A stretch of 64,000 nucleotides of DNA from a virus. Where the stretch lies: the IMG/VR virus record IMGVR_UViG_3300049435_000061, positions 10,530-74,529 of that record, one strand, 5' to 3'. Position 1 is the stretch's first letter; each line of letters starts with the position of its first letter. Of this stretch, positions 1 to 64,000 are shown one piece after another. The notes under the pieces were generated by a model. That model had not been told where the DNA came from. It saw nothing but the letters and a program-made list of their open reading frames with translations, and ran no database searches. The translations under genes were made by a program, and so were the position numbers.

Positions 1-20
1 GTTTGGGTTGCTGTTGTCAT
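1..20 (-). CDS. 5' end of a gene running off the window (MTTATQ...)
   Basis: ATG at 20-18 preceded by the AACAAGATTGGAG RBS motif (28-40). Confidence 0.6.
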
Positions 21-105
21 TTTGAGTCTCCAATCTTGTTTTTGGTGCTGAACACACCAGCAGCACACACAGGCACGGATGTCTGTGTGGCTGAGTCATG
101 TTCAG

Positions 106-438
106 TTAGTCGCCAATGGCGTAGCCGTCGATGCCGCCGCAGCGACTACATTCGACGGCGTCATGCCAGGCGTGTTGCCGATATACGGCGTCGTCTTCAC
201 TGTGGCAGTAACGGCAGCGCACTTTCGGCGAAACATAGTGCGCCGCTTTAGGTATTGTCGGGTCAGCGTGAAGCCATTCACCCATGCCGTATGATCCACC
301 GTTCGGATCGTAAACGAGCTGTTCATCACATGTCTTGCAGTGGTGAACGTCTGGCAGTATTTCAACGTCAATGGTGGGAAGTGTGCAGTAGTTGCCTCGT
401 TTGGCATCCGCAAACATCTCTAACGTTGTGCTCATCAT
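106..438 (-). CDS. Zn-finger (multi-CxxC) hypothetical protein
   Basis: MMSTTLEMF start after motif RBS at 442-453; CKTC, CRYC, CSRC. Confidence 0.75.
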   Translation of the reverse strand: MMSTTLEMFADAKRGNYCTLPTIDVEILPDVHHCKTCDEQLVYDPNGGSYGMGEWLHADPTIPKAAHYVSPKVRCRYCHSEDDAVYRQHAWHDAVECSRCGGIDGYAIGD

Positions 439-554
439 TGTCTCCAATCTTGGTTGGGCTGAGATACCCAGTGGCGCAGTCAGACGCAACTGTAAGCGTC
501 GCCAGGGGCGGCGAGATGCGCTGTTGGCGTCTGACTGGCCAAGTGTTTCTCAGA

Positions 555-704
555 TCAGTGCGTATGTTCGTACAAGGCAATCATTGTCGCTACTGTCACA
601 ACGACAACGAGTAGGCACAGCATGATGTGAACAACGAGCAGCGCGGCGGATGTCGCGCCAATCATCATCACGGCGATGCGCAGGGCATCGAGTGCGGCGT
701 TCAC
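555..704 (-). CDS. 49-aa hydrophobic membrane protein (below ORF-track cutoff)
   Basis: GTGA overlap with upstream stop; MNAALDALRIAVMMIGATSAALLVVHIMLCLLVVVVTVATMIALYEHTH. Confidence 0.65.
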   Translation of the reverse strand: MNAALDALRIAVMMIGATSAALLVVHIMLCLLVVVVTVATMIALYEHTH

Positions 705-928
705 AGTGCGGCCCACCAGAAGCGGCGGACGGCGCGGTCAAACTCGTGTTGTGCGTGCATACGGTCAATCACATTCTCACGCTGCGGCTTTTGTGTCGGC
801 ACGAAACGTATTGTGGTGACCGGTGCGACCGGGTGGCTTGATTGCTTGTCGAAGGCGAGTCGCACGATATGGAACTCGGGCGGACGCGGCGGCACGACGT
901 TCAGCTTTGGGCTTCCAGGTACATGCAT
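701..928 (-). CDS. hypothetical protein, first gene of the leftward operon
   Basis: ATG preceded by motif RBS at 936-948. Confidence 0.65.
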   Translation of the reverse strand: MHVPGSPKLNVVPPRPPEFHIVRLAFDKQSSHPVAPVTTIRFVPTQKPQRENVIDRMHAQHEFDRAVRRFWWAAL

Positions 929-1003
929 TGCGATTCTCCAATCTTGTTGCTAGTGAAAAGCGCACTAGCACGCGGTCGAGGACATCTATAAATCCCCGTG
1001 AAA

Positions 1004-1030
1004 CCCAACCAGTCGGTGAGACTGGTTGGG
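1004..1030 (-). terminator. 11-bp perfect hairpin (terminator/attenuator candidate)
   Basis: CCCAACCAGTC-ggtga-GACTGGTTGGG, followed by only TTT on the minus strand. Confidence 0.5.
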
Positions 1031-1430
1031 AATCATGGAAATTCAAGATTAGAGGAGACTATTCTCAACTATTACAGCTCACTACAATTTCACGGTGCGG
1101 GTCGCGGGACACAAGTCTCAGATAAATGTTCTCGCAGAAGCTTCATCAGCATGACACGCACTTAAGTCGGATACTCTCGTGGGCTGCATTCGTCTCTATA
1201 GGGCATATGTTCATTGCGCGTAGACGGTTTCGGTCACTCTTGAGTGGTCGCTGGTCGTCTCGGTCGTTGGGCGCGGCTTCGGGCTTTGCACTGATCAACG
1301 GTGGTCGTAGCGCGTCTCATATGTCTGTGTCTCTCGGGCTGGTTCACGGAGTGGGTTCAGGCGCGGAAGCGGCTGCTGGTCAAACGGTGTCCCTGGGACT
1401 TGTTTTGATCGGTATGTACTTGTACATCCG

Positions 1431-1460
1431 ATCATAGTAAGACGGGTGTACGGAAGTCAA
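1431..1460 (-). promoter_or_regulatory. SigA-like promoter
   Basis: TTGACT-18 bp-TATGAT in an intergenic region. Confidence 0.7.
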
Positions 1461-1674
1461 GTAAAACAAGCAGTTAGCCAGGAGTCACAGTAAACTCACA
1501 TACGTGCAGCTCAGAGCACTGCCGACCATGGTTGATCTTGTTTGCTTAGTTGCCAGAAATGTGGCGAATGTGGACGGTGTTAAACCGGTCAACACATGTG
1601 GTGAAAGTGCAGGATCAGAATGCACAAAACGTGATCTTTCCACTGGGACAACACATCTCGCCCAGGTGCGACTA

Positions 1675-1704
1675 TTGTCGCAGCTCACAGCGTCGGCGTA
1701 GCAT
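1675..1704 (+). promoter_or_regulatory. promoter for leaderless lipoprotein gene
   Basis: TTGTCG-18 bp-TAGCAT, 6 nt before ATG 1711, no SD. Confidence 0.6.
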
Positions 1705-1710
1705 GTCGAC

Positions 1711-2160
1711 ATGGGTGAGCACAACACAGCATTCCCGACGCCCACAGCGACGCTGGGACACGACCAACATCCCCGACGTGCAATCACACGGTCGGCCACA
1801 GCAGCGGCAGCAGGGGCGCTGTCAGCGCTTGTTTTGTCCGCGTGCACCGCGACCGGCACAGGCGACGTCGGACACCACGTGCCACCGATGCGCTCGGACG
1901 GCACCTTCTGGTTCATCGACTCAACAGAAGCGGGCACATGGGAAACAGCCGGGTCGGCGCGGGTCAACGGCAACGACTGCTCGTGGAACCTGTTTCTCAA
2001 CCCGCCCGGCGAGATGGAGCAGAGCTTCAAAGACACCGACTGGGCCGAGTATCAGATCAGCCGTGGCGATGTGGCGGTCGGACAGCCCGCCCGTGTGACG
2101 CTGGCTGACGGGCAGTTTTTTACTTCCAACGGCTGCGCCGACTGGCAGCGCGTCGACTAG
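1711..2160 (+). CDS. lipoprotein (only credible plus-strand gene)
   Basis: hydrophobic stretch then LSAC lipobox; GTWET..C.W..F.SNGCADW pattern of actinobacterial lipoproteins. Confidence 0.75.
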   Translation: MGEHNTAFPTPTATLGHDQHPRRAITRSATAAAAGALSALVLSACTATGTGDVGHHVPPMRSDGTFWFIDSTEAGTWETAGSARVNGNDCSWNLFLNPPGEMEQSFKDTDWAEYQISRGDVAVGQPARVTLADGQFFTSNGCADWQRVD

Positions 2161-2456
2161 ACGACGGCGTTGACGTCTATGGGAATCACCTCGGCCAACT
2201 GGTCGACCGCCTGTCGGCGTCCCAGCACATACGCCGCACCCGCAAACATCCACGCCCACGGGTCAGCCCATCTCGGCCAACGCCGCGACAGGTGCGCCGC
2301 TGTCAAAAGGATCGCCGCGTCGGTGAGAATGGGCTGTGTCGCGCGGTAACGATCCATCGCATCGCAAAGCTGTTCACGCTGGTAGGCAACAGCCCAAATG
2401 TTGTGCACGACAGCCGCGACCGGTACGGCTGCCCAAAAAACGTTGGACGGCTTCAC
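2157..2456 (-). CDS. membrane-associated phage protein, end of late operon
   Basis: hydrophobic segments; converges on the lipoprotein gene. Confidence 0.65.
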   Translation of the reverse strand: MKPSNVFWAAVPVAAVVHNIWAVAYQREQLCDAMDRYRATQPILTDAAILLTAAHLSRRWPRWADPWAWMFAGAAYVLGRRQAVDQLAEVIPIDVNAVV

Positions 2457-2462
2457 TGATGA

Positions 2463-3044
2463 TCACCTACTTGTAAGGACGTTCATTACTATAATGACGG
2501 CGGTCAAAACAAGACCGAGCACGCCGACCAGGTATCCCCAATTTTCTTTCCCGGTGACCTGTCGGGTGGTGGCCGCCTGAAACCCTTTGTCGATGGTCGA
2601 CTGTATCCGTTTGACATGTTCGTCCAGCCCTGTGAATCGAGCATTGAATTTTTCATCTAAAGCACGGAACTGGGTGTCGGCTTCAACGCGCGAAATCAGT
2701 GTGGACTGAATGTCGGCCAGCTGTCCACGAAACTCGTTGACATTCTCAAACCGCTTCTCGTTGGCGGTGTTCGCTTTCTCCACAGCCTCTTTCGCAGCCA
2801 GAAGGGCTGCCTGCACAGCCTCTTTGTCGGCAGCTCGTGCGGTTTTCATCGCCTCCTGCTGGGACACGAAAGCCGCGTCGAGTGCTTTGGTTTGCGTCGT
2901 GTATCGCTCATCCAGCATTCTGCTAAGAGCATCTATCTGCGTTGCGGTCAAAGCGTTGGCGGCAGCCTGTTGCGTTCGCAGATGCAGAAACAGCAGGTCG
3001 GGTGTCCAACCGGACGGCTGCTGTTCGGTTTCACCAGACATCAT
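2463..3044 (-). CDS. coiled-coil protein with C-terminal TM helix (lysis cluster)
   Basis: long helical region then WGYLVGVLGLVLTAVIIV; ATGA overlap. Confidence 0.75.
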   Translation of the reverse strand: MMSGETEQQPSGWTPDLLFLHLRTQQAAANALTATQIDALSRMLDERYTTQTKALDAAFVSQQEAMKTARAADKEAVQAALLAAKEAVEKANTANEKRFENVNEFRGQLADIQSTLISRVEADTQFRALDEKFNARFTGLDEHVKRIQSTIDKGFQAATTRQVTGKENWGYLVGVLGLVLTAVIIVMNVLTSR

Positions 3045-3526
3045 CGCTCCTGGTCTTCGGATTGCCTGGTCGTCTTGAGTGTTTGATCTTCTGCTTGCCG
3101 CTGTCGGGCATTCGCCTGCTGTTGAGCCAAAATGTCGTCGTCTTCACGGTTTCTGACTTGCATCAACTCCCGATCCTGCCTGTCCCGTTCCTCCCGATCC
3201 GGCCTGGGGCGAATGGTGGGCGGGCGGGGAAAGTCGGGCCGCTCGACGTGGATAATCTCATACGCACTGCGCATCCACGGCCCAATCTCGTCTTGCAGCA
3301 GCGACCACAGATAGTCAACATCTTGTGTGGTTGCCTGCCAGCGGTCACGCAGCTCCTCGTTTCGGTCATCGTCTGCCAGTTTACGTTTCAGCTCCAACCC
3401 GCGCAGCTGTTCATCGTTGAGCCGCTGCGTGCGCCTACTGGTTAGAACGGGAACGACGATGACGCCAAGCAATGAGATGAACGCCACCACAAGGGGTATC
3501 CACCACGTGGTCATTGCTTCGCCCAA
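3041..3526 (-). CDS. N-terminal TM plus coiled-coil protein (lysis cluster)
   Basis: WWIPLVVAFISLLGVIVVP. Confidence 0.75.
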   Translation of the reverse strand: MGEAMTTWWIPLVVAFISLLGVIVVPVLTSRRTQRLNDEQLRGLELKRKLADDDRNEELRDRWQATTQDVDYLWSLLQDEIGPWMRSAYEIIHVERPDFPRPPTIRPRPDREERDRQDRELMQVRNREDDDILAQQQANARQRQAEDQTLKTTRQSEDQER

Positions 3527-4026
3527 TGCTCACATTCGGGATGGTTTTTGTAGTGCTGTATCCGCCAAATCTCTTTGATCACAACAGTGTCTATGTGGAT
3601 CAGCGCGAAAAATATTCCAAACGACAAACCCAACGCCATCAGTTGCGGCCACAAAAGGTGGGCAACAAACGTCAACCGGTACAGGTAGAACCCGAGACTT
3701 GTCACCACCGACAGCTGCCCGAAAACACCGCAGCCGTACGGTGTGCGAAGATCCACGTTGGCGTCACGGAAAAATTTCCCGACACCCATGCAGCACGCTA
3801 TCAGGCACAGACCCGATCCCCATACTATGAGCAGACCCAAAATCCTGTTGGCGTCCGGTGAAAGCAGGGGCAGCCCAACCATTGCTGGCCGCAACACGAT
3901 AGCCAAACCGACCACCGACAAACCGAGGTGGACCCACACATACATCCGCGAATGGTCGATGCGCACCGGGAACGACTTGTGTGCCCAACGGATATACCAG
4001 TCGCGCACACGGGTTTTCAGGTTCAT
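3511..4026 (-). CDS. 4-TM membrane protein (holin-like/lysis accessory)
   Basis: four hydrophobic helices; downstream of holin. Confidence 0.7.
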   Translation of the reverse strand: MNLKTRVRDWYIRWAHKSFPVRIDHSRMYVWVHLGLSVVGLAIVLRPAMVGLPLLSPDANRILGLLIVWGSGLCLIACCMGVGKFFRDANVDLRTPYGCGVFGQLSVVTSLGFYLYRLTFVAHLLWPQLMALGLSFGIFFALIHIDTVVIKEIWRIQHYKNHPECEHWAKQ

Positions 4027-4478
4027 GGCAGCGGCACCTCCGGTACCGACACTGACGGCACCCCAATCGACGGGTCCACAACAACTATGATCGGCGGAAC
4101 CGTAACCAGTGGTGGCGACGCCGGATTGGTGGATGTTACGGTGCGCGGCGCGTCCTCCACCGGGGGCGACACAACAACGGTGGCAGTCATGTTGCCCAAC
4201 GGACCTGGCGGTACAACGGGCGTGCCAGGCGGCGTACCAGTTGGCGACGGCGGCAGGCGGCGGTCAACAACAGCAGACGGTGACGCTGGCCCCACCATCG
4301 GAAGCACAACGCCGGGAGCGCCGAAGGCGGGCGCACCAGGCGGTAGCTGGTTTTCATTGGATGCGCCCAGCGTTGCCCATGAAACACCGACCAAAGTGAG
4401 GATTCCCGCCAACAGTACAGTCATGTCGTACCTAAACCTTTGCTGCTCAAGGCTTCTTGTTTCGACCTGCCGGTGCAT
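4023..4478 (-). CDS. membrane-anchored Pro-rich protein
   Basis: TM segment then P/V/T-rich tail. Confidence 0.65.
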   Translation of the reverse strand: MHRQVETRSLEQQRFRYDMTVLLAGILTLVGVSWATLGASNENQLPPGAPAFGAPGVVLPMVGPASPSAVVDRRLPPSPTGTPPGTPVVPPGPLGNMTATVVVSPPVEDAPRTVTSTNPASPPLVTVPPIIVVVDPSIGVPSVSVPEVPLP

Positions 4479-4736
4479 TTATTTCTCGTGACGACCAGCG
4501 GTCCCGGTGGTGACCAGGGATGGGCTGTCGGAGCTACCGAGCGGGATGGAACCCAACGACGTCGCCACCGACAGCACCGCGCCGGAAAGTGCAGCGCCGA
4601 CAATGATCTTCCAGTCCAGGCTGTAGGCGTTGGCCACCGGTCCGACATGGTCGGCGACGACGACACCGGCAACAAACTGGCCCGCCGTCTTGACGGCACG
4701 TTCTGCGACCTGCTTCCAAAAAATAAGTGTGAACAT
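4479..4736 (-). CDS. holin, r1t family
   Basis: FWKQVAERAVKTAGQ...DW...AVLSVATSLGS signature; AAAGG RBS. Confidence 0.85.
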   Translation of the reverse strand: MFTLIFWKQVAERAVKTAGQFVAGVVVADHVGPVANAYSLDWKIIVGAALSGAVLSVATSLGSIPLGSSDSPSLVTTGTAGRHEK

Positions 4737-4747
4737 GGTGTTGCCTT

Positions 4748-6712
4748 TCATGGTGTTGCCGGGTTGTCCCGGTCGTCTTTGGGACGCTTGAAGATTCGGT
4801 TGTCGTCGGGTGTCCACAGGCGGTCGCCGCTGCGCACCGTCCCGCTGTTGGTGTCAACGGCGAAAGCGACACGCCCACCGGGTCCAACTTTGAATGTGCG
4901 TGACGACGGAATGATCGGTCGTGCACCGCCGATGACGACGGGCACACCGAACACCAGCTCCGAGACGATGCTGGCGGGGGCGACGTCCTGGTTGAGCAGA
5001 AACAGGATGAACTGGCCGAACCGTTGGCCACTGTCGATGCCTGCCGGTGCGACAATGTAGGCCAGCGTTGCATGGCCCGCCCGGTCGCTCGCCGGAATCG
5101 AGTGGGCGGCAACAATTGTTCCCAGCGTGACACCGCCCAACAACTCTGTTGAACCGATGCCTGCTGGCGTGACAGTGACCGCGCCGGGCGTGGCGGCAGC
5201 CGCACCGAACGCCTCGACGCTGACAACGCCTGTGGGGCTGACTGTGACGGTGCCCGGTGTGACGGTGGGTGTGCCGAACCGGTCGACACCAGGAATCCCT
5301 GTCGGTGCGATGATGACCGCAGCTGTGACCGCTGGCGTGCCGAACCACTCATCGGATCGGATGCCTGCTGGCGTGACGGTGACGGTGCCCGGTGTGACGA
5401 CTGTGCCGCCCAACGTTTCACCACTGACAATGCCGTGCAGGCTGAGGTTGACCACGCCAGGTGTGACGATGGGTGTGCCGAAACGGTCGACACCGGGAAT
5501 GCCTGCCGGTGCAATGATGACAGTGAACGTAACTGCTGGCGTCCCGAACCGCTCATCAGGTCGAATGCCCGCTGGCGAGATGGTGACCGCGCCCGGTGTG
5601 ATGACCTGTACACCGAACGCTTCGACGCTGACAATGCCTGTGGGGCCGACTGTGACGGTGCCCGGTGTGACAATGGGTGTGCCGAACCGCTCGACACCGG
5701 GAATGGACGCCGGTGCGATGATGGACACGCCGGTCACCACCGATGGCCCACCCAAAAGTTCGCCTGTAGCAATGCCCGCCGATGTGACATACAGGACGGT
5801 GGTGGGAACACCGATCTGCTCGACGCCGCCGATGCCGTTGGGTGCCACAATGTACGCGGTCGCCACCGACCCGAGCGCGGAGCCGCCGTCGATGCTGGCG
5901 GGCATCACCGCAAAGCCGAGTGCCGCGCTACCCAACTGTTGTGCGCTCGCGATACCGACCGGTGAGATTGTGACCGCACCCGGTGTGACGGCTAGTGCAC
6001 CAGCGGCTTCGGTGCTGACAATGCCTGTCGGTGTGACAGTGACCGTACCGGGTGTGACAGTTGACGCACCTGGTCGTTCGTCGCTGGCAATGCCTGCTGC
6101 TGTGATGGCCACGCCAAGTGCGGTGCCACCCAGCCGTTCACCGCTGGCAACGCCTGTCGGTGCGACGTCTATGGTGCCGGTGGTTGCGCCCAACCGTTCA
6201 GCACTTGCGATGGCTGCTGGGGCAACCGTGACCACACCGGGCGTGACTGTTTGCGCACCAGCGGTTTCCGCTGACGGGATGCCTGTCGGTGTGACGGTGG
6301 CCGTACCGGGTGCGACAGTTGGCGCACCTGCCCGTTCAGCGGTGGCAATGCCTGCCGGTGTGACAGTGACAGTGCCCGGTGTGACTGTTTGCGCACCAAC
6401 GGCTTCCGTGCTGGCGATGCCTGCCGGTGTGACGTTGACGGTGCCGGTGGTTGCGCCTAAACGTTCGGCGGTGGGGATGCCTGTTGGTGCGACGGTGACA
6501 ACGTTGGTCTGGGTGGCTACACCTAAACGTTCACCGCTGGCAATACCTGTTGGCGCGATGGTGACGGTGCCAGGTGTAACAGTCTGTACACCAGCGGCTT
6601 CCGCGCTCGCGATGCCTGCTGGTGCAATCGTCTGCGGCGGCCCACTCGTCGCGACAGGCCCAACAAGCGGCTTGTACGACGCTACTGGGTATGACCGCCC
6701 AGCGCGGGCCAT
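4748..6712 (-). CDS. repeat-rich fibre-like structural protein
   Basis: >25 copies of (T/A)PxGIxSxExxGxxxVTPGxV. Confidence 0.75.
   Translation of the reverse strand: MARAGRSYPVASYKPLVGPVATSGPPQTIAPAGIASAEAAGVQTVTPGTVTIAPTGIASGERLGVATQTNVVTVAPTGIPTAERLGATTGTVNVTPAGIASTEAVGAQTVTPGTVTVTPAGIATAERAGAPTVAPGTATVTPTGIPSAETAGAQTVTPGVVTVAPAAIASAERLGATTGTIDVAPTGVASGERLGGTALGVAITAAGIASDERPGASTVTPGTVTVTPTGIVSTEAAGALAVTPGAVTISPVGIASAQQLGSAALGFAVMPASIDGGSALGSVATAYIVAPNGIGGVEQIGVPTTVLYVTSAGIATGELLGGPSVVTGVSIIAPASIPGVERFGTPIVTPGTVTVGPTGIVSVEAFGVQVITPGAVTISPAGIRPDERFGTPAVTFTVIIAPAGIPGVDRFGTPIVTPGVVNLSLHGIVSGETLGGTVVTPGTVTVTPAGIRSDEWFGTPAVTAAVIIAPTGIPGVDRFGTPTVTPGTVTVSPTGVVSVEAFGAAAATPGAVTVTPAGIGSTELLGGVTLGTIVAAHSIPASDRAGHATLAYIVAPAGIDSGQRFGQFILFLLNQDVAPASIVSELVFGVPVVIGGARPIIPSSRTFKVGPGGRVAFAVDTNSGTVRSGDRLWTPDDNRIFKRPKDDRDNPATP
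5150..6620. repeat. degenerate intragenic tandem repeats
   Basis: recurring GTGACGGTGCCCGGTGTGAC and ATGCCTG units. Confidence 0.8.
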
Positions 6713-6715
6713 CGG

Positions 6716-7207
6716 TTATTCTTCCCAGACGATGTAGCAGACGGCGTTGATGGCCACGGCGGTGTTCATTCGGATACGACAAATGTCGTTGGCCGCAACA
6801 CCGGGTTCACGGTCGAGCGGGAACTGTTTCGAGTACGACTGTGCCCACTGTTCGGAGAAATCCAGAATCCTTGTGGCGGTGATAGTTCCCTCGGCGGACG
6901 CGGTGAAACCGGTTGCCGTCGTACCCAACGATGCAAGGGATGCAGCGCCACCCGAATCGTCATATTTCATAACGTCGTTGGCACCGGCAGCGGTGACGGT
7001 GGCTGCCACGGTGCCAGATGTCATGAGACCAACCTCCACAACCGCCGTGGGGACGGTGGCGAAGCTGTAGCCCCATTCGATGATGGCGATAGGTGTGGTC
7101 GGTTTCAGTTGAAGCATCGTCTTCAAAACGGTGCCGGTGGTGACCGGCGTGAAGTTGCCCGTGGTAGGCATCGCCTGGTTCCACAGGATGAAACGTCTAC
7201 GTGCCAT
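6716..7207 (-). CDS. putative virion structural protein
   Basis: T/A-rich beta-type protein, GAGGAG RBS. Confidence 0.6.
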   Translation of the reverse strand: MARRRFILWNQAMPTTGNFTPVTTGTVLKTMLQLKPTTPIAIIEWGYSFATVPTAVVEVGLMTSGTVAATVTAAGANDVMKYDDSGGAASLASLGTTATGFTASAEGTITATRILDFSEQWAQSYSKQFPLDREPGVAANDICRIRMNTAVAINAVCYIVWEE

Positions 7208-7219
7208 TCATGTTCTCCC

Positions 7220-7924
7220 TCAATAGTTTAGGGACCGTGCGATCGCAATGGACAGTTGATTGTCAACGGCGGGCACCGATGATGCCGGTGGTATCGGAAG
7301 CAGCGCACCCAGCCAGGCTCCCGCCGATGTGTTGGTGGCAATGGTGGATGTTATCGAGCCGGACGCACCTGCCGCCGCCTTAACCAACGTGTCGACTGCC
7401 ATGTTGCCGTTGAGGTCGCCACCGTCATAGCGTTCCGTCATACCGGTGGCGGCGGTGTATTGACCACCACCGAACCCTGAACCCGACCAGACGAGAAGTC
7501 GGTCGGTACCTGTGGTGGTGACCGACACTGCCGGGATACTGCCATCGGCGGTGGTTGTTTTTATCGCCGAGTTAAGCACGTCGAACGGGACGCCCGTTTT
7601 AATGCAACCGGTGAAACGAAGGGCCACCCCGTTGCGCCACGCCGCTGCGGTCTGGATGGTGAAATTGTATGTGCCAGAATCGGCTCCGGTTGCCCGCTTC
7701 CAAAAGATGTGCATGTTGTGCGCTTGGGTTCCGGTGACCACCACTGGTGAGTTGGTGACTTGCGTGAACCCGCTTGGCATGGTGACAGCGTTGGTGTTTT
7801 CTTTGTACAGAAACGCCAAGATAATGTCGTCAACAGCGACACTGGCGGGAACCGGAATGTTGCTTGCGGTGGCACTTGCACCACCCAGTTCCGTTCCGGC
7901 ACTGCCGAAGGCGGGTGCTGCCAC
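7220..7924 (-). CDS. putative virion fibre/carbohydrate-binding protein
   Basis: G/T/A-rich; VPA..DDIILA...PSGFT...FWKRA pattern. Confidence 0.6.
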   Translation of the reverse strand: MAAPAFGSAGTELGGASATASNIPVPASVAVDDIILAFLYKENTNAVTMPSGFTQVTNSPVVVTGTQAHNMHIFWKRATGADSGTYNFTIQTAAAWRNGVALRFTGCIKTGVPFDVLNSAIKTTTADGSIPAVSVTTTGTDRLLVWSGSGFGGGQYTAATGMTERYDGGDLNGNMAVDTLVKAAAGASGSITSTIATNTSAGAWLGALLPIPPASSVPAVDNQLSIAIARSLNY

Positions 7925-8617
7925 CTACGGTACCCGGCACACGCCGTTGCTCATCAACGGACGCAGATCGACCGGCCTGTTGGGATCAGGATTTTTGATG
8001 ATGGTCTCACTAGAGCCGTTGGGTAGAGCGTTCTCACATTGAGCCACTTGTTGATTGGTACCTGACGGCTCAAGCCACAAATCCACATGGTTGCCCGAAA
8101 AGTTGCAGCCACAAAAATCTTCCATGATGTAGTACCGCTGCAACTTTGGTACATAGATGCGGGTACCGGGCGGGAAAACGCTGGTGTCCTCGGTGGCGAA
8201 GGTCTGCGGGTCTTGATATGTCCCCGTGCCCCCTGCCTGCTGATGTCGTGGCGGCGAACCAGGGTAGGCGATGGCACGCGACCCTGGCGGATCATTGTCG
8301 GGTGCCGAATACCAGGTGATCCGACCGGACAACGTCGTGCCGCTCGACGGCACCGTGGTCGTCGTCGTTGTCGTCGGTACCGTGGTCGTCGTGGTCGTTG
8401 TCGACGGCGTCGTGGTGGTTGTCGTGGTAGTGGTTGACGGCCGCGTGGTCGACGTCGTGGTGGTTGTTGACGGCGGCGTGGTCGGCGTTGGTGTGGCGCA
8501 CAGGCGCGGGAACCAAATGCAGTACCAGGGTGCAGCACTGGCAGATGGTGTGCACAACACCAACCCAACCGCGACAACAATCGCCGTGAACGCGGCAAGC
8601 AACCGTGCCCTACTCAC
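7925..8617 (-). CDS. secreted 3D/double-psi-barrel domain protein with Thr-rich linker
   Basis: signal peptide, poly-T linker, ITWY..DNDPPGS, PGTRIYVP, EDFCG, HVDLW. Confidence 0.7.
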   Translation of the reverse strand: MSRARLLAAFTAIVVAVGLVLCTPSASAAPWYCIWFPRLCATPTPTTPPSTTTTTSTTRPSTTTTTTTTTPSTTTTTTTVPTTTTTTTVPSSGTTLSGRITWYSAPDNDPPGSRAIAYPGSPPRHQQAGGTGTYQDPQTFATEDTSVFPPGTRIYVPKLQRYYIMEDFCGCNFSGNHVDLWLEPSGTNQQVAQCENALPNGSSETIIKNPDPNRPVDLRPLMSNGVCRVP

Positions 8618-9480
8618 AGCTTGAAAATCTTGTTAACGCCGGTATCCCAGGTGACGCTGATGTTGCCGCCGTTTGGTGTGACCGGCAGACCGGCCCCGGT
8701 GGCGGGTGCGTCTGCGCGGGAACCGGCTGTGACGATGGCAGCCAAAGCAGTGACCGTCACGGTGCGGTCACCCGCATTGGCCAGGGCGGACAGTGTGGCG
8801 CTGGCACCGTTAGAAAATGTCAGCACAGTGCCGTTGGGGATACCGGCTGACAGACGTTCCACGGCGATGGTGGTGGCCGATGCTGCCGCCTGCGCGGCGC
8901 AGGTGACGATGTGGCGTCCGTCGATGAGTGCCACCATGCGGGAGGTTGAGGGGGTGCCGGTGTCCCGATAGAGGCCAACAGCTTCCACGGTGGCACCCGA
9001 CACGGTCGGGAATGTCAGGTTGCCTGCGCTGGCCACGCCAGAGGTCACACCGGGTGTGGCGATGGCCTGTCCGGTGCCGACGTTGCAGGCGTCGAAGTCG
9101 TCCCAGTTGTCACCGGCTGCGGACGGCCCGAGGCACACCGCATAGCCGCCGCTGGTGTAGGCGGCTGAACCGACAACGTTGGTGCCGATGATCGGGTCTG
9201 TCAGCTCCATTGTGTTGGCGGCGACGTTGGCGATTTTCCACAAGCCGTTGGCTGCCAGGTTGCCGCCGACACCGCCGATCACAACGAGGTCGCCGTTGGC
9301 GAAACCGTGTGCGGTGGCGGTGATGACGATGGGTGTAGCATTGGTCGCCGCCGTGACCGCTTTCACGCCCGTGTCGGCGGTGTTGAGGTCCATCAGCGCG
9401 CCTTTGAACGCCTGCGTATCCCAGTCGAGTGTTCCATCCAGAAAGCCTTCACGGCCTTTCTCGAACAGTGCGTTGGCCAT
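8614..9480 (-). CDS. conserved phage structural protein with internal insertions
   Basis: MANALF.KGRE.FL.G..DW...LPVTPNGG.I...WD.G.NKIFKL termini. Confidence 0.7.
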   Translation of the reverse strand: MANALFEKGREGFLDGTLDWDTQAFKGALMDLNTADTGVKAVTAATNATPIVITATAHGFANGDLVVIGGVGGNLAANGLWKIANVAANTMELTDPIIGTNVVGSAAYTSGGYAVCLGPSAAGDNWDDFDACNVGTGQAIATPGVTSGVASAGNLTFPTVSGATVEAVGLYRDTGTPSTSRMVALIDGRHIVTCAAQAAASATTIAVERLSAGIPNGTVLTFSNGASATLSALANAGDRTVTVTALAAIVTAGSRADAPATGAGLPVTPNGGNISVTWDTGVNKIFKL

Positions 9481-9762
9481 CTATGTCTCCGAAATTAGTA
9501 GGATCAGGGTTTGATCGTCTTGCTCCCCGTTGGCCGTGGTGATGTGGCAGGGGATCAAGTATTCGACGCCAGCTGTGGCACCGGCTGCGGACAGGCGCAC
9601 AACCGATGCCGTATCGGTGTGCGACTCTGAAATCTTGGTGATACCGGCAGGCGGTGTCCACACTGACGTCGCAATAGTGTCGTCGGTCGACAGGTCAGCT
9701 GACCAGTCGATGTCGAAATCTCGGACTGCGTTGCGGTCCATCACTTTTGCGAACACCGCCAC
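9481..9762 (-). CDS. fibre-tail adaptor-like protein
   Basis: D..A..DF.IDW...L...DTI..S.W; AGGAGG RBS. Confidence 0.65.
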   Translation of the reverse strand: MAVFAKVMDRNAVRDFDIDWSADLSTDDTIATSVWTPPAGITKISESHTDTASVVRLSAAGATAGVEYLIPCHITTANGEQDDQTLILLISET

Positions 9763-9776
9763 CGGAATCTTTCCTC

Positions 9777-9962
9777 CTATTTCACGGGGTCGAGCAGGCG
9801 GGTTGCCCACTCCCCCACTGTTTCTGTGGGTGCCGCCACCGCGTGTTTGCAGTGCAGAAACGGCGGGTCACCCGGCTCGCTGTGCATCCAAACGGTCTGG
9901 CCGTCCGCATCTTTCAGCAGAAGCAGCCGAACCCCACAGCCTTTGTTTTTGCACCGTTTCAC
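9777..9962 (-). CDS. small Cys/His protein
   Basis: GTGA overlap; C-x4-C, H-x8-HC. Confidence 0.55.
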   Translation of the reverse strand: MKRCKNKGCGVRLLLLKDADGQTVWMHSEPGDPPFLHCKHAVAAPTETVGEWATRLLDPVK

Positions 9963-10783
9963 GGCACTAGCGCGTCCGGCACTGGTGGGTTGACCACCGG
10001 ATTGTCAGCTGGCGGAACAACACCGGGAAGCGGGTCACCGTAGAAATTGTTGGTGACATTGTTCTCATCGACGTAGCTGCCGGTGATCGGCCCGTTCGGC
10101 ACGTTGTGCTGCGGCGGAATGTCTTGCACCCCGTCACCATTAGTGTCTGCACCGTTGATGGTGGACAGCTGCGTAATCTCAGCCCACGGCGGCTGACCAC
10201 CGTTGGACCCGTACGCATCGTTGACGTCGTTGCGGTTCTCACTGTTGGGCACCACCGGAAGGTTCGCCGGGACACCGATAACCGCAGCGCCGACATTGAT
10301 GCCCACACCAATCGGACCTGGTGTCGGCCCGAAAACGCCAGGGTCACCCCAGGCGTTGCCGTTGGTGATCAGGCGGGTGTTGCTACCCGGCTGGTCAGCG
10401 CCGACATCACTGGCGACCTGAATCGCCGGGGCGTCGCCGTAGGAGAACCCTTCGATCACGCACCGACTACCATTTGCACAATGCTGATCCCAGGCGGCTC
10501 GCGTGGCGGCAACCCCTTGATTGAAGGCATCGTTGGGTGTGGTGCTGCCCGAGAACGGTGCAAAGTCGCCGTCACAGGTGCCGTAGGCAACCGGTACCGG
10601 GTCACCCTGCAAGCGGCCTTGGGCCGCAATAGTGTTGGCCAGCCCTTGACTTGTGCAGTCGGTGTTGCCACCGACGATGATGTGGGTGTCGGCACTGGCG
10701 AAGCCTGAACCGAACAGCAGGCACGCCAGTGCGGCGAGGCCCGCCAGTAGTACGCCGAAACCGGCGCGTCTGACTGCGTTCAC
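9959..10783 (-). CDS. secreted cutinase/PE-PPE-like serine hydrolase (possible lysin B analogue)
   Basis: signal peptide ending ASA; GFSYG nucleophile elbow. Confidence 0.7.
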   Translation of the reverse strand: MNAVRRAGFGVLLAGLAALACLLFGSGFASADTHIIVGGNTDCTSQGLANTIAAQGRLQGDPVPVAYGTCDGDFAPFSGSTTPNDAFNQGVAATRAAWDQHCANGSRCVIEGFSYGDAPAIQVASDVGADQPGSNTRLITNGNAWGDPGVFGPTPGPIGVGINVGAAVIGVPANLPVVPNSENRNDVNDAYGSNGGQPPWAEITQLSTINGADTNGDGVQDIPPQHNVPNGPITGSYVDENNVTNNFYGDPLPGVVPPADNPVVNPPVPDALVP

Positions 10784-10841
10784 TGTGTTTTCCTTACCTT
10801 TAACTGCTCCACCCGACGTGGGCGGATGATCTGTGCACACC

Positions 10842-10878
10842 AAAAAGCCCGACCCCTCTTTGTGTGAAGGCCGGGCTT
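10842..10878 (-). terminator. intrinsic terminator after lysin genes
   Basis: AAGCCCG/CGGGCTT stem followed by T-run on minus strand. Confidence 0.6.
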
Positions 10879-10893
10879 GGGTGTTGCTGCGGT

Positions 10894-11226
10894 TTAACCT
10901 GTTTGGTTCATCCGCTTCTGTACAGACTTGAAGATTCCCACGGCGAACGCATCGTTGGCCGGAAGTTTGCCTGCCGCACCAAGGTTCACCGTTTCCACCG
11001 AGAACGGGTCGTGACATTCCACCGCAAGCCAGAAGATGAGGTGGTCGTAGGCGTGGCCGTTGGTGAACAACGCCATACCGGTGGTGTCGTCGACACCGTC
11101 GTTGGTGCGGCGACACGTGGCACGCGAAATCCACTTGCCACCCTGAGTGATTCCGGGGATGTCGCCGATGTTTTTGTACGACGTTGTCTTGTCGTACATT
11201 TCGTTGAACATGTCTTGGTTGCTCAT
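10894..11226 (-). CDS. stand-alone lysin A C-terminal (cell-wall-binding-like) domain
   Basis: SRA..R....VDD..GM.L..NG..Y resembles mycobacteriophage LysA C-termini; follows two catalytic lysin genes. Confidence 0.6.
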   Translation of the reverse strand: MSNQDMFNEMYDKTTSYKNIGDIPGITQGGKWISRATCRRTNDGVDDTTGMALFTNGHAYDHLIFWLAVECHDPFSVETVNLGAAGKLPANDAFAVGIFKSVQKRMNQTG

Positions 11227-11243
11227 TTGACTGCCTTTCGTTT

Positions 11244-11849
11244 TCAGATGTACAGATCGGGTACGCCGGGGATCAACAGCTCACCAACGACGACAGCGTT
11301 GGCCCATGCGTAGCCTTTCGGCGGGATCAGGGTGGCGGTCTGGTCGAAAGCCTCCCAGTATCCGTAGGGCCGAAAGCCGCTGTCGGCCACCCACACTGCG
11401 CCACCAGGAAAGTCGGTGTCGTAGCCCATGATGGCGCGGTAGTGAAAGATGGTGCCGCCGCCGTATGCCGGGTCCGGTGATCCCATCACGCCGCGTGGAT
11501 AGTTGGATGACGGCGCAACAATGTTGTTGCTCACCCCGTACCCGGCGTCAATCGAATGAAGGATGTGTTGCCACAGATGGTTTTTCTGAACTTCGCTCAT
11601 CGGGTCTTGTTCGCACAGAACAGGTTCGAAGTGAGCGTCGGGCAGATAGCGGTTGAGCACCGGGGTAATCATTCCCACCCAGGCGGTGCCGTCTTGGGTG
11701 GTGCCGATTTGGTTAGCCAGGTCTTGTTCGCTCACAACGATTCCGCGCGATTGCAGAATCATCTGTGTGGACGCCGGACCGCACCAGAAGTAGGTGTCCT
11801 GTTTGTCGAATGCTGGGTTGCGGTCGTAGTCGAGAATCTTTTGGGTCAT
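11244..11849 (-). CDS. lysin A, C39-like peptidase subunit
   Basis: QDTYFWCGPAS, HY..IMGYD, VADSGF, LIPPKGYA. Confidence 0.85.
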   Translation of the reverse strand: MTQKILDYDRNPAFDKQDTYFWCGPASTQMILQSRGIVVSEQDLANQIGTTQDGTAWVGMITPVLNRYLPDAHFEPVLCEQDPMSEVQKNHLWQHILHSIDAGYGVSNNIVAPSSNYPRGVMGSPDPAYGGGTIFHYRAIMGYDTDFPGGAVWVADSGFRPYGYWEAFDQTATLIPPKGYAWANAVVVGELLIPGVPDLYI

Positions 11850-12478
11850 GCGGGCAGCCCTTCCACGCCGGGGATCAGCAGCGGGCTGCCCATGCCTAAC
11901 GCCGCCGCCAGATCGGCTTTGGTACCGCGAAACGCGTTGACATCCAACGCCAAACCAGCGACCAGGCCGTCATCACCGTATTGGAGTATGCCGACGTCTT
12001 TGCCGCCGTAGCCGTTCCAGTTGGGGTGGTTGTCACCAGGGTAGGTGTGGGTGTATTCGGACCGCACCAACAAACCGGGGATGTCCCGAAGGGTCGGCTT
12101 ACCAATCCGCTCCCAATACCAGTCGGGTAGGTAGGACACCACTGTCGGTATGCCGAGAGCCGCGAACGCATTCACGCAAGCCCAGTAGTTGTTGAGGTCA
12201 CCGGAGCCGTCCTCGAAGTCCAGCATCACCCGTTCACCACCGCCGTTGTCACGGAAGTTGCGGGCCTGGGCATTCGGGTCGTCAGTTTTGACGTAGTGAT
12301 AACCGACGCACAACAGCCCGCGCTGTGCACACCAATCGCGTGTTCGTGGCCAGAACTTGTCCTTAAACCCTGACCCTTCACTGACCTTGGCGAAAACGAA
12401 AGCGTAGCCCTCGTCGGCAACCCGGTCGATGTTGACGGTGCCGTTGTTGTTGGAGATGTCGGGTCCGAAGATGGTCAT
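11846..12478 (-). CDS. lysin A, GH25 muramidase subunit
   Basis: GPDISNNN, AKVSEG, GYHY, MLDFE, LQY, DVNAFRG. Confidence 0.88.
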   Translation of the reverse strand: MTIFGPDISNNNGTVNIDRVADEGYAFVFAKVSEGSGFKDKFWPRTRDWCAQRGLLCVGYHYVKTDDPNAQARNFRDNGGGERVMLDFEDGSGDLNNYWACVNAFAALGIPTVVSYLPDWYWERIGKPTLRDIPGLLVRSEYTHTYPGDNHPNWNGYGGKDVGILQYGDDGLVAGLALDVNAFRGTKADLAAALGMGSPLLIPGVEGLPA

Positions 12479-13401
12479 TAAATGATCCTCTCGACTGTGG
12501 CCGTCTCCACCTTCAAAATGTTTGTGGCGCTCGACGTTGCCCACTGTGCGGTCAGTTTCACCACGGGTGTAGCGGCGGTGGTGTCAACGACTGCCGTAGT
12601 GGCGATGGTGGTGGTAAGGATGACCGCCGTCGCAAACTCGATACGCCCGAAACCGTTGGCAACGTATGTGCCGCTGGCACCGACTGTGCGAACGGTGATG
12701 TCCACTTCCAGGTTGAAGGCGACCGGGCCAGCTGCGGTGCCCTGTGACGCCATCTGGAAGGTCTCGGTGCTGACGTTGGCACCCAGATATGGCCGAAACG
12801 TCAGTGTGCCGCTGGTCGCTTGTACCTGCACCGTGCCGCGCACTTTGAGGCGAAACGTTGAACCGGCCACAAGCGATCCGGTCGGGAGTGTGAACGTGAT
12901 GACAGACGTTTCGGTGGTCGACGTATTCAGGTTCACCTGAGCCGTGTTGGCCGTCAAACCACCGGCCAACTCTGGTGCGCTCGCCGCTGCCGGTGCGGCT
13001 AGCGCGGAGTAGACGCCGCCCGCCACACGCACCAGGCCGGTGCCGCTGAGAAACGTTGCACCCTCCGGTGTGCCACACATGGTGACTTTCCAGTATTTGG
13101 TGGATGACACGGTGACCACTTGCAGCACCGCCCATGAACCTGTGCGGCCCAGAACGTAGTTGGTAGTCCCGTCCTGAAATGTGTCGCTGCCACTGCGGGT
13201 GAAGGTGACTGTGTTGGTGGTGACGTCGAGCGGGTCTTTCTGGATCACCATTGAAACGCCATCGGTAAGACCGGACAATGCCGGAAGCGATGGCGTTAGG
13301 TTGCCTGCTGATGCGTTGTAGGTGTTGATCGAACCGATGGTGGGTGCGGTGGATGCCGAGATGACGGCGGCACCATTGAGTGTTGCTGCGAGCACTGACA
13401 T
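12478..13401 (-). CDS. tail fibre/minor tail protein
   Basis: T/S/G/A-rich beta protein at end of tail module. Confidence 0.65.
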   Translation of the reverse strand: MSVLAATLNGAAVISASTAPTIGSINTYNASAGNLTPSLPALSGLTDGVSMVIQKDPLDVTTNTVTFTRSGSDTFQDGTTNYVLGRTGSWAVLQVVTVSSTKYWKVTMCGTPEGATFLSGTGLVRVAGGVYSALAAPAAASAPELAGGLTANTAQVNLNTSTTETSVITFTLPTGSLVAGSTFRLKVRGTVQVQATSGTLTFRPYLGANVSTETFQMASQGTAAGPVAFNLEVDITVRTVGASGTYVANGFGRIEFATAVILTTTIATTAVVDTTAATPVVKLTAQWATSSATNILKVETATVERII

Positions 13402-13434
13402 TTTAGGTCACCCCAGCCATCCTTCGGCCTACCA

Positions 13435-13599
13435 TCAAGGCGTCACCTCATTTTTGGTTTGTGCGTACAAGCTGATGTACCCCCGTGCAATATCTGCCCA
13501 ACCCGACGCCAAGGGGCCACTGCTGTTGCCTGCTGCGGTCTTGCCCTTCGTCAAAGCGCTTTCGGCCTCGGCGCGGTACTGGTCAGCTGTTAGTGCCAT
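13435..13599 (-). CDS. 54-aa hypothetical protein
   Basis: AAGGAG RBS; MALTADQYRAEAE... Confidence 0.6.
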   Translation of the reverse strand: MALTADQYRAEAESALTKGKTAAGNSSGPLASGWADIARGYISLYAQTKNEVTP

Positions 13600-13601
13600 C
13601 G

Positions 13602-13772
13602 TTACTCCTTTGGTGCAGTTGATATTTCAGCGACGATCCGCGTCAATGCGGTCACCGCTGCCGCTGCTGCGGTCCACAGGTGGGTGATGTCGCCGTCGCG
13701 CTGCGAGTCCTCCACAGCCTGGGCAAGGGACTGCTCGATCAGTGCGCATTTGTGCTGCCGGATGAGGTCCAT
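13602..13772 (-). CDS. 56-aa hypothetical protein
   Basis: TAATG overlap; MDLIRQHKCALIEQ... Confidence 0.55.
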   Translation of the reverse strand: MDLIRQHKCALIEQSLAQAVEDSQRDGDITHLWTAAAAAVTALTRIVAEISTAPKE

Positions 13773-14068
13773 TAGGCGGTGGTGTAGCCCAACTCACGAA
13801 TGACATCATCGAGGGTGCCGTGGTCAATGTTGTCGATAGGCTGCATAATGCGCTGCTCAAAACCACCCTCGGCGTTAGATGGATAGATGAAAACGATGTC
13901 CTCGCTAGCGCTTTGAGCAATCGACTGGATATGAATTGCGACATACCCATAACTAACCCTCTCGCCACGCGGGGTAAACCGTTGCAGAGGCGGCGACAAA
14001 CTGACCAGAGTCGTCGTCGGTGGCCAGTGCTGCATTGATGTGTCGAGAATTGTTGCGGTAGATGCCAT
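13772..14068 (-). CDS. hypothetical tail-region protein
   Basis: GAGGA RBS; position after Gly-rich tail gene. Confidence 0.65.
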   Translation of the reverse strand: MASTATILDTSMQHWPPTTTLVSLSPPLQRFTPRGERVSYGYVAIHIQSIAQSASEDIVFIYPSNAEGGFEQRIMQPIDNIDHGTLDDVIRELGYTTA

Positions 14069-14086
14069 TTCAGTCCGTCCTCTTTT

Positions 14087-14941
14087 CTAGCTGATGATGT
14101 AGAGACAGCCAACGGCCCCGACACCGCCGTTGGCCACTGAGCCGGTAGCAGCTGACACGCCGCCGCCGCCACCGCCGCCGCCAGGAGCACCACCCGCACC
14201 GCCCGCAAACCCTGCGCTATTGTTGGCACCGCCGCCGCCACCGCCCGCACCGCCCGCTGGAATACCTGACGGCGCTGCCGCGCCATCCCCACCGACAGCA
14301 CCCATACCGGCCTGCCCAGACGCCGAGAATGCGCCGGGCACGCCGTCAGTGTTGGGTATCGACCAGTTGTTGGTACCGGTGAACAGTTGACCACCCATGC
14401 CGCCGTCACCGGGTGGCACCGTCACCGCGTAGGTACCGTCCGCTTTATAGACAGCGCCGACACCGGGGCTGCCTACGCAGTAGCTGCCGAAACTGGTGCT
14501 GCCGCCGAGCGTTCCACGCCCCACCGAACTGGCACCGGCACCGCCTGTGCCGATGGTGATAGCAACAGTTGACGGCAACTCATTAGTGTAGAGCTGCTGA
14601 CTTACATAGCCACCGGAACGACCGGGCAGCGGAGGAACAAACGTCGTCGTGCTGCCCTTACCACCGCCCTGCCCACCACAAATGGCAATGACAGTGATTA
14701 GGTTGTGCTCCGTCGGTGTGGGGTTGGTCCACGTTTGCGACGTATTGTATTGCGTTAACGTGCCCCCGCCCTCCAATGCTGTAATCCGATTTTGATAGTT
14801 CGCTATGACAGTTTCAACGTCTGTCGTTGAGTGCCCCAAACCGGTGAACAAGGTTGATGCTGTCGCGATTGCATCAATAGTTGCCTGATTTTTCTGAACC
14901 CATTGCAGGGCCAGATCATAGAGTCCACCACCGTCGCTCAT
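14087..14941 (-). CDS. glycine-rich minor tail protein
   Basis: GGGQGGG, GGAGG..PGGGGGGGG motifs. Confidence 0.8.
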   Translation of the reverse strand: MSDGGGLYDLALQWVQKNQATIDAIATASTLFTGLGHSTTDVETVIANYQNRITALEGGGTLTQYNTSQTWTNPTPTEHNLITVIAICGGQGGGKGSTTTFVPPLPGRSGGYVSQQLYTNELPSTVAITIGTGGAGASSVGRGTLGGSTSFGSYCVGSPGVGAVYKADGTYAVTVPPGDGGMGGQLFTGTNNWSIPNTDGVPGAFSASGQAGMGAVGGDGAAAPSGIPAGGAGGGGGGANNSAGFAGGAGGAPGGGGGGGGVSAATGSVANGGVGAVGCLYIIS

Positions 14942-16455
14942 CCTGAAGCCGTCCACTGCCGCAGTCCACCCGGTGGACAGTTCGCCAAGAATTGCTGCTC
15001 ACATCTGCCGCCCAGGCCGCGTCGTCGGTATGTCGGCCCCATCTGCGAGCCTGTTCCCGGTTCGAGATAGCCGTTCATAAACCCAACGCCGTCGAGCTGG
15101 CCGGTGAACGCACGACCTTTCGCGAAAAATGTAAACGACTTGCCCGCAACAGCTGTCGAGGTGGTGCCAGATGTCAAGTTGGTGCCGACGCCGTTGATGA
15201 AGTAGTCGAGTGACCATGCGCCGTTGGCTTTCAACCGGAGCCGGACCCCGGTACGGGTGGCCCAGCTGGTGAAGGTGTTCATCCGAATCCATAGATCGTT
15301 GAAGCCGAAGTTGATCGGAATTAGGATCGGCGACGATCCGGCTGCACCATTGAAAATGCATGACACCGTCTGGTCGTCTGTGGATGCGGTGACACCGTTT
15401 CGGAAACCAACGTAATCACCTGTGGTGGAACTTTTTACGGTGAGATTGTGGCCGTCCGGGATGGCGACAGTTACACCGGCGGTGGAGTAAAACATGCTCC
15501 ATGCCGAACCGGGGTCGACGGTGGTAATCCGCTCGAAGGCGTCACTGTCGGTGGTGCCGGTTGAAAACGCTGCCTGCAACTGTGCGATCTGTGCAGCCTG
15601 TCCAGCGAGGGCACCGGACTGGGACAGCACCGCCGCACCCATCTGGGAGTTGTTGGCCCCGAACCCGTTTAAGCCGGTGATGCCGGTCCACAGACTGTCC
15701 ACCGCCGACTGTAGGTCGGTGGAATGTTGCAACCGAATATCCGGAAGTGACTGCGGCGAAACAGCTATCGGCGTTATAGGAATGGTGGCTGTGCCGTTGT
15801 TGTTGATGCTCAATGGGAACTGTGCGTCAGTTAGGTATGAAGCTGTGCCATTGTTGTTAATGGTGATCGAAGACGTTGACGGCGACGGCGTTGCAGTGCC
15901 GTTGTTGTTGAGTATCGCCGTGGGGAAAATGCTGAGCCAGCCGGTGAGCAGGCCGAGGATTTGACCCAACGGCAAGTTCGGTATGAACGGCAGACCAACT
16001 TGTGTACCACCACCGGCAGAAAGCAAGCCGCCCAACAATGGTATCGACGTCGGAGCGGGCAGCCCTGGCGTACCAGATCCCAGATTGGTTGGGTTGCCAA
16101 GGACGCTGGTGATGTCGGTAAAAATCGAACCCAGCCCGGCCATCCCGCTCAAACCGGGTATCGCATTGGTGAACAACGCGATCAGGGTTGCGGGCGATAC
16201 GCTGCCGCCAAACAGGCCGCTCAACTGGAACAGGCCGGTACCACTGAACGGGTTGAAGAAGCCTTGCACCGCAGTAACAACCGCACGACTGATCATTTCG
16301 ATGAACTGCGCCCGCACTGCGGCGAGCTGTTCTGCACTCATCGGCGGCGCAGGGGTACTGTTCGGCGTCGTCGGGGTTACATACCCAAGCGGCGCTTCGC
16401 TGGGCATCGTCGGATCGGTGGGCCACGACTTCGACGCAAAAACAGGGAAACTCAC
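14938..16455 (-). CDS. minor tail protein
   Basis: position; C-terminal DAFER...lectin-like domain. Confidence 0.8.
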   Translation of the reverse strand: MSFPVFASKSWPTDPTMPSEAPLGYVTPTTPNSTPAPPMSAEQLAAVRAQFIEMISRAVVTAVQGFFNPFSGTGLFQLSGLFGGSVSPATLIALFTNAIPGLSGMAGLGSIFTDITSVLGNPTNLGSGTPGLPAPTSIPLLGGLLSAGGGTQVGLPFIPNLPLGQILGLLTGWLSIFPTAILNNNGTATPSPSTSSITINNNGTASYLTDAQFPLSINNNGTATIPITPIAVSPQSLPDIRLQHSTDLQSAVDSLWTGITGLNGFGANNSQMGAAVLSQSGALAGQAAQIAQLQAAFSTGTTDSDAFERITTVDPGSAWSMFYSTAGVTVAIPDGHNLTVKSSTTGDYVGFRNGVTASTDDQTVSCIFNGAAGSSPILIPINFGFNDLWIRMNTFTSWATRTGVRLRLKANGAWSLDYFINGVGTNLTSGTTSTAVAGKSFTFFAKGRAFTGQLDGVGFMNGYLEPGTGSQMGPTYRRRGLGGRCEQQFLANCPPGGLRQWTASG

Positions 16456-17339
16456 GGCAGCGGTTGCACTCTCACCCAGAACGTGGTGTCAGGTGACGCT
16501 GGCGTAGCCCAGTTGGAGGTGGAAGAGTTTTTCTGCTCAGCGCGCAGATGCACACTGACACCGCCATCGGTGGTCAACACTTTGCCGAAGTTGGTTTCAC
16601 CGGACAGTGCTGCCGGGATCAACGTTGTGGGAATGCCTGCCGGATTCGACCCGATCAACCCTTTACCGAAACCAACCTGGTTGCCGGTGGAGGCGTCGCC
16701 GACGCGCGCCACCAAATCGACACGGGTGGGTGTGGCACCATCAGTACCGGTGACAACGGTCTGCGCGAACGCCAACGGACGCCAGTTCCACGGCTGCGCC
16801 GGAATCGCAATGCTGGCCAGCAGGCGCGGTGACGTGTTGCCTGAGGCTGTCGCGCCAATAGATGTGGCGACATAATCGCTACCCACTTTGACGGCGGACA
16901 AAACAAACTTGCCATCAGAGTTGCGGTAGGTGAGTTGAAACCCGTCGACAGCCGAGCCGAGCGCTGGTGCGCCCGCTGTGCCATCGTGCAGAAAATCACT
17001 TGACCCGCTTATGCTTGGCGAACCGGTCAGGCCGGTGATGCCCTGGTTGATGTGAAACTCCAAGGCATACTTGGCTGGCAGCCCAGCACCACCGGGGTCG
17101 ATGAGGGTTTTCACCGGGTTCGGTGACGGCAGTGTGGCACCGGCAGGCTCTTGCACAAGTGTGATGTCAAACAGGGTGGGCTGACCGGGTAAGCCTTGCG
17201 CCATGAACGGCAACGCACCGACGCCGCCTTCGGGTGTAATGATGATGTATGACACACCGGATTCGGGGTTGGCTCCGTTGATAATCTCGATGGTTGCGTT
17301 GGTGATGACAATGCTGTTTCCGTTGATGCTCACGCCCAC
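16452..17339 (-). CDS. minor tail protein
   Basis: IPAQPWNWRP..., DLVAR, F.VRVQP motifs of mycobacteriophage tail-tip proteins. Confidence 0.8.
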   Translation of the reverse strand: MGVSINGNSIVITNATIEIINGANPESGVSYIIITPEGGVGALPFMAQGLPGQPTLFDITLVQEPAGATLPSPNPVKTLIDPGGAGLPAKYALEFHINQGITGLTGSPSISGSSDFLHDGTAGAPALGSAVDGFQLTYRNSDGKFVLSAVKVGSDYVATSIGATASGNTSPRLLASIAIPAQPWNWRPLAFAQTVVTGTDGATPTRVDLVARVGDASTGNQVGFGKGLIGSNPAGIPTTLIPAALSGETNFGKVLTTDGGVSVHLRAEQKNSSTSNWATPASPDTTFWVRVQPLP

Positions 17340-17349
17340 AATGGAACTC

Positions 17350-19074
17350 CTAGTATGTAGCTAAAGTCAGAACGTTGATCGCCTCTTGGAATTTGACGAT
17401 GTTGCGATACGTCTTCACAGAGGCCGGTTCCTCGGCGATGCCGTCGCCGATCTGCACCTCACAGTTGACGGCGTCGCGCTGGTCTGTGATGACAATGTTC
17501 TCGACGAAATCGGTGTATATCCTGCTGCGCCTGATAATCGAGGCGAGGCTGCCGGGGAACAGGTCGCGCCCAACCTCATACGGATAGCCGTTGGTGAAAT
17601 TGACTATGCCGCTGACGTATCCGCGTGTGTTCCACTGTTCACGCTTCAGCGCAAAGAGGGCGTCGATGTTGTAGGGCGCACTGTTGGTCGGTGTGAACCA
17701 TTCCGGGTATCCGTATGGCCCAAGTTTGATTCGGCGTTTCATGTTGTCTGCCAACTGAAATGCCAACAGGATGTCGTTGAACAAACCGTCAAGAATGTTG
17801 GATGGCAACCCTGTGAATCCAACGACAATCATCAGCATGTCAAGGAAATACGCCAGGGTGGCATTGATCAAATCGTTCATCCACTTCGGCGAATGCCCGC
17901 CGATCACCGTCCTCCAAGCAAGGGGGTGGTGGTGGGCCATTTCGCCCCAACAGCCCGACAGTGGATGGTCAGCGTTGAAGATTGCCCACGGTGGAATCCA
18001 GTTGAGACCCAGCGCTGGCGCTATGTTGAAACCTTCCGGCGCTGGCAGCCCATCAGGGTTCAGGAACGGCTGGGTGACCTCACCAAAGACGCTGTCCTGC
18101 AAGTCAACAACGGTACGCAGGATGCCGTCGAGGAAAGTACCGGTCGGACCGACAATACCCATGCGGTCTTTGACGTCAACGACGATGGTGGGCACCGTCA
18201 ACGGGAACATCATGTTGTCGTCGGGCTGCGGATCACCGGGACGCCACAGTTTGACCTCAACAACGAGACCGTTGTCTTTGACAATCTGGTCGATCAGTTC
18301 GTAAATCTTGTCCATCCGCCAGTTCACCGATATGAAAGGTGAAGTGTCGGTGAGGACATCGAGCAAGCCCATACGAACATAGATCGGCGTGCGCAACATT
18401 CGCATGACGTCGGAGACGTCGAACTGGCCATCCGGCCCTAGCGGGTCGCTCTGCATAAGCAACGTGCCGAACCAGCTGCGCCAGTCCAGGTTTAGGCTGC
18501 CCAGGTTGTTGATGAGGTCCCACAAACCGGACTGCAAACGGAACGTCTGGGTGGCGACAATCCATTTGATGACAGTGATGGCCGGACCGATCGCCACGCC
18601 GCGTGGCGGAAACTGCACCTGGATCGGAAGCAGAAAGTTGGGCCACGCAAGGATTTTCATGAGCCAGGCGCGGTCGCCTTCAAGCTCACAGATGACGGTG
18701 TCGGCTTCATCTTTCCAACCGAACCGATCTTTCGCCACCTTGATACGGCCAGACCAAAGCAGGTGCCCTATCTCGATGGTGACCGGCACAACCTCGTCGT
18801 GACACAGCAGTGCAGCTGGTGCCAACGAGTCTTCGCCTTTCATTACCAGCTGGCCGGTCTCCACCTGGTGGCGGGGGAAGGCTGCTTGCAAACTGACGTA
18901 GTCGTTGCATTCGCCGCGAACGTTGTAGACCTTGTCGTAGATGGTGACCAGAATGTCTGTGGGTGAAGCCAACTCGGCAGCAGCCATCATGTCGGCGGCG
19001 CTTACGGCGGTGCGTGCATCTGATTGCAGCTTGGCCCGGAGGGCTTCAGGGTTGGCGAAGTCTACTCTGGCCAT
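17350..19074 (-). CDS. minor tail (baseplate hub/Tal-like) protein
   Basis: WSGRI, AWPN..LPIQ.QFP, GGHSP.W.N, LAFQ motifs. Confidence 0.85.
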   Translation of the reverse strand: MARVDFANPEALRAKLQSDARTAVSAADMMAAAELASPTDILVTIYDKVYNVRGECNDYVSLQAAFPRHQVETGQLVMKGEDSLAPAALLCHDEVVPVTIEIGHLLWSGRIKVAKDRFGWKDEADTVICELEGDRAWLMKILAWPNFLLPIQVQFPPRGVAIGPAITVIKWIVATQTFRLQSGLWDLINNLGSLNLDWRSWFGTLLMQSDPLGPDGQFDVSDVMRMLRTPIYVRMGLLDVLTDTSPFISVNWRMDKIYELIDQIVKDNGLVVEVKLWRPGDPQPDDNMMFPLTVPTIVVDVKDRMGIVGPTGTFLDGILRTVVDLQDSVFGEVTQPFLNPDGLPAPEGFNIAPALGLNWIPPWAIFNADHPLSGCWGEMAHHHPLAWRTVIGGHSPKWMNDLINATLAYFLDMLMIVVGFTGLPSNILDGLFNDILLAFQLADNMKRRIKLGPYGYPEWFTPTNSAPYNIDALFALKREQWNTRGYVSGIVNFTNGYPYEVGRDLFPGSLASIIRRSRIYTDFVENIVITDQRDAVNCEVQIGDGIAEEPASVKTYRNIVKFQEAINVLTLATY

Positions 19075-21116
19075 CGCCTCAGCGGCGTCAGTGCCGCAAC
19101 GATTTTCGAGTCCGCGTTACCACCCTCGATAGTGCAGGCTATTGCATAGGTGTCTGGTGGGCCACCGGTTGGCTTGGGTGGCAACGGCTTGTTGAACCGA
19201 CCTTTCAACAGCGAATACAACTGGCCTTGTGGCGGTCTCATGCCGAGCAACGATTCAAACCACGACAGCAGCGGCGGCGTGTTGTTGTTCTGGGCGAGAC
19301 CCAACAGCTTGTTGAAAAAATCGAGAAAGCCACTGGTCTGTTCCTGCGTGAACGGCGATGATGGTTGACCGGGTGACAAGTCAACAACGCCACGCAACCT
19401 GGGTATCGTTGTGAGCAACGCGATTTGGTTGTCACCGAGCGGGCCGAAAGTCACCATGTCGGTCGCGTTGGGGCCGTTGGCAATACTTACTTTAGTGAAC
19501 GGACCGTACACCAGATAGCGCCCGTAGCCGTCCTGGTCGCCGAAGTTTGTCAGGTTGAGATGACCGGACTGGGTGGCGGTGATGTTGCTGTTGACGTTGA
19601 ACTCGTCAATGGACGGCGGGACGCCCTGTGCGCTAGTGCCTGCGGCGGCTTTCATCCCAAAACCGCTGCCACGATTGGACGATCCCACGACTGAACCGGT
19701 CCCGGTTTCTTTGAAAAGGAACGGCTTGTTGTTGACGTCGGGAATAGGAAACCCGTTTCGCAACACCTTGAACCATCGAGTGTTGGTGTCTACACCGCAT
19801 ACAAGAGTCCAGTTCTCCCACCATGTTGGTTTGAGGGGAAGCTGATGTGTGTACATAACCGTTTCGGTTCCGGCGTTGAAGCGGGACAACACAATCGAGT
19901 CCGCGCCAATACGGGCGCGAACAGCGGTCGGGCTTGCGTCACTGCCATTCCACCTACCCCAGATGTCGATGAATGCGCCTGCCGGGATCGGCCATTCATG
20001 GATGTCGCCAAGACGTACGGTGACGACCTGATTGTCACTGCTGGTGGAAGGTCCCGAACCGTCGACAGCTGTGCCAATCATCACCGAGGTTGCGGTGCCA
20101 CCCGGTGTGAGTGACGCACCCGACGCCGACGCCGTAATGTTGGTGAACGCGAGTGCACCACCAAACACAACCGTGTAAAACACACCGGCTGTGCCGGTTA
20201 CGGTCACATCGCCGGGGGCAACGTTGGACAACGCCTCTAGGGCCGTCTGCACCGTCGCTGGCGCGGCGTTGAAGGCGATGCCAGCTGTGGTCTGTCCGTT
20301 GACGGTGTAGGTCCATGTGCCACCCGTGAACGCACCGTTGATGTAAACGGTTTGTATCTCGTTGATGCCCAGAAACCGGTTGCGAACTTCACGTGCAGCT
20401 GTGCCACTAGGGAACCAACGCACCCGCCCGTTGTCGGTCTCACATGTGCCGCCTGTGCCAATATAGGTTTGCGCCCACTGCGGTCCCAGATTGCCGACGT
20501 CGTCACGGTTGAACAGGTCACGCACCTTGCCGGGCACGAGGCTGTTTGAGATGTGGAACGTCGACACCGAGTCGACGCCCCTCCAAAACGCTTCATCGTT
20601 GCGGATCGTCCAGGTGTATTTCTGACGCAACCGCCGAGCTTGTGCCCTGAACTGCCTTTCCGGTGGTGACTTCAAAAGCCTTGGCGCGCAATACCAACAA
20701 CCCTGATCAGGAGTGATGTATTGCAACTTGCCCGGTTTGCGGGGGTCCCACGAAGCCATCCAGTCCCGCAGGACGCGGCGGATCGCCGATGCCGCCAACT
20801 CTGGCCGAGCGTTGTTGGGTGTGGCGGTAAACTCAACCTCCATGTCGTATTCGGCAGGCTCATAAACGGTGTGTTGCCACGAAACACCGTCCTGCCGTGC
20901 GCCTTTCAGCTCGACATGCTTGAACGACGGGAACAAACCGCTGATCCCGTCAGCAAGTGCAGCACCCTCCTGTACGCCCAACTGCGGCTCCAAGCCGCCA
21001 CACAAACCCCACTGAATGCCCTCGTCTTGACTGGTATAGATGATCAGCGGTTCGATCCGGTCTTTGAGGGTCTGTGCGCCTTTCCGGGTTACCAGGCCGG
21101 GCGGGTAAAACTTCAT
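19062..21116 (-). CDS. distal tail (Dit-like) protein with inserted domains
   Basis: follows TMP; GARQDG, N.GDQ; inserted NEIQTV...AFNA..ATVQTALEALSNV domain. Confidence 0.85.
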   Translation of the reverse strand: MKFYPPGLVTRKGAQTLKDRIEPLIIYTSQDEGIQWGLCGGLEPQLGVQEGAALADGISGLFPSFKHVELKGARQDGVSWQHTVYEPAEYDMEVEFTATPNNARPELAASAIRRVLRDWMASWDPRKPGKLQYITPDQGCWYCAPRLLKSPPERQFRAQARRLRQKYTWTIRNDEAFWRGVDSVSTFHISNSLVPGKVRDLFNRDDVGNLGPQWAQTYIGTGGTCETDNGRVRWFPSGTAAREVRNRFLGINEIQTVYINGAFTGGTWTYTVNGQTTAGIAFNAAPATVQTALEALSNVAPGDVTVTGTAGVFYTVVFGGALAFTNITASASGASLTPGGTATSVMIGTAVDGSGPSTSSDNQVVTVRLGDIHEWPIPAGAFIDIWGRWNGSDASPTAVRARIGADSIVLSRFNAGTETVMYTHQLPLKPTWWENWTLVCGVDTNTRWFKVLRNGFPIPDVNNKPFLFKETGTGSVVGSSNRGSGFGMKAAAGTSAQGVPPSIDEFNVNSNITATQSGHLNLTNFGDQDGYGRYLVYGPFTKVSIANGPNATDMVTFGPLGDNQIALLTTIPRLRGVVDLSPGQPSSPFTQEQTSGFLDFFNKLLGLAQNNNTPPLLSWFESLLGMRPPQGQLYSLLKGRFNKPLPPKPTGGPPDTYAIACTIEGGNADSKIVAALTPLRRWPE

Positions 21117-24100
21117 CGACCACCGCCCGCACCGTATGCACGTATCTGCCGGTCGATGTCACGCGCGATCTGCTGACTGTCGGACGGGCTGGTGACATGC
21201 ATCTCGCCGATCAGCGGTGCCTGACCGGGCTGGGATGCCGGTCCCCCAGGGCCGGGCTGCCCGCCCTGGCCCACGTGGGTCTCCTGCTGTTGGATCGGTG
21301 CCTGCGAGCCAGCGGTGTTCGGGCCTGCCGCCCGCACCTGCGATATGCCTTGCAAACCTCTGCCCAACCAGCTGGCCCCAGGATCGCCGAGAGGTGAACC
21401 GTTGGGCAGAAACGTTTCCATCAACCCTTGCCCGCCAATGGCCATCAGCTGGCCACCAAACTTGGCGGTCCGTGTGGCTAGCTGAGCCATAACCCCGCCA
21501 CCGGGGAACATGCCCGCCGCCGCACCGATCACACCGCCACCGCCGCCACCGCTCTGCTGACCGGTGCCGGGCAGACCTTGACCGGGGGCACGACCGGTAG
21601 GCGCTGCCGAATCCGGCATGGGCACACCACCGCCTGGTGGTGGTGCGCCGCCCTGCTGCTGTTGCTGATGTTGGCGGGCGATGTCGATACCCATTTGGGC
21701 GAACGAAGCACCCAGACCAACCCAGCCGCCCTGCTGCTGCATTCCGCCGAGCATTGCGCCAGCCATCTGACTGCCGGGGTCGTTGGGGTCGAGCGGGTTT
21801 CCCACGCCGACCGGCCCACCAAACTGGTAGTGCCCGTAGTTGTTTTTTCCGAGAATTGTGTCCCAGTCGGGCCCCATGAAAGTGTGTGGCAGGCCAGGCG
21901 ACAGTGTGTGCCCGCCAGGGAATTGCATCTTTGTGTGGGGACCACCGAACCACCCACCGGTTCCGGTGTGCCAACCGCCGCCCTCACCAGGCGTGCCTTC
22001 AGGCTTCCATTTGCCTTTGCCTTTGTCACCGCTACCGGCTATAGCAGCAAGAGACCAGTCGGCAGGACCGCCAGCGTCGCGGTGCAATGCGCTTCGCAAG
22101 GCGTAAACAGCTGAGTGCCCGCCTAATGCGTCCACATCTTCGACGGTGAGCACATGTTCGCCACGCGTCAAAAGTGAAGGGACATCATCTTTCATGCCAG
22201 CGCCGCCGCGTGCTGGCCCACCAGTCTCATACCCCGGCATAAACCAGTAGTGCTCAGGGAACTGCTTGCCCATTGCGCCGGGGCCACTGTCATAGGACAC
22301 ACCACCGCTTGAACCGCCCGACTCAATGTTGACGCCGTTGGGCAGCGTGGCTGCCATGTGACCGCTTTGACCGGCCAACGGAAGAACGCCGATGTTCAAA
22401 GCGCCTGGCATGTAACCTTTATGGAAGCCGAGGGCTTCAAAGTTTGCCGTCGTTGTGAAACTAACGTTGTGGCCAACCATTGCGCTGTAAACATCCGAAA
22501 CGTAACCGGAACAATCGGTTCGTGCCGCCGCACCACCGAGACCCACGCCGGGGACCGGGCTATTACTGTATGGAAGCCCGTTCAACGCTTGGGCTTTCGC
22601 TATAGCAGCCATGGCTGCCGGTGAAGGCACGTTCTGCAAACCAACACCGGAGGCACCGCCGCCGATGTTGGGACCGAGCGGCGCATAACCCATTGGACCG
22701 GCATTGCCGCCGCGTGGAACGTTGGGGCCACGTACGCCCGCAGCGCCACCGCCGATGCCCAATGCATTGGGACCGCCACCCGGCCCTGTGGGGATGCCAC
22801 CACCACCATTGCCGGTCATGACACCCAAAGGGTTTGGACCAGCAGGTGCCTGATCGGTTGGTATCACGTTGCCGAAAGGATCCAACGTGGCCGGTCCGCT
22901 TGGACCTTCCGGTGGTCTAATGCCCTGGAAGTCTTTTATCAGGTCGTTGAATTCACGGAACGGTCGGATCAGGTATTGGTCGATCATGTTGCTGATCGCT
23001 TTGAAGGTGATGTCAGCTGCCGGTTGCAGTTCGGTAGAAATCTCGTTTTTCAGCTTTTGGAAATCCTCATGCCACGTGTGTGTTCGTTCCCTGTCCTTTT
23101 CGATTGAGGCACCAGTGTTTTTGACCGACGTGTCAAGAGCGTCGGCTTCCAGCTTGTTCCGATGGATCGCGTCGGCAATCTGGGTCCAGCTTCTACCGAA
23201 AGCCGACCTAGCCAGATCGTTGGCTGCCAACTCCAACGTCTTGTTGTTGGTGTTTTCGGCCTCGTTGTACATGTTGTGCAGCTGGGTGATGATGTCACCG
23301 AACCGCTGGTTAACATCTTTGCCGCCTTCACCTTTCAGAAATTTGTCGAGCAGACTGCCTTTCGGCCCTTCCTCTTTCGACAGGTTAGATATCGCAACCC
23401 GCAACCCTTTGATGGCGGCGTCGCCGTCGATGCCCGCCTTTCGCATTGTCGTAAGAAAGTTGGCAGCCTCACCGATGTCCATGCCCAGACCACGGAACTG
23501 TGGCCCTGCGGTGGCGATACTGGCCAACAAATCGTTCACCGACTTGCCGCTCTGCTTGTGCATGTCGTAGAACTGATCCAAGGTCTTGCTTGTGTCGGTC
23601 ACCTCAATACCGAACCCGCGCATCGTCTTTACCAGGTCGGGAATGTTCAGCTTCTCACCGGTCAACTCGTTGAGGTCGGAGATTTGATGGGTCAACTGTT
23701 CCAGTGGTTGCCCGGTGAGACCGAACGCGCGGTGCAGCCGCGTCGCAACATCGGCAATGTCTTCGATGGGTGCAGCAGTGTCTTGGGCTGTCGATTTAAT
23801 ATCCTCGATCAAACCTTTGACTTGGGTGTCGGTGTCGGTGGTGTTGGTGATGATACTTTTGGTGATGTTGTGCCACTCTTCACCCACCTTGTACAGCTCA
23901 GTGATGACACCGGTTGCGGCAAGGCCGATTCCACCAACCGCAAGTGCTGCCGCCCCGGCGTTGGACGTTATGCCTTTGACAACAGTTGAAAACGCATTGC
24001 CCATCGGACCGAACATTGACGAAACGTCAGAGACGGCAGTGTTGAGTCTGTTCCGCAAACCCTGGTGAAACTCGTTTCCCACCTGGTCGCCGATGCGTCG

Positions 24101-24256
24101 ACCCGACCCGACCATCCCAGCTGTGAGGTCACGCTCAAAGTCACCGGAGATGTTGCGACCGGTGTTCCTGAAATGCGTTCGGACCTCATCAGCCGCCGTC
24201 CCTAACGACTGACGGTTGATATGTGTCACGATGTCAATTGGGATCGGCACAGCCAC
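21113..24256 (-). CDS. tape measure protein with NlpC/P60-like peptidase motif
   Basis: 1047 aa; DCSG...HMAATLPNGVNIESGG; DDVP.LL..GEHVL. Confidence 0.9.
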   Translation of the reverse strand: MAVPIPIDIVTHINRQSLGTAADEVRTHFRNTGRNISGDFERDLTAGMVGSGRRIGDQVGNEFHQGLRNRLNTAVSDVSSMFGPMGNAFSTVVKGITSNAGAAALAVGGIGLAATGVITELYKVGEEWHNITKSIITNTTDTDTQVKGLIEDIKSTAQDTAAPIEDIADVATRLHRAFGLTGQPLEQLTHQISDLNELTGEKLNIPDLVKTMRGFGIEVTDTSKTLDQFYDMHKQSGKSVNDLLASIATAGPQFRGLGMDIGEAANFLTTMRKAGIDGDAAIKGLRVAISNLSKEEGPKGSLLDKFLKGEGGKDVNQRFGDIITQLHNMYNEAENTNNKTLELAANDLARSAFGRSWTQIADAIHRNKLEADALDTSVKNTGASIEKDRERTHTWHEDFQKLKNEISTELQPAADITFKAISNMIDQYLIRPFREFNDLIKDFQGIRPPEGPSGPATLDPFGNVIPTDQAPAGPNPLGVMTGNGGGGIPTGPGGGPNALGIGGGAAGVRGPNVPRGGNAGPMGYAPLGPNIGGGASGVGLQNVPSPAAMAAIAKAQALNGLPYSNSPVPGVGLGGAAARTDCSGYVSDVYSAMVGHNVSFTTTANFEALGFHKGYMPGALNIGVLPLAGQSGHMAATLPNGVNIESGGSSGGVSYDSGPGAMGKQFPEHYWFMPGYETGGPARGGAGMKDDVPSLLTRGEHVLTVEDVDALGGHSAVYALRSALHRDAGGPADWSLAAIAGSGDKGKGKWKPEGTPGEGGGWHTGTGGWFGGPHTKMQFPGGHTLSPGLPHTFMGPDWDTILGKNNYGHYQFGGPVGVGNPLDPNDPGSQMAGAMLGGMQQQGGWVGLGASFAQMGIDIARQHQQQQQGGAPPPGGGVPMPDSAAPTGRAPGQGLPGTGQQSGGGGGGVIGAAAGMFPGGGVMAQLATRTAKFGGQLMAIGGQGLMETFLPNGSPLGDPGASWLGRGLQGISQVRAAGPNTAGSQAPIQQQETHVGQGGQPGPGGPASQPGQAPLIGEMHVTSPSDSQQIARDIDRQIRAYGAGGGR

Positions 24257-24268
24257 ACCGCCTTTCGT

Positions 24269-24992
24269 TTATAGATCCGACATTTCTAGTGGCGCACCAG
24301 TGATCTGCGCTTTGGTTTCGGCTCGCGCCAAACGTTCCTCCGCAGCGATCTGTTCGGCTTCAATCTCGGCGTAGTCGCGTCGAATAACTTTGGCGTACCA
24401 GCCGTCTGTTGTGGCAAGCAGGCCATCCAGGTACAACAGGAATTTGCGGCTGCTCATCTTCCCGCTGAACCAATCGGCGATGTCGCGCTGCCGGTAAACC
24501 TCTAGGTCGTGCTCAATCTCGCGGGCGTAGTACAGCCAAAGGTGTAGTGCCTCAGCTACTTTTGGAGTCTGACGCGGCCCTCTTTTCAATCTGTCGGCGC
24601 ATCCGCTCCCACGTCAAACGCACCAGGCCGGGGGGGCCACCCGCTGCGATGAAACGGTCATACTGTTCTTGGCCCCACAAGGCCACCGAGACATGCTCGT
24701 CCAAGTCGAATATCTCACCGTCTTTTTCGCGCGGCTCTTTGAACGGACCTTTGATGGTCTGCTTGTTGCCTTCGGTGTCGGTGTATTCGACGTCGTGGCG
24801 GTCGCAGTGCTCGTAGTCGCTGTAGACCTGTTCGACCCGCTTTTTGGTGGGCGCGTCCAACAGTTCCCGGTAATAAATGTCGAGCACTTCTGCGTCACTG
24901 ATCCGAATGCGGTCGCACAGGTCGAACCCGAAAAATTCGGCGTTCTGCTCCATTGCCGCCTTGATGGACAGGACGGGGCGTTCCTCTGCCAT
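24269..24992 (-). CDS. tail assembly chaperones (24552-24992 and frameshift extension to 24269)
   Basis: two overlapping ORFs between major tail and TMP; TCC AAA AGT slip site. Confidence 0.8.
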
Positions 24993-25037
24993 GACTGTGA
25001 TCCTCTTTCACGAAAACGACTGTGGGACTGTGTTAGA

Positions 25038-25076
25038 CCCGCCGAGGACAGCCACAGTCAAACCATCCTCGACGGG
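25038..25076 (-). other. hairpin after major tail gene
   Basis: CCCGTCGAGGA/TCCTCGGCGGG stem, 17-nt loop. Confidence 0.65.
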
Positions 25077-25084
25077 GGCTTGAT

Positions 25085-26119
25085 TTAGGCGATGCCTGTG
25101 ACGGAGTTGGATACCAACGAATTCGTCTGCAACAGGTTGGTGCCGGTTGCGCGCACACGGAAGATCCAGCTGCCACCCGTGGCGACGCCGGTTACCTGTG
25201 CAGTAACAGTCGAACCCGCAACCGTGGGGAAACCGGTGTCGAACGCCGCTGTCGTCCAGGTGGACCCGGCGTTGTTGGACTTCTCAACAATCAATGTAAA
25301 CGGTGCCGCACGACCGGACGGCTGTGCGAACACAATGCTGGCTTTCTGGCCAGCGACCGCCGTAGCAATCGGCGCTGGTGCCGGGAAGCTGGCGTATCCA
25401 CCGGTCGCGCGCCACGCTGCGCCGTCGTAGTGCTCAAGCACCGGCTTGTTCACGTACGGGCAGGGCAGGATCATAAAGGTGAGGTGAACACCGGTACCGG
25501 ACTTGCCTTCACGTGCCCACTTGAACTCGGCCACCTTGGTCTTGGCGCAACGGGGAATGGTGCGTGCAAACACGTGTCCACCGTCGAAGCCAAACAGAAT
25601 GAACTGGCGTTCAACGATGGTGGCTTCCATCGGCTTGGCGATGGTGAGGTTGGCCGCGCCCAAGTCGGGGATGCCAATGAGCGGTATCTCGTTGACCAGA
25701 TACCGGATGAGCGGCGTCTGCTCCAACGCGACAATCTCGAAAGTCTCACCCTCTTTGGTGATGTCGACGCGCGCCGGTCGCAGCGACTGTGCAGTCGGCA
25801 CCTCTTCCATGTCAGTGTTGGGGTTGTAGGCGATACCTTCAGCACCGAGTTGACCTGCGTGCCAGAACCCGAGGTTGGCCGACGTCTTCATAGACCAGTC
25901 GATGTTGTGGATGAGCAGGTCGCTACGGACCTGGCCGTCCTGTGCGTACGGGCTGAAATACCCGTCCGTGCCCAGGCCAACCGAGGGGTCGGCGAGGCTG
26001 GTGGTCGCCTGCTGATAGTCACGGAAAAACGCATCGGTGATGACACCTTTGCGCACTGTCAGCGGGTTTGTGCCGCCGAAAATAGCTGGGTATGTTCCGC
26101 CAGTGGTGGGCAGAGCCAT
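25085..26119 (-). CDS. major tail protein with C-terminal Fn3/Ig-like domain
   Basis: position; AAGGAG RBS; W.FRVRA...S..SNSV. Confidence 0.85.
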   Translation of the reverse strand: MALPTTGGTYPAIFGGTNPLTVRKGVITDAFFRDYQQATTSLADPSVGLGTDGYFSPYAQDGQVRSDLLIHNIDWSMKTSANLGFWHAGQLGAEGIAYNPNTDMEEVPTAQSLRPARVDITKEGETFEIVALEQTPLIRYLVNEIPLIGIPDLGAANLTIAKPMEATIVERQFILFGFDGGHVFARTIPRCAKTKVAEFKWAREGKSGTGVHLTFMILPCPYVNKPVLEHYDGAAWRATGGYASFPAPAPIATAVAGQKASIVFAQPSGRAAPFTLIVEKSNNAGSTWTTAAFDTGFPTVAGSTVTAQVTGVATGGSWIFRVRATGTNLLQTNSLVSNSVTGIA

Positions 26120-26213
26120 AGTGATACTCCTTCAATTTGAGAGAGTGCCCTGGATTAGCAAGGCGGACAACAACGGTGACTGTGTAAAACTGTGGTGCGA
26201 CATTTTGTCGCAG

Positions 26214-26642
26214 CTAGACGAATCGCCAATCAATGTCGTATTCAGTGATGAATCGCTCGGCAGAACCGTCTTCGGCGTATTTCTCCCAGGCCGGTGACAT
26301 CTTCGTTTCCACCCGGTCAGGCGTAACCGGTTTACCGTTAGACAACGTCACCCACTGTTGCGGCACCAGCGGTGGGCCGAACATGAGTATCCGCTGCCAC
26401 GCCAAACGTGAAGCCAGGTAGGCGTTTCGGATGGCCGACACACCGTCGTGCGCGACGTCGAACGAATGCACCCGGTAGTGGGCGAAATGGGTGATCTTGT
26501 CATCGTCACCAGGCAATTCGGTGATCATGTGAAACGGGTACACACCAACAGGTTTGGTCGCTCCCGCCTGACCAATCTCGGACACCCAAATCTGTAGCGC
26601 CTCAACACCATCCGGTGGCATCCAAGGCAACAACAGTGTCAT
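26214..26642 (-). CDS. tail terminator
   Basis: synteny; PPD.VE, RF...Y.I. Confidence 0.75.
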   Translation of the reverse strand: MTLLLPWMPPDGVEALQIWVSEIGQAGATKPVGVYPFHMITELPGDDDKITHFAHYRVHSFDVAHDGVSAIRNAYLASRLAWQRILMFGPPLVPQQWVTLSNGKPVTPDRVETKMSPAWEKYAEDGSAERFITEYDIDWRFV

Positions 26643-26980
26643 ATCAGATACTTGCCTTTGTTGCCGAACTCTTGGGCAATCTTGGCACGAATCATGTGTT
26701 CGTCGGTGTCTTCTGACCCGTACTCCACAATGTGGGCGTACGGCGCATAGTCACCCACCCGCCGCGCCGGGTGACCGTGCTTGTCCACAATCTTTTTCAC
26801 CTGAATGTCGGCGACATATTCGCCGGTAACCACAGGTGCCCTGCCGTGCCAGGACGACACAACGTCGTTGGCGATTTTGTCGAGGCCGGATTCGATTTGG
26901 TCGTCAGCCTCGGCGTAAATGTCACTCTCGGAAATGCCAAGCTCTTTCAGCGCTTCCGAGAGGTCGGCATCCTCAGCCAC
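26639..26980 (-). CDS. HK97 gp10-like neck protein
   Basis: APV.TG.Y...I, AHIVEYG. Confidence 0.8.
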   Translation of the reverse strand: MAEDADLSEALKELGISESDIYAEADDQIESGLDKIANDVVSSWHGRAPVVTGEYVADIQVKKIVDKHGHPARRVGDYAPYAHIVEYGSEDTDEHMIRAKIAQEFGNKGKYLI

Positions 26981-27255
26981 TAGCTGCTGCGGCCTTTACG
27001 TGGCTTCGACCCGCCCTCATCGGCGGGCGGCACATTGGGGTCGGGTGTCTCGCCAGACCGAACAGCCGTGTCGGGTACCTCGTCAACGCGTGACTCGGCT
27101 ACCGGCTCCAAAAAGCCACCGGCCACCAAAGCGTCGGCCTGATCCTTGTTGGGGACCACCACCTCTTTGCCGAATTCCCGTTCCAGCACTGTGCTTTCGC
27201 CATCAGCAGATGTGATGGCGCACGGCGACAGAACCTTATATTTCGCTGCACTCAT
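26980..27255 (-). CDS. hypothetical head-tail region protein
   Basis: YKVL.PC...A..LV..GFLEP. Confidence 0.6.
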   Translation of the reverse strand: MSAAKYKVLSPCAITSADGESTVLEREFGKEVVVPNKDQADALVAGGFLEPVAESRVDEVPDTAVRSGETPDPNVPPADEGGSKPRKGRSS

Positions 27256-27271
27256 GGTTTCCCTTTCATTC

Positions 27272-27628
27272 TCACGAGATGTCTTTCTGCTGACGCTTGC
27301 AGACAGCTTCCACATAGAACACTGAACCGGAGGCGTCTTTGATCTTGCCGATGCCGCCCCAGATTTCGTACGTGACCCCGTCCTGGCGTATCTGACTGTC
27401 CGCCTTGGCAGCCAACAGTGCCGCTATCGGCGGCGCTATCAAATGCCAGAACTCGCCGGACTGGTCGGTGAGTGCAACCACCTCTTGGGTCGACATCTGC
27501 TCAAACTGACAGTTGCGCACAGTGGTTGGCGATTCAATCGGAAGCGCCTCACCCCAAGGATCTTTGGTCGCGCTTTGGGTGAAGTTGACGACCGTGACCG
27601 TATCGCCACCGAAAGACAGACTGCTCAC
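27272..27628 (-). CDS. head-to-tail stopper
   Basis: D.WG...; V.NC.F; DG.TYEI.G. Confidence 0.75.
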   Translation of the reverse strand: MSSLSFGGDTVTVVNFTQSATKDPWGEALPIESPTTVRNCQFEQMSTQEVVALTDQSGEFWHLIAPPIAALLAAKADSQIRQDGVTYEIWGGIGKIKDASGSVFYVEAVCKRQQKDIS

Positions 27629-28203
27629 ATCGGCGCTTTCAACCGGAACGGTTCAACCAGGTGTGTGTTGAAAATTTCGGAAGCGTTTTCATACCAGTCA
27701 CGCTCGACGTCGCGCACCTTGTACCGCTTCAACCCGGCGACGCCGACTTGCAAAGCGAACCTGTCGCACGCATCGAGTACAGCCAACCGCCAATCCTCGG
27801 CCTCGGCTTCGGTGAATCCGTGTGTCATGGTGACAACGATGGAACTGTAGTCACACGACCACCGTGTCTGCGACGCCGCCCACCCGATGTTTCCGGTAGT
27901 CCACTTTTTGCGCAGCACAACCGGTTTGGTCTGCGAGGCACGCAGATCGGCAACATTCAACGCCACGCCGTCCTCCACCACGCTTGTCAATGTCACCAAC
28001 TTTTGGGTGGGCAACATCAGCATCCGCTGACCCGACCCGTCGAGTGTCACAACGTCGCCGGTCTTGACTGGCGTTACATGCCATTCGCAGTAGCTGCGCA
28101 ACGCCCGCAAAGCGCGTTGCAGGATACGGTTGGTCTCAACCTCGTTGGCCGGTAACCGACCGTTGGTGTACAGGTCGAGGTCGGCGGGCGTTAGCTCTGC
28201 CAT
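27625..28203 (-). CDS. head-to-tail adaptor
   Basis: R.YC.WHV.P, LDG.G...L.LPT, VT..HGF. Confidence 0.85.
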   Translation of the reverse strand: MAELTPADLDLYTNGRLPANEVETNRILQRALRALRSYCEWHVTPVKTGDVVTLDGSGQRMLMLPTQKLVTLTSVVEDGVALNVADLRASQTKPVVLRKKWTTGNIGWAASQTRWSCDYSSIVVTMTHGFTEAEAEDWRLAVLDACDRFALQVGVAGLKRYKVRDVERDWYENASEIFNTHLVEPFRLKAPM

Positions 28204-28602
28204 CTAGGACCGATCAATGTATCCCGCCACACTGTAGGTAATGCTGTTGGCATTGCCGTGTGTGACGGTGACCCGCATGACAGGTGGAAGTACGTCAGCC
28301 ACAGCGACGTTGGCGATGGTCGTGATGCCGGGCCGGACACGCAGCACTGTGGTGCCGACCGCCGTGATAGCCGCCGACGTGATGATGTCCCACGTCTTGC
28401 CGCTGATCAGGTCAACACCTTGAAGTTTGACGGTAATGCTTGGCGCAGTGACAATCGCCGTCACATCGACCACGATGATGACGCCGACCGCTTTCGCCAG
28501 GTCTTCAAACTCCATGCTGTTGGGATCAGCGGTGCGCGCCGCAGACGGCAACACTGGAAACATGTCGGCACCGGGGCCGACATATCCGGTGGTAATAGGC
28601 AT
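28204..28602 (-). CDS. putative capsid decoration protein
   Basis: small beta-sandwich-type protein after MCP. Confidence 0.5.
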   Translation of the reverse strand: MPITTGYVGPGADMFPVLPSAARTADPNSMEFEDLAKAVGVIIVVDVTAIVTAPSITVKLQGVDLISGKTWDIITSAAITAVGTTVLRVRPGITTIANVAVADVLPPVMRVTVTHGNANSITYSVAGYIDRS

Positions 28603-28606
28603 GTGC

Positions 28607-29020
28607 TTATGACCTCAGAACCGGGTGCGCATTACCGTTGCCACACACGGCTACCGCCATGTACACACCACCTGTGGTTGTGCCGGTGATGGTGGACACC
28701 AGCCGCACATATCGCTTGGTCGGCCTAGCACCCACCTGCGCCACCGTATTGCTGTTGGCAGACGTCAATGTCGGTGCGGTGCCCTGAACGCGCGACGCAT
28801 CGACGGCGGCATAACCAGAGCCGGACACATCCGATTCCTCAATGCTCAAAACATGGTTCCCATCGGTGATGGTGCCGATGGCAACAACGAACAGAACATC
28901 TTTGAACTGGTTGTTGAACTGGTTAAGGTCGACCGCCACACCGTTGACGGTGCCGTTCACTCGCGCAGTCGCACCCGTCAATGCGGGCTGGGCAAATACG
29001 TTGTTACCCGTTGTGATCAC
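28607..29020 (-). CDS. putative capsid decoration protein
   Basis: G..VD, EESD, KRYVRL pattern. Confidence 0.6.
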   Translation of the reverse strand: MITTGNNVFAQPALTGATARVNGTVNGVAVDLNQFNNQFKDVLFVVAIGTITDGNHVLSIEESDVSGSGYAAVDASRVQGTAPTLTSANSNTVAQVGARPTKRYVRLVSTITGTTTGGVYMAVAVCGNGNAHPVLRS

Positions 29021-29400
29021 TTTGCATCACCTTTCGGGGTAGCACCGTGACCGCCGTGACCGGGAAAGCTGGTCGTTTTGATTCCACCGGTCGGCTTGGT
29101 TTCTGGCTTGGTATCGGATACCGACTTGGTGTCCGATGCCGACTTCTGCTTGGACGCTGTTGACTTGGCGGTGGACACCGAACGTTTGGCGTTGGGTTCC
29201 GCCGTAGCGTCTTCGACGCCCCTGCCTGATCGCACCGCTTTTTCGGTCCTCAACCGATCCTCCAATGGCTCGAAAAAACTTTCACGGCCCTTGTAACCGG
29301 GGTCGTCACTTGAGACGAGCTTGCCCGGTGTAACGACTACGGGTACACCGCTTTCGTCGTTGTACGAGAACGCTTCACGCGCTCTGAAAATCTCTGCCAC
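29017..29400 (-). CDS. hypothetical protein after MCP
   Basis: DP..KGRE..FE, VE.ATA.P..KR. Confidence 0.65.
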   Translation of the reverse strand: MAEIFRAREAFSYNDESGVPVVVTPGKLVSSDDPGYKGRESFFEPLEDRLRTEKAVRSGRGVEDATAEPNAKRSVSTAKSTASKQKSASDTKSVSDTKPETKPTGGIKTTSFPGHGGHGATPKGDAK

Positions 29401-29429
29401 GTCACTGCCTTTCAAAGAGGTTGGTGACA

Positions 29430-29467
29430 GAACTGCGGCGCACCCCGAGGAAAGTGCGCCGCAGTTC
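29430..29467. terminator. 14-bp perfect hairpin after major capsid gene
   Basis: GAACTGCGGCGCAC-N10-GTGCGCCGCAGTTC. Confidence 0.7.
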
Positions 29468-29478
29468 CGCCCGTCTTG

Positions 29479-31101
29479 TTAGACGTTGAGCAACCGGAAG
29501 GCGTTAGCGTTGACGACGCCAGAGCCCACCCGGTAGTAGGCGAACCAACCACGCTGGCCAGTCGGTCGCCGGTTCGCACCCACCAGGTGGGGGATGAACT
29601 CGACGGCCATGCCGAGACGGTCGGTGATAACGAAGTTCTCGAAATCGCCGAACGCCAGCGCGTAGTTGGTACCGGTGACAGAGCCGGTCAGACCGGCCAT
29701 CGCCTCTGCCTCCAACGCATCGCGACCCAACAGTTGGGGCGGACGGTCGTAGGCCAGCGTGGTCCACAGACCGGCACCACCAGCGGTGTCGAACTGGCGA
29801 ATACGGTTGTAGACCAGGTTGTTGGCGAGCCACGAGGCGTTCTGCCGGAACCGTGCTGGCAGTGAACCTTGCAGCGCATACACATCCGACAGCGCGAACG
29901 TGTTGTCGACGCCTGCCGCGACGACGGTGGAACCACCAGCCGCCACCAGGGCGGTGATGAGTCCGGTCGGCTCGTTGGTGCCGGAACCAACAATGAGCTT
30001 GTTGCCTTCCAGCTCGTCTTTGCCGCCCGCCAACAGCCGTCCAACCTGCTGCGCGACGTTCTGCTCATCCATCAAAGCCTCGATGGAGATGGGCACGAAA
30101 CCGCGAGCCATGTAGTTGGGGATTGCCGGACCGGCGAACGACGGCGAGTCGTCGGAAACTTCCGTCGCCTCTGGATCGAACGACCACGACACGTTGGCCG
30201 AGGACACACCGTTCCACACGTCACCGGTCGCAATGACGGTGCGTGCTTTCTGCCGAATGTCGCTGCGAACACCGGAACTGGTGATGATCAGCGTCGGGTC
30301 CAGCTGGAAGGGCACAAGGTAACCACCTTGTGCATCCGACAGCGACATGGCACGGAACTCTTCGACCTCCGAAATTGCCCGCTGCTCATCAGGGGTGATC
30401 GAGTGCGACTTGCCGCAGGCCAGCTTGGACCAGGCCCGCAGATACGCAGGCTGCGACGTCACCAGCGCGTGGCGGGACAGACGGGCATCCTTGGTGTCGT
30501 ACTCCTCGATGATGTGGGTTGCCGCCTTGCGGATGTTGTCGCTGCAACCCTGCATCCGCTCGATGGCCGCGAGCGCACGGGAACGGTACTCACCGGCAAC
30601 AGCTCCCGGCTCGCGCCCGTAGGTGCGCATCTCGTTCATGTTCCACGGGTCCTTGTACCGCCCGTTTTCCACGCTGTCGGGTTCCAGAATCGAGTCACGG
30701 TCGAAGGTGTCGCCACCGCCGCCGCCCTTCGTGGTTCCCGGCACGATGCGAAGCCCGCGAAGCGACTGATCCACACCGTCGTCGGCACGCTCGATGCGGG
30801 CCAGCGCATGACGCCGTTCCAGCTTCTTGCGGTGCTTGTCGACGGTGTCGAACTCGTCGGTGAGCTGGCGGAAATACGACTCGTCCTCGTTGGACATCTC
30901 GTCCAACTCGGTGAGCCGCGTCAGCTCGGAACGAATGTCGTGCAGCCGATTGACGGCCTGTGAATGGGTCAGTGTGGGGCCGTCGTCGCGACTGTCATCG
31001 TCGTCGGGGGCACCACCCATCACTGGCCAAATGGGTCCGCGCTTGCCGACCCCGATAGCCCGCACCCCGGTAAACGGGTGCACTGGCAGATCGTTGCTCA
31101 T
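29479..31101 (-). CDS. major capsid protein, HK97 fold with N-terminal scaffold domain
   Basis: GGYLVP, G.G..EP.G, FGDF, R.G..V.N..AF. Confidence 0.93.
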   Translation of the reverse strand: MSNDLPVHPFTGVRAIGVGKRGPIWPVMGGAPDDDDSRDDGPTLTHSQAVNRLHDIRSELTRLTELDEMSNEDESYFRQLTDEFDTVDKHRKKLERRHALARIERADDGVDQSLRGLRIVPGTTKGGGGGDTFDRDSILEPDSVENGRYKDPWNMNEMRTYGREPGAVAGEYRSRALAAIERMQGCSDNIRKAATHIIEEYDTKDARLSRHALVTSQPAYLRAWSKLACGKSHSITPDEQRAISEVEEFRAMSLSDAQGGYLVPFQLDPTLIITSSGVRSDIRQKARTVIATGDVWNGVSSANVSWSFDPEATEVSDDSPSFAGPAIPNYMARGFVPISIEALMDEQNVAQQVGRLLAGGKDELEGNKLIVGSGTNEPTGLITALVAAGGSTVVAAGVDNTFALSDVYALQGSLPARFRQNASWLANNLVYNRIRQFDTAGGAGLWTTLAYDRPPQLLGRDALEAEAMAGLTGSVTGTNYALAFGDFENFVITDRLGMAVEFIPHLVGANRRPTGQRGWFAYYRVGSGVVNANAFRLLNV

Positions 31102-32312
31102 GTGTTTTCCTTTCTTGGATGTTCGAGCAACACGGCACGTGTACGTTGCATAACCTCCGCAATGTCGGATTGCGAAAGCTTGTGCTGTGCCGGTTCTTTC
31201 GGTTTCGACGGGTGCTCCCCGGCGCGCGACTGGTCAGGGTCACGGGTGGTTTGCGGCGCGTCGTTCTTCGTCGGTGAGTGCTTTCCGGCAGAACCTTTCG
31301 GCTCTGTGGATCGCGGCGCACCGGAAGTTTTTTCGGCAGAATTGGTTTCGTCTGCCTCGTCATCATCTGGATCATCGATGCCCATTGCTTCCAGCAAGGC
31401 ATCTGCGGTGGTCTCGGCAGCAACAAGCAGGTTGAGTGCCTGCGCCACGTCGGGTGGGAGCGTCGCAAAGTCGACGCCGGAAACCAGTTCGACAGCCTCG
31501 TCAAGCGTGGCGTCGAGTGCGCCAGCTAATGCTGCGGCGTCGTCGTCGGCGTCGGTGGCCCTGGTGTCCAACTCGCCGCCATCGTCTTTACGCTCAGCTT
31601 CGTCGGCGATAAACACCGCACGGGCCAACAGCTTCCGCTGTTGGGGGTCGTTGCGCTTCAGCCGTCCGAGATCGATGATCCGGCTGCGCACACCCACCGA
31701 TGTGTCGACGTAGGCGGGCCAGACAACCGGGCCAATCTCGGGTACCCGCACCTCCTGCAAAGTACGAATCGGCAGTTCAGCTTCCGGCACATCGCCCGAC
31801 CATGTTTCGCGCAGGACTTTCATCAACTCTTCGTCATTTTTGATCGTCTTGCCGTCGAACGTCTCCCATTTTTCCCGCACAACCTCGAAGCGAAACGACA
31901 TGCCTTTAATCGCTTGGGCCGCTATCGCATCACGCAACGGCTCGATCAACCAGTTGCGGCTCATGTTGGCAATCACATGCGCGCCGCCGTCCGGTGCCAA
32001 CTCGGGATCGACTTCCTCCCTTGCACTTACCAACTCGCCGACCGGTATCGAACCGATCAAAGGGTGACGACCGTGGTCGAACTGAACTATCGGCGGGCTT
32101 TCCCGAAACGACTTGGTCATCGATCGGTTGGCCAGCTTCTCGCGAAACACACCCTCCCAGGAGTCAATCGTGGTGAGCCGGTTGAACACTGCGCCGTAGC
32201 CGTCCAACGTCCAGCCGTCACCGGTTGCCCCGTCAGCGCTACGCAACTTGAAGGGTGCCTGCCGGACACCGGCTGCCGGTCGCTCCGCGCGACGTTCAAT
32301 TGTTGGTGGCAT
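31098..32312 (-). CDS. prohead protease (HK97 family)
   Basis: GYGAVFN, QFDHG, GMSFRF, E.GPV.WPAY. Confidence 0.9.
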   Translation of the reverse strand: MPPTIERRAERPAAGVRQAPFKLRSADGATGDGWTLDGYGAVFNRLTTIDSWEGVFREKLANRSMTKSFRESPPIVQFDHGRHPLIGSIPVGELVSAREEVDPELAPDGGAHVIANMSRNWLIEPLRDAIAAQAIKGMSFRFEVVREKWETFDGKTIKNDEELMKVLRETWSGDVPEAELPIRTLQEVRVPEIGPVVWPAYVDTSVGVRSRIIDLGRLKRNDPQQRKLLARAVFIADEAERKDDGGELDTRATDADDDAAALAGALDATLDEAVELVSGVDFATLPPDVAQALNLLVAAETTADALLEAMGIDDPDDDEADETNSAEKTSGAPRSTEPKGSAGKHSPTKNDAPQTTRDPDQSRAGEHPSKPKEPAQHKLSQSDIAEVMQRTRAVLLEHPRKENT

Positions 32313-33744
32313 TAGAGTTTCCTCCGTTGTTGTGTGCAGCATCGACCGCCGCGATGGCATCGTCTAACTGTTTCTGCTGGTCGTTTTTGCTGTTGTCACC
32401 GGGCTTGGTCAACTGCACACTGGTTAAACCGGTGTGGCTCAGCAGACGCCAATCTTGTGCGAGCACAGCGTTGACGATGCTGTCCGGCTCGTATCCGGCT
32501 GTGATCAACGTGTTGATGGTTGTGCCTTGAATCTGCTGGATGAGTGCGGCGTCTTTCTCATCTTCGCGCAGAAACGGCACATTGGTGGCGTCATACCAAA
32601 GTCGTTGTGCCGCGTCGGGAAGTTCAAGCACCGACTCTAAACTGCCAGCGGCATTCTGCCACAACGGGTGCATGGTGCCATCGGCGAAGCGGCGACGCGC
32701 TTGACTGTAGTTTGCATACGTCGCCGCTTCCAGTCCCTCCGAGAACCCCGCGATCACAGGAGGAACGCCTGCCGCCGCAGCGATGCGGGTCTCGCCACCG
32801 CCGCGAACACTTTTGAAGTCAATATCTTTCAGGTTGGTACCGACCGGAACGGGGTCGGCACCGGGTGCGAGATGCAATGTCTTGTACGCATTCTCGATGC
32901 CCTCGTGCTTGTCTTTGAACAACTCTCGGAACGCCTCAATCGTCTTGAGCTGCGTGCCGCGCTCGTATTTCACAATCATGTTGACGGTCGCGCCGTTGTC
33001 GAAAAACTTGCGCTGGTGCTTAGTCATCGCCCTGTCGGCAGCAATCTCCATGAGTATCGGTGTCAACCAGGACATCCCACGGTAGGTCGCCAATGGATCA
33101 GGGTTGGGGTGGAAGTGTGCGACCTCGGTGGTGTCGAGAAACACTGGCTCATATTGCGACCCGTAGCCGCCTTCGGTGTAGACGAACCCCAGTTTGCGCC
33201 ACCCGATGCACCCGCCACCAGCCTCACCGACGCCACCCCGGTAGGACCGTTCCGCCAGAACAATGTCAACCCAGTCGGGTCGTAGGCGTACCAGCTCGTT
33301 TGCGTCGGCGTCGTAGGTGATGTAGGCATTTCCGGCCAGGTCGGCATCCAGAATCATGCGGATCAACAAGTCTTGGGTGGTGGCGTTGGCCCACGGTCGT
33401 TGCAGTATCCGCAGCTGAGGATCGTTGGCCCAGATGTCGCTTGGCGCACCGTCAAGCATTCTCTGCCAGGTGAACCGCACGCTGGAAAACACCGACATGC
33501 GCACCAGCTCGCACGCGAAGATGGGGCCGTTCGACTTGTACGCCTGGTTGACATGGCCGACAAACGTCGGGGCTGGCGGCTCAGTGATGCGCCCGCCCAA
33601 TGTGGATTGGATTGCGGGTGCGCCCATGTTGAAGCCGTAGGCCATGCCGTTGTAGTAGAAACTGTTCAGCAGTTCCGCGTAGTCATCGACCGTTTCGATA
33701 GACCGCTGTTTCGGGAACACGCGATCCACCCAACGTGGTGCCAC
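32296..33744 (-). CDS. portal protein
   Basis: GNAY, LRPD, RG.S.L, FF.NGA, IA...GVPP. Confidence 0.92.
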   Translation of the reverse strand: MAPRWVDRVFPKQRSIETVDDYAELLNSFYYNGMAYGFNMGAPAIQSTLGGRITEPPAPTFVGHVNQAYKSNGPIFACELVRMSVFSSVRFTWQRMLDGAPSDIWANDPQLRILQRPWANATTQDLLIRMILDADLAGNAYITYDADANELVRLRPDWVDIVLAERSYRGGVGEAGGGCIGWRKLGFVYTEGGYGSQYEPVFLDTTEVAHFHPNPDPLATYRGMSWLTPILMEIAADRAMTKHQRKFFDNGATVNMIVKYERGTQLKTIEAFRELFKDKHEGIENAYKTLHLAPGADPVPVGTNLKDIDFKSVRGGGETRIAAAAGVPPVIAGFSEGLEAATYANYSQARRRFADGTMHPLWQNAAGSLESVLELPDAAQRLWYDATNVPFLREDEKDAALIQQIQGTTINTLITAGYEPDSIVNAVLAQDWRLLSHTGLTSVQLTKPGDNSKNDQQKQLDDAIAAVDAAHNNGGNSNATNN

Positions 33745-34043
33745 TAGCGCTTGACCACCCTGCCGTCGCGCCGGATCTTGCCGTGATCGTCAACCTCGTA
33801 GTGTTGTGGTGTCTTCTGCTCCCAAGGCTTGTCAGCCACCGACACACCGCGACGGCGCATCCGTGGCCTGATGGCACGCTCACGCTGCGCCGTACGGTTA
33901 GGTACGGTGCGCAGGCCTGCGGTCAACGACCGGTTCGCCACCTCACGGGGCGTCGCCAGTACACCGTCAGGGTCGAAGTTCTCCGGTATCTCAGCGCCCA
34001 TCATGTTCTTGCGCAACGTGATTCGGTTGTCTCGAAACCTCAT
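33744..34043 (-). CDS. basic hypothetical protein between terminase and portal
   Basis: abuts both neighbours. Confidence 0.55.
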   Translation of the reverse strand: MRFRDNRITLRKNMMGAEIPENFDPDGVLATPREVANRSLTAGLRTVPNRTAQRERAIRPRMRRRGVSVADKPWEQKTPQHYEVDDHGKIRRDGRVVKR

Positions 34044-35849
34044 TTACATCCACACTCCCCAAACCTCTTGATTGTCCGGCTGGTTGGCCAGCGTGCGACC
34101 CAAGCCCATGATCAGCGCAACAACGCCGTCGATCTTGTCTCCCGCATTCGCCTTGTCTGGCTTGACGTTTCCCGCCTCATCCATCGCCACTGCGAAGTTG
34201 TCAACCTGCCAACGCAGACACGGGTTGCCGCCGTGACGCACAACCGGGTGAATCGGCGCACCAGTCTTGTCGAGCCGTGAACCCATCTTGATAAGCCGCT
34301 GAGTGTCTTTGGTGGGTGCCGAAATCGACGCATAGCCTTGACGCATGGTCACCATCGGCGCACCGTCGTTGACTAAATCGTTCACCAATTCCTGTGCGTG
34401 CCAAGGGTCGTAGGCTATTTCCTGCACGTCGAAATCTTCCAAGTCTTGGTCGATTTGAGCTTTGATGAAGTGATAGTCGGTGACGTTGCCGGGCGTGGTG
34501 CGCAGCCAGCCGTTCGGTATCCATTCGGTGGATGCAGCTTTCGCCGTGCGGTCGTCCAGGTTTTCAACGTTTTCTTCCGGCGTCCAAAACCGCGCCAGTA
34601 CATCGAACCCGCCGCGATCCTCGTCGGGGAACACCCACACCAGCGCCGTGAGGTCGGAGGTGGAACCCAAGTCGAGACCGCCGTAGCAGGCTCGGCCTTT
34701 CAGCCGCTCGACGTCGACTATCGAGGCGTTGGCGTCCCACTCGTCCACGTCGATGTAGCGGAAAGCCTGCTTGGTGCGAATACCCAGGTGCAGCCGCAGA
34801 TACCGGGCGTATTCGACCGGCGACTCTTTGGCTTTCTCCGCTTCACCTTTCAGGTAGCGGATGGTGGGTGACACGCCGTAGCCGGGGTTGGCTTTCTTCA
34901 ATGTGGCCACCGAGAACGGGTTGTCGCCTTTGATCAGCTTGCCGTCCTCGTAGACCGGCTTTTCGGCAGCCCAGATCACGCCGTAGGTGGTGATGTCTTT
35001 GAGCACACCGCTGGCGATCTGCTCGACGCGGTGACGGCGGCGGTCGTATGGGGTGTTGCGTTTACCGGAGTCGGCGGTGGTGATGAACATGATGAGCGGC
35101 TGAGTGCGACTGCCAGTGCCAGTCTCTAGCGCGTCGATCAGCTCCATGTTTTTGTGCAGGTGCAACTCGTCTATCACCGCACCGTGAATGTCCGCGCCGT
35201 GCTGTGCATCACCGGCATTGGCTATCGGCTTGAAGTAGCTTCCCGAGGCGGGGTGGCTGATCTTGTATTTGTACGGCTTGAGGTAGGCGCGCAGACCGGA
35301 TTTGATAACCAGCTCGCGCATCGGCTCGAACACGAACGACGCCTGGTCTTTCTGGGTGGCAGCGGCAACCACCTGCCCGCCGTGCTCGCCGTCCGCGCCG
35401 GTCAGATACAGCGCGATACCACCGGCCAAGGTGGTCTTACCGTTTTTGCGTGGCAGATCAACGTAGAGCAGCGTTATGACGCGCACCCATTCGCCACTGT
35501 CGGGCGATTTGATAACCCAACCGGCCCACGGTGCCAGCACGTAGGCAACCTGCCAGGTGTCGGGCTCGAACACGTGCCCGGCCATGTGACCTTTGGTGTG
35601 GCGCAGCTGGCGGAAAGTGTTGATGACTTTCTCGACGCGCGCCGGATCGAACCGGACTTTGCGCGCCTCAGCGGTTTTCGTGTAGCCCGGTTCGGGTGTC
35701 TTGATCAGGGGTGGACATTTCGGCGGCATGTAGCCGTGCGACTCTAGAAAGTCAGCAACTTCCGGTGAGAGTTTTAACGCATCGAGATCGGCGTTGTCCC
35801 AAGCTTTTTCGAGTCGGGTTTTACCCCGAACCGGCGAACGGGTTGTCAT
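34044..35849 (-). CDS. terL: terminase large subunit
   Basis: PRKNGKTT, IDELH, ITTA, GLDL...DLTA, KIDG. Confidence 0.95.
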   Translation of the reverse strand: MTTRSPVRGKTRLEKAWDNADLDALKLSPEVADFLESHGYMPPKCPPLIKTPEPGYTKTAEARKVRFDPARVEKVINTFRQLRHTKGHMAGHVFEPDTWQVAYVLAPWAGWVIKSPDSGEWVRVITLLYVDLPRKNGKTTLAGGIALYLTGADGEHGGQVVAAATQKDQASFVFEPMRELVIKSGLRAYLKPYKYKISHPASGSYFKPIANAGDAQHGADIHGAVIDELHLHKNMELIDALETGTGSRTQPLIMFITTADSGKRNTPYDRRRHRVEQIASGVLKDITTYGVIWAAEKPVYEDGKLIKGDNPFSVATLKKANPGYGVSPTIRYLKGEAEKAKESPVEYARYLRLHLGIRTKQAFRYIDVDEWDANASIVDVERLKGRACYGGLDLGSTSDLTALVWVFPDEDRGGFDVLARFWTPEENVENLDDRTAKAASTEWIPNGWLRTTPGNVTDYHFIKAQIDQDLEDFDVQEIAYDPWHAQELVNDLVNDGAPMVTMRQGYASISAPTKDTQRLIKMGSRLDKTGAPIHPVVRHGGNPCLRWQVDNFAVAMDEAGNVKPDKANAGDKIDGVVALIMGLGRTLANQPDNQEVWGVWM

Positions 35850-36294
35850 TCGGCTCACCCGTACCGGCTGACGGGCCAGCAAGTTTCATCTCGGCAGCTG
35901 GCGACAAACCGAACTCGGAGCACCACGACCGGAACTCTTTCGAGGCGTTGACCTCAATGCGAACCCAAGGTGCGATCACGAAACCGTAGTTGGTTTTGCT
36001 CACCGACCCGAGACGGTGGCGCTTGTCCACTGCATCACGCCACAGCGCGTACGCCTCACACAACATTTCCAGTGAGCTGCCGTCCAGCTCTTTGAGCAGG
36101 CCGAGGCGCGGCAGCTCGTCAACGATCCGATCCCACAACTCGGATGCGTGCTTGGACAGATGTTCAGGCTTCTCCGGTGGTATTCGGATGAAAGCTGGCG
36201 GCTTCGGGATTTTGCGCCCGCCGCTGTCACGCCCCTCGCTTCGACCTTCAACGAGTTTCAGGTTGGCGTGCCGGGATTTGCGTCCGGCAGTCAT
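35821..36294 (-). CDS. terS: terminase small subunit, P27 family
   Basis: LK.VEG..GRDSGGR, P.HL...A..W, EFGLSPAA. Confidence 0.9.
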   Translation of the reverse strand: MTAGRKSRHANLKLVEGRSEGRDSGGRKIPKPPAFIRIPPEKPEHLSKHASELWDRIVDELPRLGLLKELDGSSLEMLCEAYALWRDAVDKRHRLGSVSKTNYGFVIAPWVRIEVNASKEFRSWCSEFGLSPAAEMKLAGPSAGTGEPNDNPFAGSG

Positions 36295-37385
36295 GGTGTC
36301 TCCTTTTTGGGTGGCTGATATTCAAATGATCGAACCAACAGCCGCCGTGCTTGCAGATTACTTTTAGTCATCATCGACCGCTTGCCGCTGCTCAACTTTT
36401 TCTGCCTGCCGATTTCACGAAACCGGGGCGAACGGGTGTATATACCGATCATGGCGGGATGTGCTGTGGCACTGCGGAAGCGGTAGCCCTGCTCAGACAC
36501 ATGCTGTCCAAGCCAATGAGCCAGCCGCGAGGCAATGCCCAACCCCTGGTAGTCGGGCAACACCACGACGCGGTGGCCGAACTTGATGTCTTTGACTTTC
36601 GGGTGTGGGAAGTGGAAGTAACTCACGAACCCGCACAACTCATCATCGACGGTGGCGACGAAACACTTTGCGGCAGTGTGCAGCTCGGGACTCATATAGT
36701 GGTGTCGAGCAAACACCGGCCATATTGTCTTGTCGGCCTCAAAGATTTGGTAGCGCAACCTGGGGCGGGGTTGAACCGACCTCCAAGTGAACGCCTGATG
36801 GGTGACGTCGTACACCCATTCAGGTTGCAACCAGTCGATTACATCGTAATGACAGGTCACAGCAACAAGTTTTCGTTTCGACCGCCGAATCGCTTTCTGC
36901 ACACTGTTGGATGCGATGCGCGCCACCTGGCGGTCCACCACGGATGTGAACTCGTCAATGACAATGGTCTCGTCGTCGCCGGTCTCTGCGATGGCGCGTG
37001 CCATATCGGCGCGGAACCGCTCGCCGTTGGATAGCGTGGAGTAGGGCCGCAACCAGGCAGGCACAGTGCCAAGGCCCACACCAGTCAGCAGCGCCGTAAT
37101 GTCGTGGATCGAGACATCCTTCGGGTACTGCTCGATGATGGGCCGGTCGGTCCAGTCGAACGACTCAAAAACCCGGTCACCCCAGAACTCACGTGCCATC
37201 ACAGACTTACCGGCACCGGACGCACCGACCACCAGGCCGATCTGCCAGTCCTGCTCCTCGATGGGCAGGTTGTGCTCCCATGTGGTGGACAACTTCTGGT
37301 CCAACGGCAGGTCGAACATGCCCGAGACTTGTTTGACACGCGCGCTTTTCGGCGGGTCATATTCTAGGACGATTTCAGTTTTCAT
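36291..37385 (-). CDS. ABC-type ATPase fused to GNAT acetyltransferase
   Basis: GASGAGKS, LSNGE, IDEFTS, TCH; C-terminal RVVVLPDYQGLGI. Confidence 0.85.
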   Translation of the reverse strand: MKTEIVLEYDPPKSARVKQVSGMFDLPLDQKLSTTWEHNLPIEEQDWQIGLVVGASGAGKSVMAREFWGDRVFESFDWTDRPIIEQYPKDVSIHDITALLTGVGLGTVPAWLRPYSTLSNGERFRADMARAIAETGDDETIVIDEFTSVVDRQVARIASNSVQKAIRRSKRKLVAVTCHYDVIDWLQPEWVYDVTHQAFTWRSVQPRPRLRYQIFEADKTIWPVFARHHYMSPELHTAAKCFVATVDDELCGFVSYFHFPHPKVKDIKFGHRVVVLPDYQGLGIASRLAHWLGQHVSEQGYRFRSATAHPAMIGIYTRSPRFREIGRQKKLSSGKRSMMTKSNLQARRLLVRSFEYQPPKKETP

Positions 37386-37597
37386 TGCGACATCCACCAC
37401 CGCTTGACGTCCGCAAAAAACATCGTACACAACCCGGCGTCCCACTGGGCTTTTAGCAACTCCTCGGCGGCATCCAAAACATCTGGCACTTCAGTGTTTT
37501 CGGCCAGCCACGTTGCGATCACCCCAAGGTCACGGGTTCGCACTTTAGGAGACTCCACCATCTGGGTCAAAACCTCGGCCTGGTCTGCGGCGTTCAC
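37382..37597 (-). CDS. hypothetical protein
   Basis: overlap-coupled on both sides. Confidence 0.6.
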   Translation of the reverse strand: MNAADQAEVLTQMVESPKVRTRDLGVIATWLAENTEVPDVLDAAEELLKAQWDAGLCTMFFADVKRWWMSQ

Positions 37598-38238
37598 ATC
37601 AAAGCCCTAGTCGTAAAGCCTTCGCCCTCAAGCTGGTCGATCAACGCAACCTGCTGCGCCTCGGTCTCGCACTCGACTATCACACCGAACACACGCGACT
37701 CAGCGGTGGTGTCAGCATCGCCTTCAATCACATTGTTGCCCAGAAGTTTTTCCAACTCTTCGGTGGTGTAGCCGGTGCCTTCCAAGTTGGGGATGGACGA
37801 CAGCAGCTCGCCGAGGATTTCCTCGTCGTATTTGCCTTTGTCACCGATGCGATTGTCGGCGGCGACGATTCGCGCCGCCTCGACGTCATCCACATCCACC
37901 ATGTGCACCAACGCGACCTGCCATAACTCAGGGTCCGCCTCAGCCAGTTCACGCAAAGCCATCACCGTGTGGTTTCCGGCCAACACTTCGTTTGGCCTGC
38001 CGGTTTTGCTGCCCCTGTTGACCACGACCGGCTTGTACTGGCTGTTGATCAGCAGGCTTTCCTTCAAGGCTTCCAGATCGCCTCTGCGCGGGTTCTTGTG
38101 GTAGAGCGACAGATCCGACAACGGCAGGCGTGGCGCGGGGGTGGCGAGAAACCTCTGCAAATCCTCGTTGACGCCGGTCGGCTGGCTGGCCTCGGCGATC
38201 TCGGCGGCGACCTCAGGGTCGAACTTGGCGGCTTTCAT
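37594..38238 (-). CDS. ParB/Srx-like N-terminal domain protein
   Basis: NPR.GD...KESL, P.VVN, LAGNH, ADNR. Confidence 0.85.
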   Translation of the reverse strand: MKAAKFDPEVAAEIAEASQPTGVNEDLQRFLATPAPRLPLSDLSLYHKNPRRGDLEALKESLLINSQYKPVVVNRGSKTGRPNEVLAGNHTVMALRELAEADPELWQVALVHMVDVDDVEAARIVAADNRIGDKGKYDEEILGELLSSIPNLEGTGYTTEELEKLLGNNVIEGDADTTAESRVFGVIVECETEAQQVALIDQLEGEGFTTRALM

Positions 38239-39065
38239 TTGCCCACCAGGTTTTTGGCTATCGACGTGAAGTAGGCCCGGTAAAAGTCTCGGTCGGTGGC
38301 GTAGGTCTGGAATCGTGGATCGGTTGGGACGACTGGCGCATCGTCGGCCAACCAGCGCCGTAGGTTGGCTACCGCTGTAGCCATGTGTCGTCGCCATTCG
38401 GCGGCATCCTCACCGCTGAACTGGCGTGCCAGGTCTGGCATCACTGCCCTCTCTGAGCTGCGAGCACCGATTGCAGGGTGATGACAGCCTCATTGGCTCG
38501 GTCAACCCCGGCATCGACGTCGCCGCCGTCCTCGATGACAGCCAGCAAATCGTCAACAGCGGCTACCACATCGAGTTTGGCGACGTTGAGTGGCAAAGTG
38601 ACTGTGTTAGTGCACATTTCACTACCTTTACTTCGACTGTGTATAAAGATCAACCAAACCCATCTCATCAACGATGCGCTCGGCGCGGTGACGCGACAAC
38701 GTTGTGCCACCACCTGTGCCATACAGCTCCCTTTTGCAGTACATACACGATGAGCCATAGTCTTGAAGCTGATGGGACGCAATGATTCTAGTTATTCGTT
38801 CCACCAGCTCGTCGCGCAGCTCAACTTTGTTCACGGTCGGTCACGGTCCCACCGACGTCCGAGACAACGGCAGCCATTCGTTGTTGTACACCGTCGTCCA
38901 ATTAGGTCCGAGCGTAGCGACAGTGTTCTCGAACATCTCTTGGTAGGAATACGATCCTGCGCCGTTCACCAGCAACCGCCACTGGATGTCCAACACTGTC
39001 AGCTGACCAGCACCCGGCTTGGCCTGGCCGAAACAGTTGCGAGCGACCATCGAATGATTGCCCAT
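38235..39065 (-). CDS. four small hypothetical genes (38235-38444, 38441-~38617, 38628-38834, 38841-39065)
   Basis: tightly packed minus-strand ORFs. Confidence 0.55.
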
Positions 39066-39238
39066 CAGCGCCGCTTGGTCAGGTCAACGATAGGGTCGTT
39101 TGGGAACTGCCTACGCGCCGCGCGCTTGGCATTCCACTTGCGTTTGTGCGACTCGCCTTGGGCGGTCACCGCACCGTTGAAAGCACGTCTATGCCAACGG
39201 TACTGACCGTTAACGTCCCGGTAAATCTCGATTTTCAC
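39065..39238 (-). CDS. DUF1508/YegP-like protein
   Basis: EIYRD..GQYRW...A.NG...A.GE. Confidence 0.75.
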   Translation of the reverse strand: MKIEIYRDVNGQYRWHRRAFNGAVTAQGESHKRKWNAKRAARRQFPNDPIVDLTKRR

Positions 39239-39543
39239 GAGCCGACCACCGCACCATCCTCGGTCCAACGGAACTCACCGACAGGCCGATGCATTTGGCA
39301 GCCAGTGCAATAGGTGGCACCGTAGAACTTCGGGTCACGAGCATAGGTCTCGCACAACGCCTCACCCATCGTTGTCTGGGTACCGCACCCGTCAACGTGC
39401 ATGTAACTGCGACGCACTGGCCGCACAAAGCCTTTGGCCCGTTCCTCATCCGACAGGATCAGGTAGGCGTCGGCCTGCGGACCGGGTTGTGTGTCGGCAC
39501 CGTGGGTTAGGCGCGGGTCGTTGGGATCACTTGTGAGACTCAT
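39235..39543 (-). CDS. Zn-binding hypothetical phage protein
   Basis: YL.LS.EERAKGFVRPVR.SY.H..CG, TYC..C. Confidence 0.7.
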   Translation of the reverse strand: MSLTSDPNDPRLTHGADTQPGPQADAYLILSDEERAKGFVRPVRRSYMHVDGCGTQTTMGEALCETYARDPKFYGATYCTGCQMHRPVGEFRWTEDGAVVGS

Positions 39544-39805
39544 TGTTGCCTTCGGCTTTCTCGGTGGCGATAGCGCTCTGAGCTGCACCTATGTGCTGGA
39601 AATAGACGGTCCACCATGAGATACCCATGATGATCCACACCGAATTGCGCAGGCCGGTAAGCATCACCACCAACGACAGCGACAGTGACAGCCAGAACAG
39701 GCATCGGTGGATGATGACGGCGCGTTTGCCGATGTGCAGCCAGTTGACCGGGTCGACCTTGTTGAAGCCGTTGACGACGACGCGCACCAGACCGGGGTGG
39801 ATCAT
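39527..39805 (-). CDS. membrane protein
   Basis: two hydrophobic helices. Confidence 0.6.
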   Translation of the reverse strand: MIHPGLVRVVVNGFNKVDPVNWLHIGKRAVIIHRCLFWLSLSLSLVVMLTGLRNSVWIIMGISWWTVYFQHIGAAQSAIATEKAEGNNESHK

Positions 39806-39998
39806 TGCAGGCTGGACCGCAAAAACTGGCGCACCATATCGGCGGGCCATTTGCTGGCGTACCGCTCGGCGACCTTCTCGGGGTCGAACGAGCAACCGTG
39901 GCCCCGGTGATCCTCGGGTGTCGAGCCGTCCAGCGCGCTCACGCGCGGCGCGTTTCCGCTGATAGGCGCGTTTTCCGGCATCGAGAGTGCTTGCGGCT

Positions 39999-40199
39999 CT
40001 AGCGCTTTGCCGGGCGCTGGTAACGCGGCACGGCAGCCTGATAATCGGCGAGGGCATCCTTCACCTTTGCCACCGCCACACGGGTTACCGCGCCGGTAGC
40101 CTGGATGCCTGCGAGCAGGTCGGCGTGCGCCTGGTCCAGCTCATCTTTGGCATCGCCGAGGGAGGTAGCCTCTGCTGTGAGGTCACGTTTGTTGGCCAT
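39999..40199 (-). CDS. hypothetical protein
   Basis: preceded by AACAAGATAGGAG motif variant. Confidence 0.65.
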   Translation of the reverse strand: MANKRDLTAEATSLGDAKDELDQAHADLLAGIQATGAVTRVAVAKVKDALADYQAAVPRYQRPAKR

Positions 40200-40387
40200 T
40201 GGAACTCCTATCTTGTTGGTAGGCAAAGGGTTTGGCGGGCTTGCTAGCCACCAAAGCTGTTGTGCCACTCAATATTTCGACAATTCTGAGACGGCATATG
40301 CCGGGACGCGGTGCGTTGACCGCCGGACGGCGGTTTCGCGCCTGCACCCCTCCCCCCATACTCGTTGCGGCGCAACAGGTTTGGCGG

Positions 40388-40543
40388 TCAGTACCAGTGA
40401 TTGCGACCGCCGACGCTGTGCCCTGTCGACCCCGCGACAAACAGCACAGCACCAAGCACCAGCAGCGCCACGCCGATCCAGAACAGGACCGGAATGCCGA
40501 ACACGAGACCGAGCACGAGCAGGATCAATCCGAGAATAGCCAT
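40388..40543 (-). CDS. DUF6131-like small membrane protein (51 aa)
   Basis: MAILGLILLVLG...GHSVGGRNHWY; GGGAG RBS. Confidence 0.7.
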   Translation of the reverse strand: MAILGLILLVLGLVFGIPVLFWIGVALLVLGAVLFVAGSTGHSVGGRNHWY

Positions 40544-41052
40544 CGTTGTTGTCTCCCTTTGGATTTGGTTTAGAATTTAGGTTTCGGATTTGGGCGGTCG
40601 GGGATGGTGACGGTGGTCATGGGCCATCCGGTGGCTGCCCTGCCATCGCCGCCGTGACCGAGAAGCCAGGCACCGCCGCGACCGCCACCGCCACCAGGGC
40701 CACCAACGGCAGAGGTCCGCCAGGCAGGCGGATGATGATGGCTAATGGCATATGTCACGTTGGGTCGATTGTCTATGCGGGCAGCAAGCACCATCAGGTT
40801 GCGGGCTACACGCTGCCGCAACGGCTTCCGACCGCTCACTCGGCATCCTCTTCGAGCTGGTCGGGTGCCGGTCCGGCGTCGCTTGGCGGCTGTGTGTTGT
40901 CCGGTGCCGGTCCCTCATGGGATGGCCTGCCATCGTTGTCGGGTGCCGGTCCTGAATCCGATGGCGGTTGGCTGCCCTCATACTGCTTGTCGTGTGATGT
41001 GTTCGACTTGTGCTCTTTATCGGTCATGTTTGTCTCCCTTATCTTTTGGGCG

Positions 41053-41454
41053 TTACGGGTTGATAGACACAATCGGCACAGGCGTCACCAAGCCGTTAGC
41101 GACATTGAAGACCGGCGTCACCACTGGCACAACAATCGCCACCACCGGCGCTGTAACCGCCGCAACCACCGGCTGTGCGGGCGCTGTAACGACATTGGCT
41201 ATCGGCTGTGCAGCCGCAACCGTTGACTGTTCAACACTTGCCACCTGCGACGACAGTGCCGCGACAGGTGCCACAACGGGTGAGCTGACGGTGGTGGCGG
41301 TGCTACCGACCGCCTGCGGAACCTGTGTTGCCACAACGGTTGTGGCGATGGCGGCGGTGCCAATCAACGGTGCCGCAACAGTGTCGGTCGGCAGCCCAAC
41401 CGGGGTGAACGTCAGGACGGCACTCATCAGTGCCGCCAACAGTGAGGTGGGCAT
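41053..41454 (-). CDS. secreted Ala/Val/Pro-rich protein
   Basis: AAGGAG RBS; signal-like N-terminus. Confidence 0.6.
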   Translation of the reverse strand: MPTSLLAALMSAVLTFTPVGLPTDTVAAPLIGTAAIATTVVATQVPQAVGSTATTVSSPVVAPVAALSSQVASVEQSTVAAAQPIANVVTAPAQPVVAAVTAPVVAIVVPVVTPVFNVANGLVTPVPIVSINP

Positions 41455-41464
41455 ACGGGTCTCC

Positions 41465-41845
41465 TTATCTGAGGCGCGTCTTGCCTCGTTGCGCATCGAG
41501 CGCGTTCTTCTCATCGTTGTGGGTCTTGCACAACGATTGAAGGTTGGTGTAGGAGTAGCGCAGGTCGGGTGCCTCGGCTACCGGGATGATGTGGTCGACA
41601 AACGCTGCCGGTCTTTTACAGACAGGTGAACGTCCGACACCGGCTGTCGGCGTCTCCCACTGGCAGATCGGGTCGTTGGCGATTTTGGTGTTGCGCAGCC
41701 TGCGCCATTTACCACCGCCACCACCACCGGCATACGACGTTGACGAACCGTCGCGTGGCTTCCATGCCGGGTTGCATTGCGGGCAACGCCTTCCGGTGAT
41801 CAGCCGTTGGCACCGTGGGCACACCCGTGGTGGTCTACTCGGCAT
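41465..41845 (-). CDS. HNH endonuclease (packaging-associated type)
   Basis: MP.RPPRVC..C, WRRLR, VDHIIP, NLQSLC..H. Confidence 0.88.
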   Translation of the reverse strand: MPSRPPRVCPRCQRLITGRRCPQCNPAWKPRDGSSTSYAGGGGGGKWRRLRNTKIANDPICQWETPTAGVGRSPVCKRPAAFVDHIIPVAEAPDLRYSYTNLQSLCKTHNDEKNALDAQRGKTRLR

Positions 41846-43219
41846 CGCGTATCGCCTGCATGGCCTGCGCCAGTGCGGCTTTGGCACTTGCCATCGCCGC
41901 ATTCCATCGGTCGACAAAAAAGTCCGCCGCCGCTTGGGCCACCACCTCAGCCAAAGGGTCCACCGTTGGCGTCCAATACTGTGGAATCTGTTGCGGCTCA
42001 CTAGTGATCGGCAGCATTGACCCGCCAACCACCACGCCGTCGACCACACGCTGTTCGGTAACGCTCCCATCAGCAGATATGCGACGCCGCACATACGATG
42101 CCGGAAGGTCGGTCATCCGTGCCCACGATGGGTTGTTCACCGTGCCACCAGCACCGCAATCACCGCCGCCAACACCAAACCCCAGGTGCAGGCGAAGATG
42201 GCAGCCAAAGCGAATGCGCTGGACGGCTCGTGGCGTGGGTGCGGCATTTGTCGCACCTACTGCCGCTTGAACAGTGGGTTGTCGGTGTACAGCAGCGGGT
42301 TGACGGTGCCGCCGTCGAACCGGACGGTGAACCCGGTGACATTGCCCTCGTTGAGCCGCTCGACCGTCAAAGCGTTCTGCTGGTCAGCCAAATGTTCCAT
42401 CACCTGCGCCATGTGCTCGACAATCTTGGCGACCTCCGGTGGCGTCATCGTCTTCAACCGCGCAGCCACCGCCAGATCCTCTTTGGTGGGTGCGGTCATC
42501 CGTTCATACACCGACCGCATCCGCTGGCCGGGTTCAGGTTGGGTCACTGTTGTTGTCCTTTACGGGCTTTGGTGCAGTTGTTGCACAAGCCGTCCTTTAG
42601 TGGGAGGTCTGCGACACCACACTCCGCACAGGTGGACTCATAGAACTGCCGCTCCATGTTGCGCCGCATATCGTCGAGAGTTGTTGGTGCGTGCGGGCAT
42701 TCACCGTTGAGTGAGGCCATCGAGCGGATGTAGCCTGGCGCATCGACACGCGCCGCGCCTTCGGTGACAGGCAAAACCACCAGTGTGTTGCCACAGCTTC
42801 GGCACAGCACAGCGACATCGCTGACCTGTGGCGCTGTATCGGTCTTGTCGCGCAGAAAACCGTGGGCGTCGAGCAGGCCAATGATGGCTTCGCTGGTGTG
42901 GCGTTTGATGGTGCGAACAGCGGCGCTGTCGTGGGCGAACGGCAGCATGTTGATGACGCCGTACTCGTCGTGGGGCAGCGAGGCCAGGTTGTTGTACAGA
43001 AGTTCGATGGCAGCCGCGTTAGGTTGCGGTTGCGGTTGTGGGTTTAACTCTGGGCTTGGGTTTGACATGACTGTGTTGGTCTTCCCATTGGTTGAGTAGA
43101 TCGTTGATCCGCATGTGGGTTTTGGCGGTGGCCCTCACCGCCTCATCGGGCGGCATGTCGGGCCGCACCATGCGGAGGGTAGACAACTCGGCGGTGATAA
43201 GGTCCTCGATTGGGTCCAT
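41835..43219 (-). CDS. cluster of five hypothetical late genes (41835-42140, 42137-42256, 42257-42547, 42544-43068, 43019-43219)
   Basis: overlap-coupled ORFs; GGAGG-like RBS at first gene. Confidence 0.6.
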
Positions 43220-43251
43220 GAGAAACCACCTCTGAACTGGGTGGATGGTAC

Positions 43252-43282
43252 AAAAAACCCGCCCATACGTTTTTGGGCGGGT
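43252..43282 (-). terminator. intrinsic terminator
   Basis: ACCCGCCCA/TGGGCGGGT stem followed by T-run. Confidence 0.8.
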
Positions 43283-43323
43283 CCGGTTTTGGACATAGTT
43301 GTGGTCAAAACTCGATTACGCAA

Positions 43324-43351
43324 AATCTACCAGGATTCCTCTATGTGTCAA
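43324..43351 (-). promoter_or_regulatory. putative late promoter
   Basis: TTGACA-16 bp-TAGATT with TGn extension. Confidence 0.6.
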
Positions 43352-43352
43352 A

Positions 43353-43845
43353 TTAATCTAGGGCCAAACGAACAAGCTCATCACGTGACGGCACCAACGT
43401 GTCGATGAACCCCTTGAGACGTTCGGAAAGCCGAAAATCCTCACGCCTACCGATGCGTTCGGCGGCGAACTGTTGGTGACGCAAGCGTTCGACGTCGTAA
43501 CGGCCATACTCAACTTGCTACCACATATTGCAGGTCCGCTCGCAGGGCATTAAGCCGTAGCTTCAAATTCGTTGTGGTACCGATCTTTACAGTCGACGGG
43601 CCGACCATCAGGTAATAGACAAAAGATGGCAATACTGGTGAATCAGTTTGCATATCAACGGAATCCGAATAGCGTTCCCACGCCGTATGGACACGGTGTG
43701 AAATAACAAACGCATGGACGACACAAACCGGCAATTCGTCAAACGGCATCTGATCACAATCGTGAAATGCACATGACGGAACCGGCTCCAGCTCATCTGA
43801 CCGGGGGAACCTACTAGCGTCTGGCCACATACGGTTACCCGTCAC
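43353..43845 (-). pseudogene. frameshifted GIY-YIG (T5orf172-like) nuclease
   Basis: VYYL...VKIGTT.NL..RL then +1 frame EYG..DVE..RH.QFA..R...RE.F. Confidence 0.75.
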
Positions 43846-43943
43846 CGGTCACACACCCGGCACACCCAGCCAGTGTTGGCGTGATACACCAACGGTTCGC
43901 CACACACCGGACACACCTGCTCGCCGTCATCGTCAACGGTCAT
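43842..43943 (-). CDS. 33-aa Zn-ribbon microprotein
   Basis: MTVDDDGEQVCPVCGEPLVYHANTGWVCRVCDR. Confidence 0.55.
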   Translation of the reverse strand: MTVDDDGEQVCPVCGEPLVYHANTGWVCRVCDR

Positions 43944-44373
43944 TGGCGGCAGCCTGGGCGTGACGGCGCAACTCACGATCCGCCTGCACCGGGCCATCAC
44001 CGGTGACCTGGAAGCCCGCTACCGGCCGCTCAGAGACCAGCTCAAGCCCTGGCGCGTCGAAGGTGTACTCAACCACCCGGTGATCGATCAGTGTGCGCAG
44101 CGTGGCCCGTGGGCAACCGTGCTGGTGGAAGCACACCGATATGGCGACACCTTCAAAGCCGGTGCCGACGTCGCGGTACCGCTGGCCGGTTTCGACGGCA
44201 GCCTCGTAAACAAACGTCACCTGCGTTTTGATCGGCTTGTCGACAAACGTGCCGGACGCATCCTCGGTGTAGGCACGCAACTTGAGATAGCAGGCATCGT
44301 TTTCGGGGCGTTTACACTCATCAGACTCGGCTGCCCGGCACATCGGCACCTGACACAAACCTTTGAACATCAT
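43933..44373 (-). CDS. hypothetical protein
   Basis: G.RYRD..TGFEG pattern; ATGA overlap. Confidence 0.65.
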   Translation of the reverse strand: MMFKGLCQVPMCRAAESDECKRPENDACYLKLRAYTEDASGTFVDKPIKTQVTFVYEAAVETGQRYRDVGTGFEGVAISVCFHQHGCPRATLRTLIDHRVVEYTFDAPGLELVSERPVAGFQVTGDGPVQADRELRRHAQAAANDR

Positions 44374-44588
44374 TTCTGTTGGCTCCCTTCACGTGGAACC
44401 TCACCGCTGATCAGGTAGGTGGCGAAAACGTTGGCTGCCGACACAACCCGACCCACCGGCTGACCCCTATAGGCGTCGATGGCCAGTGATAACGCCTGCA
44501 CACGAAGTCCCGGTGAAACCACCTTGGGCACCTCCTGTGCCAGTTTTACCTCATCACTCATTTCTATTGGCTCACTTCTGTCATTCAT
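44370..44588 (-). CDS. hypothetical protein flanked by 21-bp direct repeats
   Basis: ATGA overlaps at both ends. Confidence 0.65.
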   Translation of the reverse strand: MNDRSEPIEMSDEVKLAQEVPKVVSPGLRVQALSLAIDAYRGQPVGRVVSAANVFATYLISGEVPREGSQQK

Positions 44589-45544
44589 TTCTGTTGGCTC
44601 CCTTCGGTTTTCATTGGCCGACCTCGCCGGCCTGGTTGAACACTGTTGTTACGCGCCCGACGCGCGTCCGAAACCCGGTACACCGGAATGTCTTTGACGT
44701 CTCTGTCGTCATATGACCACTTCGAGCTGCCGATGCGCCGGTTGTCGGGCCGCAGATAACCTGCCGGTCGCAGCTTGCCCACTTTCGGATTGGCCCAGTG
44801 ATACAGGGTCCGCAGTTTCACCGGCTCGCCCAACATCCGCAAAACCCGATACATCTCCGGTATGGCGCAGCGGTAGTCGTCGGCACTTGCCAACAGATGG
44901 TTGACCAGTTTTTCCACCCGATGGGTAACCCCGCATGTGGGGCAGCGCACCTCCACAGCGCCCCGGCGTGCCATCAACCGGGTGGCGCACACGTGTGAAC
45001 GTTTCCGGCAGGTGGGTGCGCCGTCAGCGTCAACACATTTGCGATGATCGGTGATGGTGGTGGGGCATGGCCCACAAAACTGCGGCGGTATCGCCCGGTT
45101 CACCAGATTCACCGACCGTTTCACGTATTGGCGCAGATCGGCGACCAGCTTGCCGATGTCAGGGTCTTTCGCTAGCAGGTCGGCGTGGCTGGCCAGAAAC
45201 AGCGCAAAATCTTTGGTGGTGTAGCGGTATTCACTGATAGGCCGGTGCCAATTAACGGGCGGCATAGGCACCAAGCCATATTTTCGGGCCATCGCCCGCG
45301 CCCACCGCCCGATGGTGGATTCTATTTCAACCAGCAGCGCCGACGCTTTCGGGTTGTAATGCAACGTCTCAGAGCGCACACCGCTGTGGCGTCCGCCCTC
45401 GCCCATTTTGGTGTCGCCTATAGCAGTGTCGTGCAGATAATCCAGCATTGTGGGCAGCCGCAACAACTGCCTTCGCAACTCAGTCGTGCACAGCGGGCAC
45501 AAAAACAGGGTGGCACGGGCGTGGCATTTCTGGCATTCAATCAT
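44585..45544 (-). CDS. multi-Zn-finger/HTH protein, possible late regulator
   Basis: CQKC..LC..C, GPCP, C..CG, C-terminal TL..WA..GKL...YR..D. Confidence 0.65.
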   Translation of the reverse strand: MIECQKCHARATLFLCPLCTTELRRQLLRLPTMLDYLHDTAIGDTKMGEGGRHSGVRSETLHYNPKASALLVEIESTIGRWARAMARKYGLVPMPPVNWHRPISEYRYTTKDFALFLASHADLLAKDPDIGKLVADLRQYVKRSVNLVNRAIPPQFCGPCPTTITDHRKCVDADGAPTCRKRSHVCATRLMARRGAVEVRCPTCGVTHRVEKLVNHLLASADDYRCAIPEMYRVLRMLGEPVKLRTLYHWANPKVGKLRPAGYLRPDNRRIGSSKWSYDDRDVKDIPVYRVSDARRARNNSVQPGRRGRPMKTEGSQQK

Positions 45545-46010
45545 GCGACATCCCTTAAATTTTCAACGGTGAACACGTCATGCAAATGCAGTATTCGATG
45601 TTGGCAGCGTTTGCATTTGGCAACATCACCGAACCCCAAGTTTTCATACAGCATCGACAACGTCTCCAAAACCCGATATGCGGTGGCGGCGGTGCAGGCC
45701 GGGCACAGTGCGAAACAACTGTTCGGCCCTGCCGGTGTGTTGCAGCGGTCTATACGATGCACAAAAACCCGATAGGTGGGCATCATTGTGCACCGGGCGT
45801 GCCCTTCACACATTGCCGTTGTCGCGCCAATCCAAGAGAATGCCCATGCCCACCAACACACCGACGCCGAAAGCCAGCAGTATCATTGCAGGTTCCAAAG
45901 CAGGCGTCCGGTGAGCAGAAAGTAACCGCCGATATAGATAACGCCGATCACAAAAAGGTAGAGAACGGCCACGCACAAAGCTTCCACCAAAAACCGTTTC
46001 CAATTGAACT

Positions 46011-46547
46011 TCATTTCACCTCCACGTTCGATGTCACCAACACAATCGCACCCGGTGACTCCTCGACGTCGGCATATCTTTTGCGGCAGTGAATTTCGAC
46101 CACCTGTGTGTCGTCGTTCCACACAACGCCGGTCATCGAGTCACCAACAGCGCGCACCAGCTTGTCCAGGTCGGGGAATTTGGTGTGCGCCGTGCCTTCC
46201 CGTTTCGGCTTGGTTTTGGGCCGTTGACGAACAAAGGTGACGTCGAGCATGACCGGCCCGATGAAAACGTCCAATTGCAACGCACCATTGTCGCGTTTAT
46301 ACAACGGCTGCCGGTGCCGATAGTCGCCTCTCATGGCGACGGTGGCGGCACGGGTCACCATTTCCCGCCACGGACGCAGCCCTTTCGTTTTGTCGTAAAG
46401 GTTTCCGTACTTGCCGGAAATGATGTTTCCCTGCTGGATTGGCTGGCCGGGAACAATGAATTCCAACGTCTGGTGCCGGGTGCCGTCGTCGGCGATCCAC
46501 ACACTGGCCGGTGCCCAATCGACCGGCACGTCCTCGAAACCTCTCAT
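46011..46547 (-). CDS. rusA: RusA-like Holliday junction resolvase
   Basis: PG.P..QG, WR, PDLDKL.RAV.D.M.G.VW.DD.QVV. Confidence 0.9.
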   Translation of the reverse strand: MRGFEDVPVDWAPASVWIADDGTRHQTLEFIVPGQPIQQGNIISGKYGNLYDKTKGLRPWREMVTRAATVAMRGDYRHRQPLYKRDNGALQLDVFIGPVMLDVTFVRQRPKTKPKREGTAHTKFPDLDKLVRAVGDSMTGVVWNDDTQVVEIHCRKRYADVEESPGAIVLVTSNVEVK

Positions 46548-46631
46548 CGGCGGGACCCTGAAGAGGTGACCGGGAAGTGAAGCCTCCCAGCAGCGCTGCG
46601 CGCAACCACCGGTGTTTTGCTTTGCCCGTGT

Positions 46632-46816
46632 TGTGGACAAAATGTGGACATGTGGACCCATGTGGACCGGTGGCCTCCCCTCGCGCGCAGTAATGGGTCC
46701 AAAATATAGTTAGTTATACTAAAGCTCAGGTGATGATGAGACACGACTTCCGGTGCCGTCTCACCGATCATGAAAAAGGTGGACCCCACTGGTCCACATG
46801 TCCACATGTCCACATT
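46632..46816. repeat. putative replication origin: inverted TGTGGAC iteron arrays around AT-rich core
   Basis: 4x TGTGGAC (46632-46667), 3x GTCCACA (46792-46814), AT core 46701-46723. Confidence 0.7.
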
Positions 46817-46835
46817 CACAACTGACGTTTGCTGA

Positions 46836-48518
46836 TCATTCGACCGCTACCCGAATCCAGCGGTTGCCTTCACGTTTGACACGCCCGGTTCCTTCCAGCT
46901 TGTCGAGCGCCGCCGCCACATAGGGCCGGTCCCGGCCTTTGGCTCTGCGCGTCAAATCACCCTGTGTCATCGACCCTCCGTTCTCGTGCATTTTCTTTTC
47001 CGCCCACAAAGCAATCCGGCTCAACAATTTGTTGCGTTGATAGGCACGTTCTTCGTCGGCGGCATTGAAAGTCACACCCTGTAATCGGCCTTTATCTATT
47101 GCCTGGCTTTCTTGTGCCAACATCAGTTCCGACTTCACCCATGCCCGTGTGTGATCACTCACCCGCGAGGCAATACCGGACAGCCGCCAATCCTCCAACG
47201 TCATTTCATGCCGCCCATCGAGCACCGCTAAGGCGTAGGCGAATTTCTCCCGAATAAACAATGCGTGACCGTCGATGTCGTCGGCCTCGCCACGAACAAT
47301 CCGAACCCGTTCATCGACTATCAGCTCGGTGGCCTCATACGGAATTTTCAGCTCGGTCGGAAACCGCCAAACATTCGGTGAGGGCAGTTCGAGCGGCGCA
47401 CCCATTGTCGGTCTTTCAGCGGTGATGCGGGAATCGCTGGCCGGAAACCACATGAACCGCTGCAATGTACCGCCGTAAATGTCATCCATCAGCGCGCCCG
47501 CTTTCGCTGGCTGGACACTCACCACCAACGTCATTCGGTAGGTGTGCTTGGCCAAATGTAGGCTGCTGGCTGTGCGGTAGGAGAACCCCAACGTGCCACC
47601 CGAGAAAGCACTACGCAGAATAGACGGCAGTGTGGCACCTGCGCGTTGGGACAGTGTTGCCATCGTGTCTATCTCGTCGGCGACAAACATCACCGACTCG
47701 TGCAGCCCTGGCGGCTCCCCGGTTTCTTTGTTGGCCGGTTTCACATAGGCGTCGATCACACCTTCACCGGACCCTAGATTGCGGGTCAACACATTCCGGT
47801 TGACCAGGTGATCGGCAACCGCCATCACAGAGTCTTTCCCGCCGCCTGATTTGGCCGCTATCGCCACAAACCAGTTGAGCGACCCTTTCCCACCAATAAT
47901 CGGCGGCAGTGTGACGTGCGGGTTAACCAATGCCAAAGCGCGTGCGGCACAATTGCCTAGCACCGCCCATGGTGAACACATTTGCGCCAGCGCCGACAGG
48001 TAGATGTTTTGCAACGATTCCCGCGACGTCCAAAACCCGCGTTCCAAAGACAAAACATCTTTCAGCTCAACCGTTTCGACCGACGTGTCATCGAGCAGGA
48101 TTGTGCGGCCCGCTTTGGTTCCCACATTGGACAGGTCGCGTGGATTGTCGAAGCCTTTCCGGCGTGCATTGCGCAGGGTGTCCTCAACCGATTTTTCGCC
48201 GTCATCCTGTTCCAACCGGTTGTCCCGGCAGGCGTCGCGCAAAGCGTTGTAGACGGTGGTTTCATCGAGTGCACCGGCAGCCACAATCTCGTACAGGTTG
48301 GCGGCAGCCGGGAACAGGGTTTTCTGCCGCTGCCCTTCCGGCGCGGCGCGGACTTTGGCTGTCTCCTCGTCAAAAGCCTTCCCGGCCCAAGACACCACCA
48401 CCGCCGATTTCGGGTCACCACGGCGCGGCTGGGCGGCTGCAATCGCCTTTTGGGCGGCGTTGGCCCGGTCCACATAGGGTTCGTCTTCCCACGGTGCACG
48501 GTTGGGCTTATCGGCCAT
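46836..48518 (-). CDS. primase C-terminal domain plus P-loop helicase-like protein
   Basis: A.EG.R...LF.AA N-terminal domain; Walker A AKSGGGKD; Walker B FVADE. Confidence 0.8.
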   Translation of the reverse strand: MADKPNRAPWEDEPYVDRANAAQKAIAAAQPRRGDPKSAVVVSWAGKAFDEETAKVRAAPEGQRQKTLFPAAANLYEIVAAGALDETTVYNALRDACRDNRLEQDDGEKSVEDTLRNARRKGFDNPRDLSNVGTKAGRTILLDDTSVETVELKDVLSLERGFWTSRESLQNIYLSALAQMCSPWAVLGNCAARALALVNPHVTLPPIIGGKGSLNWFVAIAAKSGGGKDSVMAVADHLVNRNVLTRNLGSGEGVIDAYVKPANKETGEPPGLHESVMFVADEIDTMATLSQRAGATLPSILRSAFSGGTLGFSYRTASSLHLAKHTYRMTLVVSVQPAKAGALMDDIYGGTLQRFMWFPASDSRITAERPTMGAPLELPSPNVWRFPTELKIPYEATELIVDERVRIVRGEADDIDGHALFIREKFAYALAVLDGRHEMTLEDWRLSGIASRVSDHTRAWVKSELMLAQESQAIDKGRLQGVTFNAADEERAYQRNKLLSRIALWAEKKMHENGGSMTQGDLTRRAKGRDRPYVAAALDKLEGTGRVKREGNRWIRVAVE

Positions 48519-48669
48519 GAGCCTCGGGGTGACAGATGGTGCAGCGGCAACCGAAGTCTTGGCTGATCATCACGCGGACCTTGTGTGCCCACACCGCGCC
48601 GCGCTGCTCGTAGGTGATCACCACATACAGCCACAGGATCGTGTTGGCGTAGAACGCGACGGAGTTCAT
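48508..48669 (-). CDS. 53-aa hypothetical protein
   Basis: ATGA overlap with prim-pol stop. Confidence 0.5.
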   Translation of the reverse strand: MNSVAFYANTILWLYVVITYEQRGAVWAHKVRVMISQDFGCRCTICHPEAHGR

Positions 48670-49403
48670 CCGCATATCTCCGGTGACGGCAGACTCAGCC
48701 ACATCCACGACTTGCCAAGCGGACCCAGCGTTGACGGCGGTGCCACCACATAGCCGCCGATGCCGCGATGATCCACACCAGGCATCCAGCCCGCCCGGTT
48801 GCCAGACCCGGTGGGTTTGATGTAGAGGTGCAAACCGCCGCTGGCGGTCACAGCGATGCCGTGGATGTCGGGTAGCCGCCCGGCGTCGAGCAGTTGGTGC
48901 AGGCTGGCGATCCCGTTGTCTTTGACGTCGATGTCGACCACGTCGAAAAGGTGGCCGGTGGCCAGGCCAACGTTGTGGTCCGGTGAGCGCTGCCATTGCC
49001 GGTGAACGTCTTCCGGCCTGGTGGTGGCGTCTTTAAATCCGTGCGAGCCCTCCAACGGCGCTTTCGGGCATTGGCACAGCACGGCACATTTGTCCCCGCC
49101 CACACACGGTGTACCAACAGGTCGCAGCGGGAACACCGGCCAGCCCATGCGGGCATAGAACAGGGCACTCGCGGCCAGCTGGCGGGGTTTGCGTCCGTCG
49201 TATTCGGCGGCGGTCAGCGCCTCGGCTTCGCTATCACCGGCCAAGATGGTGGACAGCAGCCCACGGGCCAGTGCGTTGTCCGGTGTCGGCTCAGGTTGAC
49301 ACGTGGGGTGCACCGGCTCGTGCAGGTGCAGGACTTGCATGAGGGTGCGACATTTGGCGCACCTGCTGTAGACGACAGGCTGGCCGTCGAACAGGATGCT
49401 CAC
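48666..49403 (-). CDS. bifunctional DNA primase/polymerase (prim-pol)
   Basis: GWPVFPL, HGFKDATT, VVDID, TASGGLHLY, GGYVVAPPS. Confidence 0.92.
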   Translation of the reverse strand: MSILFDGQPVVYSRCAKCRTLMQVLHLHEPVHPTCQPEPTPDNALARGLLSTILAGDSEAEALTAAEYDGRKPRQLAASALFYARMGWPVFPLRPVGTPCVGGDKCAVLCQCPKAPLEGSHGFKDATTRPEDVHRQWQRSPDHNVGLATGHLFDVVDIDVKDNGIASLHQLLDAGRLPDIHGIAVTASGGLHLYIKPTGSGNRAGWMPGVDHRGIGGYVVAPPSTLGPLGKSWMWLSLPSPEICG

Positions 49404-52400
49404 GGCGTTTCCTCAACAGCCCACCTGGCCACCCATGGGGTTGCCCAGCGGATTCGTCCGGCAGGTGATTCGGGGTGCCATCGTTGTTCGGTGAGTTGGA
49501 GGGCTTCGACTATCCGCTCAGCCCAGTGCCGCGCTACCTGCCAACGCTTTTCGTCGTCGTCCTCAACCCCGTGCTCGTTCAGTTCAGCTTCCAGCACTTT
49601 GGTGATCCGATCAATCAACAGCACGCTCACCAGCAGTCCCCGTTGTGTTGCAGGTGGCACGTATCGCACAGCGGCGCTTGGCGGGCCACCGTCAGGCGGT
49701 CGTTGTAGACGGTGGCGGTGTTGGCGCAGGCGGCGTGCACGATTTCATCGTCGGTGTAGACACATTCGTCCCCGGCGTTGATCCGCCTGTCGCCGTAAGC
49801 GCAGTCGGGTGCGGCGCACCAGCCAGTGTATTTGGCGATGAAACTCATGGCAGCTTCACCAGCACAACGCATCCCGGTACCGGGTCAGGGTCGGTGGGTA
49901 CCATTATGGTCACCCTGTGAAGGCACAGGTGCTCTTTGTCAGCCGTGAAATGGGGCGAGCGCAACACTTTGCACAGCACATTGTCGACGGTGAGGCTGGC
50001 TTTTACAGGCGTGTGGCGTCCACGCCGGTAAACCCTCACAGTGCACGCGCCCGATGCAGGGTTATGTTGCCGTCTTTGCGCAGCGGGTAGACACCACCGC
50101 AGTTGGTGCCGGTGCATAAGCCTCGCATCGTTTTTCCCTCAAACCACGGCTCGCCAAGCGGTGGTTTCCCAGCGCCGGGGCAGCCGATCAACCTGTTGGG
50201 GTTGTGTCCGTATCTCACTTGTCCTCCAACAGGTTTCGGGTGTCGTCCAGTTGCAGGGTGAGGGCGTCGACAATTTGAATGCCGGGAACATTGAGCAGCG
50301 CCGAGGTGATGTGCGGCTCCGCAGACGGTTGCAGCGCCGCCATGTCCACCTCGACTGTGGCGGTCAGTTTGCACCACATTCTCATTTGTTTTTCCGCCCC
50401 GCCTTGACCGCCGCTGCGGTGCACCGACATTCGCCACGGCACCGACCTGTCGTCTTGTGGTGTTTCGGTGTGTGCACGCAGGTGCAGCCTTTCAAACCGG
50501 CCATGCTGTCTCCTTGCCCTAAATGATGTTGCCGTTTTCGTCGGTGTCGATGCACGCACCAACCTCAAGCTGGTCGGCCACCTGGCGCAGCAGCGTCGGA
50601 ATCAGTGCCCGTGGAATACCGTCGAAAGTCATGTCGAAGGTGCTGTCGTGGCGGACCACCAGGTTGAGCAGGTCGGGCTGGTCGTCAGTCAACGGGGTTG
50701 TCCAACCAGTCCTGCAGAAACCAGATGGCTTTTTCGATGTCTTCGCGGTCGTTGAATTTGCCGCCGAACGCCACCCGCCAAATGTATTTGACTGCGGTGA
50801 ACAGTCTTCCGTCTTTGATGTGGCGGATAACCTCGATGCATTCGACGGTGTGCGGAATTGCCAGCCCGCCGCCCTCTAGCCTGAAGGTGATTTGCGGTCC
50901 ACGGGTGTAGTGCGGCGGATGGTTCACCATGTCCGGTTGGTCAGTCGACATGGGTGACCTCGCTCACCAGGAAACGGTGCACACGGTCGTTGAGCCACCA
51001 GCGCCGGTTGAGCAGTTGCGCCGGGTCGACACCGGCAGGAACGTGTGACAGCTCGACAAACACGAGTCGGCAATCGTCGCGGCACCACCATGGTTCGCAG
51101 CCGCCAGCGCTGTGCTCCACTTTCCCGTAGGCACCGGCCAGTTCGCAGTTGACGATGGCCACCCGGTCGCCTACGGCGAAACCGTTGATGCGTTGCACCT
51201 CCGGTTGTTCGATGGCTGGCTGCTCGCTCATATCGCTATCACCGTCTTCACAAGTTGCTCGACGGTGCCGGGCGTTTTGCACCACCGGCACTGCCATTTC
51301 AGGTTGGGCTGTTCGCGGTGCATACGGCGGCACAGGCGGCACACGAATGTTGTGCCGCCGCAACACCGTTGGCGGTACAACCAGACTGCCGGGTGTGGGC
51401 ACACCACCATAAACGGTCGGCACTCGCACTGTTTGGTGTCGCCAATCAGTGCTTCGATGTCAACGTCAGATTGCGAAGCGGTGGAGGAAAGCATTTGCGG
51501 TCCTGATGGCGTGTTGTAGGGCATCGTCGTATTGCTTGTTGCGGCGCAACGCTTCGGCGTGGTCGACGTCCGGTCCCCAAATCTGGTGGCAGCCTTGCAG
51601 GGTGCGGTCACACGTGTCGGGGTAGATGCCCAGTCGTCCCGACCTGCGTATCGGGCACCGCCTGCGGGCCACCAGTTTGTTGGCGTGCGCCAACGCTTCA
51701 GCCCACGTGTCGAAGTATTTGGCGGTCCTCGGTACCGGTTTGTCGCCGTACATTCCGTGGGCAAGCCAGCGGTCGGGTTGCGTGATTGACCGCTTCACTT
51801 TGGCGCGGGTCGGTTTAGGCATTGTCGGCTCCCAGGTCGGTTCTGATCCGTTCCAACCGAATCTCCATACCGATCAGCAGTTTCTGTATACCGATCAGCA
51901 GTTCCCGTGTGTCGCATTGGCCCGCAACGTCACATGTCGTGCACGGATCTGGATGCAGGTCTTTGAGCATGTCCAGATACCAGTCGATGCCGTTACGCAT
52001 GGTTGACCCCGTCTTTGGTTGGTTTGTCCGGCCAGCCGTCCACGGCGACATAGCGGACCGGCTCGTCCGGTTCGTCTATGTTGAACATGGGCACGTCAGC
52101 CGTCTCGGCTTTACCTCGCCGGATGACCGGTGGTTCCGGTTGGTGGGCGTTGCATTTGATGGTGCGCTCCATCTCATCGGCGCGCGGCATCCGATCCCAT
52201 TGCGGCGGTTTACGGTCCTCGCGCAACGCCTTCAACCAGATCGGGCACGCCGTGTTTTTGCCGTGCAGCCGCCGTGCCGCCTCGTCCGGTTGGAAACATG
52301 TGTGGCACCAACGCATCTGCCAGATGTCTCGGTGGGTGTTGTTGCGGAACAGTGTCATTGGCTTTGCTCGCATAATTGCGCCTTACGTCAACCCGATGTT

Positions 52401-55258
52401 GCGGGGTGTCAATGTGTCGAGCGGTACCAACCGCTCCGACCCTCCGTCTACCCACAGCTTCACGGGAACGTCTTGATGTTCGGCCCATTGCGCCATGAGA
52501 ATGCCGCGATCAAGGGCAGTGGAGTAGCGGCATTCCCGCAGATCAGTCCCGCTGTTTTTGCAGTCGTGCGAGTGCAGTATGTAGACCGTCTGTTCAGCCG
52601 AGACGGCCCGCCCGTAGTGCGCCGTCTGGTGTCGTTCGACGCCGACGATTCTTTCAATGTCCTCGGTCGGAACTAGGTCGGTCATGGTGTCCTCTCGTGT
52701 GCCGATAATGTTTCGACTGGCTCTAGGTAGCCGATGGATTGAAGGGCTTCTACGGCGACGTTCGCCATCTCGCATGCTTCGATCAATGCGTCCCAGGCGG
52801 CGTGGTTAGACCCGCCCCGTTCGTTGCTACAGTCCCAATCGTTGCCTTCGCGAAAGCACCCGCTGTTCTCGTGCGTCTGCTGCTTGGCGCACAAGACCTG
52901 CGTTTCTGTCCACCCGGTGTGCAGCATCCATGCGCGGGCTATGGCTTCAATCTCTGCGGCCATTGTTTACTCCTTGCCGATAACCTGCGCTATGTCGTTT
53001 TCGGCGGGATGTGAATCAGCCGTGCCTCGCGGCGTTTTCGTTCGGCCTGCGCTGCTTTCACACCATCGGTGGGTTGCCGCCACCAGCTGTCGGTGTGTGG
53101 TGGTGCTTTGAATCTCGGGTCGCTGCGCTCCGGTTGCTGTTGGGCGCGACGGAATGCACTGTTCATTGCTGTTCTCCTTTAAGGTGTTTCGATTTGCGAC
53201 GGCGAAAGCTGCACAAGCCACGGGAAGCCCGCCTTGTTGTAGACCAACACCTCATATGTCTGGCCGTTGAATCCTTGGACGGTGCCGAGGGTGTCACGCA
53301 TCCAGCCGGGCTTTTTGTCGTCGGTGATCCGCACCCGGACACCTTTTTGGTGCGCAGCAGGTGCGTCGTCGTTGGCGTGCGGGTCGTGCGGGTCGCGGAA
53401 CGGCTTGCCGCCCACACGGAACCATTCGCGGCACTCATGGGTTTCTATACGGATCAGCCGGTGTTGCAGCCACAACCAGAACGCTTCGTTGTCGTACACG
53501 GGCGGTACCGGACTGTTCACTCGCACCGACCACGGTTCATCGGGCCGGTAGGTGTTGGCGTCGTCGTAGGTGATGGCCAGCCACACACCTTCAAACTCGT
53601 GCAGAAACGGTCGTATCCGCCAGCCCGGCTTGTATGTGACTGCGCCAAGCGCCTTTTCAACTGCTGACAGGTCGGCGTTGAAGGCGGGGTGGACGGTCAC
53701 CGAATCGCCTCATCGGCAACAGCTATAAACCCTTCGGCTTTGCGTTGCTGGCGGGCGGCGAACTGTTGAGCTTCCCATGCGTCGTAGAACCCGAATGTCC
53801 GTGCCAGAATGCGATAGTCCTCAGGTCCCAACGGTGCCGCCCGGTCATAGCATTGTTGGTTGGTCAGCTTCTCGATTGGGTGGTGACCGCACGTGCAGTC
53901 CGGTTCACATTTGGGCCGGACACCTGATCTGCCGGTCATTCGACACCGCCGATCACCTGTTTGATCAGGGCCAGCTTTTGTGTTCTGCCATAGTCTTTGT
54001 CGGCCAGAATGATCCGCACCGCTTGCAGCTTCTGGAAGTCGGCAAGCATGGACGGGCGCAGATCTTTAACGTCATGCTCGGTGATCGACGGTGGATGCAA
54101 CGCTGTCAACGCCTTACGAACTTGGGCGGCTGCTCGGTCGACGTCGTGGTTGAATTCTTGTGCGAAACCTTCAGGGCGAGTCGCATATCCGTGCGACGTC
54201 TTGGAAAACTTTGTTCCCCAAGCCTGTACGGTAACCGTGGTGTAGATGTCGTGGGTCACTGTCCCACCTCCAAAAACCAGTGCCAACGCCACACGCGGAT
54301 GCGCAGGCGGATGCCGAACCGACTGGACGGCAAGTAGTCGGCTGGTGTCAGCCGGTAATGTGTTACGTGCATTAGTGTTTTGGTCCTCCTGTTACCCCTG
54401 GGTGAACGCGGCGTGAGCTTGTGCGCCGGTTGTGAATGTTCTAGCGGCGTGCGGATCATCTGGGGGCGGCAGGATGTACCACTGCCCATGCTTTTTGAAA
54501 ATCAGCCATTTGGTTCGCATCAGTGTTTGGTCTTTCTGTTGAGACGTGACATCGAGCAGTCGTTGCACACCCGGTAGCCGCCGTAGGCGGGGTATAGGTA
54601 GTCGCGGCCACAGCAGCCGCAACGCCTGCTGGTGTAGCCGGTCGGCGGTGTTGGTGGTTTCCGCATGTCACGCCGTGACCCATTCGCCGTTGTCATCCAT
54701 TCGTTCCATCGGACGCCAGCCAGGGTCGGCGTCGTGGTTGTCTGCCGGATGGTTGGTGTGTATCCACCAGCCACCGGTCGGGCAGTCCTGCCACCAACAT
54801 TGTGTTTGGCATTCGATGCACTTGCCGGAAAAGTGGGTTGCCATGTCACACCATGTAGCAGCGGTTGCCGTCAGCGTCGAACAGGTTGCCCTGCTGTGCG
54901 ACCTCGATGCGTACATAGGAGGGCACCGTCCACACGGTGGTGCCCTCGACTCGCACCACTCGTACGCGGCGGCGCAACGTTTTCTTGTCGGAGGTGTACA
55001 GCACCTCGCCGACCTGTGGTTGGCTCATTGTTCGTTGGCCCGCTTCGCTATTCGCACCGTGTTGTAGTCGGGCACCCACCGGTTTTTGGCGTCCCGGTAG
55101 CCGTCGATGGTGAGCACGTCGTCAACGTCTGCACCTAATTGGTTGGCGGCTTCGGTGAACCGCGCCATGTCGAGGCGCATCCCGTTGACGGTGAGCTGCG
55201 GCACCGGCTTGGTCAGGTTGGCACGCAACGGTTTGTCGATGCTTTTGCCGACGCTCAT
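49400..55258 (-). CDS. array of >20 small hypothetical genes, many with CxxC motifs
   Basis: densely packed, ATGA/GTGA-coupled minus-strand ORFs. Confidence 0.6.
50685..50951 (-). CDS. DUF3310 protein
   Basis: DMVNHPPHYT, KYIWR, EDIEKA.W. Confidence 0.85.
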   Translation of the reverse strand: MSTDQPDMVNHPPHYTRGPQITFRLEGGGLAIPHTVECIEVIRHIKDGRLFTAVKYIWRVAFGGKFNDREDIEKAIWFLQDWLDNPVD

Positions 55259-55653
55259 GCCGCCCACGACCCTTCATTCGGTATCTTGTCGACAGTCCCC
55301 GCCGCCACTGCCTGCTGGTATCCGCTGCGGGCCAGACGTTCCCGCTTGCGGGTTCGCAGCGTTGCCGGGATGGTGAGCTGGCCGTTGTGCAGTTTCAGGT
55401 CGGTCATCAGCATGTGCACCGCGAAATGGCAGCTGTCACACAAGCTGACCAGGTTGGCGGCTTCGCTTTTGCCGCCGCACGTCAACGGCAGAATGTGATG
55501 CCACACGTAACGCAACGGCGTGGGTCGGTGATGGTCGGTGATCGCACAGTTGGTGGCTCTGCCGACACCGGCCAACCACATTGCCCCAAGCAGATGGGCA
55601 GCATGACCCGGTTGGCGTCCGTTGGCTATGTCGTCTAGTTCGCGGTCGTACAT
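55255..55653 (-). CDS. HNH endonuclease
   Basis: HHILP...GG....NLV.LC.SCH..VH. Confidence 0.8.
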   Translation of the reverse strand: MYDRELDDIANGRQPGHAAHLLGAMWLAGVGRATNCAITDHHRPTPLRYVWHHILPLTCGGKSEAANLVSLCDSCHFAVHMLMTDLKLHNGQLTIPATLRTRKRERLARSGYQQAVAAGTVDKIPNEGSWAA

Positions 55654-55666
55654 TGGGTGGCACCTT

Positions 55667-56422
55667 TCACATCAGGACCGGAACAAGGGAGTCACCCTGC
55701 TCACGGATCAGCAGTTGTTCCAACAGGTCGTCGGCGATCCAGAACGAGCCGTCATGCTCGCCGATGCGCACACCCCACGGCGTGCCGTCGCGTTGCACCC
55801 AATGGTTGGTGCAGCCGGTGTGCGACCTCAGCTTGGGTGTCGGGGGACGCCAGGCGTAAGCCAGGATTGCGTGGCCACCGGAAGGTTGATCGGACGATGT
55901 TGGGCCGTAAACCCAGCCAGCGCCGTTGTACTCGAACATGGAGTCATACCAGTTGAGGCCCAGCATGATTGGCTGGGTTTGCAGGGTGGCGCGGAAAGCG
56001 TCGAACGTGCGCGTCCAGTTGTAGCGCCCGATGCCGCCCAACTCCTGTCCGGCTTTGGCGATGCCGACGCCAGAAGTTCCGGTGTCTTCAGGCGGGTAGT
56101 GCCCTGGTATGCCGTCGTCGTCCAATGTTGTTGCCAGGCTGTAGGCGTCGAGCGCGTCAAATTCGGTTGGGTAGGCAGCTACTCGGTGTGACCGTTTGCG
56201 GTTGTACGCTTTCCGGTTGTTGATGGCTTTGGCGCAGCCCAGAAACTCCATCAGCGTGTTGCCTTCGCAGCTGCCGACGTTGCCCTGGTTGAGGTGCGGC
56301 ATGGCCAGCGTGTGGGTGACACTTCGCAGCGGCCCGGTGGCTTTGCGGATAGGGTGCAGAAAGTCGAAGTTTCGCGGGTCGTGCTCGACGGTGCGGCCCA
56401 GCAGGTGCGGTCCAATAGTCAT
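55667..56422 (-). CDS. papain-like (C1) cysteine peptidase
   Basis: NQG.VGSC, GGHA, TNHW...WG...G.FW. Confidence 0.8.
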   Translation of the reverse strand: MTIGPHLLGRTVEHDPRNFDFLHPIRKATGPLRSVTHTLAMPHLNQGNVGSCEGNTLMEFLGCAKAINNRKAYNRKRSHRVAAYPTEFDALDAYSLATTLDDDGIPGHYPPEDTGTSGVGIAKAGQELGGIGRYNWTRTFDAFRATLQTQPIMLGLNWYDSMFEYNGAGWVYGPTSSDQPSGGHAILAYAWRPPTPKLRSHTGCTNHWVQRDGTPWGVRIGEHDGSFWIADDLLEQLLIREQGDSLVPVLM

Positions 56423-56714
56423 TGTTCACTTAAACTTTCGCTCGTATTTTGTGTCCAGCCATTCGTCTTCGGTGTTGTAGTCGGGACATCGCCGGGTGTC
56501 GAATTCGTGTTCGTTTGCGGGCCAACAACAGTGTTTGCAGGCGTCCTCGGTGAGACCTGGATGGTTGCTCACAGCGCGTTTCCTTTCGTTAGCATCTGGA
56601 GGATCTCGTTTAGTTGGCACTGCATTTTTCGTAACATGCAGATAGGACACAGTGTGGGGTGGCTGTTGTCGCGCGGGCGGTTGCATCTGGCGCAGCGGCG
56701 CAACACGTCGTCCA

Positions 56715-57155
56715 TCAGTAGGCTTTGTTGCCGTGGCGGTGTGGCCGGGTCAGGTTGAAGTTGTGTTTGCGGATCAACGCTTCGGCGATAGGTATGTCGA
56801 GTCTCTGGCAGGTGTCGAGGATGCGGATGATGGTGTCGGCGAACTCGGACGCAATGCCCTCCGGTTTGCCCAGCTTCCCTTGATATTCCGGCATGTCACT
56901 GACACTGCCCTGCCCGATAAAGCCTTCATGTTTGAACCACAGCACCGGCTCGTGGTTGCGGTCGCATTCCAGCGCCTCCGACAGTTCCGAATGCATCAAC
57001 GCGATCATCTCGCCCATGTTGCGGTTGCCGCCGTCGACATCCCACCAGCCGTGGTCGACGGCTGTCTGGTGAACCTGTAAGGCCAGAACGGTGATGCCTT
57101 TGCGGATCACCTCTTCATATTCGGCGTCGATTGGCTGTTGAACGGTTTCGGTCAT
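56715..57155 (-). CDS. MazG-like nucleotide pyrophosphohydrolase
   Basis: LMHSELSEALE, EFADTIIRILD, N..R..RHG.K. Confidence 0.88.
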   Translation of the reverse strand: MTETVQQPIDAEYEEVIRKGITVLALQVHQTAVDHGWWDVDGGNRNMGEMIALMHSELSEALECDRNHEPVLWFKHEGFIGQGSVSDMPEYQGKLGKPEGIASEFADTIIRILDTCQRLDIPIAEALIRKHNFNLTRPHRHGNKAY

Positions 57156-57264
57156 CGGTTTCCCATTTCTCGTGCCGGGTTGTTTGGGTAGGTGCGCGTG
57201 CAGTGCGGGCAGAGATTCCATGTCGTCGAAATGTGCGCCGGGTTGCCGCACCACATGCATTGGT

Positions 57265-57846
57265 TCACGGTCCGATCACCTTCACCGTCCAACCGAACAT
57301 GTGTAGGTGACCGGCCATGGCATATGCCTCGTCGCGGCCTTCCGGCGCGGCCAGCGTCACGTCGGTGTGGTTGCGTTGCGCCGACACGAACCATTCGACG
57401 GTTCGCCGCAACGGGTTGAGTGGTGTTTCACGCGGGCCGGAATTCTTGGCCGGTTTCGTCCAGCCACTACGGTCTGGTTTGGCGCGACCGTTCGGGTAGC
57501 GGCCCGCCGCTTCCAGTTCTTCGGGGCTGCGGACACGGCGCGTCCCGGTGGTGGGTCGTGGGGTGACATTTTCGGCCCGTGCACGCCCGCTGTCGTATCG
57601 TGTGCCAGCGGCAATCTCAGCGGGGCTGCGGCGGTTGCGTTGCCGTGTGCACGGCGACGACAAGCAATGGTTGGCGTTGGTGTTGGGGTCGGCACATCCT
57701 GCACACCGGCACGGGCATCGCCGTTTCTTCACAGTCGGTGCTACAGGTTCCAACCTGTGGGTGGGTTGGGTCTTCTCGTTTTGGTGTTTCAACGTTTCCA
57801 TCATGTTCTGAAATTCACCCAGCGATAGTTTTGGTAGGTCGGTCAT
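57265..57846 (-). CDS. basic hypothetical protein
   Basis: CPCRCAGC; repeated RSP.E..A.GRY. Confidence 0.6.
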   Translation of the reverse strand: MTDLPKLSLGEFQNMMETLKHQNEKTQPTHRLEPVAPTVKKRRCPCRCAGCADPNTNANHCLSSPCTRQRNRRSPAEIAAGTRYDSGRARAENVTPRPTTGTRRVRSPEELEAAGRYPNGRAKPDRSGWTKPAKNSGPRETPLNPLRRTVEWFVSAQRNHTDVTLAAPEGRDEAYAMAGHLHMFGWTVKVIGP

Positions 57847-58136
57847 CGGCTTCTCCGAATCTCGGATGTCCGTCTGTTGCCTTGGCGTGCGCTGCATTTC
57901 GGGCAGTGCGGTCGGATGTTGTTGTAGTCGTATCGCCCGCCGTGCTCACCGGGTTTGATCCGGTCGCAGACCACGGTGTGAAATGTGACCACGATGGAGC
58001 ATTCCCAGCATTGGGCGACCCAGTGTTCGCCGATTTGCCTGCCGAACTTGTTGAGCAGAAACAGTTTCCGTTTGCGGCGTGTGGCGGTGTTGCCACGTTC
58101 GTTGCTGTTTCGTCGGCCCCTATTCCGTGTCTGCAT
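57843..58136 (-). CDS. HNH-like endonuclease
   Basis: CWEC, DRIKPG..GG.Y...NIRP.C..C. Confidence 0.8.
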   Translation of the reverse strand: MQTRNRGRRNSNERGNTATRRKRKLFLLNKFGRQIGEHWVAQCWECSIVVTFHTVVCDRIKPGEHGGRYDYNNIRPHCPKCSARQGNRRTSEIRRSR

Positions 58137-58286
58137 CGCGTAGGGCGCTTTCAATTTCTGCGGCAAGGGTTTCGGCGCACCGCTGGGCTTCGGCGTATTC
58201 GCATTGCGGACAAAACCAACTGCCGAGAAGTTCCCGCCAGCGCAACGGACGGTGCCTGGTGCGGCAGCCTTTGCATCGCGGCGTCA

Positions 58287-58553
58287 TCAGTAGTCGCCGG
58301 TGTGCCTCAAACCGCGCAGCCGGTCCAGTTTCAGACCCGACCATTTTTCGGTGCGGAACCTGTTGGTGACCACCACGATAGGCAGGCTGGTGTATCCGGT
58401 GGCTTTTGCCGCCGTGTTCGCCTCGGGGTCGACGGTGACGTCCAAATAGGTGTAGCCGCACGGCAGCTGACCTTTCGCAGCCAGCTTGTCCAGCTCGACA
58501 CGGGTGTATTTGCACTGCGGGCATTCCGGCTTGCCGTACACGGTGACGTTCAC
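58287..58553 (-). CDS. nrdH: NrdH-like glutaredoxin
   Basis: VTVY.KP.CPQC, GY..LP.V, WSG. Confidence 0.88.
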   Translation of the reverse strand: MNVTVYGKPECPQCKYTRVELDKLAAKGQLPCGYTYLDVTVDPEANTAAKATGYTSLPIVVVTNRFRTEKWSGLKLDRLRGLRHTGDY

Positions 58554-58960
58554 GGCATGTCCTCTATCGTCTTGAAAGCCGCTGCCCGGTCGTACAGGTC
58601 GCGGATGAAGCCGTCCCAGTCGTGGCCGTTGCGGCGGTCGATACCACGTCCGCTCATCAAAGCCTGCAAAGTGTTGGCAGCTTTGGTCAGTAGCTCCGAG
58701 GTGGGTTTGCGTGAACCGTTGAAGGTTGGTGCGACATTTGACGCAGCGGGGAAATAGATTGCCGCTGGCTCCGAGTAGTTGAAGGTGGGTGCGACGTTTG
58801 GCGCACCAAGCTGCGGTGCACCAAGCGCTTCGGCGAACAGCTCGAACGCATCGGCGATCATGCGGGTTTCGCCGATGTCGTTGGGGTGCGCGGTCAACTG
58901 TTTCGCCACCGAATGCGCCGCGGCGGCAACACTTTCGTTGGACGCTATCGACATGGTCAT
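58550..58960 (-). CDS. hypothetical protein with duplicated NVAPTFN
   Basis: direct repeat with 60-bp period. Confidence 0.65.
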   Translation of the reverse strand: MTMSIASNESVAAAAHSVAKQLTAHPNDIGETRMIADAFELFAEALGAPQLGAPNVAPTFNYSEPAAIYFPAASNVAPTFNGSRKPTSELLTKAANTLQALMSGRGIDRRNGHDWDGFIRDLYDRAAAFKTIEDMP

Positions 58961-59650
58961 CTGAATGCACCGCCGTGCACGTTGACGCGAAAACTGCCAG
59001 ACCAGTGGGGGTTCAGGTCGGCGTCAACAGTGAAGTCTTTGAGCCGCGTAGCCCAGTTGACACTCAGGGTGTGCCTGCCGTGACCGGCATCGGGGTGCAC
59101 CGTTGGATGCCAGTACGGTTGGCCGGTGAGGTGTTGAGGGTCGTGCTTCATGGTCGTGTCCTGTTCTGTCCCTGCCTGTATCTGCGTCTTTTTTCACACC
59201 GTATGCATCGGGTGTGTTTAGCTGATTTGCCGTTGCCCCAGAACTGTTGTGCCGCAAGCAGATGACCGCATGTGATGCACGTTTTGGCTATCAGCTTGCC
59301 GGTGTGCGGAATCCAAAGTGGGTCTCGTTTAACGTTGGGCATTGCGTGGTGGCCCCGTGGCTAGCTGGTGTTCGACGTGGTGAGCACACACATACAAATT
59401 GTTGTCCGCTTTGGCGTGCGCGGAAAACACACAGCCGCAGAAGCATTGCCGGTCGTCGGGTTCGATATCGTTCATCGTCGTAGCCTGCCGTTGGGTTTGT
59501 GGGAATGCTTGATCGCCCGCGCCGACCACCAGTGCTCACGGAACCGGCCATTGACGACGCCGACCAGGTTGTGGCATTTCGGGCACCGCTCCCGTTTGGT
59601 GTGCGGCGGTCCAGGTGCTAGGTCTTTACTGCCGCGACAGCGCGGCGACC

Positions 59651-60076
59651 TCACCGCCTGCATTCGGTGCCGTCCGTAACAGTGCCGTCCGGGTAGCAGA
59701 CTTCCACCGGTCTGTGGCCGTCCAGGGCGTAGCCCACGGTGTACCAGGTGCCACTGCGAGGCCGGGGAGCCGTGTTGGGTGTTGCCGCAAGCAGATCGGT
59801 TCGTGCCACGATGGCGCGATCCCGCATGTGGTAGGGCTTGTGCACCAACACGGTGACGTTGTCGTGGTTCCAGTCGGGTGCCATCATGTATCGCGAATCG
59901 GTGGGTGGGTGCACCACAACGGTTTTGCCGTGGTCCAATGCGATCCGGTGGGACTCTTCGTCGGCCCCGGTGCACGCGCCGTGGTGCACCTCATCGGCCA
60001 GCCTGATTTTGTTTTCCAGCCAACGATGTTGGGCGGTGGTGATACCCATGCGGCTGCCGGAAACGCCGAGAATCAT
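59651..60076 (-). CDS. SLOG-superfamily (DprA/YspA-like) nucleotide-binding protein
   Basis: SGSR, HHGAC.GAD, RDR.IV, SGTW.T. Confidence 0.75.
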   Translation of the reverse strand: MILGVSGSRMGITTAQHRWLENKIRLADEVHHGACTGADEESHRIALDHGKTVVVHPPTDSRYMMAPDWNHDNVTVLVHKPYHMRDRAIVARTDLLAATPNTAPRPRSGTWYTVGYALDGHRPVEVCYPDGTVTDGTECRR

Positions 60077-60603
60077 TGTTGGTCCTCGTCGAACGGTTTA
60101 CATGCCAAACATGCTTGGAAACCGAAAAACCTGCAGGCGCGCAACACTTGGTCGAGACCCCTGGTTTGTGCCCAACGCCAGTCGGCGGCGTCAGCGGCGA
60201 ACCGGCAGTCCGGTTTGTGAATCGTGTTGCCGCCGCGCGAACGTGTCAGGTTCATTCGACCTTCTCCACCCGCACCGAAACGACCTGTATGCACAGTGTT
60301 TCCAGCTGTTTGCGGATCTCGTTGGCGTCCACGGCCACGGTGGTTCGCACCACCGCTGTCACCTTTTGCCGCAAGCCGTTTTGTTTCGCGTGGGCACACC
60401 AGTAGCAATTGCGGTCATATCCCGGTTCGTGCCCAGGAATGTAAAGACAGTTGGGCGTGGTACCGCGATTCACTATTCGTCCTCGAATTCGATGCGGATG
60501 CCGTCGACCCGGTTGCCGCCGTAGAACAGCATCAGCAGCAGGTCGCGGCCTATCGTCTGCTGTTCCTCGTCGTCCAGGTCTGGGAGATTGGTGGCGATCA
60601 TTT

Positions 60604-60870
60604 TCATTGCGCCGACCGCCAGTCCGGCCCGTAGACGTCGGCAAAAACCTTGTACAACCTGGTGATGGCGGCTTCGTAGTTGAAACGTTCGGAAGGCCGG
60701 TCGCGCCAAGCTATTCCGGCTGCTTGGCGTTCAGCGGTGGCGCGTTCGATTCGTGCGCGTTGCTGTTCAGCGTGACCCGGCTCTAGCGGCCCCAGTGTGC
60801 GACCGGTGAGCAGGTTGTAGGTGCGTCGATGTTGGTGATGTTTGCCGCAGGTGCAGGCGATGGGGCACAT
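60604..60870 (-). CDS. hypothetical protein
   Basis: MCPIACTCGKHH start after hairpin. Confidence 0.55.
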   Translation of the reverse strand: MCPIACTCGKHHQHRRTYNLLTGRTLGPLEPGHAEQQRARIERATAERQAAGIAWRDRPSERFNYEAAITRLYKVFADVYGPDWRSAQ

Positions 60871-61036
60871 GATGATCCAATGGGGAGAGATGTGATGGAG
60901 GAAACCGGGCCGGGGAGCACCGTGGGTTACTGCCGGTATGAAGTTGTTTCCCCGGCACCGGTTTCCGGTCAGCGGACCAGCAGTGCTCGCAGCCACCATC
61001 GCAGCGCGAGCACCACCAGTGCGGTAAGGATCAGCG

Positions 61037-61534
61037 TCATGCGGCGACCTGTCGCCGTTTGCGGTTGTACCGATCCACCGACGCCTTGCGTTTCTCTGGG
61101 TTACGTTCAACCCAACGGCGCTTTGCGTCGCGTTGACACTGTGAACATCTGGTGCCACCCGCATTGGTATGCAGCATCGAGTTTGGGTGACCGTTGATGC
61201 ATTCACCCACCGGCCAGTCGCGGCCACGGGTACGGCGTCCATTCTCAAAGTTACTCAACAGGCGTAGATGTTTCACGTTGACACACCTCCGATCACATGT
61301 GGGCCGATGATCGACCGTCATGCCTGCGGGTATCTGGCCTTTCCGTGCAACCCATGCCGCACGGTGCGCTAGGGTCATACGAACTTTCGAGCCGTCTTGC
61401 CAACCGATCTGCGCATACCCGTGTGAAGCCACAGAGTATGTACTGATGTGACAGCTATTGCGACCCGGTGTCCAGTTGATGAACGCGCGGGCCGCAACTC
61501 GCAGCGGTATCGGAATGCCTTGGGAGAGAGGCAC
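61037..61534 (-). CDS. HNH homing-type endonuclease
   Basis: GY..I, AHR.AW....G.IP.G..VDH, CVN..HL, C.NGH. Confidence 0.88.
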   Translation of the reverse strand: MPLSQGIPIPLRVAARAFINWTPGRNSCHISTYSVASHGYAQIGWQDGSKVRMTLAHRAAWVARKGQIPAGMTVDHRPTCDRRCVNVKHLRLLSNFENGRRTRGRDWPVGECINGHPNSMLHTNAGGTRCSQCQRDAKRRWVERNPEKRKASVDRYNRKRRQVAA

Positions 61535-61539
61535 TTTGG

Positions 61540-62208
61540 CTAAAAGGGAGGCTCATCATCTGGCGGCGGCACACCGGCCCACGGGTCAGCGGCAGCGGCG
61601 ACGTACGGATCTTCCTGCGGCGCACGGTCTTCGGCGGGAACGGCGTCGCGCAGGCTGTAGTACGCCTTTTCGGCTTTCTCCACCCACGCCTGCGATTCGG
61701 CGTTGTCTTTCGGTGCCGTCACCTTCACCGGCCCATAGATGCCGACTGAACGTCCGCGCGGCACAGTGTTGAGCGTCGCCTGGTCGGTGATTTCGTTGCC
61801 GGTCGGGTTGCCTTGGGCGTCGTAAACCTGTGCGCGGTCGGTGATTTGGGTGACGATGTCACCGACGTTGATCGGTCGGCCCAGCTCGGTTTTGCTTTCG
61901 ATCCAGTCGCCGAACGCTTTGCCCCGTAGTATCAGGCGCACCAGTTCCTCGGGTTCGGGCACATGCTCGTCCTCGCCGAGACCGACGTTGGCGGTGGTGC
62001 CGGGCAGCGTCATGGCGGTGATCACCAGTTCTTGGCGTGCCTTGCCATCGGCTTTGCGCACCGCCACCATCTGGCCGGTGGCGTCGTCCTTTTTCTGCCG
62101 GTCGCGCTGGTTGACTTTGACGACGGCACCGTAAAACCGTTCGCCCAACGCCTGACGTTTCACCACCGGCAAACCTGGTGCGCGTTCCTCTTCGAGTGGG
62201 ATTCCCAT
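61540..62208 (-). CDS. putative ssDNA-binding protein
   Basis: beta-rich body, acidic tail ending DDEPPF. Confidence 0.65.
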   Translation of the reverse strand: MGIPLEEERAPGLPVVKRQALGERFYGAVVKVNQRDRQKKDDATGQMVAVRKADGKARQELVITAMTLPGTTANVGLGEDEHVPEPEELVRLILRGKAFGDWIESKTELGRPINVGDIVTQITDRAQVYDAQGNPTGNEITDQATLNTVPRGRSVGIYGPVKVTAPKDNAESQAWVEKAEKAYYSLRDAVPAEDRAPQEDPYVAAAADPWAGVPPPDDEPPF

Positions 62209-62232
62209 TTCTGTTTCCTAACTGTGTTGTGG

Positions 62233-62382
62233 TTATTCGGTTTTGGTGTTGTTGTGTTCGGCGAGTTTGTCCAGCACCGCCTGGTCGAGCTGTTTCATTT
62301 CACGGATTTCGTTGTGAAACACCCGCAATGCGCCCAGGCAAAAAGCGGTGTTGAAGGCGGCGAAAATGATTCGTTCAATCAA
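62233..62382 (-). CDS. 49-aa hypothetical protein
   Basis: TTG start; MIERIIFAAFNTAFCLG... Confidence 0.5.
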   Translation of the reverse strand: MIERIIFAAFNTAFCLGALRVFHNEIREMKQLDQAVLDKLAEHNNTKTE

Positions 62383-62401
62383 CGGGTGAACCCCCGGAAA
62401 C

Positions 62402-62462
62402 AAAAAAGGGCTGCCCCGGCGTGAGACAAGATTGGAGTCTAGAAGCCCAGCGCCGGGACAGC
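62402..62462 (-). terminator. large-loop intrinsic terminator
   Basis: GCTGTCCCGGCG/CGCCGGGGCAGC 12-bp stem, 29-nt loop, CCTTTTTTG tail. Confidence 0.75.
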
Positions 62463-62471
62463 TGGTCTATG

Positions 62472-62929
62472 TTACCACCCTGTGCGGGGTGCAGACGGTG
62501 TCGGTGTCAGGGCGCGCGCCAGCCGGTTGCTTTCTTGAAGCATCATCTCGATGCGCCTCAGCGACGCCACAATCTCACTGGTGTCGCAGTCAACAACCGG
62601 CTGGTCGGTGTCGTGGCCGGGTGCCAGCTCGCCGAACAGCAAGTGTTTGACGGCGTCGTAAGCAACCTGGCCGAGAATAGCGGCGAAGGCGTTCACGTCA
62701 GGATTCCCGCCTGCTCAAGGGCGATCAGGCGCTCAAACGCTATCGCGGTGTACCAGACGGCGAAGTTGGTTGCTTCCGGCGTTTCGGCGAAAGTCAATGC
62801 CAAATCGACAACCCGTTCGGCGGGTGTGTCGCGCACCGAACCTTCCTCGCATTCGCGGCGATATGTGGCTAGTGACTCATCGAAATGGTCGGTGGCGTAT
62901 TTGAATTTGAGTTCGCATTTTTGGCACAT
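62472..62929 (-). CDS. two small hypothetical genes (62472-62696, 62693-62929)
   Basis: GTGA-coupled ORFs. Confidence 0.6.
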
Positions 62930-62932
62930 GGT

Positions 62933-63616
62933 TTACCCCATTAACTCATCCACAACCGACTGCAAATCGGATATCGCGCCGGACAGCCGTTTGCAGAATC
63001 GTTGGGCCAGGCGCTTACGGGCTTTCGGCAGCAACTCTTCGTCGTCGTTGAGAATGTCTTTGAACGCCTGCACATTAATCAGCAGCGTGTCCACTTCGGC
63101 GGCGAAGTCTTCCACCACGTCGGCGGGTGTGCGCTCGACGTCGTCGGGTTCATCGTCAACCACCTCGGCGTCGATGACGTTGTCGTCGCGTTTCTTTCGT
63201 GGCTGCGGCGTGCCGTCCAGGCCTTCCACGGTGTCGGGCTTTTCGGCACCTTCGGTGTCGCGGCGCACCGTGGCCTCTGACACACCCAGCATGGCGGCGA
63301 CGGCGCGGTTGGATACGCCTTTACCGCTCATCAGGGAGGCCAGTGCTTTACGTTCCTCGCGGTCCGACAGCACGATTGACACGGCGTCCTTCAGATACGC
63401 AGGCCACGACGGGTATCCCAGTGCGGTGTGGATTTGACCGGTGGCGGCTTTGTTGAGCAGTTCGATCAACTTGTCCTGTTCGGTGGCAACACGGGCACCG
63501 GCCTGGCGGATCTGCTTGTCCAGAACCCGTGCTTTACCTTCCGACAGCGGCTCTGGTGTGTTCACGACCTCGGGCGCGTTCACGACCTCGGGTTCGATAA
63601 CGGCTAGCTCGGTCAT
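62933..63616 (-). CDS. HTH DNA-binding protein
   Basis: LGYPSW..Y; G.SNRAVA..LGVSEATVRRD HTH. Confidence 0.8.
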   Translation of the reverse strand: MTELAVIEPEVVNAPEVVNTPEPLSEGKARVLDKQIRQAGARVATEQDKLIELLNKAATGQIHTALGYPSWPAYLKDAVSIVLSDREERKALASLMSGKGVSNRAVAAMLGVSEATVRRDTEGAEKPDTVEGLDGTPQPRKKRDDNVIDAEVVDDEPDDVERTPADVVEDFAAEVDTLLINVQAFKDILNDDEELLPKARKRLAQRFCKRLSGAISDLQSVVDELMG

Positions 63617-64000
63617 GATGACTGTGTACTCCAATCTTGTTGCAAACGTTTCAGCAGTGCGGCACGTTGCTGCATTGCCTCCCTCACCGGCTCGGTGAGA
63701 AGTCCCATTTCACCTGTGTTGCGCCACAACACCCGCAGTTCGACCAGCGAACCGGCGCGCGACGCTATGTCGATGGCCTCGGCCTCGGTGGGTGGCGTCG
63801 ACGGTTGCCGTTTAGCAACGGGCCGTTTCTTCGGTTTACGCTTACGCGCCAACGCTTGACGTTTGTCCATCGGTCAACTCGTGACGGCGGGTCAGGATGG
63901 CTTGCTTCAAATCCTCGGTGAGGCAGAACGCGCGGCTGGCGTCCTTCCAGATGGTGCGTAGTTCAGCCTCGGTGGTGGCGTCCAACACCGCCGTGGTGAA
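63613..64000 (-). CDS. 63613-63870 hypothetical plus 3' end of upstream gene (63842->64000) with a similar helical domain
   Basis: both contain A....ELR..W......LTE.. Confidence 0.55.

Follow-up and report, generated by a model that had tools for sequence, protein, structure and literature searches.

Lysin A of an uncultured soil actinophage is best explained, on sequence homology, as a peptidoglycan-degrading enzyme split into three linked genes, the two catalytic subunits of which end in the same short peptide. The sharing of this tail by two enzymes of unrelated fold is far beyond chance. The most economical reading of the comparisons is that the tail docks the enzymes on a free C-terminal domain (CTD) encoded by the third gene, and the chance that this is so can be put at about even. 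The tail would then be a short docking tag, through which an enzyme having no CTD associates non-covalently with a separately made one. Docking of this kind would let both enzymes make use of a single targeting module, which they would share after holin-dependent release.

The window, which is the whole stretch of DNA analysed, covers 64 kb of a 74.5-kb IMG/VR virus record with an estimated completeness of 93%. The host of the phage most likely belongs to the Mycobacterium/Gordonia/Rhodococcus/Nocardia group. The whole stretch is present in a single soil metagenome run, from which it may originate; what two other soil runs contain of it are fragments of 246-260 bp. No match in GenBank phages was obtained for the lysin cassette by megablast or for the CTD by tblastn. 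The secreted protein encoded downstream (9959-10723) has no match in Pfam, PHROG, PDB or phages. The cassette itself consists of three translationally coupled minus-strand genes, which encode a GH25 muramidase, a C39-like peptidase and a 110-aa protein. Its features are listed below in positions of the window.

11846..12478, minus strand: split lysin A, GH25 muramidase subunit; 210 aa; start codon ATG at 12478, stop codon at 11848-11846; PF01183, phrog_3084
11849..11887, minus strand: C-terminal tail of the GH25 subunit, SPLLIPGVEGLPA; L-I-P invariant in stand-alone GH25 clusters
11858..11864, minus strand: Shine-Dalgarno (SD)-like GGAAGGG, within the V-E-G codons of the GH25 tail and 8 nt upstream of the C39 ATG
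11244..11849, minus strand: split lysin A, C39-like peptidase subunit with papain fold; 201 aa; PF13529, phrog_1519
11247..11285, minus strand: C-terminal tail of the C39 subunit, GELLIPGVPDLYI; same tail type in the homologues P0007, P0010, P0037, P0095, P0230 and P0231
11234..11239, minus strand: SD-like GAAAGG, within the 17-nt spacer and 7 nt upstream of the ATG of the 110-aa gene
10894..11226, minus strand: free-standing lysin CTD, putative wall-targeting subunit; 110 aa; mostly helical; homology to fused CTDs

The stop codon of the GH25 gene overlaps the start codon of the C39 gene in an ATGA. Since ten of ten close GH25 homologues begin with the same MTIFGPDIS, the ATG at 12478 is taken as the true start of the GH25 gene. 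The GH25 protein matches the Pfam domain PF01183 over residues 7-174 of 210 (8e-11) and the PHROG family phrog_3084, annotated 'endolysin', over residues 1-197 (6e-52). For the C39-like protein, the corresponding matches are PF13529 Peptidase_C39_2 over residues 18-157 of 201 (3e-12) and phrog_1519, also annotated 'endolysin', over residues 1-187 (4e-93). Residues D7, D87 and E89 of the muramidase are invariant in alignment A1, and so are C23 and H136 of the peptidase in alignment A3. Lysin A matches to the GH25 subunit were found in 120 phage records. For the C39 subunit, 571 actinophage records have a lysin A whose N-terminal domain shows 53-59% identity to it. Only tails of about 13 aa remain outside the catalytic-domain profiles of Pfam and PHROGs in both proteins. 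Because these profiles span all but the last residues, neither enzyme has room for a binding domain, and the statement of the earlier note that both lack a cell-wall-binding domain is borne out.

The 110-aa protein has no match in Pfam or in PHROGs. Its homologues, retrieved by an exhaustive phmmer search, comprise 7 representatives, 3 of them stand-alone (106-115 aa) and 4 fused, in which the CTD follows Amidase_2 or M15+GH19 enzymes. The search with C39 revealed proteins of about 300 aa (P0008, P0009, P0011 and P0022) in which the same CTD comes right after C39. Furthermore, a search with the stand-alone relative P0220 gave matches in 452 mycobacteriophage records, all to the C-terminal part of lysin A. 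These phages include members of clusters A, C, K and M. The match of P0220 to the C-terminus of D29 lysin A is weak (BLASTP E = 5e-4), and an hhalign comparison of the CTD alignment with the same C-terminus was not significant (probability 0.7%). The C-terminal domain of D29 lysin A has been reported to bind the mycobacterial wall (PMC7289928); such binding by C1 and C2 motifs generally, and by the CTD family of the 110-aa protein, is a presumption of the literature (PMC3314691). By homology, the 110-aa protein is confirmed as a real lysin CTD, and it is regarded as a putative wall-targeting subunit. The open reading frames, the Pfam and PHROG matches and the homology of the CTD therefore agree with what had been read from the letters: a three-gene split lysin A, the last gene of which has its own ribosome-binding site and encodes a protein resembling lysin A C-terminal domains.

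The AF2 model of the 110-aa protein is helical, with a mean pLDDT of 77; residues 57-108 exceed 90, and the N-terminal third is poorly defined. Nothing in the PDB was similar to this model at E <= 0.001 in Foldseek. The wide search of VIA gave only generic helical matches with a best Z of 4.3, and the ESM Atlas yielded no usable match. The protein does contain the DIPGI segment that had been pointed out as similar to the tail of the enzymes. A profile of 16 tails scored this segment no better than shuffled sequence (p = 0.31), so the likeness is no more than chance.

In the window, exactly 5 residues lie between LLIPGV and the stop in both the GH25 and the C39 protein, as the earlier observation of a common tail implied. 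Open frames of at least 100 codons within the 64-kb window form 43,956 pairs, and GH25/C39 is the only pair among them with a 6-mer common to their final 15 residues. At the DNA level, the two copies of the hexapeptide agree at 16 of 18 positions, and both differences are synonymous.

The tail is kept at the C-terminus of 11 stand-alone GH25 clusters (210-224 aa; 57-73% identity), where it takes the form LLIP-[GDEN]-[VLI]-[EPD]-[GD]-[LIV]-[YLPS] plus up to two further residues. L-I-P is invariant in these clusters and the L before it nearly so; the linker ahead of the tail varies in both length and sequence. The tail is also found on at least 5 stand-alone C39 clusters (189-201 aa; 47-78% identity), its Pro being replaced by S or D in two stand-alone C39 proteins. 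For stand-alone proteins of the two families together, the conserved tail can be written LLIP-[GDE]-[VLI]-[EP]-[GD]-[LI]-[YL]. It is absent from the fused relatives of either enzyme (GH25-PF27131 and C39-CTD). Conservation of the tail in homologues, on which the docking idea had been staked, is present in both enzyme families, and on this point the idea is not refuted.

All tail carriers besides those of the window come from short metagenome contigs. The tail was not found in the GenBank phages, IMG/VR contigs or GTDB genomes searched. When the CTD or GH25 alignment was used as the query against IMG/VR, JGI metagenomes and GTDB genomes, the forms retrieved were all either fused or tail-less. 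The back-translated LLIPGxEG pattern gave 24 chance matches in IMG/VR, none of them at a lysin C-terminus. A tblastn search of phages with the last 21 aa of the C39 subunit found no match, and an LLIPG tail occurred in none of 80 prophage C39 loci.

The position of the tail relative to a covalent CTD can be traced in fused relatives. In an unguided MAFFT alignment, the HDDSVEAV linker between C39 and the CTD of fused relatives lies opposite the tail of the split C39, and the Met just after this linker lies opposite Met1 of the free CTD. The segment VEAVMTTNQQRLTEVHDKMLAYPD of a fused relative (VEAVMTTNQ..., residues 190-213) forms one helix in the AF2 model at a moderate pLDDT of 60-77. The single helix of the model and the alignment together put the point of fission where the first CTD helix begins. 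As modelled, the tail corresponds to the linker and the first turns of CTD helix 1 in fused relatives.

The alignment with the linker could also mean that the tail is a linker remnant of gene fission, held by the stop/start overlap and the needs of ribosome binding and having no function in the protein. The GGAAGGG lying in the V-E-G codons just ahead of the C39 start points the same way, as does the E-G pair, which is the commonest variant among the GH25 tails. Indeed, part of the tail conservation could be nucleotide-level, because the E-G codons of the GH25 gene also form the ribosome-binding site of the next gene. However, the invariant part of the tail is L-L-I-P and not the E-G codons. 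The C39 tail of the window has P-D in place of E-G and is followed by a ribosome-binding site located after the stop, and LLIPGV is still kept there. The tail is found on two unrelated enzyme folds, down to 47% identity, and the two LLIPGV copies in the window differ by synonymous changes alone. Unlike the tail, the linkers of fused relatives show no conservation among one another. A remnant without protein function is therefore considered improbable.

Another alternative ascribes the conservation to the nucleotides ATC-CCC-GGC, which would act as a -1 ribosomal slip site fusing GH25 to C39 and C39 to the CTD and would recreate some canonical multi-domain lysin A. Both downstream genes are indeed in the -1 frame, in which no stop codon intervenes between a point within each tail and the next ATG, over at least 40 codons before the C39 start and over exactly 18 codons, counted from the tail, before the CTD start. 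However, the canonical X-XXY-YYZ heptamer is present in neither tail, and both ATGA overlaps and short open off-frames are common in DNA of about 60% GC. The homologous tails with Ser or Asp in place of Pro would break the run of C while keeping the hydrophobic pattern and the distance to the stop. Slippage of this kind is highly improbable.

Exchange between the tail and a covalent CTD is seen in two GH25 proteins. P0135 (GH25 and tail, 224 aa) and P0234 (GH25 and CTD, 321 aa) are 89% identical up to the junction P-x-R-[DE], which they share; it is followed by the 11-residue tail in P0135 and by a CTD of about 110 aa, of another type, in P0234. Because of this swap at the junction and of a conservation that sets the tail apart from fused linkers, the tail is regarded as a module standing in for a covalent CTD. 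As far as the earlier suggestion treats the tail as an exchangeable module, it is supported by this pair, in which the tail takes the place of the covalent CTD.

The joint occurrence of the tail and a stand-alone CTD, proposed as a further check, was approached through contig sizes. The C39 protein with tail P0007 and the free CTD P0223 are on contigs of identical size (2,101 bp), as are the C39 protein with tail P0231 and the free CTD P0220 (15,652 bp). The GH25 protein with tail P0134 and the fused C39-CTD protein P0040 are likewise on contigs of identical size (2,035 bp). Equal contig size, which is the whole basis of this comparison, suggests that the tail goes together with such a CTD, whether as a free protein or as part of the partner enzyme. 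With a stand-alone CTD, this seems to be the case in two lineages besides that of the window. The apparent company of tail and CTD extends to cases in which the CTD shares only 38% identity with that of the window.

A functional tail might have a partner other than the free CTD. It could bind the other enzyme, a holin, membrane or host factor involved in export or timing, or the virion tail, or it could regulate activity. Conservation proves constraint and does not identify the partner; moreover, the tail is hydrophobic, and in tests with the profile and shuffles it resembles no segment of the CTD above chance. The cassette is flanked by minor-tail genes on one side and by a fibre-adaptor or major-tail-like gene on the other, which would suit attachment to the virion. 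However, lysis genes among tail genes have a precedent in Gordonia phage clusters CV and CZ (PMC5559632), and both enzymes are orthologous to endolysin domains. The tail sits exactly where a covalent CTD would, it occurs on forms lacking the CTD only, and a CTD, free or fused to the partner, seems to accompany it. Another partner or role for the tail is thus rather unlikely, although it deserves more weight than the remnant or the slip site. As to docking on the free CTD, a complex prediction for the C39 subunit and the 110-aa protein, each with its own alignment, gave a score of 0.00 (mark 0.32), which is no evidence on binding in either direction.

Three adjacent lysin A genes are also present in Mycobacterium phage Bipper (KU728633), in which genes 32-34 are annotated as 'lysin A glycosidase / amidase / peptidase domain'. 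The same 15-residue ending, QDWQPVLDYL[QT]GRT[LI], is found on both gp32 and gp33, which are followed by a free 147-aa protein with no Pfam match, lysin B and a holin. In contrast to the window, the enzymes of Bipper are GH19-like and an 'amidase', and the sequence of their tail is unrelated to LLIPGV. The free protein belongs to another family, and its N-terminus resembles the Bipper tail. A prophage of Williamsia muralis has a common C-terminus, [TA]W[ND]L[IV]x[KR]EL[VT]G, on its Amidase_2, C39 and DUF4185 enzymes, which lie upstream of a free 139-aa protein. In Nocardia prophages, the C-terminal peptide of a stand-alone C39 resembles the helix located behind the GH25 domain that the next gene encodes. 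These cases also hold a counterpoint to docking in the window: the tags of Bipper and Williamsia look like the start of their free protein, whereas the tail of the window is unlike its free CTD.

The two-gene split lysin A of Gordonia phages is similar to the cassette in having C39 and GH25 as separate adjacent genes (PMC5559632, PMC9671378). In Gordonia phage Bunnybear, gp19 (C39) and gp20 (GH25) share 45 residues of the C-terminal domain at 71% identity. The gene order there is C39 followed by GH25, the reverse of that in the window. The segment shared in Bunnybear is half of a CTD, the full CTD being fused to GH25, and both subunits carry CTD sequence; the element shared in the window is about 11 aa long, and the CTD is a third gene. 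The canonical lysin A of mycobacteriophages has the same kinds of parts, namely an N5/C39-like peptidase, GH25 and a CTD labelled 'cell wall binding?' (Payne & Hatfull 2012, PMC3314691). Unlike the cassette, with its three ORFs in the order GH25, C39 and CTD, it is one polypeptide arranged as peptidase, glycosidase and CTD.

Catalytic and binding parts are encoded by separate genes in PlyC of streptococcal phage C1 as well (PMC4848087, PMC4607406). In PlyC, a single PlyCA chain, which combines two enzyme domains with a docking domain of helical structure, is mounted on PlyCB, proven to be an octameric ring. The assembly in the window, by contrast, is one that we infer, and the model of the 110-aa CTD had no clear match in PDB fold searches with Foldseek and VIA. 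The oligomeric binding scaffold of the earlier note has not found support, as no result speaks for one. A free binding-domain polypeptide is produced beside the catalytic chain also in CTP1L, LysIME-EF1 and LysP7951, where a free cell-wall-binding domain (CBD) made from an in-frame internal start multimerises with the catalytic chain (PMC4777826, PMC7098653, PMC9430671). However, the full-length chain of these endolysins retains its own CBD, and the enzymes of the window keep none. The CTD gene of the window, moreover, comes after a stop, is shifted by -1 with respect to the frame of C39 and is preceded by an SD sequence of its own.

The comparison with a cellulosome, also made in the earlier note, is apt for the logic only: enzymes of different kinds would bear the same type of C-terminal tag and be received by a single scaffold. 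Dockerin, a module of about 70 aa, binds Ca through duplicated loops, and cohesin is a beta-sandwich. The tag of the window is about 11-13 aa long and its putative partner CTD is predicted to be helical, so that the 11-aa tail and the CTD share nothing with dockerin and cohesin.

Taken more widely, LLIPGxEGLY may be one of several unrelated portable tags in phages of mycolic-acid bacteria, each of which would recruit tag-bearing enzymes to a shared, separately encoded targeting domain. The tag-domain pairs would be specific, and the enzymes would be swapped by recombination at the tag junction. This wider proposal is made tentatively, its chances falling somewhat short of even. The other tags counted in it are W-x-x-[IV]-x-x-x-L-x-G, seen in Bipper, Williamsia and Nocardia, and the segment of 45 aa shared in Bunnybear. 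A three-gene lysin A is already present in the GenBank annotation of Bipper; tags shared at the C-terminus, taken as a general trait, seem not to have been described. No paper describing shared C-terminal tails of split lysins, that of Bipper included, was found in the literature, and the significance of the split lysin A has been stated to be unknown (PMC9671378, PMC5559632).

Endolysins are usually viewed as single chains with their own binding domain, the known exceptions being PlyC and the complexes with internal-start isoforms. If an 11-residue tail suffices to hold different enzymes on a single free targeting domain, this would explain why split lysin A genes are tolerated and recurrent in actinophages. 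Docking of this kind would provide a mechanism for the rapid shuffling of lysin modules and a very small natural tag-receptor pair for multi-enzyme lysins against mycolata. Should the tags prove to be portable among phages of mycolic-acid bacteria, they would represent a plug-and-play holoenzyme design for endolysins.

In the prophage of Williamsia muralis SA024, three different lysis enzymes, namely an Amidase_2 protein (199 aa), a C39 peptidase (196 aa) and a DUF4185 protein (about 336 aa), all terminate in the same tag, [TA]W[ND]L[IV]x[KR]EL[VT]G. Downstream of these tagged enzymes lies the gene of a free 139-aa protein containing the segment LVWDLTRGLPG. An HNH-like ORF is located between the amidase and C39 genes. 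In Mycobacterium phage Bipper, gp32 and gp33 have the C-terminal tail QDWQPVLDYL[QT]GRT[LI] in common.

L091:2324-5513, lysis cassette of the Williamsia muralis SA024 prophage (NZ_JAHVCV010000002.1)
L144:2784-4444, genes 32-34 of Bipper (KU728633), encoding gp32, gp33 and gp34

Bipper gp34 is annotated as 'lysin A peptidase domain', and a Pfam search with it returned no match. Since its sequence matches the small free-standing proteins encoded in the Williamsia and L088 cassettes, gp34 is probably a free C-terminal domain (CTD) and not a peptidase.

A second study of soil metagenomes (run X2) contains a 246-bp contig identical to the window at the junction between the C39 tail and the CTD start (11188-11433); in a third (run X3), a contig of 260 bp matches window 12232-12491 apart from two differences. 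Inside each tail the −1 frame is already open, and it stays open as far as the next gene's start; ahead of the CTD gene, this opening begins exactly at the first tail codon. The lysis genes of the window are embedded among tail genes: those upstream encode minor tail proteins, and downstream follow one gene of the fibre-tail adaptor-like kind (PF23148) and another that is major-tail-like. Adjoining the cassette, no candidate for a holin was seen.

11244-11969 and 10894-11300, minus strand, open −1 frames
8614-16455, minus strand, lysis genes among tail genes
9959-10723, minus strand, gene next after the CTD; signal-peptide-like N-terminal segment and GFSYG (G-x-S-x-G) motif
7925-8617, minus strand, protein predicted to be secreted; long stretch rich in Thr and Pro, globular part at the C-terminus

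The product of 9959-10723 had no match in Pfam, PHROG, PDB or phage searches; because the gene occupies the position where lysin B would be, it may encode a novel esterase. The PHROG search gave no match for the 7925-8617 protein.

The GH25 domains of two metagenome protein clusters, P0135 and P0234, are 89% identical as far as one junction, beyond which one continues into an 11-aa LLIPG tail and the other into a CTD of a different type, roughly 110 aa long. The two proteins look as though modules had recently been exchanged where the tag begins. In the fused C39-CTD relatives P0008, P0009, P0011, P0022, P0032 and P0040, a Met is kept exactly at the fission point (VEAV-M-TTNQ), the site corresponding to the tail end and the first residue of the free CTD. 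This Met could serve as an internal start giving a free CTD, similar to the CTP1L-type lysins, in which an internal start yields a free binding domain.

Follow-up and report, generated by a model that had tools for sequence, protein, structure and literature searches.

The HTH-protein operon of an uncultured actinobacterial phage (full record 74,529 bp) ends at an intrinsic terminator, termed T1, whose apex displays the exact complement of a motif that stands before the first gene of the same operon and before other genes of the genome. This arrangement raises the question of why the loop of a terminator should carry the antisense of a translation-start motif. From the 64,000 nt under study (the window, whose numbering is used for most positions) and the full record, together with related and cultured phages, the answer to which we assign a probability of roughly 55% is that RNA hairpins pair with the translation starts bearing the motif and co-regulate them.

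The motif, CAAGATTGGAG, is present within the 74.5 kb in 12 exact copies and one near-exact copy before gene starts, and judged by its sequence and placement it is a start-associated sequence (SAS). Eleven exact copies and the near-exact one lie on the minus strand, GAAGATTGGAG precedes the plus-strand gene 3676-3858, and a reversed-pattern control gave no match. All 13 starts led by the motif are ATG, located 5-12 nt after it; the spacing from GGAG to ATG is 5-9 nt in 12 copies and 12 nt for the HTH gene. The copies show a single orientation relative to transcription and are confined to a block at genome 4204-11457, which encodes ArdC-like, clamp-like and DUF3846 genes, and to the HTH operon, with none before virion genes; the 13 genes are probably early or host-takeover genes. 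The consensus in this phage is CAAGATTGGAGAC, also written (A)ACAAGATTGGAGAC, and ESAS-like small inverted repeats (GGTCTnnnnAGACC or GGTGTnnnnnACACC) are found 8-12 nt upstream of most copies. Predicted accessibility is somewhat higher at SAS sites than at RBS regions in general (0.56 versus 0.45 for the others, p = 0.02).

SAS and ESAS were described in cluster K mycobacteriophages by Pope et al. 2011 (PMC3203893), and SAS also in cluster EF Microbacterium phages (PMC7302621). The motif of this phage shares with both an asymmetric design of about 13 bp with an SD core, more than 10 copies placed a few nucleotides before the mostly ATG starts of non-structural genes, a single orientation and small inverted repeats just upstream. 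It differs from that of cluster K in its consensus (CAAGATTGGAGAC instead of GGGATAGGAGCCC), in the sequence of the upstream inverted repeats, and in the location of the reverse copies, which here occupy terminator loops and a leader. Only GAT[T/A]GGAG is common to the two consensus sequences, which belong to one kind of system and not to one sequence family. Of the 8 core bases 7 coincide, so the systems of this clade and of cluster K may be related by descent.

Table 1. Position of the hairpins, motif copies and genes discussed in the text (window numbering, except T2)
Feature	Position	Strand	Remark
T1, predicted intrinsic terminator	62402..62462	minus	12-bp G+C stem, 29 nt enclosed, U-run
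Anti-SAS in T1 apex, ACUCCAAUCUUGU on the transcript	62426..62438	minus	complementarity, fold, conservation
Pair of small genes (78 and 74 aa) without family match	62472..62929	minus	between HTH gene and T1
HTH-domain protein gene, 227 aa	62933..63616	minus	PF13384 HTH_23, E = 1.5e-5; 21 homologues
SAS copy ACAAGATTGGAGT before HTH gene	63628..63640	minus	13/13 complementary to T1 apex
SAS copy before ArdC-like gene crossing the left window edge	28..38	minus	motif match
SAS copy before gene 106-438 (phrog_18180)	442..452	minus	motif match
SAS copy heading the long SAS-gene block (gene 701-928)	936..946	minus	motif match
Leader anti-SAS GUCUCCUCUAAUCUUG	1044..1059 (element 1044-1054)	minus	predicted 11-bp helix with SAS 936-946
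Promoter-like TTGACT-18-TATGAT	1431..1460	minus	10/12 consensus matches, consensus match only
Variant SAS CAAGATAGGAG before 66-aa gene	40205..40215	minus	contains cluster K core GATAGGAG
T2, predicted terminator of the long SAS block, outside the window	genome 3921-3983, locus L121		stem of at least 17 bp, then UUUUUU

The HTH gene is the first SAS-led gene of a short operon that ends at T1. On the minus strand the T1 arms 62462-62451 (GCUGUCCCGGCG) and 62421-62410 (CGCCGGGGCAGC) pair across 29 nt and are followed by the U-run CCUUUUUU at 62409-62402; the final stop codon of the operon lies 10 nt ahead of the stem. With a stem of 12-16 bp, the ensuing CCUUUUUU and its place 10 nt past a stop codon, T1 is a predicted Rho-independent terminator. 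The minus-strand RNA folds at -30.3 kcal/mol (RNAfold, z = -5.1, equalled by none of 200 shuffles) and the plus strand more weakly (-28.7 kcal/mol, z = -2.2); the stems of the anti-SAS hairpins hold G-U pairs and consequently fold better as sense-strand RNA. In the MFE structure the pairing UGGG/UCUCA lengthens the stem to about 16 bp, and AGA/UCU pairs close the apex around a CUCCAA loop, the core of the anti-SAS, whose unpaired probability exceeds 0.9. Read on the plus strand, 62426-62438 gives ACAAGATTGGAGT, the same sequence that the minus strand has at the RBS of the HTH gene (63640-63628). The complementarity reported in the preliminary description was reproduced in full, 13/13 with the HTH copy, 12/12 with those at 28 and 936 and 11/11 with that at 442. 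By contrast, the AGAC/GUCU mini-hairpin that the same description placed in the loop is absent from the predicted MFE fold and is not kept in relatives; what is predicted in four of four T1 homologues is a 3-bp closure of the apex (AGA/UCU or GAU/AUC).

Two other uses of the T1 sequence were discarded. The plus-strand copy of the motif is not followed 5-12 nt downstream by a start codon and was rejected as the RBS of a plus-strand gene, and the long plus-strand ORF 62421-63437 was discounted for being antisense to three well-scoring minus-strand genes. None of the Rfam 15 families reached its gathering score across the window, and E-value scans of 61800-64000, of L121 and of the cluster K loci gave only chance-level matches far below the gathering scores, none of them to RF01695 or RF01066.

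That the T1 match arose by chance is unlikely. Allowing one mismatch at most, the window contains 8 copies of the SAS 10-mer where 2.0 are expected, and none of 100 shuffles has as many, and the exact 11-mer is found in the 74,529-bp record 11 times on the minus strand and once on the plus strand, this last being T1. Apical loops of hairpins with -30 kcal/mol or better cover just 3.1% of minus-strand positions, and two of the three occurrences of CUCCAAUC fall in such loops, the third being the antisense of a plus-strand gene's own RBS. T2 has a 10-nt loop, UACUCCAAUC, which displays ACUCCAAUC (-42 kcal/mol, z = -6.8). A further anti-SAS precedes the long SAS block in a leader whose fold (930-1075, minus strand) attains -60.3 kcal/mol (z = -7.36; none of 200 shuffles equal), and in which the predicted anti-SAS/SAS helix closes, in cis, a three-hairpin domain. 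This leader copy carries a 3-nt insertion relative to the SAS, and the duplex with its bulge is predicted at -16.7 kcal/mol. The promoter-like sequence upstream is a candidate start of the leader, which would be about 480 nt long. When all 140 translation starts were ranked by duplex energy the SAS genes came near the top, in a ranking confounded by the stem bases that the query included.

T1 has homologues in three metagenomic contigs from related phages, where the hairpin likewise stands 3' of the HTH gene; the HTH proteins encoded there share 42-54% identity with that of this phage. Ten bases at the apex, CTCCAATCTT, are invariant in the four hairpins, while stems and loop lengths have diverged, with compensating changes in the stem such as UGGG/UCUCA versus CUUGG/CCAAG. 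The T2 equivalent of one relative (L145) lacks the anti-motif. A megablast search of isolated phages with the T1 region gave no match; in IMG/VR, an exact 14-mer scan returned single chance-type matches only, a search with the ArdC-like protein found nothing and one with the HTH protein found a single contig (G001). The region was traced to a single DNA sequencing run, with no RNA run among those listed. Relatives of the HTH gene also occur in prophages (Mycobacterium sp. E2479, Mycolicibacterium xanthum and an Actinomycetota MAG); these lack a SAS system and are uninformative on the loop.

The loops of the relatives bear on the partner of T1. One could propose that the element works on termination only, the nascent loop pairing in cis with an upstream SAS free of ribosomes and thereby altering T1 folding and read-through, that is, a translation-coupled attenuation that uses no trans RNA. 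The SAS of the same operon is the one with the best complementarity in this genome (13/13), the leader provides a strong predicted helix of the same type in cis, and the anti-SAS is placed between the stem arms, so that early pairing could compete with closure of the hairpin. However, the loops of the relatives fit the consensus, or the SAS of another gene, better than the HTH copy; the partner would be 1.2 kb distant, and the 12-bp G+C stem is left unaffected when the loop pairs. This attenuation is thus in our opinion rather improbable, and the fit of those loops to the consensus also weakens the specific idea that T1 pairs at long range with the SAS of the HTH gene, 1.2 kb upstream.

A parallel case was found in cluster K1. 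The SAS of these phages is GGGATAGGAGCCC, and its only reverse copy, noted and left unexplained by the authors who described the motif (PMC3203893), lies in the 10-nt apical loop of a hairpin (CCUCCUAUCC) that is present in 135 phage records. Pairing in the structure amounts to 95.7%, and 6 pairs are changed on both sides; for four of five measures, the observed values are matched in just 0-2 of 500 shuffles. Loop and motif shift together, GATTGGAG being accompanied by CUCCAAUC here and GATAGGAG by CUCCUAUC in cluster K, and the predicted duplexes amount to -19 to -22 kcal/mol for cognate pairs against -6 to -11 across systems. In Adephagia the hairpin is located in the intergenic region of genes 92-93, where RNA-seq puts the start of late transcription (PMC11373665). 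The K1 hairpin is not a terminator, a further point against an action limited to termination. Loop and motif were thus found to change together between this clade and cluster K, in the covariation check called for by the preliminary description; inside the clade the motif core is constant, so the covariation consists of that one comparison.

Some SAS phages manage without such a hairpin. Neither ZoeJ (K2) nor AnnaSerena (cluster EF) was found to have an anti-SAS loop when checked for it, and SirPhilip has lost it. The one near-match of AnnaSerena was rejected, since it belongs to the stem of a terminator and is at chance level. The K6 phages keep the consensus SAS with a 1-nt deletion in the loop, by which the duplex drops from -22.0 to -15.1 kcal/mol, and a SAS change matching the altered loop was looked for in the K6 phage DarthP and is absent. 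Judging from these genomes, some SAS systems can do without the anti-SAS loop, which therefore cannot be the sole reason for conservation of the motif. The earlier proposal that the motif is conserved for its antisense partner is accordingly retained in part: the partner has passed every test run (invariance of the loop, two further elements and covariation), but not as the only cause of the conservation.

The phages devoid of the loop would also suit the view that the reverse copies have no function and are scars left where recombination or inversion took place at SAS-bearing gene junctions, persisting by common descent, in genomes that are mosaic and where short common junction sequences favour illegitimate exchange. 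It is difficult to reconcile such scars with ten invariant bases within a hairpin of diverged stems in phages whose HTH proteins are so dissimilar, with three elements in one genome, with an apical placement improbable by chance, or with the same design and a matching loop sequence in cluster K; absence of function is, on these grounds, very unlikely.

A different objection concerns the nature of the motif itself, which could be the DNA site of a phage or host DNA-binding protein, the reversed copies of T1, T2 and K1 acting as orientation-specific roadblocks or operators and their position in loops being secondary. The motif is asymmetric, multicopy, intergenic and nearly always in one orientation to transcription, in a stoperator-like layout; the gene of an HTH protein is a short way upstream of T1; the K1 reverse copy closely follows the inferred late promoter, a suitable place for an operator; and Pope et al. 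preferred DNA-binding proteins as the explanation of the neighbouring ESAS repeats (PMC3203893). The stoperators of L5 (cluster A; cited in PMC3203893) are likewise many asymmetric 13-bp intergenic copies oriented with transcription, although they are repressor DNA sites with no tie to RBS or start-codon spacing. Here, GGAG keeps a fixed distance of 5-12 nt from ATG starts, which points to a role in mRNA. Moreover, three separate reverse copies are all in apical loops, which represent about 3% of positions, and the stems have G-U pairs and covary as RNA. The 3-nt insertion of the leader copy is tolerable as an RNA bulge and preserves pairing, but would break up a contiguous site for a DNA-binding protein, and the motif is non-palindromic, which is unusual for dimeric HTH proteins. 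The fixed start-codon spacing and the bulged leader copy argue against an operator role of the stoperator type, and we judge the DNA-site explanation unlikely.

What the sequences show is the complementarity, the predicted structures, the conservation and the between-lineage covariation; from these the preferred reading, that hairpin loops pair with SAS starts, infers RNA pairing in vivo, a direction of effect, an action in trans or in cis and a timing. T1 would be a Rho-independent terminator doubling as a regulatory element, whose exposed CUCCAAUCUU would pair with AAGAUUGGAG in the initiation regions of SAS mRNAs. The predicted anti-SAS/SAS duplex (-19 to -20 kcal/mol) is stronger than the pairing with the 16S rRNA tail (about -9 kcal/mol) and could hence compete with 30S binding; the SAS gene set would then be co-regulated as a whole, most likely downward. 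The loop of 6-10 nt would nucleate the pairing, and the full 11-13 bp would need, according to the predicted folds, opening of the weak apical pairs. Since no part of a transcript resists nucleases better than its terminator hairpin, action in trans as a 3'-end fragment is conceivable; this fragment would build up as the operons are expressed and decay, producing a delayed negative feedback. Alternatively, the T1 element may act in cis on its own mRNA. T2 and the leader element that would sequester the first SAS are proposed to follow the same logic, and in K1 phages the reverse-SAS hairpin, in the leader of the late transcript, would tie the shut-off of SAS genes to the early-to-late switch. 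The conserved positions of the motif beyond GGAG would provide a private phage address that is not common to host mRNAs. Stoichiometry is unfavourable unless the fragment accumulates, each operon supplying one anti-SAS for up to 12 SAS sites.

Regulation of this kind has precedents. The c4 antisense RNA of phages P1 and P7 (Rfam RF01695), and likewise P22 sar, base-pair through their hairpin loops with the ribosome-binding regions of mRNAs from the same phage. The elements described here would be comparable as phage RNAs encoded on the strand of their targets, with loop and target changing together between related phages, and they differ in having no sequence or structure homology (Rfam scans). 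Moreover, c4 arises by processing of the 5' part of its operon and controls a single antirepressor operon, whereas T1 is a terminator with 13 putative target genes. Small RNAs derived from 3'UTRs or terminators include Streptomyces s-SodF and enterobacterial CpxQ, and as in these a stable terminator hairpin at the 3' end of an mRNA is here the candidate for a persisting regulator; the difference lies in the targets, which would be set by one common phage motif and not by partial seed matches. The 6C sRNA of actinobacteria possesses C-rich loops. Pairing of C-rich loops with the G-rich RBS of several mRNAs, with no Hfq and in Actinobacteria, would be common to both (here as a prediction), but T1 is not a member of 6C, having no Rfam match.

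SAS are known in more than 180 cluster K mycobacteriophages, including phages engineered for therapy. Their role is still called unknown in papers of 2024-2025; published work names no RNA partner, and no paper describing a SAS-cognate antisense loop was found in the literature. Since the window, its relatives and K1 phages all carry, on the same strand, an antisense loop cognate to the motif, the SAS question is open to direct experiment. M. smegmatis infected with Adephagia or Anaya, already the subject of published RNA-seq, is a tractable system in which the RNA-pairing explanation is testable. If true, it would add a regulon-wide antisense switch to the mechanisms by which phages time their genes, would explain conservation past the SD core and would give mycobacterial genetics an RBS and a repressor RNA that work as an orthogonal pair.

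A broader reading, offered as tentative and short of probable, is that actinobacteriophages possess a private translational code made up of SAS and anti-SAS. Probable early genes would have an extended ribosome-binding sequence in common, and hairpin loops resembling the 3' tail of 16S rRNA, yet with a perfect match to the SAS, would out-compete ribosomes and switch off the whole SAS set at a set time. The function of SAS, unknown since 2011, would in that case be explained, and one short phage RNA loop would control a dozen genes through an identical site. Under such a code the hairpin would be carried, in this phage, by 3' ends formed at terminators and, in cluster K1, by the leader of the late transcript.

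In T1, the minus-strand intrinsic terminator at the end of the HTH-gene operon, 29 nt lie between the arms and CCUUUUUU comes after them (predicted fold -30.3 kcal/mol, z = -5.1). Read on the plus strand, its apex is ACAAGATTGGAGT, identical in 13 of 13 positions to minus-strand 63640-63628 upstream of the HTH gene, that is, to the local copy of the start-associated sequence (SAS), the RBS motif common to 13 probable early genes. Of further SAS copies, those at 28 and 936 agree with this antisense of SAS (anti-SAS) in 12/12 positions and that at 442 in 11/11. Re-derivation returned the T1 coordinates and match counts of the preliminary description; the AGAC/GUCU mini-hairpin that it had placed in the loop is replaced in the predicted fold by an AGA/UCU closure around CUCCAA. 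Only one exact plus-strand copy of the motif 11-mer is present in the 74.5 kb, and it lies inside T1. Since the loops of two other clean minus-strand intrinsic terminators, at window 10846 (AGCCCGGCC...GGGTCGGGCT then T5) and 43257 (ACCCGCCC...GGGCGGGT then T6), carry no anti-motif, this type of loop is specific to T1 and a second terminator, T2.

On the minus strand of the whole record, 11 exact copies and one one-mismatch copy of CAAGATTGGAG precede ATG starts, at 5-9 nt in 11 copies and at 12 nt for the HTH copy; they are placed in genome 4204-11457 and at the HTH gene. A 13th gene-leading copy, GAAGATTGGAG (one mismatch), lies 8 nt before the plus-strand gene 3676-3858. SAS-led genes code for an ArdC-like anti-restriction protein, for a clamp-like protein and for DUF3846, and many others have products of unknown function. 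Most copies are preceded by small inverted repeats with compensating arm changes (GGTCT/AGACC versus GGTGT/ACACC), which also occur in the related contig L145. These repeats are the analogue of ESAS, and they may act as hairpins in the RNA or as operators bound by a dimeric protein. The lone variant copy has the same core as the SAS of cluster K phages, GATAGGAG. The SAS consensus differs from the published one; in sequence, the system is a new variant of SAS, whose role is still called unknown in the literature of 2024 and 2025.

Coordinates of the features; positions are those of the window (bases 10530-74529 of the 74,529-bp IMG/VR virus record) unless otherwise stated
Feature	Position	Strand	Description
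T1 arms	62462-62451 with 62421-62410	minus	terminator stem
T1 apex	62426-62438		anti-SAS
Small inverted repeats	genome 4563-11475 (window 28-946 and upstream)		precede most SAS copies by 8-12 nt
Leader anti-SAS	1044-1059	minus	CUCUAAUCUUG at 1054-1044
Promoter-like TTGACT-18-TATGAT	1431-1460	minus	within the ~960-bp gap
Lone variant SAS CAAGATAGGAG	40205-40215		before a 66-aa gene, distant from the main block
T2	genome 3921-3983 (locus L121), outside the window		terminator following the final gene of the long SAS block
Anaya reverse SAS	L133:39871-39883		single reverse copy

T2 combines a stem of at least 17 bp, including G-U pairs, with a U-run and a loop of 10 nt, UACUCCAAUC (-42 kcal/mol, z = -6.8). 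It is bidirectional and faces a convergent plus-strand 60-aa gene (L121 3654-3858 region) with its own motif-type RBS, GAAGATTGGAGT; because a plus-strand HTH_3 repressor-like gene (154 aa, L121 2161-2625) is nearby, the neighbourhood may be an immunity region. The third anti-SAS element is contained in the ~480-nt leader of the long SAS block, where 1054-1044 and the first SAS (946-936) are predicted to form an 11-bp helix closing a three-hairpin domain (-60.3 kcal/mol, z = -7.36), which in this model would sequester that SAS. Between the first SAS gene and a plus-strand gene at 1888-2160, ~960 bp (930-1888) hold no credible gene. Apical loops of hairpins at or below -30 kcal/mol cover only 3.1% of minus-strand positions, and two of the three occurrences of CUCCAAUC on the minus-strand transcript fall within them; the third is the antisense of the plus-strand gene's own motif-type RBS. 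That the motif would be a stoperator-like DNA site is unlikely: RNA is favoured because the spacing to the start codon is fixed, anti-SAS is apical in three contexts, the stems are strand-specific, with G-U pairs, and the leader copy is bulged.

Three informative related contigs came from searches with the terminase and the HTH protein: G001 (44 kb, IMG/VR, terminase identity 77%), L145 (10 kb) and L146 (2.9 kb). In all three the SAS motif lies upstream of the HTH homologue (in L146 as the one-mismatch variant GAATGGAG) and a reverse-motif hairpin lies 3' of that gene on the same strand (L145, ~350 nt away; L146, 0.9 kb; G001, 1.3 kb); many further SAS copies occur in G001 and L145. Across the four aligned hairpins CTCCAATCTT is invariant, while stems and loop lengths vary, with compensating stem changes such as UGGG/UCUCA in the phage versus CUUGG/CCAAG in L146, and the G001 loop has a 19-nt match to its own longer motif version, CCACAACAAGATTGGAGAT. 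Given that the HTH proteins of the relatives are only 42-54% identical to that of the phage, the ten invariant non-coding bases of these T1-type hairpins indicate selection. The T2 equivalent of L145 lacks the anti-motif. The anti-SAS observation is real, non-random and conserved, and its origin as a non-functional recombination scar is highly improbable.

The reverse copy of the cluster K1 phage Anaya forms a predicted 10-nt loop, CCUCCUAUCC, at the apex of a two-tier hairpin, in a region kept in 135 cluster K records. Among eight diverse members the K1 structure shows 95.7% pairing and six pairs in which both bases have changed; observed values are reached by 0-2 of 500 shuffles on four of five measures and by 73 of 500 on the fifth, the count of further pair types. 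Among the one-sided changes, many create G-U pairs, which fits a structure in the sense-strand RNA. The covariation of loop and motif that the preliminary description proposed as a check in related phages is absent within the clade, because all four phages have one motif core, but appears against cluster K, where loops track cores: core GATAGGAG goes with loop CUCCUAUC and core GATTGGAG with loop CUCCAAUC, and the flanks also co-change (GGG with CCC, CAA with UUG). Predicted duplexes reach -18.8 (consensus) and -20.5 kcal/mol (HTH copy) for the phage SAS with the T1 loop and -22.0 kcal/mol for the cluster K SAS with the K1 loop, against -6 to -11 kcal/mol for either SAS with the other system's loop and about -9 kcal/mol for either with the 16S rRNA 3' tail. 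The anti-SAS hairpin of Adephagia lies between genes 92 and 93, on the downstream side of an invariant TAGACT; by published RNA-seq, late transcription starts in that intergenic region (PMC11373665).

On this comparative evidence, action of anti-SAS at the RNA level is plausible and the best-supported reading; that the RNAs pair in vivo, in which direction this acts and whether in trans or in cis are inferred. The hairpin loop, exposing the antisense of the shared RBS, would pair with SAS-bearing translation starts and compete with the 30S subunit, co-regulating the SAS gene set. T1 and T2 would supply anti-SAS as nuclease-resistant 3' ends, producing delayed feedback, the leader would supply it in cis and K1 phages from the late leader; that the effect is purely in cis, on termination, is distinctly unlikely. 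An RNA-level anti-SAS loop would work like c4 RNA of P1/P7, 3'UTR-derived sRNAs and 6C. The loop falls in no Rfam family, and in the literature searched no paper connected the reverse SAS with a hairpin or with antisense pairing.

The anti-SAS loop is missing from ZoeJ (K2) and AnnaSerena (cluster EF), was lost in SirPhilip and has a 1-nt deletion in K6 phages, which retain the consensus SAS. It is therefore a dispensable accessory and cannot by itself account for SAS conservation. The phage and cluster K cores have 7 of 8 bases in common, and the two systems may reflect common ancestry rather than convergence. Nearly all genes of the record are coded on the minus strand. Its terminase shares 61-68% identity with the terminases of Mycobacterium abscessus prophages and Gordonia phages, and distant relatives of the HTH gene are present in Mycobacterium and Mycolicibacterium genomes, which points to an actinobacteriophage; no close cultured relative was found. 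L145:1-10032 carries the SAS gene block, a convergent terminator, some reverse-strand genes and the HTH operon in one uninterrupted stretch, so that the record ends (genome 1 and 74529) are probably joined in the real genome, through circular permutation or arbitrary linearisation. Adephagia has tandem CGCCGACGCCCGC-like units (L160:1500-1545) that separate the gp92 terminator from the conserved TAGACT/anti-SAS region and are absent from the equivalent place in Anaya. In the cluster K Mycobacterium phage Nanz197 (L135, ~59999-61336), a gene annotated as reverse transcriptase lies directly upstream of the conserved anti-SAS hairpin region.
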